A DNA stretch of 64,000 nucleotides from Kondoa subrosea. Its lineage: Eukaryota. Position 1 is the first letter of the stretch. Each line of letters opens with the position of its first letter. The DNA is taken from positions 434,001 through 498,000 of the forward strand of contig BCIN01000006.1 in NCBI GenBank assembly GCA_039545335.1, given 5' to 3'. The notes under the pieces are model-generated. The model made no database searches. It had not been told where the DNA came from and worked only from the letters and a program-made list of their open reading frames with translations. Shown here one piece after another: positions 1 through 64,000 of the stretch. The translations under genes and the position numbers were made by a program.

Positions 1-249
1 CAACTTGAGTGAAACCCGCTGCTGCTATGGCTTGGAGTTTGAGAATTAGTGTATGTCCATCGTGAGCTCCAGCTACATAGTCCTAAGTGAGTTAGATGAA
101 GGATCAATGGGAAGAGCGAGAAACAAACCCGAAGGCGTGCAGTAGCCTAAACGGATCTTGTCTAGCTCTGCTTTGGGTAGCTTGTAAGTCGCCTTGAAGT
201 CTTCGTCCGATATTGACATGCCGGGTAGTGAAAGAGAGAATGAAGGCAT
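1..249 (-). CDS. Hypothetical protein, probable 5' part of a gene running off the window edge
   Basis: ATG at 249 opens MPSFSLSLPGMSISDEDFKATYKLPKAELDKIRLGYC..., followed by an intron-like stretch with a ctaat branch site. No recognisable family. Confidence 0.3.
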
Positions 250-415
250 AATGACGATCACAAGAGGCTTGCTTACGTAATAAAGAGTAATCGGACTCAA
301 GTAAGCTCATAACCAGCCGATAGCACGTCTCAGTTGAATCGTGGAGATATTACAAGCAAAAGAAGGTAAAAGCACTGCCTGAATCTCGTTCGAAGCTGTA
401 CAAGCCAAAGGTAAT

Positions 416-2188
416 CTAATAACCCGCTGGACCCCTGCTGCCCTGTCTCCTCATAGCAGGTGCTCTTCGGCTATGCATCCTCTTACTGAATATTTTAACT
501 TTGATAGATCGACGTTTCTTGTGTGAGCACTTCTTTTTGCTTGCAGTTGAGGCAGAAGAGGTTGAACCATTGCTGCTGAGTTTCCTGGAGGAAGTAGACA
601 CTGTCAGAGATGTTCCAGCAGGTGAGTAATCCGAGTAGGTATCTGGTGCTCCTTTTTGAGATTCAGACATGCCCAACGAGAACTGCACAAGACAAGTCAA
701 CTAGAACTCTTCCATCCACGATATGAGGCTTACCAATTTGGGTGCATCGCCACTTAGACATTGCTCAAGAGCTGAAGGGATACCAACTGCGTAACTACCT
801 TGACAAGCGTTGGCATCTTTGCAAACACCTTCGAAAGTAGGTTTGTCAACTATTCTTGCACTCCATCAGTAATTATCAATGCTAGCCAGCAGATTGATCT
901 CACCAGAGACGTAGGAGCAAGCATTAGCGCTCTTCTCGGAAAGATCTCCGCCCTGTAAGCAACTCGGCAAGATGAAGTTATTATAAACTTCCTAAGCGGT
1001 CTTACTTACCTTGAATAGAGGGCAAGTAGGTTTCGCGCCTGTCGGACCACCGCTAATGACCAAATCTACGCATGCTTTGAAGGGACTGTTGGCTTCTCCC
1101 GAATTACCTGCCCGTCGCCAAATAAGAAAAGAAGTAGATCGCTCAAGATACAATTTTCACGAACCGGAGCCGAAATATATCCATTGAACACTGTAGAGTA
1201 CGATGAATAAATTAATCTAGTTTCCGTGAAATAGCAAAGGGTGACTAACGTGTATTTGCCATCTTCTAACCAGCCAGGGATTTTGAAAGCGCCAGAGCAA
1301 GCGTTGGACCAACCTTTGGAACCATTGGAATCTGGATGGGAGTATCACATGAACATTTACCATTGCAAAAAGCGAACAGAAATCACCTCCTCCGTCCCAA
1401 TCTCCGCGAAAGATTTAGACCAAGCGCTCTCCGTTGGAAGAATACCGAATACTTACTGTTTGGTTGAGATCCACCGTAAGTCGCATCGCATCCATTCTAT
1501 GGAAAGGATCAGAATCGTAGCATTGGTGGTCCAACCTAATTCACCTGGTTGCAATGATACGAAAAGACCGCAGCGTCGAAAGCGCTTTGATCGCCAGATT
1601 CACTCTGAGGCACAATAGAATATCTAATGAATCCACCGACTGTCAATCTCAATGTCAGTGTTCTATGTCGAAAAGAGGCATGAGGTATGAGAATAGACTG
1701 ACCGTGATTGTTTCTCCACCAGGAAGTTTCAACCTCATCACCACGTTTGTAAGTAGTTTGCTTCTTCATGACATCAGAAGAACAGCAAGTAGGGTTTCCA
1801 GAACTGTTTTCCTCCCTCTTAATATACGGTGTGGATTTCGAGAAACCCAAGACGTACCCGAAGTGCTGTTTCCAATGATGGACTCGAGACGTAGTATTGA
1901 CATAGGGCAAGAACGCACACACAAGAGCTCGTTATGACCTTGGCCATCCTCTGTGGTGATGGGAAAACCAAACTTTTCAGTCAAACGAGAAGCTGTAAGA
2001 CACCATCGAAGTCTATCAGCCTGATCAAGCTGATAGCGCTAGGATGCTCTTACCAGGTGAGATGAGATGAGTGCTTTGACCATGCATATCAAACAAAGCG
2101 ACAATATTAGCATACAGGTTCGTACTCACTGTGCTTGAGCTTTCAGTACCAGACTAACAGCGAGTACGAGAGAAGTGATAGAGAGCAT
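416..2188 (-). CDS. Secreted histidine-brace (LPMO-like) protein, paralog A; multi-exon
   Basis: Manual splicing gives the signal peptide MLSITSLVLAVSLVLKAQA, then HTHLISPASRL...LCHFG...TCC...YKRGDEVETSWWRNNHGGGFIRYSIVP...GWSNACSGAFKIPGWLEDGKYTVQWIYFGSG..NSPFKACVDL, a Cys-rich region, a Ser-rich linker and a basic tail (ORF 416-700). It aligns colinearly with 18493-19962. Confidence 0.8.
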
Positions 2189-3246
2189 CTTGACAGAGTT
2201 CTGAGAGGTATCAAAGAATCAAAGTCGGTCTTTCGTTGGAGATGCAAAGTCAAGATGACTTGTTGACCTGTTGAACAGATATAATGAAAGGATGAGAGAA
2301 GCTCAGAGAGAAAAAGACGTGGTGAATCAAGAACAAGACGAAGCAAAACACAACACAACGATATGAGGCCGAAGCGAAAAGAAACATCGAACTTCCTTTC
2401 TGCATGGACTGTTGTTATGCATGAGCTGAAGATGGCGGTGATGATGATGCTGAGGGCTGTTCAAGCAGGACCGTCTCTGGTTGTGAGGTATACATGATGT
2501 TGTTGTGGAGAGCGACATCGGAATGCAGCAGATTGTAGTAAAATGAGCCATAGAGAGCATTGCAACATATATCGACAGGACTGCACTGACTCATGCTGCG
2601 GTACTTAGACCAGGTTTACTATTGTGCTTCTGATGTCGCTTCCGCTGGCAAGTGCAAGATTCTTGTTCCCAATCATACGTAAGGGTGGGCAAGAAGCGCA
2701 TAAAGGAACCGATTGCCATTGTACAATACAGACAAAGCAAAGAGACAATTGGTATGCGATTGTTTTGGGTGAAATGACCAGGTATTATAGTTGATGCCAA
2801 TGCCAATTGATGAAAGCCAAATTGAGTACAATGACGCTGCACAAGTAAAATTACAGATGCAGAGGGAGGCCGAGCAGCCATTTGAGGACTCTAGCACGGA
2901 AGAAGAAAAGAAAACTCGAGACAGAAGTGGAGACCGAAACTGTCAGAGGCTGCACCTAGATTTTGAGGCAATTTGGCAGGCTTTGCCAGCTACTCCTTGA
3001 TGAGTAGGTAGACGAAATACTGTACTGTATTTGCTCGCTGCAATTGAGCTCACCGAGTCCAAGCTATCATTGAATTCATCGAAACTCCTTCAATAGATTC
3101 CGTCGCGTGTGCATCTCGCTCAAAATCAGTAGCCATAGTCCGTGAACATATTGCTGCTCTGTTTGGGTATCGCTTGACGAGGTATATCGCGGTTACTCTC
3201 CAATCTTTCTCGCGTCGAATATTTTTGTTCACTTACAGCGACTGTC

Positions 3247-4213
3247 ATGCAATCGCCTGATCTCTTCTCACGACCTCTATCATCAAACGTATCCAACATC
3301 TTTGATGAATCGCTCGTAGACAATGATTTAAGGTCAAGTGATGGATCTTTTGCTGCTGCTGTTTTAGAAGATCAAACTGTTCGACTGAGCTTGAATGAAG
3401 CACCTAGAACACCTGGAGCGAATATAATTTATCATGGATCTATGAGATCTGATACTCAACAGCAGCCTGAGCCAGAAGCAGCAATAGCGAGTACAAGTAA
3501 AGAAGTCGAAGCGTCTGGCAGTACTCTGACTGGAGATGAAGAGTTGATACTGGAACGAGATCGCTTGAGATCATTGAATGGGATACTAGAAAACACAATC
3601 ACTACTTTCACTTCAGCTCAAGCCAAAATGAAGGTAAGTCTCTCTCTCTCTCTGTGTCTTTCTGCGTCCATGGGCTGATGAATGAATGAGAAAAGAGGTT
3701 TTCTGAAACTATTGCAACAACTCATGATCTTATGGATCTTTATGTCTCACTCTTATCTCAAGCAGAACACAATCAGCGTTTACTTTTGAACCCAGAGTTT
3801 GAAATGGATAAAGATGTGGAACATGTTCTTGCCACTCGTCGAGCTGAAGAAGAACAAGAGGAAGCGAGGTTAAAAGGTTTGAAAGAGAAAGAGGAGCAGG
3901 AAAGAGTGCGGAGAGAGTTAAAAGAGAAGGAAGAACAGGAAGCTGCTTCGTCGAGAAAAAGTGAGTCCTGTTCGGCCAGGAAACTCGTTCACGCTGATTT
4001 GGATTGCCAGCGGCTCCATCTATATCGAGAGGAACAAGTAGAGGAAGAGGTAGAGGGACAATCAGAGGATCGGTTCCTGTCAAGAAAGCAGATCCAGCAG
4101 CAACATCGAGCATACCTGGTCGAGGCTCAGCAGTCGTTACTGGCGTAAGAGGTGTAAGAGGTCTTCGGTCAAGAGTTGCTACACGCGGAAGAGGAACAAC
4201 TCGAGGCGACTGA
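3247..4213 (+). CDS. DUO1: DASH/Dam1 kinetochore complex subunit Duo1
   Basis: LERDRLRSLNGILENTITTFTSAQAKMK...LMDLYVSLLSQAEHNQRLLLNPEF matches the DASH_Duo1 domain pattern, followed by a coiled coil and an RG-rich tail. Two introns. Confidence 0.8.
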
Positions 4214-4736
4214 TCGATTTTAGTCATTCGAAGTGTTCAAAGTATCGTTTGAAACAGAGCGTATATGCCCGTCAGAAGAATGCTATCATCTCAAGATGGA
4301 TCTAGCATCGCATAATGTCTAAAGCAACACGAAGTGGTCGTACTTGTGTAGGTCTTTGGTTTCGAAATTATTCGAGTACCGCTGACACCTCGTTATGCTA
4401 ATAGATGATCTATAGCTTTGTACAAAGGTTGATAAAAGACTAACAAGCTAGTCATGCATATCTTCGGACTTCATGAAGCTTTGCAAGGGTAGAAGTTTGA
4501 GCATCTGCCATCCATGAGGCAAGATTTTGGAGACAGTAGCGAGACTATTGAAATATGATCTTCAACTGTGCACTGTAGAGCGTTGCGGATGCGATTGAAG
4601 CTGACATCTTGACAACTTTGCCAGACCAGAAAAACAGCACCTTGATCTCGAGCCACGATTTCATCTCTTGTTCACATACCAGCTGGGAGTCGAGCACTCC
4701 ACCCCTGGTTCTCAGACACACACACGATATACCCAG

Positions 4737-9610
<4,874 letters not shown>

Positions 9611-10720
9611 AGTCAGAGTCCTGTAAAGCTGTACATCTGTGTCAATCGTGCATATTGCTGTGGCCTGTAGCAGCTCATCTCTTAGGCAACTCAAACGCAA
9701 GTTGCCCCGCGGAGACTCATAATTTCGCCCGATTTCATCCTTGCACTGTATCTTCCATTTCAAACATGAGCTTGAATCCTCCTGAGACTGCTACTGGTCG
9801 GTTTGGACATTCCACACAGCCAGCATTATATCTGATCCATCGTTAATGACAGGTTTGGTCATTCTGTGAGTTGCCCGCGTAATGCAAAGTGTCTCGTCCT
9901 CAAATGGTTCCGCGACTAACAGGATCGCTACTCTTGAAGCGAAAGATGATGCAGCTGCGACCAAACTGCAGACTATGCTGACCAACAGTCCGTTATAGTC
10001 GCACTTGCCTCGAACCAAGATCTGACCTTCCGTATAGTCAAAGAGGATGCGAAAGCCAACGAGACTGGTACCTTGACTTACAGAACCCGTAGGACGCGGT
10101 ATATATGCCATGTGATTTGGCTCATGATGTACGCTGTCCCACAGAACGACACAAGGATGTCGATACTGGCTTCTCAAACACCTTTGTTGTGTATGAGGTC
10201 AGTCAGAGTACTATGCTAGCCGTATTGTCGCTGATTTCGTATTCTCATTTGCAGGAATACAGGGGCTGTGAGTGCCTCACTGGCGGGTTGAATTCCAGCA
10301 GCGCTGATTGATGTGCGATATAGCTGATGCTGTTAAAGCGTAAGAATGGCCATCGAATGGCTGCCAGAATGCTGATGTTTCCTTTCATTGAACAGCCATG
10401 GCGAAGGTTAGATCACAGTTTTTTCCCTATGACACCATACTTATTTTATCTGTATAGGAAAAGAGTTCAAGAAGCTCATCGAAGCAGTACAGAGCGAGCA
10501 GCTCGCTACTGTAGACATCAAGTAAGAAAGCCCCGCGTGTTCACTCTGCTTGCTGATGTGGTGCTTGCTTCTAGATTCTTCCGTAGGTTGTGTGACAATG
10601 TTTTAGGGTGCTGCTCATGCCTTTGTGCTGTATTCAGAGGAGTTCTAAGCCAGATTGAATTATATTGTATGTTGAACGCTACAGTACACCGAGAGTCTTG
10701 CGCAAGGAAATGTCTCAATA

Positions 10721-11992
10721 CATGAGCTATCATGTGATCAGTATTCCAATGTCCTTGTACTGGAGGCTCGCAATCCGGAGCAAGAAATGACAGGGTGACG
10801 CGATCCTTACGTAATCATGTCGAATCAGCAAATTGTTCTTGTCCTGCTTTGATCATTCCAATTATCCAGCTGAAACTCTCAAACAGCCTCAGATTCGATT
10901 CAAGTGGGCTTTCAGCCGAAGTAACTAAAGCCTCATCCTTGATTCTGACCCATACCAGTTCTAGCTGCTCAATATGTCTAGTGACCAAACATCTCAACCG
11001 AGTACCAGTGGATCTTACTTGCCCTTCTCTGCTGTAAGTAACGATCTGAATTCTGGCTTGTCGCTGTGTTCTGATATGTTTTCAGGTCTGCGAGCATTTG
11101 CATGGTGAATCGCTTGTTGCCTCTTTAGGCTTAATATTGAATTGATCTTAGCTGTTCATGCTTACGCGCATAACCCTGCCAAGCAAATTGAGGCTCACCA
11201 TTACTGTCATTGCATTGCGCCAGATCAAAGACAATGTAAGCTTTCCGATATCGCTCTAATGATTACGAAGATGAAGCTGTGGCAGGTGTATTGTATGACT
11301 CGGATGCGGCTAATGCACGATTGATCGGCATAGAATATATGGTTCATGAAGATCTTTTTGCTGTTCGTTCGGTCTTCCCATCTATTATCATTTTGCGCTG
11401 ATAAAGATACAGACTTTCGATGAGGAAGAAAAGAAGATGTGGCATTCACATGTGTGAGTGTGTCAGCAACTGATCAATTGAGTAGAACTGGAAAATAACG
11501 ACAGGTATGAAGTCAAATCGGGTATGCTTGTCTTAATCAAGCCAACACTAGTACCGGAAACAGTATGGGAGGCGGCTGAGAGCAAAGCTCTTGAGCCAAT
11601 CATGCGATGGTCAGATATTGTACGCTGCGATTGATCATTAAGCTGATTCATCAATCAGGTATGGCAAAGTTTATCATTTCTGCGAACCAGGTAAGTGGAG
11701 TCTTCTTCAGCGAGCATACAATCTCAGAGATCATAGGCGGAATGCCCTTTGGTCCGCCAAAACTGATGACCAGCGTGACGAGCGAAGAAATGATGGACAA
11801 AGAGTTGATCAGGAAACGCAACGAAAGAATGGGAATCGACATGGAGCATAAGAGAAACATAAGAGCGCACTTTATAGAGCCAAAGATAGATCCAAGTAAG
11901 TCCCTTGTGAGCGAAGCATGAGACAAAGCTAAAGCTCGATCTCAGTGGCTGACAGAGCTGGAGAATGGTTGAAGAGCAATCAATCTCAATAG
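10721..11992 (+). CDS. DUF1264 / oil-body-associated-protein-like protein (5' end uncertain)
   Basis: Spliced exons give HAYAHNPAKQIEAHHYCH..RQC.LYDSDAANARLIGIEYM...EEEKKMWHSH.YEVKSGML...YGKVYHF, the DUF1264 signature. Confidence 0.8.
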
Positions 11993-12021
11993 TCATGCAG
12001 TCTAACATCTAGCGCTTTCTT

Positions 12022-15000
12022 TCAATTGCTCCTAAGCAGTCTTAGTTCCACTCTGGTACTCCCTATTAATCAGGACCAGGTTCAGCTGGTCTGCAATCCA
12101 CTGAAATCGAGAGACTTACCTCAATGCCATCATTGCTTCTTCAACCCTGCGATAAGAGGCTTCAAGATCGGCTCTCTTCAATGCCACCGCTTTGTTTTCG
12201 CTCAGCCATTCTGCAGCAAGATGACCAAATTCAGGATCTGAAAACTTGAGACCTGACTGGAGTTGAGGGAACAAAGAGTGACTGAGTTCACGGATCAGGG
12301 AAGTATCGATCACTCGAGGAAGCATATCGATTATACGCTTGAAAGCGATCTAGTGTAGTTGATGAGTTCCGAGCAGTAAGACAGAAAGAAAACACTGACT
12401 TGAAGATAAGCCCTAGTTTCGGCCGCGACTTCCAGTTCTTCAATCCATTGGTCAGTAGGTCTGAGTTTCGCCAACTCTTCTTCTTTGACGTTGATTCCCA
12501 AGGCAGCCAAAGCGCTCAAAGCATTGGCGACGTGAGTTTCGGCAGATACTGTGCCGACTATCGTTGACAGCTTTGTATGTCGTCTCTCATTGAAGTTGGT
12601 CAAGAGCTTGTCGCGTGTATCGGAGAAGTAATGTGTATTGGCGGTATAGGGATGCAATTCGAGTTTTGCTAGATATGCAAGCTGGCCAGCTGCCTCCAAA
12701 ACGAGCTGATCGATCAGATCGTTCACCACGGTGCTAGAGTATAGAGTAAGCTCATTATAGCGCCCGATGCGTTATACTTACCTGATGGCGCTAGTGAGAA
12801 AGGTTTCCTTGAACCGGCCAAAGTGTTTCTCTACTAGTTCATCCATTGCTCCCCTTACTTTCGGAACGATATCTTCTAAGCAGACTTGCATTCTATGAGG
12901 CCACTGTTGAGTACTATTCTTGATCAACGCCATTTTCGCTGGCGGTGGCACATCTGTAATGGAGCTTAGTAAATACCGAGACATACTCCTCAGTGCATAC
13001 TATGAGGTAGTTCTCGAGTGCATGAGCTGTGTTTCCGATTAGGCTGCATCAAGAAATGTTCGCGAAGAAATACTCACTCTTGAATGATCTTTCGGACCTG
13101 GTCCAAGTACAGTCGAGGCCTTGGCGTCTTCAATTTATCGGCATCGTCAAATGATTCGATGAGAAAACTAGGTTCGCCTCCTTGTTGCTGAATAGGAGCA
13201 TCGCTCTTTGTCCAAGGCATGTATAGTGGTATCATAGAGCGGACGGAGCTAACGAAAGCAGCATGATCAATCTTGAGAGATTGTACGAAAGCTTCTCGCC
13301 CTTCTGAGCCTTTGACCAGCTCGAGGACTTCGGCGTTGAAATCCAGCAACATTGCCAACAACTCTTGTTGAGGATCGGCGGAGGGAGCTGAAGGTAAGGC
13401 ATTCTTCTCTGCTTGTAGTCGACGTGCATGCTCTTTGACCTCCAGAGATAAACTTGGAAGACTGCAGATGATCGGTCTATTACGCACGATCCAGGATTAA
13501 GCAGCATTGTCGACATACCGTTCGTTGATTTTGCGCGTGAGCAGCTCGCTCAAAGTTGCAACAAGATTGATTGTACCCAATTTTGAGGCAGTGTCAGAAG
13601 AGCGGCTGAGTGTCGCCCAAGGTTCGACAGTCTGAAAGAAGGTTGCTTCAATCTTGCGAGCTTCCGCGTGGGAGATATCGTCCTGGAGCTCTTTTAGATT
13701 TGGCTGACGAGCGACCTATTGAAAGTATTCGATACCGATCACAACCCTGTAGGTATTACTTACAAAGCAACCATGCACCAGTTTTGGCTTTTGATTTAAG
13801 ATGACTGGCATCCATTTGCGGTCTTCGCCAGTCTGGAGTGTATCAGGCTTAGTGAGTATGCCTAAGCGATCCATTAGAATTGGATCATCGAAAAGAGGAC
13901 TACGAACGGATAGTTCGTTGACCTTCCGGATCGACCTTTCCTGCGATGGACACAGCTGCTTGATTTTCCAAATCATCTGAATACGCAAATGTCAAGATAA
14001 TGCTAAAAAAGGAGTACACAACTCGACCCGACCTTTCATCGTTATAGCCAGCAAGATAATACAGTTTTCGTCTTTGATGAATTTGTCGACAAGCCCTTTG
14101 ATCAAGACAACTTGACGGTCGTCTCCACTCTGGATGATACCAGGTAAGTCGACCAAAGAAAGATCGACGACATCCGGACCACTAATGTAAACTGATAGAC
14201 ATGATTAGGATCACAGAGAGCGTGTGCAGACGAAGACTAACCCATGACCATATTCTCGCTGAACTCGTATTGACATGAAGACTCGAGAGGCGCTTTGCCA
14301 TCTTCGAGCTTATCGATATCCAAGCTCTTGAACTTTTCTGGTGCGACTGAAGGATTCAATATAGCAAGTTGAGCACGTCGTAAGATCTGGGCGACCATTC
14401 TTGGATCAGAAGTGCGGTCAAAAGGAACATTCTTGGTGATATCCAATTGAGTATTGTTGCGGTCGTCAACTTCGAACCGAAGCGAAACTTCGCATAGCCA
14501 TGGCGCATCTTTGTGTGACATCTCGACGTCTATTCAACGAGATTTAGAGATAGTCATTGAGCACCTCGCAGGTAGCATACCAGTCGGGCATCGGGTACAA
14601 GTGCCTGTAAAACATTTAAGGCAGAAACAGGCGAAACGTAATGAAGATCATACCATCAGCCCTTGGTAGATTGATCTAGAGCATCGTCAGCTTGAAAAAA
14701 TGCTAGCGAGTCATCCGACTGACACCGGAGATACCTGCATTAGATTAGAATAGATCTGATTACTTATGGCAAGTTTCTCTCACCTTCAATGAGAGAGGAT
14801 TTGCCAGCACTTTGATTGCCAATAACGGCAATACGAGGCTATTCAGGAAGATTGCAGTCAGGTTATGCATCCTTCGCTCAGTCTTGCCTACCAAGCTAAT
14901 GTTGAGGTTGCTCTCTACACCTGATGCCCGAATGCGATCCATAAGCTTGTTGAGCTGTCCTTGACGAAGAGCATAGTTGGAGCTGCTGAGCGACTTGATT

Positions 15001-15098
15001 GGATCCTCATGAGTGCCGTTGCTTTCGTGCTTGACACCATTGACGTTTGCTTTATTGGGTTTGATCTCTGTGACCATCTTCCTTCCCTTCTTGGTCAT
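12022..15098 (-). CDS. Mx-like dynamin-superfamily GTPase
   Basis: G1 PRIAVIGNQSAGKSSLIE, G2 GTCTRCP, G3 LVDLPGII and G4 GILTKPD are present. A middle stalk follows, then a GED-like C-terminus (HPYTANTHYFSDTR; EVAAETRAYLQV..FKRIIDMLPRVID). Confidence 0.85.
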
Positions 15099-15375
15099 GC
15101 ACGAGAAGAAAGACAGAAATTGAAAGATTCAAATTTTCGCTTCACATAAAGCCGCAGCAAAAGAAGGCGAAGAAAGAAGCCTAGCAAGCGTTGTGCGGAT
15201 ATAGCACGAAGGAAGAACAATTGACAGATTAAAAGAGAAACAATTGTCCGAGTGCAGACAATTGCTGCAATGACAAGGGCAATGAGAGCAGGAGATTGGA
15301 GAGAGTGCAAGTGTGAGCAGCCAAAACATCGCGAACTTCGGCTCCTTGCATCCATCAACAATCACCTTCAACACA

Positions 15376-15990
15376 TTACTGCATCACATCTCGGACCATC
15401 GCAGAATCCAGGTAAGCTCTGACTTCATCGAACTTGCTTCCGTTCCATCTGAGGACCCAGCAATAGCGATTATCAAACCTATATTTACTGTCAGAAAAGC
15501 GAATCATGAATCTTAAACTCACCCTGTGCCATTCTTTCCTTTCGGAACCGACCCATCGGCAGTCACTAGCAGCTCAGTTTAGCGAGAGCCGATCCACAAG
15601 CAGCCTATTGCGTACCTGCTTTTAGTTCGACTACAGCATAATCTCCAGCTACTATGGGCTCGGCGATCAAGGATAGCCGAATTTGCTCCTACTAGAGCGT
15701 GAAAGGTAGTAAAGTTTGAAGAAATAGGATGTACAGTCAGCTTCTCGCCCAAAGGCTTGAATGTAGCCTCTTTGAAGCTATCAACAGAGTTGTAATGACC
15801 AGCTAGAGGATGAGACTTGATCTTTGGATTTGTAACCGTCTGCAAGCAATTGTGAGCAGAAGAACAGAAGCATCGCAGGATGACCGACCCAGCTGACATC
15901 TTCCGCAACATGTGCAAAGAACTCGTCAGATTTCCCAACTGACAATCCAGCAAACATAGACTTGACGCTCTCGGGTGTGAGTTTCGACAT
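15376..15990 (-). CDS. SnoaL/NTF2-like (ketosteroid-isomerase-like) small protein
   Basis: FFAHVAEDVSW.V..HPLAGHYNS and C-terminal FDNRYCWVLRW....DEVRAYLDSAMV are typical of SnoaL-like proteins. Confidence 0.75.
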
Positions 15991-16455
15991 TCCGTTCAAC
16001 GGGAATCAAAGAGAGAACAGATGGGAGACAGAGAGACAGTAGACTGATACAAAAACGAATCAACAAGCGGACTCCGGAGCAGGTCAATAGCTGACTTCGA
16101 GCTTTGCAATCGCGTTTGATTCAAGGCAGCCGGACAATCTCTTTCAGCAGCGCGCTAAACAGAGATGCTTGGAATTCTGCAGAAAAGAATTAGAAGAGCT
16201 ACGCAAGACAGTCACGGTCTCAGACAACCTCCATTCATCGAGCTCTGGAGTAGCTCTTGACCAAAGTCGACAAACCATGCTCTGTCATCAGTGAACATGG
16301 ATAGTGGATAGCGCAAGCTATTGTACAGATCTATGAACTGTTCAAGAAGCTTGCAGCACATTTGGACTCATTGAATCTCCGGCTTTACGTAATACTTTGC
16401 TTTTACGTGTTCTGTCGCTTCTCTGCTTCTTTTCTCGCACAGTGAAGACCTCATC

Positions 16456-17524
16456 ATGTTGAAAGACAGCGCCTTCATCACACGCTTGCCTCAAGAAGTT
16501 TTGCTCTTGCTTCGGCCTTATCTGTCCATTGCATCTTTAGTGCATCTCTCACGCAGCAATCATTTCTTGCGCCAGATCTTCTGGGAAGAGAATGCTGTCA
16601 AAGCTGCTTGCTTTGCTAGAGGTGTTTCTCGCCCCCTGTCAGAGCTGTCGAAATCGAACAAGAAACCTCAAATCCCTGACTACCGAACACTGGCAGTAAT
16701 CATGGTCCATCATGTGGTGACGAAGAAATGCATTAATGTGCCACGATGTTATCAATCGAGACTGCGGTGAGTATATTACCGCCAGTGCATAAGCAAACAC
16801 TGATAATAACGTTCCAGGCGATTACTTCAAGACACTCATCACGCGCGAAATGGCTTCCAGTATGTCTCAAGATGAACTTCCTAATTGGTTCAGCTCAACC
16901 AAGAAGATTTGCATGAGTTCTTACCGCAAGTTGAAAGACGGAGAACTATTTCTACGTTTAAATCAAGATTACATTCCAAGCGAATTCAAAGACAGTAACG
17001 GGTCGTACGATGAACTCGATTGGGTTCCTCTGCTTGATCACCCACCTGTTGCTTATTCACACTGCACCGATAAACCTATTCTGGAATTTACTTTCGCCGG
17101 ACCTAGACCATGGTTCGGTGAAATGTACAATGAAGAGGGCTGTACAAATCTGGACTATGTACAGATCTTGTTGATCGGTAAGCTGTCACGGTAAATATCT
17201 GTGTTCAAAGCTGATACCGTCATACAGGCATTGGCGGAATTCTACGAAGAGAAGCAAATGTGATGCTGCAAATACGTGATTGCAGAGACATAAAGCAGTA
17301 CGTGCAGCAACTCAACATTCATGGCAATTCACACGCGATGCAAGATCCTGAAGAATTGGCTCGAGTGATTACTGTATTGGGTTCGCAGTATGTGCGTTGA
17401 CTATTTCTCTTATATCATGGAGAAGATCTCATTGGTTCCGTTGTAGCTGGGTGATAGAAGGCATTTCACTCATTTTCACAAATTGAACCGCGATCTCGTT
17501 TGTGATGCTCACTTCAATAGCTGA
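16456..17524 (+). CDS. F-box-like domain protein
   Basis: N-terminal ITRLPQEVLLLLRPYLSIASLVHLSRSNHFLRQI fits the F-box consensus. Three introns, and the remainder is unrecognised. Confidence 0.6.
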
Positions 17525-18349
17525 AGTGCTTGTATGTCGCTACGTGCTTTCAGATCTACTATACTGACTCTATAGTGCACTATCTAGGACTTGGAGCTGG
17601 TACTAGTTCTACTAGACAATGGACATGGTGGTTTCCTTTTGTGCTGCATGGACTGTGCTTGTCAATATTGACTTCGGGCCATGTTGATTTGTCTTCTGAT
17701 CGTATGACGTCTGGATCGATGGTCTTCTTCTGGCTTCTTTCTTTTTTTTGCTCTTTTGTCTATTGTTATTGAATCGCCTCAGAATCGCGCGATGCTTCAA
17801 GGTAGAAGCACAGGTCAGCATATACTCTTGCACTGCTCTACAGACTTCGATCCGCTATATCCCAGCGAGAGGCAGGATCTGTCTCAATCTTGTCTTGCAA
17901 TTGTGAAGCTAGTTCGAAGCTGTACTCCAAATGCCAATGCTTGCGTGCATCTCATCTGTACATCTGATCCTTTCCAAGAAGATCACAACTGATCTCTCAT
18001 TCTGAGCATTGGACTCGTCCACTTCTAGTATGGGAATGTGCAAGAAGTCACTCGGCACAGTCACATCTCGCTACTATTTTCAGCAACGGGCTGAGCATCA
18101 AAACAATGCGAATAGAGTGGATCTTTTCAGACACATGGCACAAAGAGTTGGTCATGAGCTCTGTGCGTTGTCTCTGTTGGTCTTTGGGAAATTTTGTTTT
18201 GCCAAGAAGGGTCCTTCTTCACTTTGCGCGTGAGAATAGGAGCAGTGTTGTCTTGTAGAGTGCTATAAGGGCTGTTACAGGGCTCTGTGGCACATAGTCG
18301 ATGTATATTTATCCAACGCTTTGTTCGCGTGTTGCCGTTACTGGCGCAG

Positions 18350-18356
18350 TATAAAA
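18350..18356 (+). promoter_or_regulatory. TATA box of LPMO-like paralog B
   Basis: TATAAAA lies ~140 nt upstream of the ATG at 18493 and is followed by a CT-rich tract, typical of fungal core promoters. Confidence 0.55.
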
Positions 18357-18492
18357 AGCTTGACACTCCTCTTCCTCTCCCAACCACCTTCTCTGTCTTT
18401 TCTTTTTCTTCTCTTAACGACCTCTTGATTGCAAACCAAAAGCGCTGAGCGCCTTATTAAACTCGTTACACATCTCAAATACAACACCGAAT

Positions 18493-19962
18493 ATGCTTTC
18501 TCTATACACTCTCGTCTCTGCTGCAGTCCTGGCGACTTCAGTGCAAGCCCACACCTACCTTATCACTCCTCCTAGTCGTCTCTCAGTACTCAAGAACATT
18601 GGCACTTCAACTGAAGATGGTACAGGAAACGGTGCGGGTCTTTGTCATTTAGGGTGAGTCAGCATTCCAATTCTAAACCTCTTGGTTCGATCTGATCCCT
18701 ATGTACACAGAGACGGCACGCAAACTTGCTGCACTTCACAAACTATGGGAGGTCAAATGAAGACTTATCAACGTGGTGTAAGTGTATAGCCACTAATTTT
18801 CAAAGGAGGTCTGTGCTCATTGTCACTTTGTTCATCGACAGACCGAGATCCCAACAGCATGGTGGAGAAACAATCACGGTAAGTTTTCATCGCAATAAGT
18901 GGAAGTCCTTTTATCTGATGCATTTGCGAATAGTCGGAGGTTTCATCAGATATTCTATTGTTCCGATAGCCGATTCTGGTTCTCAAGATGCTTTCGACGC
19001 TGCTGAGAACATGTTGTCATACGAATGCAATCAAGTTGGTTGCTCTGCTACTTATGGCGGATCTTCGCCAAACAGTAAGTCTCGCATCATTTGAGATGAG
19101 CTTTGACCATAAGCTGATGTCATTCATCAATAGACTGGAACGGAGGTGATAGCGCAGGTAGCAAAGGATGGTCAAATGCATGCTCTGGTGCTTTCAAAAT
19201 TCCTTACCATCTTAAAGTGAGTGGCTACTATTGCACTCGACTGATCGTGTTTGATTGAAGTCATCTTACAGGACGGACAATACACTGTTCAATGGGTGTG
19301 GTTTGGTCAAGGAAACGGAAACGAGGCAAACTCTCCTTTCCAAGCATGTATCGATCTGAACATCAGCGGTGGTCCCAGTAAGCTTCCGTAATGAGCTTTG
19401 TTTCTAGCATACTCATTCCATGGCAGCTGGCTCTCCTCTCAAATGCCCTCTATGGAAAGGAGGAGATCTTTCGGAAGCTGGAGACAATGTTTGCACTTTT
19501 GTTTCAGTCAACAACCCAACATACCAGTGAGTATCTCGCTCTTTTCTTCAAATGCAGCAACTGATGAATTTCGTTAGGGGCGTATGCAAAGATGCCAACG
19601 CATGCCAAGGTGGTTACACAGTCGGTGTGCCAAAAGGTCTGCAAGATTGCGTCAACGGCAACAATCCTTCTACCTTCCCTCTTGCCATGGTCGCTGCTCA
19701 GTCTGGCGTACCGAACACCTATGCTTCTTACTCACCAGATGGTTCAGCTGCTTCTTCTGGAGGTTCTTCTTCTTCGGGTTCATCTTCAAGCAATTCTACT
19801 TCCTCTTCTTCTTCTTCCAATGGTTCATCAAACAATGGTGGTGGTTCGCTTACCGTTCAAACTGGAAAGAAGAAGTGCAGCGCCGGCTCAAAGAAGCGCA
19901 GACACTATGGTCGTCGATCTCACGTGCGTCGCGAAGGCTTGGAATTCGCTTACGATCATTAG
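18493..19962 (+). CDS. Secreted histidine-brace (LPMO-like) protein, paralog B; multi-exon
   Basis: Signal peptide MLSLYTLVSAAVLATSVQA, then HTYLITPPSRL...LCHLGDGTQTCC...YQRG.EIPTAWWRNNHGGGFIRYSIVP...GWSNACSGAFKIPYHLKDGQYTVQWVWFGQG...NSPFQACIDLNISGGP, a Cys-rich region, a poly-Ser linker and the basic tail KKKCSAGSKKRRHYGRRSHVRR. Confidence 0.85.
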
Positions 19963-20879
19963 AAGAACACGACACGATCCGTTTGTTGGTTTCTATTCTG
20001 CCGGTCAGAATAGAATACATCAATGGATGACGGTGCGAACGAAGATGAATTCTTTCAAGGGAAGTAAAGTTGCAGCAAGGGGCGGTTCGATCATTTCTTG
20101 GGTGGCTTTTTGTTCTACTTTGGTTTCTCTCATCGTCGTGAAACATCTTACATGCATAGCTGCTCTATGTATCAAGACACAATGCAATAATCGCAAAATT
20201 CGTTCTCTACTTTTGGGTTGACTTGCTCTCTTTCCTCGTATCGTTCTGTCTTACTCCGTTCTGACTATTCTCTTGTCTGATACTGTGTGCCTGTGCTTTG
20301 TGTTTTCTTCTTCTTCTTCTACTAGATCTACTTGACTTATCTCTTCTCCTTGTCTGCGCGTTCTTTCCTGGGCTGTCCCTCTCATCTGGAAACTTTTCAG
20401 CATTCGTTCCTCCTCATTTGGCAAGGAAGGGTTGCTCTTGGAGCAGAATCAAGACAGTCATAAAATCAAAGACAAGGCAATGAATATAGATCTAGAGATA
20501 TTTTTTTAGGTAGTAAGAAAGAGGACAGGGTCATACTCAGTGACGAAGGGGATACACACGAGCTGTTACATGATAGTAAATGTTTTATTTCAGTTATAAA
20601 CAATGAAGGGAAATCATAGCACAAGATATCACAAAACACACCCTACATCTATAACACATTATACACAACGAATCTATCTCTTCTTCTTCAGTAACGGATG
20701 CCAAAGTAGCGTCTTCTTCTGATGACAGCTCGCAGAATGCTGCGCTCGTCCACAAGTGCATTGTACACAGGACGGAGGAGTCGTTTGACTTGTTGACCAT
20801 TCAGTCTCGCAAGGCGCATTTTGAGCTGTAGGAGAATACTTAGCTGACGTCCGCCTGGTAGAAAGGAGAAAGAACTCAC

Positions 20880-22598
20880 GAGAGCTTTATAGCCTACAGC
20901 GCCAATTCCTGAATCGAAAGCTGTTCCCATAGCCAAGGCACCAGCTTGAATTGGGAAGACTGGTTGTTCGACTGGTGCTCTGTGGACAAGAGGACGGAAT
21001 CAGTAATAGCTCGAAAGTAGAGAAAAAGAGAAAACAAACCTTTCGACTCTCATGTCGATATCGTTTTGAAGATTCGCTCCAACTGCTCGAACTCCTTGCA
21101 TTCCAGTATGAAGTACCATCATTCTATCAAGGAAGTCTATCAGTTGCAGTTATAAGAAAGCCAAGAGGTGAAGACTAACCTATTGATAGTGCCTTCGTAA
21201 GGCATGAGCTTGATCGCATTATCCGTTGCATTAGTGAGAAGTGAGTTGACGTTGCCAGTAGCTGAATTAATGACGTTTGAACCAAAGCCAAGAGTGTCGC
21301 CTAAGCAGCTGGTAAGTCCTCTCACGACGAACACCAAATCAAAGGCCAGTTGGGAAGGACGTTGCTCAGTAGAAGGAGTAGCTTGAGCGACGACGGCTGG
21401 AATGAGAGTAGCAGGAATGCTTTGTACGACAACAGGTTGAGTAGGAGCTGGAGCCGGGACTTGAAGAACAGGCTGAATGGGGATAAGAGGCTGATGAGCA
21501 GGGATGACGAGAGCAGGAAGATCATTTTTAACTTGAGTTTGCGCAGCTGGAACGACTTGAGCGACTGGTACTTGAACGAGTGGTTCAATCAAAGCAGCCT
21601 GAATAAATTGCTGAACCTGAAACGAGAGATCAGCATACCAGAATGCAAGGTTCAGTAGCAAGCTTACCTCTTCTGCTTCCTCAGTTTCAGCAGTGACAGC
21701 TTCTTGGATTTCAGCTACAATGGCTTGCTTTGCACCTGTATAATGGCCAGACAAGGTCAGATTTGGTTGAGAAAGCATAAGGAAAGAACGAACGTTTGGC
21801 AGCACTAGCAGATGACTCTGCTTCTTCTTCAGAGTCGCGTCGCTTGCCTTTGCCTAAAGAGGATGTACCCATTGTAAGCTCCTGAAATCAGACAATTAGA
21901 TCAAGCAGGCAGAGATATATGCGAAGAACACACTGAAAGGAAGAAAACTTGCAAGACATGAAGTACATGACCATCAGGAACTTTGCCAGCTTCAAGTATC
22001 GCTGAATTCCAGCGCGCAACCTACGCACAACGATCAGCCTCTAGAAAGAAAAATGCCGTAGCCAGCCTCAACCAAATCGCGGACTCGAGCAAGATCTTGT
22101 CCACAAGCACCTTTTGTCGATATTGATGCAAAGGCTGCACTTAGCTATTTTGCGTTGGACCAAGCAAAACAACCAAGGCGCCAGAGCTGAAAATAAGGCG
22201 TAAGATATGGGGTATCGTAGACGGCTGCTCGCAAGCATCCGGTTAGGACCATGCCACAAATCAAAAGCCTTCTAAAGGTGCTTGCTTTGAAGGAACCGAC
22301 TCGAGCGCTGGATTTGGCCAAAACTTGCAGTTGCACGCACATTGCTCAGATAAGCTTTGAGATCAGCGTCCGCACGAGGATTTGCCTTGAATTGATTGAT
22401 GCACCAGGAGACGTTGCCGAGCATTAGTAGGCCATTCGCGACTTCACCTTGATTTACAGAGTTGATGATCAGAGCGAAAAGATGTTGTAAGATTTCAGGT
22501 GCTGGTGACGATTTGATGATATCGAAGGCTTCGCCGAGAAGATAGACCTTTTCTTCAGGGAGAGGACGTGGAGCAGGTATGGTCTGGAGGGAAAGCAT
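20880..22598 (-). CDS. Hypothetical protein with a Pro/Gln/Val/Ala-rich middle region (exon structure and 3' end uncertain)
   Basis: Coding-like ORFs 22272-22598, 22068-22259 and 21140-21805 lie on the same strand and are separated by GT-AG intron-like gaps. A CT-rich leader lies upstream. No family recognised. Confidence 0.4.
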
Positions 22599-23553
22599 GT
22601 TGAGCGAAAGTTGCTGGGGAATGCAACGAAGTCTTCTGCTTGACGACCAAAGAGTGCTAGAAGATGTGCTGAGAGATGTCTTGTCAAAAGCTAGAGAAGA
22701 AATATGGAAGAAGTAAAGTAGGTATGAAGGAAGAAGAGGAAGAAGGTGAGAACAGCGCTTTTTAAGGCTCTGATTTGTTTGTTTGGTAAACTAAAGAGTG
22801 GTTTGGTATGTGCCCTGAGATTTGTGAGGATTGGGTACATGCCTCGCTCAATCGGGCAAGTCCTTCCCCTGGAAAAACAAGCTATTGGTACAGCCCACAT
22901 TACGCGCAGAGCTGACCGTCAGACACGTAATTATTCACATCTACTAAGCACCGCGGCCGTTCTTCAGCAGCCAGAATTGGAATGAGGAGAAGAAATCACA
23001 AAGCGAAAACGTTCGAGCGGCGCGACGAAGTAGAGAAGCACAGAGGGAACCAGAGCAGTAGAGCAGGTACTTCCACAGTCTCAACGTTTAATTCAGACTC
23101 CCAAAAGAGATATGCATTCACGACCTGTGCATGACATTTGCCCTGATAGTGATATTTTGCCTTGCGATTGAGCCCCCGTAAAGCAGGTAGTAACGTAGTA
23201 CAGGAGCGGACACAGAGAGAAACGCTCCATCAAGGCAATCGATTCCTCTTAGTTTCGAGGCTTCGCCGGCGGAGGAGATACAGAGAGTGGCTCTCGACGC
23301 CATGGGAGCATTTTTACGTTCTCAGAGCAGCTGCTCTTCACTGGTATAGTGTTCTTCTGAGCGAGGCTGGCCATTTAAGAAGAGCAAGCAAATTGCAGGT
23401 TATCTGTTGTCGGCCTCGATATAGCTCCGTTACTCTCATCTAGCGCTCAACAGTGATCTGCCTGCCATCTGCTCGATACAGCCCAATTCGAACCTCTTTT
23501 CTCTTTGCCTCTGTAAAGTTCACGTGAAATAATCAAACATCGCGTTTGATCGA

Positions 23554-24630
23554 ATGTATAAAGCTGTATGCTTCGATATCGGAGGGGTAGTAGTCGGCAG
23601 TCCTCTAGTCCGCACTCTTTGCTCCACTCTTCCGCGATTTCGATCTGATCTCATGAATGGCAGACTGGTATTAGAGCATACGAGAAAGTTCTAGGATTGC
23701 CTCAAGATTACCTCAATGTTTTTATCAGTTAGTCTCACTCCATAACTTCTGTCGGAAATGCTTAGACAACAGCAGCATCGCTTGGTCATGATGGACCGTT
23801 TCAGAAATACGAGACTGGCAGCATAGACTGGAAAGAATTCGTTGCTACTTTTGGTCCATCGCTATCGGATGCGGAAGCTGGTCGAAAAGCTTACGAAATA
23901 TATTGCTCGCGGAAGAAGATTCCATTTCCTGCCATACCGAAATATTCAGTTGACAGTAGAGAGGTATGCTCTATCGTGTCTGTGGATCAATGTATTCCTC
24001 ATACAGACACTTATAGCTGTATCGAAGGATGATGACTGAAGCTTTGAAAGTCGATCCGCTAGTAGAACAAGCGATACTGAAAATCAGAGGTATGTTCATA
24101 CGTTATGCGCTTGAGATCTTTGGCAGATCCCTTGGTTGTAACAGCAAGCGGGCGGTTCAAGATCGCAGCTCTGACAAATACTTTCGCGCAACCCAGTCAG
24201 GAATCAGGCGACGAGCTGGAAATGCTAGGCCGAACGTCACACTTGACTTCTCTATTTGATCACTACATCGAATCGTCTGTTATTGGCGTACGGTAAGTAT
24301 ATTCTTGCTGCTTTATGAGAAATGCAAGCTGAGACATTTTGCGTGCACAGGAAACCAAATGAAGGATTCTACAAGACTGCTTTGAGCATAATAGGCGTAC
24401 AACCTAGTGAAGCAATCTTCTTAGATGATATAGGTATTAATTGTAAAGCGAGTCAGAAGTTTGGGATGCGAGCCATTAGTAAGTTCTTTTCATGCCTACT
24501 TTGACTTGCCTCATTGCCTCATTGATCTTCTCGAGCAGATGTCAAGACTGGGAAGTCTAGAGAAGCCTTGCGAGAGCTAGGAGAAGCTATAGGTTTAGAT
24601 CTGCTTGACGAAAGAAAGGCGAAGCTGTAG
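23554..24630 (+). CDS. HAD-superfamily hydrolase (sEH/ACAD10 N-terminal-domain-like) with C-terminal PTS1
   Basis: Motif I MYKAVCFDIGGVVVGSP, motif II AALTN, and motifs III/IV RKPNEGFY...IFLDDIGINC are present. The protein ends ...DERKAKL*. Confidence 0.85.
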
Positions 24631-25132
24631 GAACGAAGGTTTGGAGAATGACTGAAGAAGTGTCAAACATAGTGTGAATCATGTGACTATAGCATAGTGA
24701 GATAAAATGTATCACCTCTTGTAGAAATTCCTTCACCTGAATATACTCAGGTCGACCCGTAGCAACCATTGACATAGGCTCTTTACTCTCGCCTTTGGTC
24801 TCAGTGCAGCTCTATCGTTCTTACTCCAACGACCCTAAGCAACGACCCTAAGCGACAAGGACATCTGCAAGCTGCTCTACAGCTCTTCTGCGACGACTTC
24901 ATCAATTCATTTGGCTCAACTGGTGTTGTTGGTACAAGGAGTATCTGAAGAGTCTTTGCCTTCATTGCCTTCAGTATCTGCAAGTCGCAAGTAACTGTGT
25001 TCCTGCTCAGGCATTTACTAGCTCGCTATCCAGCTGTTTCGCATTAGAACTTCAACACAGCTTCAAAGAGCAAGGTTCTGCAGTTCAGTATCTTCACACT
25101 AGTCTCTCTGCAATTCTCTAGCATTGCCTAGC

Positions 25133-26659
25133 ATGGCCAGCGGTCTATCTGCCAATTCTCGCGGCACAAAACGCACAACTTCCGATTCCTATAATGATCG
25201 ATCAGGACCAGGCGGTAGTGGACCAGGAGGTGGTGCAACTAGTAAAAGAGTCCGATTTGGAGGAGAAGGATCAGCTGAACCAGATGAATTGGAAGCTGAT
25301 CTAGAATTACCAACTGGAAGACAATCTTTGCGTGTTGATGGGTATGAAGAAGATTCTGGTGATGAGGAGAATGATAAAGGAAGAAAAGGTCTAGATGGAG
25401 CTGAAGATGACGATGAAGATATGTTCAATTCAGCTCCTGCTGCTGAAGAGAAGAAGGGCAAGGGAAAGAACAAAGATGATACGGATAGAATTGTGGATAA
25501 TGGTTTGGATCTCAAAGGTTCAACAGATGGAAAAGCTTTCCTGGAATTGGGAGATATTGCTGGCCAAGAGTTTGCTGCTCCGAGAGAACTAGCGAGCGAA
25601 AGTGAGGAAGAAGACTTTGTTTCTGGAGATGAACTTGCGAACACGGATGATGCTCCAAGAAGTAGAAGAACGAAGAAGGGTATGGGTTATGTATTAAGTG
25701 GCTTCAACATGAAAGATGAAATGGACGAGGGCAAATTTGATACCGAAGGCAGTGAGTCGTTCCCTTCGCATGTCTTATTCCAATGCTGATACTTCTGGCA
25801 GCTTATATTTCCAACAGCAAAGATCCTCATGCAGTACATGACGTCTGGATGAACGATTTCAACTCAAAGAAAGCAATCAAAGCAGCAGCAAGAGCCAAAG
25901 CAGCCCGAGATCAAGCCGCTGCAGCAGCTGCAGATTCGGATGCCAAAAAATCTCGTCCTCAATGCCTTAAAGAACTAGTTGAGACTGGACTATTGAAGAA
26001 AGAGAATGGAGAAACAGTCATGGGAGCTTTGAAGCGGTTAGGCGATGTCAAGAAAAGCCTGGTCAAGAACAAGGCAAAGCAAAAGAAAGGCAAGAACATG
26101 GACGTGGATGCTGCTGCTACGTCAAGCGCTGCTGAAGATGAAGTAGCGGGTATCACCAGACAAATAGATCAGCTAACGACCTTGGCTTCTACTTTGCTCG
26201 ATCTGTTCAACGAAACAGATGTATATGAAGAAACATATGATTCAGTAGTCAAGACATTGCGGCTTGAAGGCGAAGTTCCGCGAGTATGTCCCTCTCGTCG
26301 CCACATTGCTTCTTATGCTGATCCCATTGCAGGGTTGGGAACCTGAGATCGCTAAACAAGCATCTGCTCCGCAACAAGAAGATGATCTCCATCCGACTGG
26401 TTCAGGCTTAATAGCTCGCCCGCTTGTGTCTCGTCCTGCTGCAGCGGCACCTTCAGCTCCACCTGTGCCAAGTGGGATCAAATACAAATACAAATGGAAA
26501 CCCAACGCAGCTGTACCTGCTGATCAAGTTGGGAAAGAATTCGGTCCTTTCACTAGGGAAGAGATGTTACAATGGGTAATGGGAGGCTTCTTTGGCCCAG
26601 CAGGGAGCAATATTGAAGTTCAACAAGAAGGACAGCAAGGTTATTCAGCTTGGTCGTAG
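25133..26659 (+). CDS. LIN1: U5 snRNP protein Lin1/Snu40 (CD2BP2) with C-terminal GYF domain
   Basis: Acidic N-terminus, FNMKDEMDEGKFD.EG, GETVMGALKRLG, and a GYF-like YKW...FGPFTREEMLQWVMGGFF. Confidence 0.85.
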
Positions 26660-26746
26660 ATCAATCTTGATAGATAGCCTCCTGTTGTACCGATTCTATT
26701 ACCGCAACGCATGTCTATATTACAGTTTTGTCCCCTCTGATCCAGA

Positions 26747-28974
<2,228 letters not shown>

Positions 28975-29104
28975 GGACGCATGCAGGTCAGGGGTATTGT
29001 CTTTTGGCCGTTCGCTCAAGACCTAGATTCTCGCATAAACATTATTCTGGGGCTCTCTCTCTTTTCCGACTGAACGGAACAAGATTCAATCTCTACGTAG
29101 CAGA

Positions 29105-30725
29105 ATGAGCAGCTGGGCATCCATAAAATTAGCAGATGGTAATATCGTCAAAGGCGGTATTGGCTATGGTAAGTGTAATTGGCAGTTCTATGTTTCGCAA
29201 GACTTCAGTTCATGCGGATATAACAGGACTTGGAACTGCTAATTTTGCAAAGACGGGTCCTGGAGGAATCAACAAGGAGCTTGTAGAGGATTGCAAGGCT
29301 GCCATCAGAGCTGTATGTCTTGATCTGCACCAGTTGATGCACCTAGAGTTTGATACATTGACAATATGTGCAGGGATATCGGTCAGTCACCTCTTACTGG
29401 GAGTCGCAAAATGTTGGACTGACTCGATCATCCATCATAGCCATATTGACGGAGGTTAGTAATCTCGTCATTGCGCTTGAATGTGATATCAAACTGATAA
29501 CCCTTGCTGCAGCTGAAGTATACGGCAATGAGAAATCTCAAGGAGAAGCAATGAAGCAGTCCGGCGTACCTAGGGAAGAACTCTTTGTCACTTCAAAGAT
29601 CTCAAAAAAAGAATCAGCCAAAGGTGGGCTTAAACCTTCATGCTCGGTTGAGAAGCTAGAGCTTATTGAGATGTAGATGTAAGAGCTACTTTGAAGAAAC
29701 AGCTCGAAGAATTGCAGACGGATTACGTCGATTTGTATCTATTGCATAGTCCGTTATTGGGTGACTTGAAAGAGGTTTGGAAACAGGTGAGTCTTCCTGG
29801 CCGCACATGGACGCAGCTGAAGAAGAATTAGATGGAAGCTGTCAAGAAGGAAGGCTTGACCAAGTCAGACCTCATTACTTGAGCAATTAGATAAGCTGAC
29901 CTGACGAAACAGATCTATTGGAGTTTCAAATTACCGAGGTCAGTCATGAAAGATCGGAAAGAGCGCAAACTCATGAATGAATAAAGTTCGACACTTGAAG
30001 GAGACTCTTGAGGGCGCAACCGAAAAGCCAGGTTGGTTCTCTTTATTTTGGCCAGCTAGAATCACATATTGATGCATCTTGATAGTCTGCAACCAGATTG
30101 AGATCCATCCTTGTACATATTTCCTCTTTCTGTCCAGTCTAAGGCTGACCAGTAACAGATGTAATTGAGGAGGCGCAAGAAGTCATTGATTTCTGTTTGG
30201 CCAACGATATCACACCAGCAGCTTATGCTCCATCCGGTCCGATAACTAAACATCCAGGTCAGCTTCCTCTCTTGTGGAGTTGCGATCAAGCTCACAGTAT
30301 TGCGATTAGGTGGACCGGTGGATGAAGTAATTGAAAAGATCGCTACCGATTTATCTACTGCTGTTGGTCGACCAGTCACTCCTGGTCAGGTCTTACTCAA
30401 GGTAAGCGAGATTTAACAAAGCAACATAAAGCAGAAATTGAGATGAGACAACAGTGGGCGCATGCCAAAGCGAGTTGACCACATCTCGCAAAGAGATTCG
30501 AGCTGAATGATAATTAACAGGGAGCGATCGTTATCACTACCTCCAGCAAACCAGCTCGCATGACCGAGCAATTACAGACTGGAAGCTTGCCAGATCTGAG
30601 GGAAGAACAGGTTAGGCATATATCGAGCGAGAGGATCATGCTGATTATAAAAATAGGTCCAAGCTATTCACGATGCTGGTGTCAAGGGAGGTATCAAGCG
30701 CTTGTATATGGCTGATACTGTCTAA
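29105..30725 (+). CDS. Aldo-keto reductase (YDL124W / conjugated-polyketone-reductase-like)
   Basis: [55 protein letters not shown] and VITTSSK are present across many small exons. Confidence 0.9.
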
Positions 30726-31221
30726 TGTGCGCGGCGGAAATGAAAGGCGAAAAGGAAGAAAGTACGATTGAAAGCCAGGAAACTGTCGCAACATATGGAA
30801 AGATCTTGTACAGCTATGCATCCCAGTGTACATGCTGCACAATATAGCTTCTTGACGAGACTGTCGCCCAAAGTCATTTTCATACGCTTCATGATCAGAA
30901 GTTCAGACTCGTAAAAACTTTCATCTTGTTTCACGGAACCATCTACTGATTTGTGCAATACAGTAGCAATATGAGATTGTATTGGTGATTGGCTGTCTGT
31001 CACAAACCGCTTGTGCACTTACTTCTTTTGAGTGCAAAAGGCCTTCTTGGGCCTTCTATACTTTGACCTTTTGTTCCATTCTCGCATGGGGAAATTTATT
31101 CGTTGCTATGGTTGCTTGCCTCCTCTCTATATAATGTTTCGATCAGACTTCGTCCTCTTCTTCTGTTCCCATATTCTCAAAGCTCTCAGTGCTGGTCACT
31201 TGCTCAATTTTCACTTCGAAG

Positions 31222-32995
31222 ATGCACTCTCTCGTTTTAGCTACCGCTTTACTTTTAGCTCCGATCGTTTCTGCTCAAAGATCCTTGAAGATCGTCAACC
31301 AATGCAGCGAAACCATCTGGCCAGCTTTGTACGCTTCGAATTTGCTGATTGTAAAGTTACGCTTATACCTCTGCTTCTTTTCATCTCTCCAGGTTCACCA
31401 ATCCTGATGTGAGTATGCTTTGTATTCAACTTCTCTTTGATCTGACCGTGTGCTCAGGTCCTGGCGAAGGGATTGAATCCAAAAGTCCCCACTGGATGGG
31501 TAGCTGCTCCAGGTAGTTCAATCACTATCGAGGCACCTGCAAACTGGTGCGGAAGGTGAGATACTCTAATTGCTGTACAGCTCGGAATACTGACAGATTT
31601 TGCAGAGTCTGGGCCAGAACTCAATGTGATTTCAGCGAAAATAGCGTCTTACCTCAGACTTGCACCACTGGTGGGTGCAATGGGTAAGCTCTCTGTATGG
31701 TGACTACTAGTCCTAGCTGACCGCCTCTCGTAACAGCGGTCTAGAAGTATGTTTTGCTGTTTTCCTCTGACAAGAGCTGATTCTTGTTCAGTGCGATCTC
31801 AGCACCGGCACTGGAGTCGCACCAGTTACATTGGCAGAGTTCTGCATGGACACGCCTGACGGTTCGTGTTTCAACTGTTGCTTTTTTTCCACAACTATAA
31901 CTTCTGCTATCAAGGCGACGACTACTACGATCTCTCGAAGTAAGTTTTCTCCAGTCTCAATGCTTCTCAGTATTCATATTCGCTTTCCAGTGTTGATGGT
32001 TCCAATGTACCTGTTTCTATCGAGAACACAGTCGGTTGCAAATCGCCTTCTTGCCCAACTGACATCAACAAGATTTGCCCTGTATGTCAAGCCACTTTAG
32101 GTCGTGGACTTTGCTGATCATCCGATCGATAGGAACAATTGCAAGTCAAGGCCAAAGATGGTTCTGTTGTTGGTTGTCTGTCAGCTTGCCAAGGTATGCT
32201 AGTAGACCTGCAGTATTTCAAAGCTAATTCAATTTCGCAGCTGGTCTCGATCCTTCCGGCCAAAGGTGCATTGGCTTTGTAGAAGACTCCGCTTATACTC
32301 ATGTCTCGTCTCGATAGCTGCTGTACTGGTGCACACAACGTACCCGCTACTTGTCCGGCTTCTGGTGTCATGTTCTACTCAGTCTTCAAAGATGCGTGCC
32401 CTGGTGAGTCGGACCTTCCCTACGTATTCCTAGCACGATCTGACCTTAGTCTTCAGACGCCTATGCCTACGCTTATGGTATGCTTGAACGTTCAATTCAG
32501 GTATCATCATGTTTGCTGATCTGGCTTGTATAGACGAGGGAAGCGGAACTTCGCTCTGGAGATGCGAATCGGCCCTAGCTGCCGATTAGTATGTCTAATA
32601 TCTCGCAACCTTGTATGATGCTGATCTATCTTTCAGCACTGTCACATTCTGCCCAGTGAGTTATCATTCAGAAGCCATACTCTGAAGCTGATTGATCTAT
32701 AGAACGGGTCTTCTTCGCCTGCACCTGTTCCGGCACCTGTCACTTCAGCTCCCATCGTGTCGTCTACCATCGCTGCTGAACCTACTACCATCGCTTCTTC
32801 CGTTGAAGAGATAGTCTCTTCAATCAGTATGTCTCGCACTCGAACTCGTCGACCTCGACCAACCCACACCGGTCATGGCGGAAGTGGTCTCCATGGTATA
32901 CCAGTAAGTGTGCTTCGTTAGGCTCCTAGTGTCAGCTCTGATTGCCTTGGTTTCAGCAAAACGGTCAAGATTATGTTCTTCGCAAGCTTGAATAG
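31222..32995 (+). CDS. Secreted thaumatin-like (PR-5) protein
   Basis: Signal peptide, then IVNQCSETIWPAL, GRVWARTQC, CTTGGC, PVTLAEF, DYYDLS.VDG.NVP, CLSAC, CCTG and FKDACPDAYAYAYD...TFCP, followed by an S/T/P linker and an R/H-rich tail. Confidence 0.9.
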
Positions 32996-33147
32996 ATTCC
33001 GGTGTATTGCTGCTCAATGCTTAATGGGATTCATGTGTTATCTGTGCTGGTCCACTCGTAATTGCAATGCTATGCCTTTGCTACGCTATTGACACCATCC
33101 CGGAAGTTTCCCGCAGTGCACTCCTTGACTTGAACGATCATTCAAAT

Positions 33148-35184
33148 ATGGGAGCTTTAGACATTGTACCTGTACGTGAATACTTCCACCTACTTAGTCT
33201 ATTGGAGCGAGCTGACTCAGCTTAGGCTGGTGTCATTACTGGTCAGTGCAAGCATCGCATAGGCGGATGAATAGTCGCTCAACCCATTCACTTTGCAACA
33301 GGCGAGAACGTGTATGTCTGGCTCAAGCAGAGATGGTTTAAGCTAATCCGGAGCCTTGCAGCAAGAAACTCTTTGCTTATGCTAAGAAAGAGGGCGTGAG
33401 TACTGCTTCGAAATGAGTTTCTTGTAATTCCTGCTAATCACTCTGTACTAGTTCGCTATTCCTGTATGTACTTGAGTGCCGGTGATGAGAGTAGCCTATG
33501 ACCGTGTCCTCATATATACAGGCTTTCGTGAGTTTCTGGCTGCCAAAGCTAGTCTAGCTGTGCTGACCTCGTGCTTACAGAACGTCACTTCATCCTCTAC
33601 CGCTGTAGCTGCGCTTGAAGGTGCCAGGGATGCTAAAGCACCAGTCATTCTGCAAATGTCTCAAGGCGGTGCCGCTTACTGGTATATTCGCTTCCTCGCT
33701 CAACGACTGCGCTAATAGACCACACAGGGCCGGAAAGGGAGTCAAGAACCCTGCTGAGACTCAAGCTGCTTCAGTCGCTGGAGCTGTAGCTGCCGCTCAC
33801 TACATCAGGTTTGTTTTGAAGATTATTGTCCAACAAAGCTAACTTGGTATGATAGGGCTGTTGCACCTGCATATGGCATGTCAGTATCTACGTCAATTCA
33901 TCATCTCACGCTGAATGTGCTGCAGCCCGGTCATTGTTCACACTGATCACTGCGCCAAGAAACTCCTACCTTGGTTCGATGGGATGCTCGAAGCCGACGA
34001 AGCTTACTACAAGAAGAACGGCGAGCCTTTGTTCTCTTCCCACATGTTGGATCTTTCCGAAGAGTCCAAGGAAGAAAACATTGAGATCTGCTTGAAATAC
34101 TTGAAGCGCATGGCTAAGATTGACTGCTGGCTCGAAATGGAAATTGGTATCACTGGTGGTGAAGAAGATGGTGTTGACAACACTGGCGTCGACAACAACT
34201 CGCTCTACACTCAACCTGAAGATATCTGGGACATCTACAAGGCTTTCTCTGAAGTCACTGATGCTTTCTCTATCGCTGCCGCTTTCGGTAACGTTCATGG
34301 TGTATACAGTAAGCTTGCTGTTTACATGGCCATACGCCATACTGATGTCTGGAGTGCAGAGCCAGGAAACGTTCGCCTTCACCCAGAACTTTTGGAAAAG
34401 CACCAGAAGTACGTCAAGCAACAGCTAGGTAAAGATGCACCGGAATACCCAGTCTTCCTTGTCTTCCACGGCGGATCTGGCTCTGCTAAAGAAGAGATCA
34501 CTACCGCTGTTAAGAACGGTGTTGTGAAGATGGTGCGTTCCAACTACGGATCCGGTGAGATTGATCACTGAGTCTGTACCGGCACGCACAGAACGTCGAG
34601 TAAGCTTAGCCCTCGATCTGTAGTGCGCTTTATTAATTCTTGACCAGCACCGACACTCAATGGGCCTACTTGATCGGTTTCAGGGAATGTAAGCGTTTTA
34701 CTATACGTCCTAGGATTATAGCTCACACGCCCTGAATAGACTTCAACAAGAAGAAGGTTCGCTATACAGCTCGTTTGTTTTCAGTAATATAGGCTGACCA
34801 GAATGTTGCAGGACTATGTTGCTACTCAAGTCGGCAACCCTGAAGGTCCGTTTAGAGTTGCCTTGTCTTTTCTTCGACTAACACAGTTTCAAAATGGACA
34901 GGCGCTGACAAGCCTAACAAGGTTTGTACTTGTATACTCCTTCTTGCTCATTGCTGAATTTACTTGGACAGAAATACTACGATCGTGAGTAGCGTTATTG
35001 ATCAGTCACCCAATTGCTAATATCTCTTGCGATGCAGCACGTGTTTGGGTCAGAGAAGGTGAAGTCACAATGCGTAACCGTGTACAAGAATCTATGAAGG
35101 ATCTGCTGTGCGTTGATTCATCTTCTTTGCGTGTTTCATGCTCAAAGACCCGGGTGTGCGTACAGATGCGAAAACCGTCTGTAA
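33148..35184 (+). CDS. FBA1: Class II fructose-bisphosphate aldolase
   Basis: HTDHCAKKLLPW, FSSHMLDLSEE, EIGITGGEEDG, AFGNVHGVY and VFHGGSGS are present. About 19 exons by manual splicing. Confidence 0.97.
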
Positions 35185-35618
35185 ATGGGAAGAAGAAAGT
35201 AAAATGGTCACAATTTAGCAAACAAAATGCAAATTTGCTGTCAAGTTTTCATCATTGCTCTGGTCCCGCGGAGATGATACTTCTGTATCGTCGAGATAAA
35301 GTTATGGACATGACTTGCTTTTGAGTGACCGAAAATCACAGGACCGCTTTGACTCGTCGCTTTTGAACTTTGTCCGCCTTGGCATTAGATTGCCCTATCT
35401 TGCTCATTCGCTTGGAGTCTCTAGCCCTCTAGAGCGAAGCCACGTTAACGAGATTCTGATGATTACGTAATAGCCAGACACTACCGGTCTCTTAGTCAGC
35501 ATCATGGCATCTTCCTCGGGCTCGACGGCGAGGCGAGATCCATGCGTGCTAGAAGGAGGACTCGCTAGAAGCCTCTCTTTCGCATTGAAGCTTTTGTCGC
35601 ACACACAGCAGCCTCACG

Positions 35619-37547
35619 ATGTCCTCACAGCTGCTCGACCTGGGCATCACCTTATCACAAACCTTGACTATCGGTGTAGCTCTTGTTCTGGCCCATAGCT
35701 TCTTGCCTGTAGGCTATCATGAGCGCAAAATCCATGTCCGTGCAGGCTCACCCAGATCCAGGGCATTTGGACAGGTCTCACGACTCTTCAGTCTATTCCT
35801 GGACCTTGGCTGAACCGATACTCTGTCTGGCCATTACGTCTAGCTACTATTGGAGGGAAGCGCTGTCACTACATACATGAATTGCATCAGCGCTATGGGA
35901 ATGTGGTCAGACTCAGCCCTGACGAGGTTGCGATCAATGATCCTGCTGCCTGTAAAGCTATCCATGCCATAGGCAGCGGATTCCTCAAAGCTCCATGGTA
36001 TGCTAAGTTTCAGCCTCCGGCGCATGCAGGCGGAGGAGATGAAACACAAGGCATATGTGAGCAAATTCGCGTCGCTGATATAGGTAACGAGCTGATATTG
36101 AGTACAGTTGCTATGCGCAATCCGTGCGCTTTCACTGTGCCAATCTCTTCATCTACTTTCTAATATCCTTCATCAGTAAAATTCACTCTCGGAGACGGAA
36201 GCTCTTTTCGAATGCTTTCACCAAGACCAGTCTGCAAGAATGGGAAGATGTGCTACAAGAGAAAGTACAGATGACTATCGCAGGGATGAAAGAATCGGCT
36301 GCAAAGAAGGGTCATGCAGAGTTCGCTTCCATTGCCCGAATAAATTTATCGGCTGACGACAGATACAGTATCTTCGCTTGGTTCGGTTTTATGGTGCGCA
36401 CAGCTTGGTCTTTCAGTATCTCAAGCCTGCTAAAGCGTATGAGTAGGCTAATGATGTTATCGCTACGCTGTCATTTGGTCAGAGCTTCAAACTGCTTGAA
36501 GCTGGAGAGGTCAGTCAAATCCTCTCATTCTCGCATATCAGCTAAATCGGCCAAGGTCACACCTTTCGTCCGGGATCTAGGAAGGGTCATGATGATCGAT
36601 GGAATATTACTCGACTTGCCGTACTTGAAACCAATTCTGAAACTCTTTTCGCCAAACGCGAAAGTAGATGCAGTAGGTCAACGAGCCATGGCGCAATGTA
36701 TGGAACAAGAGGCATCAATGCCAGGTCATCGAGGCAATATCTTCACCAAAATGATGGCTTCAAAAGATCTTGATTTTGCGCAAATAAGCAAGGAAGCTAC
36801 GAATTTCTTGATTGCTGGAAGTGAAACTACTGCTATTACTCTCACTTACCTCATCTATTCTGTTCTCAAACCGGAGCAAGAAGATGTGAAGAGAAGATTA
36901 GTGCAGGAAGTCTCGCAGCTGAAACCTGACTTTTCAAGTACTGAAGCAATGGATTTGCCTTATCTACACCAGGTTATTCAGGAGACTCTAAGATTATATG
37001 GCGCCGCGCCAGGTATCTATTTCTTGCTTGTCATATAACTCAGCTCATACTCAGTCGACAGGGTCACTGCCGCGATCTGTACCTCAGAATGGCCGTCATC
37101 TAGCAGGCTATGCTTTCCCTGCCGATACAGTTGTAGTTCGTCTGGCGCGTAATTTCCGTGGATTTATCTTGACGCGTGATAATAGTCGACTCAAGCATTC
37201 TCTCTACATCGCGACGCAGTAGTCTTCCCCAATCCAGAGGAATTTGATCCATCGCGCTGGAATAATCCCTCAGACTCGATGAAAGACAGCTTCATGCCTT
37301 TTGGAGGCGGAACAAGAGGTGCGCGCAACCTTTTTTTCCTTCTTTAGAACCCTGAGAGCTGATCTACGCGATAGTCTGTATTGCCGCACGTCTGGCCACT
37401 ATGGAGATGGCGCTGGCAACCGCGACATTCTTCAGAGCTTTTCCCGACGCGAAATTAGCACAAGATTGCACGGAGGACAGTATGAGCATGGAAAACTACT
37501 TTATCATCGCTCCAAAAGCTCATCAGTGTAATATTCTACCGTACTGA
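35619..37547 (+). CDS. Cytochrome P450 monooxygenase
   Basis: N-terminal TM segment and PGPW, LHQRYGNVVRLSPDEV, I-helix AGSETTA, K-helix ETLR, FDPSRW, and heme loop FGGGTRVCIA (spans an intron). Confidence 0.92.
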
Positions 37548-37795
37548 GCGGTTTGTGTGGCGGGCAAGCTAATCGTTGACCTTGGAGATTACGCGAGTCC
37601 GGTAAACAAACCAATTTGCATTCAAAACAATGGCAAAGTGCCCGAAATTTCTGTAGCTTGAGCTTCATCGTTCTGTAGACTACGACGAGCTTCAACCTAC
37701 TTAGGCGCATTTTGACTGTCCTTCAAACGCGCTATAGGACACTGCTTGGTCTTAGTCTAGGTGGATCGGCGCAGTACAATTTCTGTCGCAATAAC

Positions 37796-39277
37796 ATGGC
37801 TTCAACGTCAACGGGTCGACTCGAGTCCTTACCCTTGTCTGCACCAAATCTGCAAATACCTCTGGTAGCGAGACGACCTTTAGCGCTACCAACAGGCTAC
37901 AACAGCGCTCACTTGGTGATCTCAACGGTTCCTCCTGTTTCGTCGCGCTTGCCTGTAAATTCTTCAACACCGATGCGAAGCTCAAGTCAAGGCTCCTCAT
38001 CATCAGAATCTGGCTCCGTGGGGCCTGCTAGCAAGGTGGATATATCTGCCATGGAGGAACACAGGGACAATGTACGTTCATTCTTTGCGCAAAGTATAGC
38101 TCATTCCACTGATGATTGAACCAGACTAAGAAACGTCGCAGAACTACACCACACGAGTTAGCTACCCTTGAAGCCAATTTCCAAGCGAACCCACTGCCAG
38201 ATCTGAGATCTCGCGAGCAATTGGCAGCGAAGCTTAATATGACTCCTCGAGCTGTTCAGATATGGGTTAGTCATTCTCGATTAGCATTTAAATATTGCGA
38301 TGCTAATAATCATGCTTGCACAGTTTCAGAACCGTCGACAAAAGGAGAAGAAGCTTCCTCCAAGCGATCGCGTCTTGCCAAAGTTACCAAACCCGTCTGA
38401 ATACAGCAACTACTCTTTACGCGATATGGCTGCAACTGGAACGTCTACTTCGACTGATCTACCAAGATTCCCATCTGTTATGAATAACTTGACTGTTGAG
38501 CGACCTCCAATTTCTCGCGCCGTATCAGCACCCGCTTCCTCTACTTCTGCTCTCTTCCCTTCTTTGTATCCCAGCCTGGATGCTTTCAATAGTCATGGAA
38601 ACAGCGCAACAACCAAATCAATTCAACCTGGACGACCTCCTCTGAAGAGACAAACCAGTCAAACATACACCTACGATGCACATGGTCAAGCATGTCTTCC
38701 TCCTCTCAATCTGGCAGACCAAACGTCCCCGCAACAAAGTACTCAATCGACTATGATGAAGCGCGCTCATTCAGTCTTTGCTACTTCCCAATCTTATATG
38801 CACCATACTCCTGCAGGAGAAGATGAAGAACTCTACCCCGATTCGCCCTTGCAAGGAGGAGGCAATGAACATTCACCAGGTTCCGATGCTAATATGGCTT
38901 TACAACGCAAACGTCAAAAATTGATGAATGAAGCCAATTATTCTTCACTCAACAACAACACGATTTTGACTGGCGGCGCATCTTCTCCTTTCTTATTCAA
39001 TATGGCTACTGCTTCTTCTTCACCTGAAAAGAAAGAGGGAGGCGGAGAATTTGGTGGGAAATTATCTTTGGGTTTCTTGTTGCAAGCAGCAAATCAAGTG
39101 GATGAGAAAGCGGAAGAAATGGAAGTCAGTACAGATGAAGAGACTGCATATATTGCTAAAGCAAGAGGTGGGAAAGGAGATGAAAGCTTTTCTTCCGTCG
39201 ATGGTGATCAAGAAGAAGATGGCGATTCTTCGAGACAGGAAGCGGAATTGTTGCTTAGCTTGATGAGCGGCCATTGA
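37796..39277 (+). CDS. Homeodomain transcription factor
   Basis: KKRRRTTPHELATLEANFQANPLPDLRSREQLAAKLNMTPRAVQIW|FQNRRQKEKK is a complete homeodomain, with an intron inside WFQN. Confidence 0.9.
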
Positions 39278-39844
39278 AGGAAAGTCAGGGAAGAGTCTGA
39301 TTGAAGAAAAGATAGAAACTTGGGAGGAAAAGAATGGTCAGGGCAAGCCTGAATTGGCATGCGAAGAGGAGAAGAACGGAAAGAATGGGAAACATTCATC
39401 AATCATATCATCACGTGCACTTTCCATGGGTTAGTAAACAATATTTGTACTTAGCATAGCAGTAGCATATAGCATTTGATTTGTCTCTTGGTTTGAATGC
39501 ATCTCGACGTGGTACTCTATAATGTCTGATTGCCATTCATCTAGCTTCTCTGTCGCTCTACTAGACCATCAAATAGAAGCAAGAGATAAAGCAAGACCCG
39601 CATGATGCTGCATCATAGGAATTCAAAACCAATAGAGATGAAAGATAGAGAATTAAAGAAGCAAGGGAACAGCAGCAAAGAGAGAAGAACTATACATTCA
39701 TTTTTAAGCACAGCTTTGTTGTTGTTCAAGATTAAACTACCAATAATGCAAACTTTCCCATAATACACCAAATCTATTCACTACGAAACTTCAATCTTCA
39801 TTCAATCGCTTTGTTCACTTTCTTCAGTTATCTTTGGACGACTT

Positions 39845-42779
39845 CTACCAAGCAGGAGAATACATGGAAGAAGAAGAGCCAAGAAAAGGTGTGCCGAAAC
39901 CTTTAGGAGTTTGAGGATATTGAGAAAACGGATTCGTCTTCTTATCACTCAACCTTTCCAATTCGTTGCCAAGATGATCGTAAGGGTCAGAATAACTGTT
40001 GACCCATCCGTAATGACCCATTGGCGAACCATGCTTGCCAGGAGAAGTCATGTAAGGTCTTGTTCCAGCAGCGCCGCCTGGAGTCCCTTGCATGAATTGA
40101 AGAGCACGAGAAGCTTGTCTTGCATGCAAAGAAGGTTCTTCCTCTTCTCTAATGGTAGAAGGAACAACTGGAGTAGACATGATTTGATCCTGATCTTGAG
40201 CATCTATTTGTCGACCTTTGCCTTTATCTTTCGAAGCAGGCATTTCGTCATCTTCTGGCTTGTCTTCATCTTCGTCATCGCCTCGAATATTACTTGTTTG
40301 CACCGGCGATCCAGCAGGACCACGTAAAGAAGAAACGGGCGATTGAATGTTTGCGCTAAACATGTTGTACATTGGTCCACCAAATTCAGCAGATTGAGCC
40401 AATTCAGGTGATCTTAATGCGTTTTGACGAATTGTTACAGCAGGTAAGAAAGAGAAAGCAGAAGGAGGTGTAGATTCTCTTGAATTTCTTGCTGCCCCTG
40501 CGATAGGCATACCAGCTGCTACACTTGGAACAGGTGAAGCGAGTAGAGCAGCAGTAAGTTCTTGGTGAGTCGGTAGACCTTCCACACCAGCACCAAAGAC
40601 TGAACTTGCGCTGTTCAATTTAGGCGAACCAAGAACATGGCGTTTGATTGGTTCCATAGCCTCGTTTCGATTTGGCAACTGGAACATTTCCATCTCCATT
40701 TGAGTGTCGCGCATAGTAGATTGACGTCTTCTGTGACTTCTGCGAACAGGCGGAGGTGGTGGAAGAGGAATGTCAATATCCTCGTCTTCTCCTGCTCCTG
40801 CATTGCTTTCGGTAGGTTTCTCAAAGTCTGGGAAAGTCGTAGTCGAACTTGAAGCAGAAGGAGGCTGAGAAAAGAGGGAAGCTTCTCTCTTAGCTCGTTT
40901 CTTTGGTGGTTGACCATTGTTTGAAATGTATGAAGTGTCACTCATTGCATCATTCTCAGATGGAGCAGGGGAAGGAGCATTTGAACCAGCTTCAGAAGGA
41001 GGAGGTAAAAGAGAAGCGTTGCCAGTGGTTTTAGCATTGGCTTTAGCTTTCGGTGCTTTGGTTGTTGCAGTCGGCGTAGACTCTTTAGATTTCCTCGCTC
41101 CACCTTTCTTGACAAATCCACCATTGGCAAATTGTTCTTCGCATCCAGCTACAACAGTCCACAAAGCTCCTTTACCAGGTTGATTGGCATCTCTTGGAGT
41201 TTTGGCAAAACATTCGTTCAAAGAAAGGTTGTGCCGAATAGAATTCTGCCAACCAGCATCTTCCTTTTTGTAATAAGTGTAATTACCAATGATGAAGGTA
41301 TAAATGTCGTTCAAAGAAATGCGTTTATCCGGAACAGCGAAAATAGCTTGACCAATCAATGCAGCATCTGTGTGCGTATGTATCATGATCAGCAATCTTG
41401 TCCTTCATGTCACTCAAGACAAAGGCAACAAACAACTATAAGGAGGTTTACCAGATCGATCCTTTTTGGGTGGTTTTTCTCCATCAGCTCTTTTGGCAGG
41501 TGCTTTCTTTTTCTTTGGAGCTGGCTTGTCTGTACCGTTGGCACTTGCGTTTAAGCTAGGTGTAGGCGCTCGAGAAGAGACTGAAGTAGCCAAAGTAGTG
41601 TACGAAGAACCTTGCTCTGAGCTTTGTGAGGAACGCATAGAAGGGTCGAGGGAAGCTTGAGATTCAGCTAAAGAAGGAGCAGCGGCGAGGTCTGGGTCAA
41701 TTGCTTCATAAGGGTTAGTGAAGTTGAAAGAATTTGGTGGAAGAGGTGCATAAGAGTGAGGCGGAAGAGGGAAGTTGGGTGCTTGACTGAATGCATCAGT
41801 TTGATGACCAGCAGCGGCAGCAGCGAAGAAGCTTCGAAAGTCAGGTGGTTGCATGGTCGCATCAACAGTGGGCGGCTGAAATGACACATGTTTGAACTTA
41901 GATGGACAGAGCAACACAAAATTAATAACTCACCTGCACCATTGTTGTAGGAACAGGTTGTGATTTCCTACTTGCACCCAATTCCTCCAAAGTATTGCCA
42001 TTCAAAAATCGTTCCATAGCACCTCGTGAAGAAGGAGTAGCCAAACTCAGGAGAGGATCATGTGAACCAGCTTGAGAAGTAGGTGCTGGACTATTGTTGG
42101 TAGAAGAAGAAGACGGCTCAATTATCCCGTTGTTTCTCGTCTTTGTTGCAGAGGACGATGCATCAGCTTCGAATTGCATTCCCAAACCCAGCAATTCATT
42201 TGCTGCATTTCGAGTATCGTCAGAAACAAGATTGGGTTCACCGTTAGCTGAAAGTCGTAAAGGCGTTAAACCTTCTTGACTTCTTTTTCGCTTCATTCTC
42301 GTTGAATCTTCTCGAAGCGGTGTAGGCGAATGAGCCCGGTCAATAGGTGCAGGCGAAACGCTTCTTTGATGATTGAGCGGTTGTCCAAGCGCAGGTTGCA
42401 AAGTCATTTGAGGTTGTTTTGAATTGTGAGCCTGAGCGTAAGCTTCGATTGAAATTTGATCAAGAATTTGTGGAAGTGCTGTAGGGGTGAGAGCAGCTGG
42501 TGAAGAAGAAGCTGATTGATTGCTATACACGAGTTGAGGCAAAGGAGATGTCGAGCGATTTGGCGTTATGGACATAGCCTGACCCTGACGGTGCTGCTGA
42601 ACCAAGTGCGCGTTCTTGACCAAAGGGGCAGACGCGAATCCAATAGAAGGAACCAAGAGAGGTTGAAAGAAAGGATCAGACTGGGATTGACTGATCAAAT
42701 TGAGTTGCCCTGAAAGATGAGTTGGCGATTCTTGCGGTTGAAATGATTTCAAGAAAGCCGCAAAGTAGCTGTCAGACAT
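39845..42779 (-). CDS. Forkhead transcription factor (Sep1/Hcm1-like, no FHA domain seen)
   Basis: KPPYSY|AALIGQAIF...ISLNDIYTFI..Y.YYKKEDAGWQNSIRHNLSLNECF.K..R....PGKGALW, flanked by long disordered regions rich in SP/TP. Confidence 0.9.
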
Positions 42780-44144
42780 GATGATACACAGTAAGCTTGA
42801 TGTTCTACTAACAGTCTCAGAGTGCGAAGGCAAGGACAGGGCGAGTGCAAGAACGAAAGAGGAAAAGAAAAACAGAGCATCACCCAAAAGACTGACTTAC
42901 CCGTGCCGTGGGCAAATTGAGAACCAGTCTCAAGAAAACAGGTTTCTTTAGTCCTTGACCCAATTACCCTCTTATCCTACATCGACGACGTGCCTCAGCT
43001 TTGGTGTTCTCGTTCCAATCCGAAAGCTTACTGACAAAGGCCTGCCTTTCTTTTGGACCCGATTGCTTCGCTGTTGGGTACGCAGACCTCGTCAGACCTC
43101 CGTGCATCTCTTCCAAGCAATCTGCACTCACGATAACCAGATGTCTACGCTGTGTGGCCGCTTTCAGAAGAAAAAAACAAAGGTCGAGGAAGACCGGTCA
43201 AATCGTTCCGAATGTCTCTCTAGCGCAACAGTCTACATAGCAGACTGCAGCAGGTACTATAGTCCTCTATCTGTATCTCATCAATTCGTTCGCTTTTGCT
43301 TTCTCCATTCGTGTTATCAATTTTCGTGAACTTGCACGTCATTAGGGCGTCTTGTCCTGCATCTCTACCCGATCATGCCTCAAAGTCCTCGAAAGACTTT
43401 CTTGCAATCTTATCAAGCCGTAGGCCTTTCTTTTCAGGTTGTTCCATCTCTTGTTTTCTCATCTTGCGGAAAAACAGCTTGCCGGTACTCAGCGAATCGT
43501 ACTTTGGCTAGGTAGAGACGCTTACTTTGTAGTCTATCTAATGGCGTTCCTAATATCTCGCAAAGGAATGGGAGCATTTGCTTTCGCTGCACTGAAAACG
43601 AACGATATGCTGGCAGCTAAGGGGACACTGGAGAAGAGTCAGGCGAAGTCTGCGTAGCTGAGAAAGAAGAGTGTGAGAGGCAGAATGTGAGGTGAGGCGT
43701 TGTTCTTCAGGGCGAATGAGGCTGAGAATTCAAACTAGGGTGTTCTCTGTAAACATAGGAAAGCAATGTATTACTGTATGTACACTGCCTGGAGCCTAGG
43801 TGCCGAGTACTGTAGCTGTATACTCCTTGGACTGTTCTCCTTCTCCTTCTCCCGAAACATTGCAGTATGAATGGCGGAAGACTGCTTCCCATCCGATTGG
43901 AACACGGCCATGTGCCGGTGCTTATAGTCACTTCAATGCCCAAACTTACTTGTCACGAGAGACATCTGATATTATCGAAGGAAAAGAAGAGTTCAACTAA
44001 GCGATTCATAAATCTCTTTTTCAGTAGCTTGGAGGGTATCTCATGCTAGGTACATTCACTTTACTTCCTGCGCCTCTTTCTCTTCGCCTGAACTAGGTTA
44101 AACTCCGGGAACTAAGCTTCATCCATAGATATTAAAGGGAATGA

Positions 44145-47100
44145 TCATAGTGCTGTGCCATTTGCATTGGCATGTTTCTTCGCTTCTTGCATCAATGGCT
44201 ACATAACGAAATCAGGAAAGATACTTGTGACGTTCAGAACAACATACAGCGAAAAACTGTATCAGAGCAAAGGAAGTGAGTGAATCAGTCTAAATTGAAT
44301 CCTTTCAGTCGCTGCTGTACCTTTTTGAAGACCTTCCCGCTGCAGAACGTACATCAATGTTGTTTCCAGGCTGCTTCAGACATGAACCTACTCCGGAGCA
44401 GAAGCTAAAGCGGCCAAGAATTCCTGCCCTTTGGCTTGAGGGTAGCCAACGGCAGGGAAGGTGACATTGATCATTTGTTGGCGGAAGTCATCTCCTCTTC
44501 TTTGTTCCAGAGCTTTGAGCAGGTTGGAGATTTCCCCTAGAACCTAAATCGCGCAAGTTTCATCGACTTATGGCGAATTGAGTTCGTGATGAACATACAT
44601 TGAATGACTGGGCATCTCCATAATCAAAGTCTTTCTTTAACGGAATAGTGAAACAAAGTTGCAAAGGCTGTTGGTAGTAGAACTGCTCGAAATTGGGTAT
44701 CGTTGCCGCTACTGGTGTTTTACCGTTGGCGACTGTGGAAGGATCGATCGGTGGAATCCATGTTAGAGCCATACGTGTTAATACTAGTAAACCTGCTCGG
44801 GTATCAGCTGGGAATTGATGCGATGTCGTGTAATGCAGAATGCTGTTGATGAAGTTTTCGAAATAAGGTTTGTTGGCTGAGAGAACAATCAGGCTGCGAC
44901 CTAGGCTTGTGTGTGTACTAAGGCTCACATTCTGCAAGGAATATGTCTTGCATGTTCGCGTTGAAGATGGAAGTAATGATGCTGAAATAAGCGCGGCGCA
45001 ATTCGGAATGTTGAAAAGCCTCATCGGTACCTTGAGGAGTCGGCTCAAGATGAAGATAGACGCGCGCAAAGATTTGGTAGATGATGGCTTGTAAGAGGGG
45101 TATGCAATCCTCCTAAGTAAAACCAAATCAGTAAAAAGAAGCTGTAAAATTTTGGATGCCTACCTTGTAGCGATTGAGGAGAAGCGAGAGGAAAGGAAGG
45201 AAGTCAATGAGCTCTTGAGCTTTCATTTGACCAATTAGACAAGCAATGAGCGGCTCAATGAACGGTAGCACGCTCTTGCCGAGTGTCGCGACAATGATCT
45301 TGAAAGCGCCGAGGGCCTGTGAGTGAAATGCCAGAAGTCAGCACTTTAAGACTGCTGAAAGCACATTCACTCACAGCTTCTCGAATGATCAGTACTCCGC
45401 TCATCTGTTTTAACGCGTCGATGATTGTCTGAGTAGCAGCCTTGAAGATTTCCACCCAAGCCCCACTGGCGGATTGCGTTGTTGAAGAGAGAGAAGGGAA
45501 ACCTTTCGCTAGATTCCCGATGGCCAGAATATAATGATGCAACCGAAGAACAGAATGCAAATCTTCCACAGTTGCGATAGTTGTCTTGATATTGGCTTTG
45601 AGTCCAGCAAGTAATTGATCCATCAAGACCTTAGCATTCTCTCAGCTAAATGTCAATACTTCGGACAATCTCAACTTACCTGCAAGATAGCTGCTTGTTC
45701 TTGGGGAGATCGCTGCATGGTGTGGACAAGAGTCCCGACGCATTCAAACAGATATAGCTGGCTGTCGAATCGACTTGCGCCATGTGCAGCTTTGACCAGT
45801 GGATCACCTTCTGTCGAGTCGGCTGCCGGTAACGGTTCCACTTCGATGACGAGCAGATCCTGTATGTATCAACCTGTTCAGGCACTTGATGTACACAAGC
45901 ACGAATCAGGTTACATACCTGAACAGCATTGAGGATTTCAGTAATAAATTCCGGAGATACGTTCTTCTGGATCTGCTCTTTCGCATAGAAGATGAAACGA
46001 TGAAAGAGGTAGAAGCAGCGTGCTCTGGCTACTCTAGATGTCTGGTGCAGACCTCTGTAAGACAGACAAACGAAAGAATCAGCCTAAGCCAAAATTCGTG
46101 TCGAATTGCCATACCTTTGGTCTAAGAAGGCTTGAATAACAGTGGGGATAGGAGAAGCGTTGATGATGAAGAAATCATGGTACCGCACAACGCATTCGAA
46201 GAATTGCAATGGCACGGAAGGATGAGGAAAGCTAGAGATGGAAGATTGAGTTACTCGCAGAACAAGCTCTCCGAGTGGTGAAAGAGGATATTGCGACAGA
46301 GCGGCAAGCTCTTCTTGAGAAGTTCCTGCGGCTCGCTTCTTGTTTGTATTAGGTGGAAGAATAACGAAGGAGGTTGGTAGAACGCCATTGCCTGTGAACT
46401 GATCAATTTTGGGTTCAATCATACAGAAGTTTTGCGTACCTTTCAGTGCCTCGCCGTAGAGGTAAAGTACAAAGAGTACAAGTTCAACTTGTTGCCAAGA
46501 TAGAGAAGCTTGACCGCCATTGTCCAAAGTATCCAGCACGCCATGAATCACGGTGCGAACATTGCTGACGAAGAGTTCTTCCGACAAGACCGCAATAGCG
46601 TCAAACAAGGTCTTGAGGTTCTTTCTCATCTCCACAAAATGAGCAGCAGCTTCTTCATCTTCGTCATCATCTCCTCCACCCCATTCTTCTTCTGTTGCAT
46701 ACTGCATCTTCTTAATGACTACTTGGAAAAGGGAGTTGAGGAAAGAAGTCTTTTCCGGTGTTAAATGACCTTGCAAATCTTTCTTCTTATCTTTCTTGAA
46801 CAAAGTCAAATAGCTTGCAGCCAAGGGGATCACAGCAGAAGCAGTGTCATCATATTCATCACTGAGGAATCCAAGGAGTAAATCTTGAAGAGCCATCAAA
46901 AGTTCTCTACCTTCTTTCCTTTCTTGTTCCGAAATCGTTCCATCTTCAGCAATTTTAGCTAATTCACTTCCAACAACATTCAAGAGTTTTGCTAATTTTT
47001 CCCTGAAAACTTCTTCTGCTTCAGGTACGTCTTCTTTACTTGCTTTCTTGCTTTCGTTTAATGCGGAACAAAGGTTTGTCAAGATAGAATGCAAGTTTAG

Positions 47101-48159
47101 GAATTGAATGAGCTTGAGTTTGTCGGTTGAAGGCATTCCTTTTCCTACTGTTTCTATCAAAGTATCTGCTACTGCTGTACGAATGGATATAGAAGGTAAT
47201 TGGAGAGCTTGATAGATAAGCGGAACGGATTCAGGTGAGATGATGAGATTGATATCGACCCAAGCTACGTAATCGCCAAGAACTTTGACAGAAAGTTCCA
47301 CTAGATCAGCAGAAACTTGTGAAGTTGTTGCTGTTGACAAAGCTTCCGATAAGATGGAGAAGACTGAAAGTGCAATGTTGGAAGAATCTCTGTCTCGGAC
47401 TAGATCTCGCATAGCTGCATCTTTGTTTGTTCGAGTGAAAGGTTTGTTAAGTCGTAAGCTAGTATCGATCAATTCTGTGCTGATCTCATGTAACAGTCGC
47501 AGATACAGATCAGCAGTTTTCGGATTGAGCGGCTGATCTTGTGCTGGTCGAACGAGTCCGACAAAAGAGCTGAAGAAGTCTGGCCAACTTGTTTGATATG
47601 TCTGATAGAACAGTAAGAAGAGTGTTCGACCAAGTTTGTTCTTCAAATCTGTTCACAAGCAGCGAAATGGTCTTCAGAGTGTCAAGATGACCGCTTGAAA
47701 GATAGCATACAAACGTTGGTGCCTTCCGCTTGGCCATTCAAAAATTCCCTCTGTACATAATCAAACAGTGATGTTTGCAGATTGGCCGTAGCAGCGGCAT
47801 CCAAGTGCGCGTTGCTGGAAATGGCAATACAATGATACGAGTACGATGAAAATAAGAGAATACAAAGGAAGAAGGGAGGAAAGAGAGCGACAAGTGATAA
47901 ATACATGACTCGTCAATTGCGAGAGAGCAACCTACCCGTCATTGCCTAAAGCTTCGTCAACCACTTGCAGACAGAATAGCCGCGCTTCAGCAGTGGAAGC
48001 GTCCTGTCCTTGAGCCAAGAAGAGCTTCAAGCATTCAGAGTAAGTTTCCAGAGGACGAGACTTGATTTGTTCAAGAAAAGTGTATGCCTCTTGTCTCTGC
48101 TGCTGACTAGAGCCTGGTGCCAGAGCTAAAGAGACTGCAGCTGCTATACTGGCGCTCAT
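44145..48159 (-). CDS. LOS1: Exportin-T (tRNA nuclear export receptor)
   Basis: Importin-beta-type helical protein with NKLGRTLFLLF..YQTSWPDFF, LKTLFDAI, WQQVELVLFVLYLYGE, VPLQFFECVVRY and LAIGNLAKGFP. Confidence 0.88.
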
Positions 48160-48330
48160 GCTGAAGTGTCGGCGTTCAGTGTCAAGAAAATTCATTCGAC
48201 TTGCCCAGATACATCCAACTTCGGTCTCGACAAGTAAACCCATACCCTCTCGTCGAGTAGATTGTCGTGTGGCCGAAGTCTCTACCTTTCTGTTGATATC
48301 AATTTCAGCCTTTGAGTCGACTTGCCCAGC

Positions 48331-50191
48331 ATGCAATCTTTGATCGAAACTCAGAGGGCTGCCCATACTCGCTACTCTCACTTGAATGCCTCTCTAGTCA
48401 CCACACTAGCCTCACAACCCGTTCCATCCGCTTCAACACACCGAGAACGCTTGAATCACGCTCACCGAGGTTCACATCTTTTGAACAAAGTTACAGATAC
48501 AGCAAAAGACTTGTCACTGTCTTACGATGATCATGTGGCTCGAATGCAAGAGATTGAAGCTTTAGCTGGATCTGGTGTTAAAGGCAACGATGTGACTGAA
48601 TTCTATAATCGCTTAGCTCAACTCAAAGATTGGCATAGAAGACATCCACAACCTGCTATTACTGCTGGTACAGATTCAGAAGATATGGATTTTGGTCAAG
48701 ATTGGGCAGAATTGGAAGGTGCTGGTGTAGAGGAAGGCAAAGATTACTTGGATCGAATGTTCAGTGGTGAAGAATCTCTGGGTCGATACTACGATCTCAA
48801 TACTTTGCACAACATGTTCACCAACTTACCTGGTGCTCAAAGACAACTTTCTTACCTCTCCTTTCTGGATCAATTTGACCAGTTCGGCGCAATAGCCAAA
48901 CAAAGAAAACTTCATGGCGAAAAGTACAAGCAATATTTGGATTCGCTCTATACCTATCTCATGGATTTCGCAAAAAGAGCTTTCCCTCTGGCGGATGTGA
49001 AAGCTTTGGTTTCGCAAGCGAAGAAGGAATTTGATGATTTGTGGGAGAACAATGCTGTTCCTGATTGGACGCAAGAAGCATCGACGGATGGTGCTAGTGC
49101 AGAAGGTATCTGGTGTGGTGCTTGTAAGTCATTTCCAGATCGATATCAGTTTTAAGCTGATTATGACATGGGCTTGGACTACAGGTCAAAAGATGTATTC
49201 GAAACAGACAGTCTATGATGCTCATTTGACATCAAAGAAACATCTCAAAGCTTCTGCAGCAGCTAAAGCAGCAGACGGAAGCAGCACACCACAAGCTTCT
49301 TCTTCTACCGCAGCACCAGCAGGCGCGACCTCAAACAAGGAGAAAGAACGTCTCCGCGAGCAACATCTAGCTCAACAAGAACATCTTATCACTGCTCTGC
49401 TTACCAACTCAGCTTCACCTTTGTTACCCATTCGAGCAGAAACGAAATCCAATGTAGAACGAAGAGCTTCTTTGACTGATCGAGAGCGAGCTCAAGAATT
49501 GGAAGATTTGGAAAGAAGAGAAGCAGAGGAAGCTGCTGAAGCTGCTAGTGGAGCACCAAAGAAGAAGGATGAGTTTGTGGATGAACGAGATGAAGAGGAA
49601 AGATTGTACAACCCGCTCAAATTGCCTCTTGGTTGGGATGGCAAACCGATTCCATATGTGCGTATTGATGATTTCTGTTGCTTCTTATCAAGCTCAGAGA
49701 TTCTCTAAATGTACAGTGGTTGTACAAGCTACATGGTTTGGGTGTAGAATATTCTTGCGAGATCTGTTCGGGTCGATCATGTTCGTAGTTCTCTAGCTAG
49801 CTTGCGCGCTTTGTCGCTGACGCCAGAAGCCCGAACAGATAACGGTCGGAAAAACTTCGAACGCCATTTCCAGGAAGCCAACCATACTTTCGGTATGAAA
49901 GCCCTTGGTCTTCCCAATACGAAGCATTTCCATGAAATAACAAAGATCGAAGATGCTATTGCTCGTGCGTCCACCCATGACATAATTGCCCGGTACTGAT
50001 GTCTCCATAGTCGCCGAACGCTTGAAGGCCGAAGGAAAGCAAGAGATTTTCAGAGCTGAAGAGATGGAAGAGCTAGAAGACGACGAAGGCAACGTATACA
50101 ATAGAAAGGTCTACAATGATCTGAAAACTCAAGGTGATACTGTTTGCAGTCTGTTACTTCCTTCGCTCATTCTCTTTCAGGTCTACTATGA
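48331..50191 (+). CDS. PRP9: Splicing factor SF3a subunit 3 (Prp9/SAP61)
   Basis: [13 protein letters not shown], a C..C...H..SKKH zinc finger, [33 protein letters not shown], and [25 protein letters not shown]. Confidence 0.95.
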
Positions 50192-50277
50192 GACAAAGAA
50201 ATGTATTGTAGGACTTGTATGATTGCAACGAGATGAATCGAATTCATTCTAGCGCTGATTGTTCTGTTGCAATTTCA

Positions 50278-51940
50278 TTACACTAAGCGCACAGCGCCAT
50301 TGGGTAAAATCTCTGCTTTCCAACCCGTTTTGACCCATGTCCCTTCCCCAGCAAAAGAGTCTTCAAACTTTTTAGCTTCACCAGCACAAGGTCTAACCAT
50401 TGCAGGTCCATCAACCAACAATTCACCCTTCATTTTTACTTCTTGCCCTTCTTCATCGCGGTCTAAACCCAATTTGATTTGTACGTTATTCGCAGGTGGT
50501 CCAACATGTGTCTTTTCTTCCGATTTTGATAAAGCTTGATAATCTTGTAAAATTGTAGCGGTTATTGGTGTAGGAATTAACCAATGTTGAGTTCCATGTA
50601 CTACATTTGCACCAGTCAAGATCCTCAATGCATCCACTTGACTTAAAGTAAGAGTTTCTGAAGGTGAAGAAGTGAAAACGCATATAGCTCTTAAAGTGTT
50701 TAAGTGATTTCTAGTTCTAAGTTTTGATAAGGCTCCCCAAGAAGCGTTCCAGATTGAATGCGATCCAAGTGAACCACTCCGGAGTGCGAAAAGATTAGAG
50801 GACCAGATCTGGGAGTGAATCCAAGAGTAGGTGGATTTCTTGAGTTCTGCTTTGAGGTGATTGATCAGAGGGATACTTGCTGAAGTCGGAAGGAACAGAA
50901 TAGTAGGAGTAGCTTCTCTGATAGCTATCAGCATATCTGGAACTTCGGACTTGCTAGCTTGAATCAGTTTCGACTTGTTGTACTGTGCCGAGAGGAAAAT
51001 ACTGAGCCCAAAAGGTGACGATAAAGAGTAGAAAGAGAGAATGATGTCCTTGTTGGTGAATTTGTATAGATTTGACGAAGTGAGAAGCTGAGAGATAGCA
51101 TGAGTTGAAGCTGTTAAGCTCTGCATTACAGATGAGCACTGGAAAAGCTTTTGAGTATACTGAAATACCTGATTTGTTAGATCTAAGAGGACAGCTTTGC
51201 CTTCTGGCGATCGAACTGCAGCCTGAATGATGACTGTTTTGGGTTCGACTGGAAATTCTGGCAGATCCACTTTCTCGTTCTCCTCCATGTCCTGCAGTAC
51301 CAGACCTTGAGCTGATGGTAAAGAATAGATTGTATCTGTAGAGATGATCGTAGAGACGCTTGCCGGAACCGAAATAGAACTGAGAAGACGTGATGTAGAG
51401 ATGATTGATACCAAAGGCATCGTTACTTGCGACAACAAGGAAGGAATGGAGTCGTGTAGTGACGGTTGAATCAGAACAATCTGGAGACCTTCTATCTGTA
51501 CACATGCTGATATCAACTGTCCAACAACTAATTCTGCGTGTCAGATCAATCTATCTGCTTCACACGCAAGCAGGCGTACGGGTCCCATCCTCTAAGATAA
51601 TAGCCACAGCAGCAGGAGAGTCTTTCGACACCGAAGAGAAGGCTCTCTTGAGTTTCTTAGCCATTGATAGAGTTGCAGGTAACTTGTTCAGGTCGACTAA
51701 ATGCTTGACACCCTTGATACTGGATTGCGGTGAGGCTACCAGGAGACCACTTGTAGCCAAAGCATTGTTCCATACAGCGGATTCATTCTTGTTTCGTACT
51801 CTAGCACTTTCACCTTGTCTGCCAAGCAAGATTGGGTGTGCAAGAGGGGACGCAGGTCGCAGAAGCAGGTGGCAGATGAATAGACCAATACAGGCCAGTA
51901 GCAAGCCTACGGTTACGTTGTCCGCTTGCAGAGTGAACAT
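50278..51940 (-). CDS. Membrane-anchored, degenerate long-chain acyl-CoA-synthetase-like (AMP-binding fold) protein
   Basis: N-terminal TM segment plus HPILLGRQGESARVRNKNESAVW. The C-terminal HVGPPANNVQIKL...GELLVDGP...WVKTG.KAEILPNG resembles the end of FAA-type enzymes. Confidence 0.65.
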
Positions 51941-52068
51941 TGGTGGAACAAGAATGACCGAACGCAATGAAATCACACTTATGCATATTATTGAGGTCGG
52001 AACGAGAATGTGAGAGCTGACTACAATGGTGTGAATGATGTGCAACTACCGCAACAATTGTCCTTGTC

Positions 52069-52413
52069 CTATATCCGCTTGACAGTCTCTCCGCTCCTTT
52101 GGCCCGGCTTGTTTTGGGATCCATTATCGCGCTCTATCTGCCATTCGTAGTGCTTCTTAAGCACATCTCTTGCTGGGCGTGTAAGCAGGACTTTGCGTGA
52201 TCTGTCTGATTGCAGATCTTCATCATTGAAGTAGCGAGACAGAGATGGGCAATTGAACAATTGCACAATTCTGACTGAGGAAGATCAATTCAAGTACTAG
52301 GAGACTGACACGCCTTCAACTTACTGCTCATCACGCTCAACTCTACAGATATCATCTCTGTATAAATCCTCGTCTTGATCAATAGACAGCCAAGCATCCA
52401 TAGGCACAATCAT
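52069..52413 (-). CDS. Possible small two-exon hypothetical protein or gene fragment (~95 aa)
   Basis: Exon MIVPMDAWLSIDQDEDLYRDDICRVERDE has a gtaag donor and can splice in frame into ORF 52069-52266 (...LLTRPARDVLKKHYEW...). Confidence 0.3.
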
Positions 52414-52496
52414 CTTGCTTGTAATGGGGGAACGACGATCAATAGAGATGCACTGAATCCATCAGACAGTACTTTGCCGGATTTTGATTAGTGTGT

Positions 52497-53200
52497 TCAT
52501 TGCTGATCTTCTTCTTCCAAGAGTGTTTTCCGCGCTCGCAGATGATCACGCAGATCTTCAAGACCTCCAGCTAGACCACCAACAGTGAATCCAAGCAGAA
52601 GTCGTTTCGGTAGTGCTCTTTTAGACAAACGATCTACATTCATAATTGGTCAGATAAATGGATTCGTAAGGGACAGTGTATCTTGCTCACACAAATTCGA
52701 AGCAGCGAGAGTAAGGACTGTCCCGGCTATAGCTCCGCTCAATCCTTTCTGACCTTCAGTGGTAACACCACTAGCTTGTATTGCTCGATGTAAAACCTCT
52801 TGAGAACCAACAAAAGCAGTAGTCCATGCGCCAAGCTTCAATCCAGTCTTGGCTCCTCCTTTGAGACCAGCTAACATGACTCTGTATGACTTGGTTTTCT
52901 GGTAGAAGTACCACTGTGAATGTTGAATGAGTGATGGACAGTCATAAGATAGATGCGCGTGCGTACACCCTGGACTGTTGTCGGTTGACAATGTGCATTC
53001 TCAGCCAAGAATTGGATAGAAGCCAGCGAAGTAGAAGTCATCAATCTGCAAATCGTTTTCAAGCGCATGAGTTGGCAAGACAAGAGATGCAAGAGCAACA
53101 TAGCTAACCCAGAGCAGAATCCGACTATTGAAGCACACAACGGGGCTACAACTAGCTGTGTGGGCAGATTGATGCGAATTGTCGAATTCGAGTCTGCCAT
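52497..53200 (-). CDS. Small multi-TM fungal protein (Tim17/22/23-like fold suspected)
   Basis: FLAENAHCQPTTVQG|WYFYQKTKSYRVMLAGLKGG plus Gly-rich TM helices (SGAIAG, LGFTVGGLAG). Confidence 0.6.
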
Positions 53201-53387
53201 TGCTCGGGCTGTAGAATGTGCCATAGAATAATGCCAAAGCCTCAAAGGTATCTCAATTCAATCTCTGCAACACCGTGGTATAGGTTTGTAGCTGATATAG
53301 AGTGGTTGTAGTCAGATGACTTGCGAGGTAATCATGAGTCAAGCTACATTCGTGGCAAGCAGACTAAAGCATAGGACAGTATACTAT

Positions 53388-55033
53388 TCAATCTTCCCAT
53401 CCGCAACAAACTTGACCCAGTTGATTTTCTTCAGCAAGTTCTGGCGGATCCAATGCAATCAATCGATCGTACTTGCGCAATATCCCCTTGGACACATTAT
53501 ACACCACTCCTTCCTGCCATTCCAGCTCCCTTGAGCCATCTTCGTTAATCAAGATCGCCTTGAGATTGGTAAATTCATCATCGAAGACGATTCTTGCTTG
53601 CATACCGCTTGGAATTTTCAGTTCCAGCATATCTCTGTAAGCCAAAGCGACAAGAAGATTAAGTCGTGCGTTCATTCGTTGAGATTCTTCGGGTTCTCTT
53701 TTCCAATAGGAAGGATTTGTTCGCTTGTGAACTTGATCAATCTTGTATAACAGATCTTGGTCAACGCTGGCTTCTTCTTCAGCTGTAACGTTTTGGCTGC
53801 ATGCGATAGTACTGAACCAAGGAGAGGAAGACAGGCCGGAAGCGAATTCGATTTGCTTGAGTTTGACTAGAGATGTTTCTCGAAAAGCAGCGCTGAGTTC
53901 AGAAGGAGGTGAATACAAAGGATCAAATCGACCATCGCTGTGTGCATAAGGATCTTCTGTTAAGGTGAGAACTTGTAACTGAGGCAGTACAAGATCCTTG
54001 AGTAGAGTGATCGCAAACACACTGCAACTGACATCCCCATCGTCTGGTGCGATGGATATAGCCAGTTGCTTCAATTTTGGAGCTACTTCTGAAAGCCAAT
54101 CCAACGAACGCTTACTGATGTCCCTTGTCGCACATTCCATATGTAAAGATTGTAGTTGTTCCAAGCTGTAATCAGCGAGAGAGTCTATCAGAAGACCGAT
54201 AGACAGGTCGTGACCACGGATAGCTAAGCTGTGAAGTTGGGCAGCTGCAGGAAGGAGCCAAGGAGATTCGTCCTGCCACTCGTACGGATGGAATGACAGA
54301 TTTCTCAGATGGACAGACGTGATGATATTTCGGGGACAGTGATGGAGATAGGGCAGAGTAAGAGTCTGCAAACCAGGTATGGATATTGCCCATTCGACCA
54401 AGTGCTTTAATGGTCTATCAAGGGTGTAGAGGTGCCCATCTATATTTAGATGGACCACTTGTGGACTTCGCATTCTAATTGAATCGAGTTGCATACGTGT
54501 TGGAAATTCTTCGGCTCGATAGTTCAAAGCGTTCGGAATACCGGGTCCACAAATATGCAGTCGTTTGAGAGAGATCAAAGCAGACAGAACAGCCAATGTT
54601 GTAGCAACGCGCCGTGCTTGATTTGCAATTGCGCTTTCTTCTGATCGATATTTCATTGCGTTCCTCAACCTTGCTCTTTCTACGTCCTCTCCCGAAATAT
54701 AGCTGATGTGTAACGGGACTGATTCTTCAGGAGTGCGAACGTGAGGTGTATAGCGACAACTTTCGACGTATTGAGCCAAATGAGGGGAATGAGTGATTTG
54801 GCGTTGGAAAGAGATATCTTCGATTTCAGGAATATGGCGAAAAAGATAAGGCGATATAAACACGAAAGCAGACTCTATGAGCATGATCAGTAGGCATTAT
54901 CGTATTACGCTGACACAAGCTCACTGTCTGCCAACGCTACCGATAGCCAATCCCTTGCACTCATACTGGACGGTTGTTCCTCTGCTTCCTCTGCTATCTG
55001 ATCCCACACCTCCCTGGGCAATCTTTCCAGCAT
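53388..55033 (-). CDS. F-box / RNI-like LRR protein
   Basis: The first exon reads MLERLPREVWDQIAEE (F-box start). The large exon has repeated LxxLxL units (LKRLHI, LQTLTL, LRNLSF, LHSLAI, LQSLHM, LKQLAI, LQVLTL). Confidence 0.65.
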
Positions 55034-55501
55034 GGCGATACTTGCGGAGATACTTAAGCTGGATCCGCCGATGAACAGCTCAACAACGAGAAGCGAGCAA
55101 GAAGAAGAGACAGCAGACTATCAGCGAACAGTGCAGTCGACCGGCTCTAGGTCGAAGCTCCGGAGTGACAAATGCGTTCTACCGCCATGCGAGTGAATCT
55201 TTACGAGAGATGACCACTCTGGCTCAGCAGCCAGCAGCCAGGCATGCAGTGCAGGTCTCGATATATGCTACTGTGGAAGTAGCCGTTCGAGGACCAGCCG
55301 AACATTGCATTGGAACAAGATTTAAAATGTGGAATTGACAAACAAGCGATTCGGATAGTCGTAAGAGCAGCGAGTCTACACGGCATTGGTGTACACCGTA
55401 GTACTATGTTTGCCTTGTGCAAGGCCTTGGCGAAGCTCGCCGATAGCGCGGGTCTTGAACTTCTCTTGGCTAGAAGAATTGCTTGTCCTTTCGCACTGTT
55501 T

Positions 55502-56068
55502 ATGAATCTTCGAGCCTCTATTATTGACTCTCTTCTTCTCTCTTTGCTTGTGCTACCAATTTTTCTCAAAATGTCTTCGCTGTCTTCGAGGAGCGCAATA
55601 ACAAGACCTAATGCAATCTCATTGCATACTATTCCAAAGACGAACAATCTCACTTCAGATTTCAACGGTTCATATGATCAAACTTGTCAGCCGGTAGAGG
55701 GATGCTTAAAAGTCTTTTGGCACAGGGTGTATTTCGACGTATGGGAATATAACAGCAGCATGTTGCATGGAACAGGGAATAGATTCCACAGGTATCTACA
55801 ACGGGTGAGTACTGTCCTCACATACAGCCTATTTTTTTTAACCTTCGAGCATTGTCTCAGCACTTTTGGTTGTCCAAGATACACTACAATGAACGGTTTC
55901 ACAAATCTAGACAGCGAAGTTTTCATCAATTGCGTCATGAACGACTCAACCGCACAATCCTACTTCATCAGCTGTCAAGATCCGACTAGTGCAGCTTACA
56001 TACGCAACGGTCATACGAATTTGATCTTCGTGGCTTTCGTTGGATTGCTATTTATTTCGTCGTTCTGA
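55502..56068 (+). CDS. Small Cys-containing, probably secreted/GPI-type hypothetical protein
   Basis: Hydrophobic N-terminus (SLLLSLLVLPIFL), several Cys, and a hydrophobic C-terminus (LIFVAFVGLLFISSF*). One intron-like segment at ~55805-55860. Confidence 0.4.
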   Translation: MNLRASIIDSLLLSLLVLPIFLKMSSLSSRSAITRPNAISLHTIPKTNNLTSDFNGSYDQTCQPVEGCLKVFWHRVYFDVWEYNSSMLHGTGNRFHRYLQRVSTVLTYSLFFLTFEHCLSTFGCPRYTTMNGFTNLDSEVFINCVMNDSTAQSYFISCQDPTSAAYIRNGHTNLIFVAFVGLLFISSF

Positions 56069-56203
56069 GATCGAGGGGTGTCTCATATTGGTAGCAGTAT
56101 TGGATATCCAGCATCATATGGTAATAAACAATATTTCTCGCATAGTTTGATCGTTCTGTTGCAGATGTAAAAAATGGTATTCCGATGCGCGAAAACGATT
56201 ACT

Positions 56204-58167
56204 TTACAAGCCAAACCTAGTCCCATTTACAGCCGTCTCGATTACGCCTTGTACTATCCCATCAACGACTTTCACAGACCCGTCTGCATTCAATAAATCC
56301 CCATTCGGATGAGCCAGTTTGAAAACGAAAGCCAACAACAATTGTCCGACCACTTCAAAATTTTATATACATCAGCATACCAAACCCTCAGCCGAAAAAG
56401 CATAAAAAGCAAAGAACTGACCATCCATCAATGAAGAAAATAAAGGTAAAGCATGCAAATCCGGATCATAACCTGCTTTCCAAAGCGCAACGCTCATCAT
56501 ATAGGCTGTTCCCAAACAAATAGCCAAAACCAGTATGACCATAAGTAAGTAAAGGACTACCAGAGTAGCGTTAAGGTTGACTTGACCAGTCACTATAGCG
56601 AAGATGAGGAAAAGCCAAAGCATTGGAGTAGAGATCAAGAAGAGAGTAATGGCTGTCATTTTGTGAGGTGAAGTAGCGAAAGTTGATCCATGCAGAGAGG
56701 TGGAAATGCGTGAGATGAGAATAGCGCCGACATTGCCTGAAATACCAGTGACGACTGATGCAATGAGACCGAAACCTTTGAAAGCTGAGATGTAGTTTTC
56801 TAGTACTAGGCCAGTACCGCTGTAAAACCCAGATACCTTTACATCATTGTATTATGATGTAAATTGACCGGGCTTACCTTGAGATCAGCATAGCTGCTAT
56901 AAGTGTGAACCAACCGGTAGTAAGCAGTTCTTGAACATAAGCGTTCCGCATGCTGATAACGGCATTGATGGCGACCATGAAAAGAAGGGCAATGAAGACG
57001 AGAGTAGAGACGATGGTGCCTATCTGTAATATCAGTAGTTACCCTTTAAGCAGTAAGGTAGCGCAACGGACCCATCGACATGACCAGTACAGCGCTGACT
57101 AGTCCTAGTAGTACCAAAGCAAGCAAATCTCCCATACTTGCTGCAAGAGGAGTAGCAATATTATCCTGTCATCGCATACTCATTCAGCTCCATTTGTTGA
57201 AATCTCCTGCTCTCAAGACTTACCGGATTGATCCTCCATTTCCTACTCAACACGACCAAAGCGCACATAAAGCTACCCACAACCGCACTACTCAAACCAG
57301 CAGCCAACATACTTGCCGCAAGAACAGTAACGCATTCAAAATAGCCACCAATCTCTTGCGTGCTAGCAGGCGTCGATACTCTACTCAACAAACCAAGAAC
57401 AAAAGCTATCAAGCCAGCCAAAAGAGAGACTAGCAAAGCTTGAACTTGTAATAAGGCTAAATTACCAAAGACGAGAGTTTGACGAGTGAGTCTGATATCT
57501 AGTTCACCGATATTGGCTGAAGTGGAGAATCGAGCTGCGAGATTCATTTCGATGTTCCCTTTTAAGTTGAGCAGGATAGGCACTAGAATAAAGAGTTCTG
57601 GTACGCGTTGAAACGAAGTCCAGGTCTAATTGACAAGTCAATGAGCTACTGAAGAGACGCTGGAAAGGATGAGAGACAAGCGCACCTTCAACCGAGCTAA
57701 AAGTTCACCAGCAAGGACTGATCCAGCAGCTGAAAGTATGAGCATTGGTACCGTCTGCATATTCCTTAATCAGTTCCAATGCCGCAAGTGACAGAGAAGA
57801 TTGCCTACTTGGAAGGTCATCTCCTTTGCGAACTCTGCATAGGGATCAACATTCAATACGAGGCGCATCGTACATGCATGCGCAACTTTAGGCACTGACC
57901 TGCTCGTTGTCGACGCTTTTTGGCAGCTTTCCTCTGAGCAGGTGTCAATCCATCTTGTAGTGCAAGATCCAATCTACTACCACTACTACTACTGCCACCA
58001 TTCCCTTGCTGCCTTCCTAGAGATTTTGACTGAGTAGTACCAGATTCATCAATTCCGCTCGTTAATAAATACTCCTCGTCGTCCTCTGGGCTTTCAGCTT
58101 GGGTTACAGTGGTACGTGGTATTCGAGGAGAAGACTTGGTATCCGTGGAAGAAGCATTGCTTTGCAT
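56204..58167 (-). CDS. SLC41 / MgtE-family divalent cation (Mg2+) transporter
   Basis: Two MgtE repeats: PILLNLKGNIEMNLAARFSTSANIG and INP|DNIATPLAASMGD; then GISGNVGAILISRISTSLH and GYDPDLHALPLFSSLMD. Confidence 0.9.
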
Positions 58168-58934
58168 TCGCTTTTGGGGAAATCGCGGTCGTCGTGTTCC
58201 AACAAACAACGCGGTTTCGGGATTATTGTCAAAGTTGCAAAGGTACTTGATATATTGATACAGCGCAGTATGGAGGAGTATAGCTAAGACATTGTACAAG
58301 ATGAGATCATATGATTTGTCGATACAGTCTACCTACATCGCCTGCCAAGAAGCAATCAGCCAGTACCTTACCTGGCTGAAACAGTTTTCGCCCATGTCCA
58401 TTGCATGAAGGATGCAGCATCGCTTGGAATTGCAGTGTACCGGATTGACGGCATCAATAAGATTGAGGTGTCGAAGATCGAAATCGCAGTTGACCATGAA
58501 AGAAGCCAAACTTGTTGAGATCATTTTATTTTAAGATCATGTAAGCCCGAGGCAAGGATATAGTTGATAGGCTGCAGAACAGCTGAGATCGAGATGAAGA
58601 AGATGAGTGGACTGCTTGCTCCCTCATCGGTATGACTGGAGAAGACGTTTGTCAATGCTTGATCAGAGGTAAGAGACAAGTAGTGATTCTTCAGGACCGC
58701 TGAGAAGCCAAGATGAGAGCGTTTCCCGGCCGCCAAAGAAATACTGATCATAGCGAGAATTGCAAGAGCACAGTGCCTTCTAACACAACTAGAAGTTCTT
58801 ACAGAAGTGAACGGAGGTACTTAAACACACCGTGTATCGGAGGAGAGAAGTAATAACATGCAAGCTGAAGAAGAACAACCCCCGAAAGCCAAACCTTATA
58901 AAAAGAGGCTTTCGTCTAATAACAACGAATCGCA

Positions 58935-59234
58935 ATGCAAATCAAGATAACCTATCAGATCAAGCACACCACACCTACTCCCTCCGGTTTGGAGGATAAT
59001 GAAGAGCTACTTTTCCCTTTGGCGAACGAAGGAGATCATTTAACTAATTTGACAAAAGCAATAGCAGAAGCAACGGAAACGATGAATGAAAGGTTGACAT
59101 TGTGGAAAGATGCAATAGGCAATAGTGAGAAGGAGAGAGAACGTCAAGCGGAAGAAAAGGCTAGGCAAGCGTTGCGGGTTAAAAAAGCGAATGGTGTTGT
59201 TGAGTCGAGTGATGAGGAAGAGGAAGAGGCGTAG
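58935..59234 (+). CDS. GON7: Probable EKC/KEOPS complex subunit Gon7-like protein
   Basis: 99 aa with an N-terminal beta segment (IKITY), the helix HLTNLTKAIAEATETMNERLTLWKDAIG and an acidic tail DEEEEEA, matching the Gon7 layout. Confidence 0.55.
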   Translation: MQIKITYQIKHTTPTPSGLEDNEELLFPLANEGDHLTNLTKAIAEATETMNERLTLWKDAIGNSEKERERQAEEKARQALRVKKANGVVESSDEEEEEA

Positions 59235-59820
59235 TTTAGGATGCTAGAAAGGTGATCTTTGCTATGCAAGAAGCCCGAATTGAAGAGCTGTTGATGGTCT
59301 CGGCAACGCTGCATTGCAAGGTTAGTCGGATCAATGTCTTATATTATCGCGTGGATACACTGACAGTAACCTCATAGGTCATACGATCTCTCGGTGTTCT
59401 ACTCTTCCGACTCCTGTGCTTCCTCTCTCGAAGGCACCGAACCAGATCTTTGTCAACGACACAAGCTGAAGATCCTCGACACCATCGTGCACTGCAGTTC
59501 GAGCCAGCTTATTACAAGAGAAAACTAATCCGGAAGCACTGGGACAAGCATGCAACGAAGGGTCTATAACATACCAGAAACTGGGGTCATGGGATGATCT
59601 ACATTGAATTATGATGCACCAAGGAGATCTTTGTCTTCAGGGAAATGTCCGCACAGTTAACACGCAGATTAGTATAGCTAGCATGAGCTTCCGCTGATGA
59701 AACATAATTACTGCTACTTGTCGAAAATACGACTCTCGCTCCGCAAGCACCATCCACATCTCAATATTGCAGCCTGATAGCGTGTATTAGCCCTTATTCT
59801 CGCTCTTTTTTCAACCCAGC

Positions 59821-60369
59821 ATGCCGCTCTACGAGCTCTTTGTGATTTCAATGAAATACGATGAATATGCACCTATAAGAAATCTCATGACCGCCTCTGC
59901 CCAATTCATTCGTCAGCAAGGTGGATTAGTCCGAACAGTGAATTTCAGGGGGAGAAGGAATTTAGTGCAGCCTATGAAAAGGTTTCAAGCCAAAGCCAAA
60001 ACTGAACTTATTGGAGAGTGCGTCCAATCCAATCGTCTTGCGCTGTGTTAGTCAGCTAAGCATTGAGGTCGGATACACAGTGTATGGACTATGCATTTTG
60101 ATGCGAACCCACCCACGTTGCAAAGACTTGGAAATATGCTCAGAGCGGATCCTCGGGTATTGAGGTAACTTCTTCTTCTTCTTCTTATCAGACTCAATCT
60201 CATCCCCTCATGATGCAGACATACGGCACTCAAGATCGGTACTACAATGGATCAAATCATCAAAACGAATCCATACGGTCATGGAATAGGGCGGGAGAAA
60301 ACAGTCAGCTATCAACCAGTCGAAGGATTGAAAGATGAAACACAGCGGTCATTCTTTGGTGGTTATTGA
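59821..60369 (+). CDS. MRP17: Mitochondrial ribosomal protein bS6m
   Basis: MPLYEL...FIRQQGGLVR....G.R.L.QPM...WTMHFDANP......LRADPRVLR. Confidence 0.9.
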
Positions 60370-60514
60370 ACTCAGATTTGGTGTACAGAATAGAGCATTT
60401 CATTTGCATTATGTAATTTTTTTACCCATATAGAAAGCATCAAAGAACACCCGAGAAACACGAGATACTGACGAAAAGCGAAACATTCACTCCTTCTTCT
60501 TCTTCTTTCACCCA

Positions 60515-63500
60515 CTATTGCAAGCGAGGGTATAAACTGGTATTTCCATCTCCTTCTTCTTCTTCCTGCTCGGCTTGGAAAGTGACTCTTCGTCCAGAAG
60601 CTGATCTAGGTAGACTTCCATTCGCCAAACCAGATTTCCTAGGTCCTCGAGCAGAACCAGGAGTTCGATGAGGTGTGTCGGAAAGCAACATTCCAGCAGA
60701 AGCTCCGGAAGAAGCTCCAACCCATTCCCAAGCAGGAAGCATTTCTCCTTTATAAAAAACAATGCCATATCAGAAATGCAGTTAAAAAGTTGTAAAGGAG
60801 TGTAATGAATACCTTTGATTTCCCTTTCACTGCATCGAACGTTGGAATTGCCTTCAACAATCTTGCTTACTTTTCGCCAGAGTGCTCTTCGAGTAGCAGG
60901 TGAATGTTCTTCTGCTAGAATATCATCTCGTAATTGAGCAGAAGCGACATAAGGAGTAGGTGTAACAACAGGATCAGAATAATAAGCTCGTTCCTGTTTA
61001 CTCCACAAGGTCAGCTTTCAGTTTAAGCAGACTACCATGAGAACAAGAAAGCTGACCTGATCTTGTAGAGCGCCATAAGCAACTTGTACCAGTTCTCTTA
61101 CTCGCTCATTCTCAGCCTTCGATTTCCTTCTTTTCTCCCTCAAGTAAAGGATCATAGCCAAAGCGCTCAAAGTACTACTTAATTCAGTCTTGTGCTTTGA
61201 AGCGCTTTCGTAAGAACGTTTCTTGATCCAGCAACCAAGTGGTAAGTCAGCAGTGGTAGAAGTAATGTAGACTTCTCCGCTAAGAACGCTTTTATCGGCA
61301 TACTGAAAAAAGATCGTGGAACATGGACAGTACTCACTCTGCATTTTCACCTCGTTTGATCTCATTATGTTTCTCCATATCACTCAAAGCCTTGTCAAAG
61401 TATTCATCCCATAAATCAGTCGGGATCTTGTCCTGAAAAGTAAACAGACCAATTTCAAGGCTTTTCCGATCGATCTTTCGGAAAACTCACGACACCTTGG
61501 AAATCCTTCATCCCTTCTTTTAACTCTCCCAATTTCAAGCCATACCAAACAGCTTCATCCAACGAATCTTTTCCTCTACTTCTACCAGAACATTCAACTT
61601 CTCCTCTATGAACTTTCAATTTCCCTTGCAAACCAAGAACCAATTGAGCAACTCGAATTTGTTTTTCCGTATCAGGAACGCAAACTTCAGGTAAAGGAAT
61701 CAAGTTGAACGTTGCGGCTGATAAGAAAGATTGTCGTCTAACGAAATCTTTGTTGCAGGCTATGAATTTGCCTTGCAGACAAACACCATTGATTGGGCAA
61801 GGCATACAACTTGGTCGAAGTCCATAAGTGGTGAGAGTGGAAGGTTGGTGGACTAAAGCGACGGAATTGGTTTCTGGTGAAGTTGGGGAAGCGTTAAGTT
61901 CACGTGTTGCTTGAATGGAATTGGTTGTCACACCAGTATCACAATAGCCTACTGCTAGTTGCTCGGAACGATACCAACCCAAATATGAAATGATTGCGAG
62001 AAGCACAGGAAGCCAACCGAATGATTTGACTGGCGCTAATGCAGAAGTGGAAGATCGAACAGCTACTTGGTGCTGATTAGAAGCTTTAGCAGGAAAATCT
62101 CGATGTTGCGTCTTGGGTGATTTCTTGAGTGGTTCAGGTTGAACAAAGACTTGAGTTGAGGACTCTTGAGCTGCCAAAGTCTTCTTTGGCGAGGCTTTAG
62201 GTGGAGATTTTGGTGGAGAAGGTTTGCTCTGATTCATTGCTACAGGAGGTTGTTGTTGGCCAGAAACTTGACGCATCAATTGCTTGACATGTTCAGGAGT
62301 AGCTTGAACGGAACTGACGTCCATGTATTTCTGGAATTGAGGCACACTGACTGATCTATTGATAGCAGCAGGTGGTGTATCAACCAGCGGAGAAGCGAGT
62401 TGTCGCGCAGCACGACGGGGAGAAGGTTTCTTCTGGATTTGTTCGGGTTCGGGAACTGATTCGAAATCAGCATCCATTTCAAAATCCGGAGGAGCTGGAG
62501 TCTCATCAAAAGCCGGATCATCAAAAATGGAAGATTGGTTGATGAAGGATTCGGTAGCCAGACTCGAACGAGGCTTGCGGACGCTGCTTCGACGATCTGA
62601 TCGATCTACTAGAGAAGGCATAGACTTGCTGCTGCTCAAGGTACGAGGTGCTGCAAGTTCAGAGGAAGCCAAAGATGACTGAAGACAATAGTCAGGGGCG
62701 ACTCCTGGGCTCCAACAATGGAAAACTAACCTTCCTACGTTTCTTCCTATGACTATCACCGCTATCATCTGCACCCTTCTGGAAAGGATTGTAGTCAGAA
62801 AAGCCAGATTCGTTAGCCCCTGCAGGTTCGCTTGAAATATGATCCTGTGCGGCCAAGGTAGTCAACAATGACCGATTATGATTGTCCACTCGTCAACGCA
62901 CCTCTTCAATCTTTGGGACAGGAGGAACAATGACAACATGGGGAGCAGGAGCTTTTCCGATAGATTTGCGAGGTCTGACAACAGGAGGTTTAGGAATAAC
63001 TACTGACGGGACTTCTGGATCTTCGTAGAAAGCAGCCTGTACGTCGTGATCATACCCTAGGTCAACAAAGAACACAGTATGTATTGCGACTTACAGGTTT
63101 CTTTGCGCTGGGAGGCGCAGGTGGATCTGAAGAAGGTACTGGTGGTACTGCTGCAGAATTCTTGGGAGGTCTTCCTCTTGGCCTTTTAGCAGGTACGATG
63201 ACAGGCTATCATAATGAGTGTAAGTTACACGTGTTTTCTGAGGTGTCTTTGTTGCATACCTGTACATCCTCCTCTTGTGGCTCTTCGATATCTTCCTCAG
63301 CGCTTTCCGGTTCGATAGCAGCCTTCTGCGGGACAGCTAAGGATCTTCTGCTTCGCGAAGTAGGTAAAGGAGGAGCAATTGATTTCCTAGGTTTCGTAGC
63401 TTTGATTGATGCAAGACTAGTGGTTCTGGTCATTCTCCTTGGTGCATCGAGCATCTCTACATCCTGAGTCTCTTGCTGAGTCTCTTTAGGGTCCTCATCC

Positions 63501-63775
63501 ATATCGTTAGACGATTGACTTGAGTTGTTTGAAATGCGTAGAATGCCTCTGTCTGAAGGTGTAACTTTCTTTCTCTCTGCTAAGATAGCACTGGCTCTAG
63601 GCGTGACTTTAGCCTTGAACAGCTTGACCAATTCCGGTTTCTTGGCTGAAGTATGGAATTCGCCAGTGTATTCCAACAAAAGGGACCTTAGTTGCGGAAC
63701 CTTGAGTGACTCCGGTGCGAAGCCTGGCTGGAGGTGAGCATCTTCTGGCGCTACTGTCACAGTCTCGCGAGCCAT
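60515..63775 (-). CDS. SRC1: Inner nuclear membrane LEM/HeH protein Src1/Heh1 (Man1-Src1 C-terminal domain)
   Basis: N-terminal HeH domain LQPGFAPESLKVPQLRSLL..HTSAKKPELVKLF, FSDYNPFQ, TM-WYRSEQLAVGYCDTG, CMPCPINGVC, CVPDTEK, QLRDDIL, and LWRKVSKIVEGNSNVR...WEWVG. Confidence 0.92.
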
Positions 63776-64000
63776 TGTGGGAGAATTCCAAGATGTTAAT
63801 TTGGTGGATCAAAACAAACCGGAAATCGAAAAAGCAAAGGTGCATAACACGGAGGCGTAGACGCAAGATACGTAATGAAGGACATGCAAGTGGAGAAGTT
63901 ATTTACAAAGCAGTCTATGATGATCACTTTCTACAGATCTTGTCGATTCGATCGAGCTCAGCGCGAACCTCTTCTATGTCTCTTGATTTGACAGATCCAG

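Follow-up and report, generated by a model that had tools for sequence, protein, structure and literature searches.

Two Anciently Duplicated Genes Predicted to Encode Secreted Histidine-Brace Proteins with an LPMO Fold

Within the window, i.e., the whole 64,000-nucleotide stretch of Kondoa subrosea DNA analyzed here, lie two divergent genes (paralogs A and B) that probably encode secreted mono-copper histidine-brace proteins of the LPMO fold, belonging to an unclassified, eukaryote-wide family. The observed basis of this explanation is the structure of the genes, their paralogy, the selection acting on them, the conservation of residues across the family and the fold predicted for a relative that is 63% identical. 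That A and B are real paralogs under selection is close to certain, and the sequences and the modeled fold make a copper brace in both very likely. By analogy with known enzymes, a polysaccharide-oxidizing activity appears reasonably likely, and chitin is a possible substrate that we suggest only tentatively. In His1, the second His, the axial aromatic and the predicted fold, the two proteins resemble LPMOs. The proposal in its fullest form, to which we give slightly less than an even chance, is as follows. A and B would be catalytically active LPMOs of an ancient family, spread across eukaryotes and so far undescribed, in which the second sphere is arranged in a new way (Asn for the gate Ala, and no Glu or Gln beside the axial aromatic). 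The family would have expanded in this fungus to at least eight copies in two subfamilies, some Phe-axial and others Tyr-axial or with a broken brace, and A and B would be secreted as disulfide-linked dimers.

Paralog A occupies positions 416..2188 on the minus strand (ATG at 2188, stop at 416) and encodes 349 amino acids in 14 exons. In the manual model, exons 1-7 are at 2188-2130, 2073-2054, 1992-1919, 1865-1858, 1803-1703, 1639-1545 and 1496-1457, and exons 8-14 at 1401-1387, 1331-1250, 1190-1165, 1107-1010, 952-904, 849-734 and 682-416; all 13 introns are 48-63 nt long and have GT donors. The protein starts with a predicted signal peptide of 19 residues (2132..2188) ending in AQA, whose hydrophobic core reaches a best 10-residue Kyte-Doolittle mean of 2.8; its cleavage site was placed from hydrophobicity and the family alignment. 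The codon of His1 (2131-2130 plus 2073) is split by intron 1, which ends in an AAG acceptor, and the residues that follow match those of the intron-free relatives L038-L042, which are of the A type (see below). Glu22 in mature numbering, part of an EDG motif at 1949..1951, is invariant in the close clade and is a candidate second-sphere residue, a role assigned from the alignment. An 8-nt exon (1858..1865) holds the non-conserved "third His" (1865-1863), and the LCHFG motif becomes visible only once this exon is spliced in. The second brace histidine (mature His68, WxRNNH motif, 1704..1706) aligns with the second His of the AA11 enzyme 4MAH, and the axial aromatic (mature Phe164, 1079..1081) with the axial Tyr of AA11. 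Between them, a 15-nt exon (1387..1401) follows a non-canonical GAG acceptor (intron 1456-1402); its peptide is found in 18/18 intron-free relatives, in one with a one-residue gap. The tail (416..640) is Ser/Thr-rich and ends in a basic stretch, with a lone Cys (529-527) in KKKCS that recurs in 19/19 close-clade sequences; it is a low-confidence region, and the same region has low pLDDT in the model of a relative (P0152). Hydropathy of the tail revealed no hydrophobic stretch at the C terminus.

Paralog B lies on the plus strand at 18493..19962 and, according to the manual model and spliced alignment, encodes 359 amino acids in eight exons (18493-18653, 18711-18777, 18842-18878, 18934-19074, 19134-19216, 19272-19377, 19427-19526 and 19578-19962). 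His1 is at 18550-18552, the second His at 18875-18877, the axial Phe at 19338-19340 and the tail Cys at 19876-19878, all on the plus strand. The protein ends much as A does, with a tail rich in Ser/Thr, KKKCS holding its only Cys, and a basic tip. Both gene models were checked with a purpose-written spliced aligner, in which three database homologs (P0002, P0152 and P0155) were aligned with both loci. P0002 and P0152 gave exactly the 13 introns of A, and P0155 added to these a single further intron within the low-complexity tail, while the seven introns of B were returned by all three homologs. The AAG and GAG acceptors of A were also recovered by this automated alignment with all three, and forbidding the GAG acceptor lowered the score by 37-55 points. 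The splicing of A is thus a prediction from homology. Exon maps of this kind would account for these genes being overlooked by gene callers. Two variants of the splicing of A may be mentioned. Skipping of the 15-nt exon would preserve the frame, and intron 5 (1640-1702, minus strand, 63 nt) has no in-frame stop, such that its retention would add 21 residues directly after the second His.

The proteins encoded by A and B are identical at 199 of 340 aligned columns (58.5%; blastp E 8e-134). As proposed in the original prediction, they form an inverted pair about 16 kb apart: the start codons are separated by 16.3 kb, and the genes, A on the minus and B on the plus strand, point away from each other. 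The expected colinearity was also seen, with the motifs in the same order in both genes, and both copies are intact as predicted, without an internal stop after splicing and, in A, without a frameshift across its 14 exons. The introns after CHxG and after NNH had been said to share their positions; they do so in both codon and phase, as does a third one after SxPN. The statement that A has extra introns holds in that A has 10 private ones, but B also has four of its own. One motif had been misread: the G of "NNHG" lies in an intron, and splicing yields NNH-V-GGF in A and B alike. Intron turnover is very high in the family, with only 3/17 positions common to A and B. In other copies in the genome (L013-L015, L026 and L027), intron positions that nearly coincide, one base apart, are seen both at His1 and behind the second His.

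A self-comparison of the window revealed no third copy besides A and B. The genes between them (3178..17194) are unrelated: DASH Duo1, a Prp16-type helicase, DUF1264, a probable dynamin-like gene (presumably so, judging from its motifs) and an F-box-like gene. An exon of the helicase is 43-50% identical to nearly all of the 120 basidiomycete matches listed, with Microbotryum first, which points to a basidiomycete, probably of the Pucciniomycotina, that has no near annotated kin among those matches. Elsewhere, 10815-10925 and 44294-44461 are similar at the protein level (45% over 29 amino acids, E about 1e-4). Just downstream of B, an open frame of 237 amino acids (21140-21853, minus strand) is rich in Val, Pro, Ala and Gln and has no Pfam match; it possibly encodes another secreted protein. 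When the promoters of A and B were compared, there was no common word beyond chance-level 9-mers, and no copper-element-like motif was found upstream of A.

The histidine-brace assignment draws on a much wider family. P0001 matches 281 representatives (clusters at 50% identity, E up to 0.001, 150 of them listed), and the named organisms, obtained for 6 of 20 entries looked up, were Paraphysoderma (two), Catenaria, Neoconidiobolus (two) and Pythium, with in addition one Porphyra transcript. The members looked up were annotated as hypothetical or bore an automatic label only. Judged by these sequence matches, the family is spread over chytrid-grade and entomophthoroid fungi, an oomycete and a red alga. 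Three 55-amino-acid members of the P0001 cluster (P0151, P0153 and P0154) were unrelated in sequence, looked like a clustering artefact and were left out. In an alignment of 136 proteins of at least 200 amino acids together with A and B (138 rows), His1 was present in 104 of the 117 rows spanning the site and the NNH histidine in 126 of 132. The axial position, three before the last core Cys, was Tyr in 98, Phe in 28 and Trp in five of 136 rows, i.e., Tyr or Phe in 126, and 103/117 rows had His1, the second His and the aromatic together. We propose HxxLxxPxxR, WxRNNHxGGF and [YF]xxCxD as the family signature.

In both spliced models His1, the NNH histidine and the Phe are kept, as had been claimed. 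The further claim that this conservation by itself supports a metal site stands in part: the wider family and the fold do favor a histidine brace, but agreement between A and B is weak support, because the close clade shows no variation at 94 of its 256 core positions.

The family is poorly visible to domain databases. Its members reached no Pfam cut-off where tested, P0152 gave no Pfam family, NCBIfam gave nothing near a cut-off for seven proteins, and a Pfam search with five pieces consisting of single exons of genes returned no informative match. At E up to 0.01, Pfam AA9 (PF03443) matched 18/98 members weakly (rows P0002 and P0155 not among them) and DUF7492 (PF24320) also 18/98; LPMO_10 (PF03067) matched 0/98 at E 0.01, AA14 (PF22810) 0/98, and X325 (PF20238) a single member of the 98, weakly (E 0.0017). 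Chitin_bind_1 was carried by 6/98. An Egh16-like family, TrsA (PMC12377627), was considered and set aside, with no Egh16 match among the 98 members. A search of the ESM Atlas yielded only unnamed or sub-0.9 leads, and no account of the family turned up in a literature search that covered few subscription journals and not the CAZy site.

Searched against known structures with a limit of E 10, the family profile matched 32 PDB sequences, all of them AA11, AA9-type or AA16 chains by their listed names. The best was AA11 4MAH (E 4.3e-11; another AA11 gave 1e-9), in which the axial Tyr and both brace histidines, His1 and the second His, fall in register, whereas single sequences reached AA11 only at E 0.013-0.13. 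An AlphaFold2 model of P0152, which is 63% identical to A and 62% to B, was made from a 98-row alignment and had a mean pLDDT of 76, with a low-confidence tail. When it was compared with 48,161 chains, the top 23 matches were all LPMOs or LPMO-like. Z scores in the first structure search were 9.8 for AA11, 9.3 for AA15, 8.9 for AA13, 8.8 for AA9 and for AA10, and 7.3 for X325 and for AA16; AA14 5NO7 gave 7.1, and the first protein outside the LPMOs 6.5. The match with AfAA11B had a Z of 11.1 (rmsd 3.4 over 167 residues, 16% identity), and further AA11 structures gave 10.5 and 10.2. His1 of the model (residue 21) aligned with residue 1 of solved LPMOs in nearly all rows. AA17, the family of pectin LPMOs of oomycetes, had no entry among the PDB matches listed in the profile and structure searches, which bears on neither side. 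Three features of the LPMO superfamily thus appear in A and B: a histidine directly after the predicted signal peptide, a second His and an axial Phe in brace positions in register with AA11, and, to judge from the model, an immunoglobulin-like β sandwich (Z 8-11 to AA9, 10, 11, 13 and 15).

If A and B work as LPMOs do, cleavage of the signal peptide would free His1, and, as in LPMO biochemistry, His1 and His68 would bind a single copper with Phe164 in the axial position; the reduced enzyme would then use H2O2 or O2 to oxidize a glycosidic carbon of a polysaccharide. As a weaker suggestion, the substrate may be chitin or another polymer of the producer's own or a neighbor's wall. Chitin comes to mind because the axial Phe and the Glu in the N-terminal loop recall chitin-active AA10 enzymes, and Glu22 could, as a guess, take a second-sphere role as in SmAA10A. 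In most AA10s an axial Phe accompanies chitin activity, and TdAA15B has one too (PMC5823890); UmAA10, an AA10 from a smut, attacks chitin of the fungal wall (PMC10617569). Because of this pairing of the axial Phe with chitin activity, and because the smut enzyme attacks wall chitin, wall remodeling would be the preferred function. Also more weakly, the lone Cys of KKKCS may link two chains, as in CoAA9A, in which a Cys of the tail gives a disulfide-linked dimer of higher activity (PMC10990093); disordered tails are common among LPMOs (PMC8615602).

The main rival reading is that these proteins are LPMO-like but do not cleave polysaccharides, being instead secreted proteins that bind or buffer copper, as X325/Bim1 does, or oxidases producing H2O2 that aids other enzymes. 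We regard this as unlikely, but as a serious competitor. The brace alone is insufficient for LPMO activity, as stated in PMC12186267 and PMC7924993, and the former presents a second-sphere Glu or Gln as important (Tyr-Glu in AA11, Tyr-Gln in AA9 and Phe-Glu in AA10). A and B lack the Glu or Gln that AA11 and AA9 have two residues ahead of the axial aromatic, the position being Ser (mostly Gly in the family), and their acidic position of YxCxE, which is Glu in 95/136 family rows, is Gln. The Ala typical of the gate in AA10, AA11 and AA15 (PMC5823890) is replaced by Asn, as it is two residues before the second His in 104 of 132 family rows. Conserved candidates for a second sphere are present elsewhere (Glu22, Gln100, Asp119 and Gln148, as picked from the alignment). 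X325 fits the P0152 model as well, at the same Z as AA16 (7.3 each), and in one of the eight copies in the genome the second His seems to be replaced by Arg. X325 members show no polysaccharide activity, and Bim1 serves copper uptake (PMC7924993). Against this reading, the third position is aromatic in 131/136 rows, as in LPMOs, some members carry carbohydrate-binding modules, and no GPI-type tail was found. The best structural matches of the P0152 model, moreover, are active enzymes of AA11, AA9, AA15, AA13 and AA10. By contrast, X325 has Asp as the third ligand and a GPI anchor. We therefore prefer to read A and B as copper enzymes acting on polysaccharide.

It could also be argued that the family is a very divergent branch of AA11 that CAZy curators would file there, which we think improbable. 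AA11 is indeed the best match by both profile and structure (E 4.3e-11 and 1e-9; Z 11.1, 10.5 and 10.2), and the alignment reaches over the C-terminal part of the domain. However, the identity is only 16-20%, and two AA11 structures that are 75% identical give a Z of 31.5 with each other (PMC12186267). The Tyr-Glu pair that defines AA11 is absent from both A and B, and a survey of AA11 peptides came up empty for the genomes of chytrids, zygomycetes and blastoclads (PMC4424831), whereas the present family has named blastoclad members. A family separate from AA11 remains our preferred assignment.

The original prediction had raised the His of CHxG, a third conserved His, as a possible second-sphere or alternative ligand, an idea favored by its presence in 13 of 22 close-clade rows, including A and B. 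We reject it as a metal ligand and consider that role very improbable, because this residue is His in only 4/138 rows of the family alignment and is Ser or Asn in seven of nine A-type relatives (two His, five Ser and two Asn among those that cover the site).

The age of the duplication was judged with relatives from metagenome contigs, a scan of which gave 18 loci of 1.0-1.7 kb out of 268 pattern matches. An uninterrupted frame was present in 17/18, with a single-base frameshift in the other, and because of these frames the sequences suggest that the 18 intron-free loci are most simply spliced transcripts. Ten loci were nearer to A (63-75% core identity; A-type) and eight nearer to B (74-93%; B-type), and the relative L029, also intron-free, was 93% identical to B in the core. 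In an unrooted tree of 19 rows, from which P0152, L032, L035 and L046 were omitted as duplicates or broken, the A-type (11) and B-type (8) sequences split with support of 100/100. When four distant rows were added, the A-type group had a bootstrap of 57 (SH-aLRT 100), and the root was not fixed. Pairwise dN/dS between A and B was 0.18-0.23, which is unreliable with pS at 0.68 and synonymous sites near saturation, so a codon model fitted to sets of relatives was used in its place. This gave an omega of 0.085 for seven A-type sequences, 0.085 for five B-type and 0.081 for the 11 combined, values far from 1; the log-likelihood was -5734 at omega 0.1 and -6301 at omega 1, a loss of about 570 units. 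Because of the split between the two types, the low omega and the near-saturated synonymous sites, we conclude from the sequences that the duplication is old and that both lines are conserved. This agrees with the old duplication under purifying selection envisaged originally. The duplication in itself is ordinary. The suggestion that A is decaying or mis-spliced, with B alone functional, is highly implausible, for although A relies on AAG and GAG acceptors and on 8-nt and 15-nt exons and has a long end branch (0.32), its 14 exons contain no stop or frameshift, its 13 introns are all of 48-63 nt with GT donors, it retains 12 domain cysteines and all site residues, and its dN to A-type relatives is 0.21-0.31 with dS saturated.

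The search for further copies that had been recommended was carried out with P0001, P0102 and P0007 on the assembly that contains the window (18.9 Mb in 27 contigs). It added six loci, of which one is on contig C4 and the other five, including a tandem pair, on C1, so that the genome has at least eight family copies. In spliced models of the six, His1 was present in all, the second His in five with Arg in the remaining one, and the axial residue was Tyr in five and Phe in one. With three database rows, they form a subfamily (SH-aLRT 99) apart from the clade of A and B (99). In L014 (G000:C1, gene start near 2849467, minus strand), which has a long acidic tail, the second brace His appears to be Arg, and this Arg adjoins an intron that matches one of A and B in both codon and phase; by its sequence, L014 is possibly a non-catalytic or differently liganded member. 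L026 (G000:C1:63746-67900) consists of two tandem copies about 2 kb apart that are 65% identical and have 7 and 13 modeled introns. L027 (G000:C4, near 1536350) has its second His on a 6-nt exon and an axial Phe; because this Phe sits in an otherwise Tyr-axial subfamily, an axial Phe probably arose more than once.

The interest of these genes lies in the family, which combines a histidine brace with the LPMO fold, numbers no fewer than 281 clusters, extends from fungi to an oomycete and a red alga, and escapes Pfam. Several LPMO families (AA14-AA17) were found in the same way, each altering the known range of substrates. Second-sphere residues are not universally conserved (PMC12186267), and for the question of what makes a brace catalytic the genome offers a natural test series, with two Phe-axial paralogs, four Tyr-axial copies and one further Phe-axial copy with both histidines, and one copy in which His seems to have become Arg.

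Among known systems, X325/Bim1 shares with A and B the character, predicted for these two, of a secreted fungal histidine-brace protein of related fold (Z 7.3), but A and B have an aromatic axial residue, a larger domain and a hydrophilic C terminus lacking a GPI-type tail. LPMOs with a disordered tail (X283) of the CoAA9A type resemble them in having a Ser/Thr-rich tail with one unpaired Cys and a basic end (PMC10990093), but belong to another catalytic family, and an RxHxR-like motif occurs in only 9/19 close-clade sequences. AA9 enzymes have Tyr with Gln two residues before it, where A and B have Phe with Ser. DUF7492 (PF24320) is the nearest Pfam domain of the close clade, but its match is partial and C-terminal and lies below the curated cut-off where shown (20.6 bits for P0001 against 27); a literature search that covered few subscription journals found no paper on it. 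The chitin-active AA10 enzymes SmAA10A/CBP21 and the fungal UmAA10, and TdAA15B of AA15, have an axial Phe as in A and B. In SmAA10A the second-sphere Glu comes near the start of the chain (E33; PMC12186267), a placement that Glu22, invariant in the A/B clade, might match. AA10 and AA15 are also alike in fold (Z 8-9 to the P0152 model), but they have the gate Ala where A and B have Asn, and the 32 PDB matches of the profile (E up to 10) included no AA10 or AA15 chain. AA18 is reportedly a different, jelly-roll enzyme.

The closest likeness is to AA11 (AoAA11 4MAH/4MAI, AfAA11B 9EXJ/9HDG and AfAA11A 7P3U), whose members, like A and B as predicted, are secreted fungal proteins with a brace at His1 and the same β sandwich; the second His precedes a GG(G) turn, and the axial aromatic stands three residues before a conserved Cys. 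They differ in having Tyr rather than Phe in the axial position, Glu rather than Ser two residues before it, and Ala rather than Asn two residues before the second His. Unlike AA11, A and B have six probable disulfides, and the taxonomic spread differs also. By Pfam score or site residues, then, the family is not AA9, AA10/AA15, AA14, X325 or DUF7492; AA11 is nearest, yet for lack of the Tyr-Glu pair the family is tentatively set apart from it here. Sequence and model together place A and B in a widespread and apparently uncharacterized family of the LPMO fold with an unusual second sphere.

Follow-up and report, generated by a model that had tools for sequence, protein, structure and literature searches.

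The forward strand of the window (the whole 64-kb stretch of DNA that was analyzed) carries a real gene at 18493–19962, which starts with an ATG at 18493 and is divided into eight exons by seven GT..AG introns of 50–64 nt each. Splicing of this strand yields a coding sequence of 1080 nt, which encodes a protein of 359 amino acids plus the stop codon. The region contains no long open frame, its longest in-frame piece being the last exon with 143 amino acids. The gene and its upstream features are arranged as follows:

18350..18356 (+), TATA-like box approximately 140 nt 5′ of the ATG; read directly from the sequence, with a presumed function
18392..18492 (+), probable 5′ untranslated region; bases 1–262 of the metagenome contig L001 align to 18392–18653
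18493..18653 (+), exon 1; signal peptide at 18493–18549, codon of His20 at 18550–18552, donor GTGAGT after 18653
18711..18777 (+), exon 2; preceded by AG and followed by GTAAGT, with contigs of relatives aligning to 18712–18777
18842..18878 (+), exon 3; ends with the candidate copper ligand His88 (codon 18875–18877)
18934..19074 (+), exon 4; from the splice model and contig alignment
19134..19216 (+), exon 5; from the splice model and contig alignment
19272..19377 (+), exon 6; final strand of the core and Ser184-Pro185-Phe186, in which Phe (codon 19338–19340) is the putative axial residue
19427..19526 (+), exon 7; first part of the Cys-rich C-terminal extension, from the splice model and contig alignment
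19578..19962 (+), exon 8; remainder of the extension, followed by the Ser-rich linker (19732–19848), the polybasic tail (19849–19959), and the stop codon (19960–19962)

A search with exon 1 that considered longer proteins only retrieved five full-length relatives of 354–372 amino acids (P0001–P0005). Aligned end to end with these, the spliced protein shows identities of 89.5, 86.1, 77.7, 76.7, and 74.5%, and the exon junctions are ungapped. Furthermore, six metagenome contigs of 1.25–1.4 kb encode relatives as uninterrupted frames with short flanks. Their DNA aligns to the window in blocks (ending at 18653; 18712–18777; 18842–18878; 18933–19072 or 19074; approximately 19129 or 19134 to 19217; from 19272 onward; from 19429 onward), and the contig coordinates are continuous across the joints between these blocks. 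Exon 3 is matched at exactly 18842–18878 by L001, L002, L003, and L005 and at 18844–18878 by L006, and exon 8 is colinear with the relatives up to the stop codon. As the blocks stop at the predicted exon edges and the contigs are continuous, the relatives' sequences are free of introns, and on this basis they are probably derived from mRNA. The agreement of the intron-free contigs with the exon edges confirms the splice model, and the gene model can thus be regarded as demonstrated. An earlier note on this DNA, all of whose quoted sequence elements were recovered, had attributed the absence of the gene from the list of open reading frames to introns, which is in accordance with the eight exons found. 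The open frame of L001 begins at its base 102, and the 5′ end of this mRNA-like contig of a relative aligns from 18392, approximately 40 nt 3′ of the TATA-like box.

Residues 1–19 form a predicted signal peptide whose C-terminal end is Val-Gln-Ala, directly followed by His20. The core domain is succeeded by a conserved and confidently modeled Cys-rich extension of approximately 80 amino acids, which reaches to about residue 283; the domain end that the earlier note had placed at the motif "...ISGG" thus has to be shifted downstream. A Ser-rich linker (residues 284–322) leads to a C-terminal tail of 37 residues, which is polybasic and conserved in the relatives and contains one Cys, the thirteenth after 12 in the mature domain. 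The codon of the Val that follows His88 is split by intron 3. Since the C-terminus is hydrophilic and basic, it carries no GPI signal as read from the sequence, and Pfam recognized no carbohydrate-binding module in this protein or its close relatives.

Extent and classification of the protein family

No Pfam family matched the exon translations of the spliced gene; six of the seven had no match of any kind, and the Ser-rich last exon gave only low-complexity matches below the cut-offs. The five full-length relatives (74–90% identical) likewise obtained only low-complexity matches below the cut-offs. The AA9 model PF03443 did not match the exon translations or P0001–P0005 even at E ≤ 10, and neither PF03067 (LPMO_10; AA10/AA15/AA16) nor PF20238 (X325/BIM1-like) matched the protein or its close relatives. 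NCBIfam contained no match for P0002 or P0004, and the best of 27 family members reached 21.2 bits with NF043005 (SCE4755 polysaccharide monooxygenase-like), the cut-off of which is 75 bits. The suspicion of a poorly described family, voiced in the earlier note, is consistent with this lack of a Pfam or NCBIfam family for the protein and its close relatives.

A2, a profile of the five mature domains, was used to screen 1.84 billion representatives; E-value limits of 1e-3, 1e-10, and 1e-30 were passed by 315, 135, and 10 clusters, respectively. Nearly all complete matches open with a signal peptide that is followed by His. A family alignment of 137 rows, also used as a profile, is referred to as A3. 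Pfam was scanned with 153 family representatives (53 at E ≤ 0.01, 100 at E ≤ 0.001), 118 of which had no LPMO-type match. The other 35 showed weak AA9, DUF7492, BIM1-like, or LPMO_10 matches, and the cut-off was passed by four proteins only (P0030, P0036, P0040, and P0141), in all cases for AA9. The BIM1-like matches of P0021 (E 0.0017) and P0077 (E 2e-5) remained below the cut-off, as did the single LPMO_10 match among the 153 representatives, which was again found in P0077. CBM18 matches occurred in seven of the 153 proteins, three of them above the Pfam cut-off, and the same scan identified the following modules fused to family members:

P0139, GH18 chitinase module
P0048, CBM2 module
P0116, Ricin-B module
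P0083, P-domain module
P0128, PKD/EGF module

Named members stem from oomycetes (Pythium brassicae, Pythium oligandrum), Blastocladiomycota (Paraphysoderma sedebokerense, Allomyces arbusculus), and one amoebozoan (Nematostelium gracile). Their name at NCBI is "hypothetical protein," with the Nematostelium record bearing a transcript identifier only, and the P. oligandrum protein is labeled "AA9 catalytic domain-containing" in UniRef. When the family alignment was used for a word-based homology search, 26 proteins were obtained, of which the two named ones are both called "hypothetical protein." The nearest ESM Atlas cluster consists mostly of Zoopagomycota (score 0.93) and is regarded as a lead only. 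No paper on this family was found in the literature searched, which lay mostly outside subscription journals. The family is widespread in eukaryotes and is unclassified as far as Pfam, NCBIfam, source names, and literature are concerned, whereas CAZy may already assign it internally, for instance as distant AA11. The AA18 enzyme is bacterial and is not known to have the LPMO fold. AA18 is present in CAZy (PMC13431639, excerpt), and the paper on signal-strapping treats bacterial proteins (PMC12537917).

Similarity to known LPMO sequences and structures

When compared with the PDB, profile A2 weakly matched the AA11 enzyme AoAA11 (4mah; 17.8 bits, E 0.017), at a bit score that would be non-significant in a large library. 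With profile A3, LPMOs accounted for 29 of the 30 matches at E ≤ 1, headed by these five structures:

4mah, AA11, E 5.1e-10, chain residues 1–157
9exj, AA11, E 5.4e-9
7ntl, AA9, E 1.5e-7
7ze9, AA16, E 5.3e-7
7p3u, AA11, E 2.7e-6

Of these, 7ZE9 is MtAA16A (PMC10088020, excerpt) and 7P3U is AfAA11A (PMC8668981, excerpt). Many AA9 entries followed after the top five, and the AA9 matches as a whole (E 1.5e-7 to 0.075) covered mainly the last strands. AA10 structures were absent from the A3 matches at E ≤ 1, and so were those of AA13, AA14, AA15, and AA17. The nearest known families are AA11 and AA9, rather than the AA10/AA15/AA16 layout to which the earlier note had compared the protein.

A structure of the mature domain of P0002, the relative with 89.5% identity to the window protein, was predicted by AlphaFold2 with A3 as alignment. 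The model has a mean pLDDT of 88.4 and a pTM of 0.89; it is weak only around residues 20–40 and 110–130, and from residue 181 to the end its pLDDT per 10-residue block is 89–98. Foldseek retrieved 51 PDB matches at E ≤ 1e-3 with AfAA11B and AA9 enzymes on top. A second look by VIA, in which all 50 of the matches listed were LPMOs, placed AfAA11B first (9hdg; Z 11.3, rmsd 3.4, 167 aligned residues), followed by 9exj (Z 11.0), 4mah (Z 10.1), and structures of AA9, AA15, AA10, and AA13 (Z 8.2–9.7). The VIA alignments begin at model residue 1, which in the comparison with AfAA11B falls on the His1 of that chain. In a wide search of 48,161 chains, performed independently of Foldseek, ranks 1–23 were LPMO or LPMO-like (Z 9.7–7.2) and included AA15 (Z 9.7), AA13 (Z 9.0), X325 (Z 7.6), and AA14 (Z 7.2), with the Z scores of the AA9, AA11, AA15, AA13, and AA10 representatives tied within approximately 1. 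Below rank 23 the effector NIS1 (8xgl; Z 6.7) and unrelated sandwiches (Z ≤ 6.3) were found. According to these structural matches AA13, AA15, and AA14 may well be relatives in fold, and they are excluded as close sequence relatives only. The structure prediction that the earlier note had suggested as a check thus yields an LPMO beta-sandwich. Its reading of the gene product as an LPMO-like histidine-brace protein agrees both with the LPMO structures matched by A3 and with a predicted fold that has only LPMOs among its top matches; both the family and the fold class are demonstrated.

The AA11 enzymes (AoAA11, 4MAH; AfAA11A, 7P3U; AfAA11B, 9EXJ/9HDG), which are fungal and mostly chitin-active LPMOs, provide the best match both by sequence and by structure. 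In the alignments they share with the window protein the His at the N-terminus, the second His, and an aromatic residue at the axial position, and an extension after the last core strand is likewise common to both. The structural alignments with AA11 reach model residues 254–258, according to which the extension behind the core resembles that of AA11 and AA9 (PMC8668981, excerpt). Chitin-related fusions in distant members of the window gene's family are a further likeness. However, the structural identity to AA11 amounts to 13–17%, and the family extends beyond the fungi. AA9 (PF03443) has the fold, the histidine brace, and the C-terminal extension in common with the window protein, in which, however, the Gln-x-Tyr arrangement typical of AA9 is missing from the aligned position. 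The chitin-active AA10 enzymes (e.g., CBP21, 2BEM) are similar in their axial Phe and last strand (Z 8.3–8.9), whereas AA10 is described as having no C-terminal extension in an excerpt of PMC8668981.

The match to MtAA16A (Z 8.0 by structure, in addition to its A3 match) raises the question of an AA16-like oxidase, which would mainly produce H2O2 or oxidize small molecules instead of cleaving polysaccharides; AA16 has a complete brace, and yet none of the carbohydrates tested was cleaved according to an excerpt of PMC10088020. We consider such an activity quite improbable for the window protein, as AA16 matched more weakly than AA11 or AA9 and has no C-terminal extension, and LPMO_10 did not match the window protein.

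Candidate copper site and proposed function

In the alignment of A3 with 4mah, which starts from chain residue 1, the second His of the family lies on His60 and its axial Tyr on Tyr140, two residues that we take to belong to the copper site of AoAA11. Their equivalents are His1, His71, and Tyr133 in AfAA11A (PMC8668981, excerpt) and His1, His61, and Glu139 in AfAA11B (PMC12186267, excerpt), each given together with the N-terminal residue. His88 of the window protein, the second conserved His of the internal motif quoted in the earlier note, is aligned with AoAA11 His60, and in the A2 alignment Phe186 is placed on AoAA11 Tyr140 and Ser184 on AA11 Glu138. With His20 at the mature N-terminus, the alignment of all three metal-site residues is demonstrated, including the axial Phe in place of Tyr that had been noticed previously.

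These residues are conserved throughout the family. Of the non-gap rows of A3, 106 of 114 have the first His and 129 of 134 the second, and the axial position is aromatic in 125 of 132, namely Tyr (95 rows), Phe (25), or Trp (5). An intact triad of His, His, and Tyr or Phe occurs in 93 of the 137 rows, with Tyr as the third residue in 72 and Phe in 21; the remaining rows are mostly truncated at the N-terminus. Signal peptides were assessed in the 100 A3 rows that have both an initial Met and the aligned His: the His is located 15–31 residues from the Met in 86 rows, position −1 is Ala, Gly, or Ser in 93, and position −3 is small or aliphatic in 97. The cleavage site proposed in the earlier note (a 19-residue signal peptide ending in Val-Gln-Ala, with His as first mature residue) thus follows the (−3, −1) rule family-wide. 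Together, the conservation of both His, of the axial residue, and of the signal site shows that the quoted motif is not due to chance. It also makes it highly improbable that the protein is a metal-free wall or effector protein with a retained LPMO fold, even though the non-enzymatic effector NIS1 has the same fold, because both His, the axial aromatic residue, and the signal peptidase site before the His are conserved across the 137 rows.

The second sphere differs from that of AA11. The hallmark of AA11 is an axial Tyr that is preceded, two residues earlier, by a second-sphere Glu (PMC12186267, excerpt), and this pair is absent from the window protein, which has Phe186 and Ser184 in the profile alignment. 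Across the 137 rows of A3, the position two residues before the axial one is occupied by Gly in 53 cases, by Ser in 21, and by Pro in 16. Two residues before the second His, Asn is found in 103 of 137 rows, whereas the aligned position in AoAA11 is Ala; the corresponding Ala69 of AfAA11A, two residues before His71, is the other axial residue (PMC8668981, excerpt). The conserved Asn, or a neighboring conserved Arg or Gln, may position the co-substrate instead of Glu or Gln. It appears unlikely that the protein is a very divergent member of AA11 proper, from a family already included in CAZy and lacking only in Pfam. The best matches in sequence and structure and the aligned C-terminal extension would fit such an assignment, as would the occurrence of AA11 in most basal fungal lineages reported in PMC8668981 (excerpt). 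On the other hand, A2 matched 4mah so weakly, AA9 was close behind in the A3 search, the hallmark Tyr and Glu are replaced, and members occur in oomycetes and an amoebozoan. Because of the axial Phe and the Ser in place of the AA11 Glu, the protein is better described as belonging to an unclassified family of the LPMO superfamily that is nearest to AA11 and AA9 than as a demonstrated AA11.

Our preferred interpretation, held with moderate confidence, is that the gene product is a secreted copper protein from the LPMO superfamily that uses a histidine brace for chitin-type oxidation near the cell surface, and that its family, nearest to AA11 and AA9, has no public model. Once the 19-residue signal peptide is removed, one copper would be held by His20, through its amino group and its side chain, and by His88, with Phe186 as the axial residue beneath the metal, as in chitin-active AA10 enzymes, for which an axial Phe is normal (PMC8668981, excerpt). 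With O2 or H2O2, a chitin-type polysaccharide would then be oxidized at or near the fungal cell surface, and the enzyme would be kept near the wall by its linker, which is Ser-rich and probably O-glycosylated, and by the polybasic Cys tail. To judge from such segments in general, the protein may be retained at the wall by its linker and conserved polybasic tail, and dibasic pairs in the tail could be processing sites. Chitin is our best guess for the substrate class and the most likely one, since it is the sole polysaccharide repeatedly tied to the family by fusions and since AA11 is the nearest family; a point against it is that these fusions belong to distant Tyr-type clades. The fold and the candidate metal site are of known kinds, while for the family neither a Pfam or NCBIfam model nor an informative source name nor a paper was found.

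Against a catalytic role stands the aligned second-sphere place, which is occupied by neither the Glu nor the Gln on which catalysis by LPMOs depends; an excerpt of PMC12186267 stresses that a histidine brace does not confer peroxygenase activity unless the second sphere is the right one. There is consequently a small but real chance that the protein binds copper without catalysis, like X325/Bim1, and captures surface copper or hands it over. The window protein has in common with LaX325 (6IBH) that it is a fungal, secreted protein in which a histidine-brace fold precedes a disordered region at the C-terminus, and the structural match to LaX325 as well as the weak BIM1-like matches of P0021 and P0077 point in this direction; in addition, with no carbohydrate-binding module present, the linker and tail could serve as a tether to the surface. 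X325 nevertheless ranked below 19 true LPMO representatives in the wide search and matches much more weakly than true LPMOs, and no BIM1-like match was obtained for the protein or its close relatives. Moreover, the basic and hydrophilic tail differs from a GPI signal, and chitin-binding and chitinase modules are fused to other family members. If the protein only binds copper, it would represent a second lineage of LPMO-like copper-handling proteins.

If, as we prefer to assume, the protein is an active LPMO, histidine-brace chemistry would be widened by a different second sphere, and a handle would be gained on how early-diverging fungi and oomycetes remodel walls or turn over chitin. A more specific proposal, which we put forward tentatively, is that the gene and its paralog belong to a new eukaryotic auxiliary-activity family of LPMOs in early-diverging fungi, oomycetes, and amoebozoa, with the conserved Asn in the second sphere and neither Glu nor Gln ahead of the axial residue. 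In this view, the clade of exclusively Phe-type members with linker and polybasic tail would act on the organism's own wall or on a substrate that is so far assigned to no LPMO family. To our knowledge, each newly recognized LPMO family, such as AA14 to AA17 and X325, has brought a new substrate or role. The present family comprises at least 315 clusters in several eukaryotic groups and is placed between AA11 and AA9.

Phylogeny, genomic neighborhood, and paralog

A tree of 135 rows was calculated with FastTree after rows with fewer than 150 domain residues had been left out and the window protein, P0002, and P0155–P0157 had been added. The window gene is located in a clade of ten rows in which every member has Phe at the axial position (support 94). 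This clade contains the lineage of P0001–P0005 and the window gene, a second lineage of P0155, P0157, and P0006, and in addition P0156. The two rows sister to this clade have Tyr or Trp, and all 12 rows group together with a support of 99. The Tyr/Phe state changed at least ten times on the tree, and the chitin-binding fusions sit in Tyr-type clades that are distant from the all-Phe clade.

The neighbors of the gene in the window are housekeeping genes without a chitin or copper theme, so that the genomic context gives no clue to function. The second lineage of the all-Phe clade is represented within the window itself by a paralog, which was located by tblastn with the spliced protein and with P0155, P0157, and P0006 and by three-frame reading:

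416..2188 (−), paralog, approximate limits

The late motif described in the earlier note is indeed present in the gene under study together with Phe186, but the alternative letters given there belong to this paralog. The paralog matches its counterpart in these features: a His follows the signal peptide, the second His and the Phe are present, and so are the Ser-rich linker and the basic tail with its Cys.

Second family member and the shared C-terminal tail

Besides the main gene, which encodes the candidate secreted copper protein at 18493–19962 (+), the window contains a paralog of this LPMO-like family at its left end.

about 416–2188, (-), paralog of the LPMO-like family (approximate limits)
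19849–19959, (+), polybasic tail with a single Cys in the main gene, 3' of the Ser-rich linker

Judged by its sequence, the paralog is an ortholog of the lineage of the database proteins P0155, P0157, and P0006. It has more introns than the main gene, and the codon of its N-terminal His appears to be split by one. The encoded protein has the same features as that of the main gene, with a signal peptide followed by His, the second His, the axial Phe, and likewise a C-terminal part consisting of a Ser-rich linker and a basic tail with Cys. The polybasic tail, with its single Cys and several dibasic pairs after the linker, is kept in both paralog lineages, as seen at the C-termini of P0001–P0006, P0013, P0155–P0157, P0170, and the main-gene protein. 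Being basic and hydrophilic, it is not a GPI signal; it could tether the protein to the wall or membrane, be a site of processing, or bind metal.

Surroundings of the second histidine and DUF7492

In the family alignment, an Asn is located two residues N-terminal of the second His in 103 of the 137 rows, and the Arg preceding this Asn is conserved in 120. In contrast, the AA11 enzyme AoAA11 has Ala at the position aligned with this Asn in the family profile alignment; at the equivalent place in AfAA11A, Ala is described as an axial residue (PMC8668981). The conserved Asn and Arg may form a family-specific second sphere.

Of 153 family representatives, 19 (including P0006, P0019, P0056, and P0067) matched the C-terminal half of Pfam PF24320 (DUF7492) under the cut-off, and the ESM Atlas listed a DUF7492 cluster, mostly from Zoopagomycota, near the main-gene protein. 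DUF7492 itself may represent a further LPMO-like family that is still uncharacterised.

Upstream region and neighbouring genes

The alignment to a relative's mRNA-like contig begins ~40 nt downstream of a TATA-like box, and the probable 5' UTR is conserved (~73% identity).

18350–18356, (+), TATA-like box
18392–18492, (+), probable 5' UTR

Within the window, the main gene does not sit in a cluster of chitin or copper genes; the other long frames carry ordinary fungal nuclear genes:

3690–4145, (+), DASH Duo1
26750–28355, (-), isopropylmalate synthase
33915–34568, (+), class II aldolase
36088–37035, (+), P450
39848–41404, (-), forkhead factor
44563–47652, (-), exportin-T
48316–49152, (+), SF3A3
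56375–57625, (-), MgtE-type transporter
60511–63808, (-), Src1/Man1-type inner nuclear membrane protein
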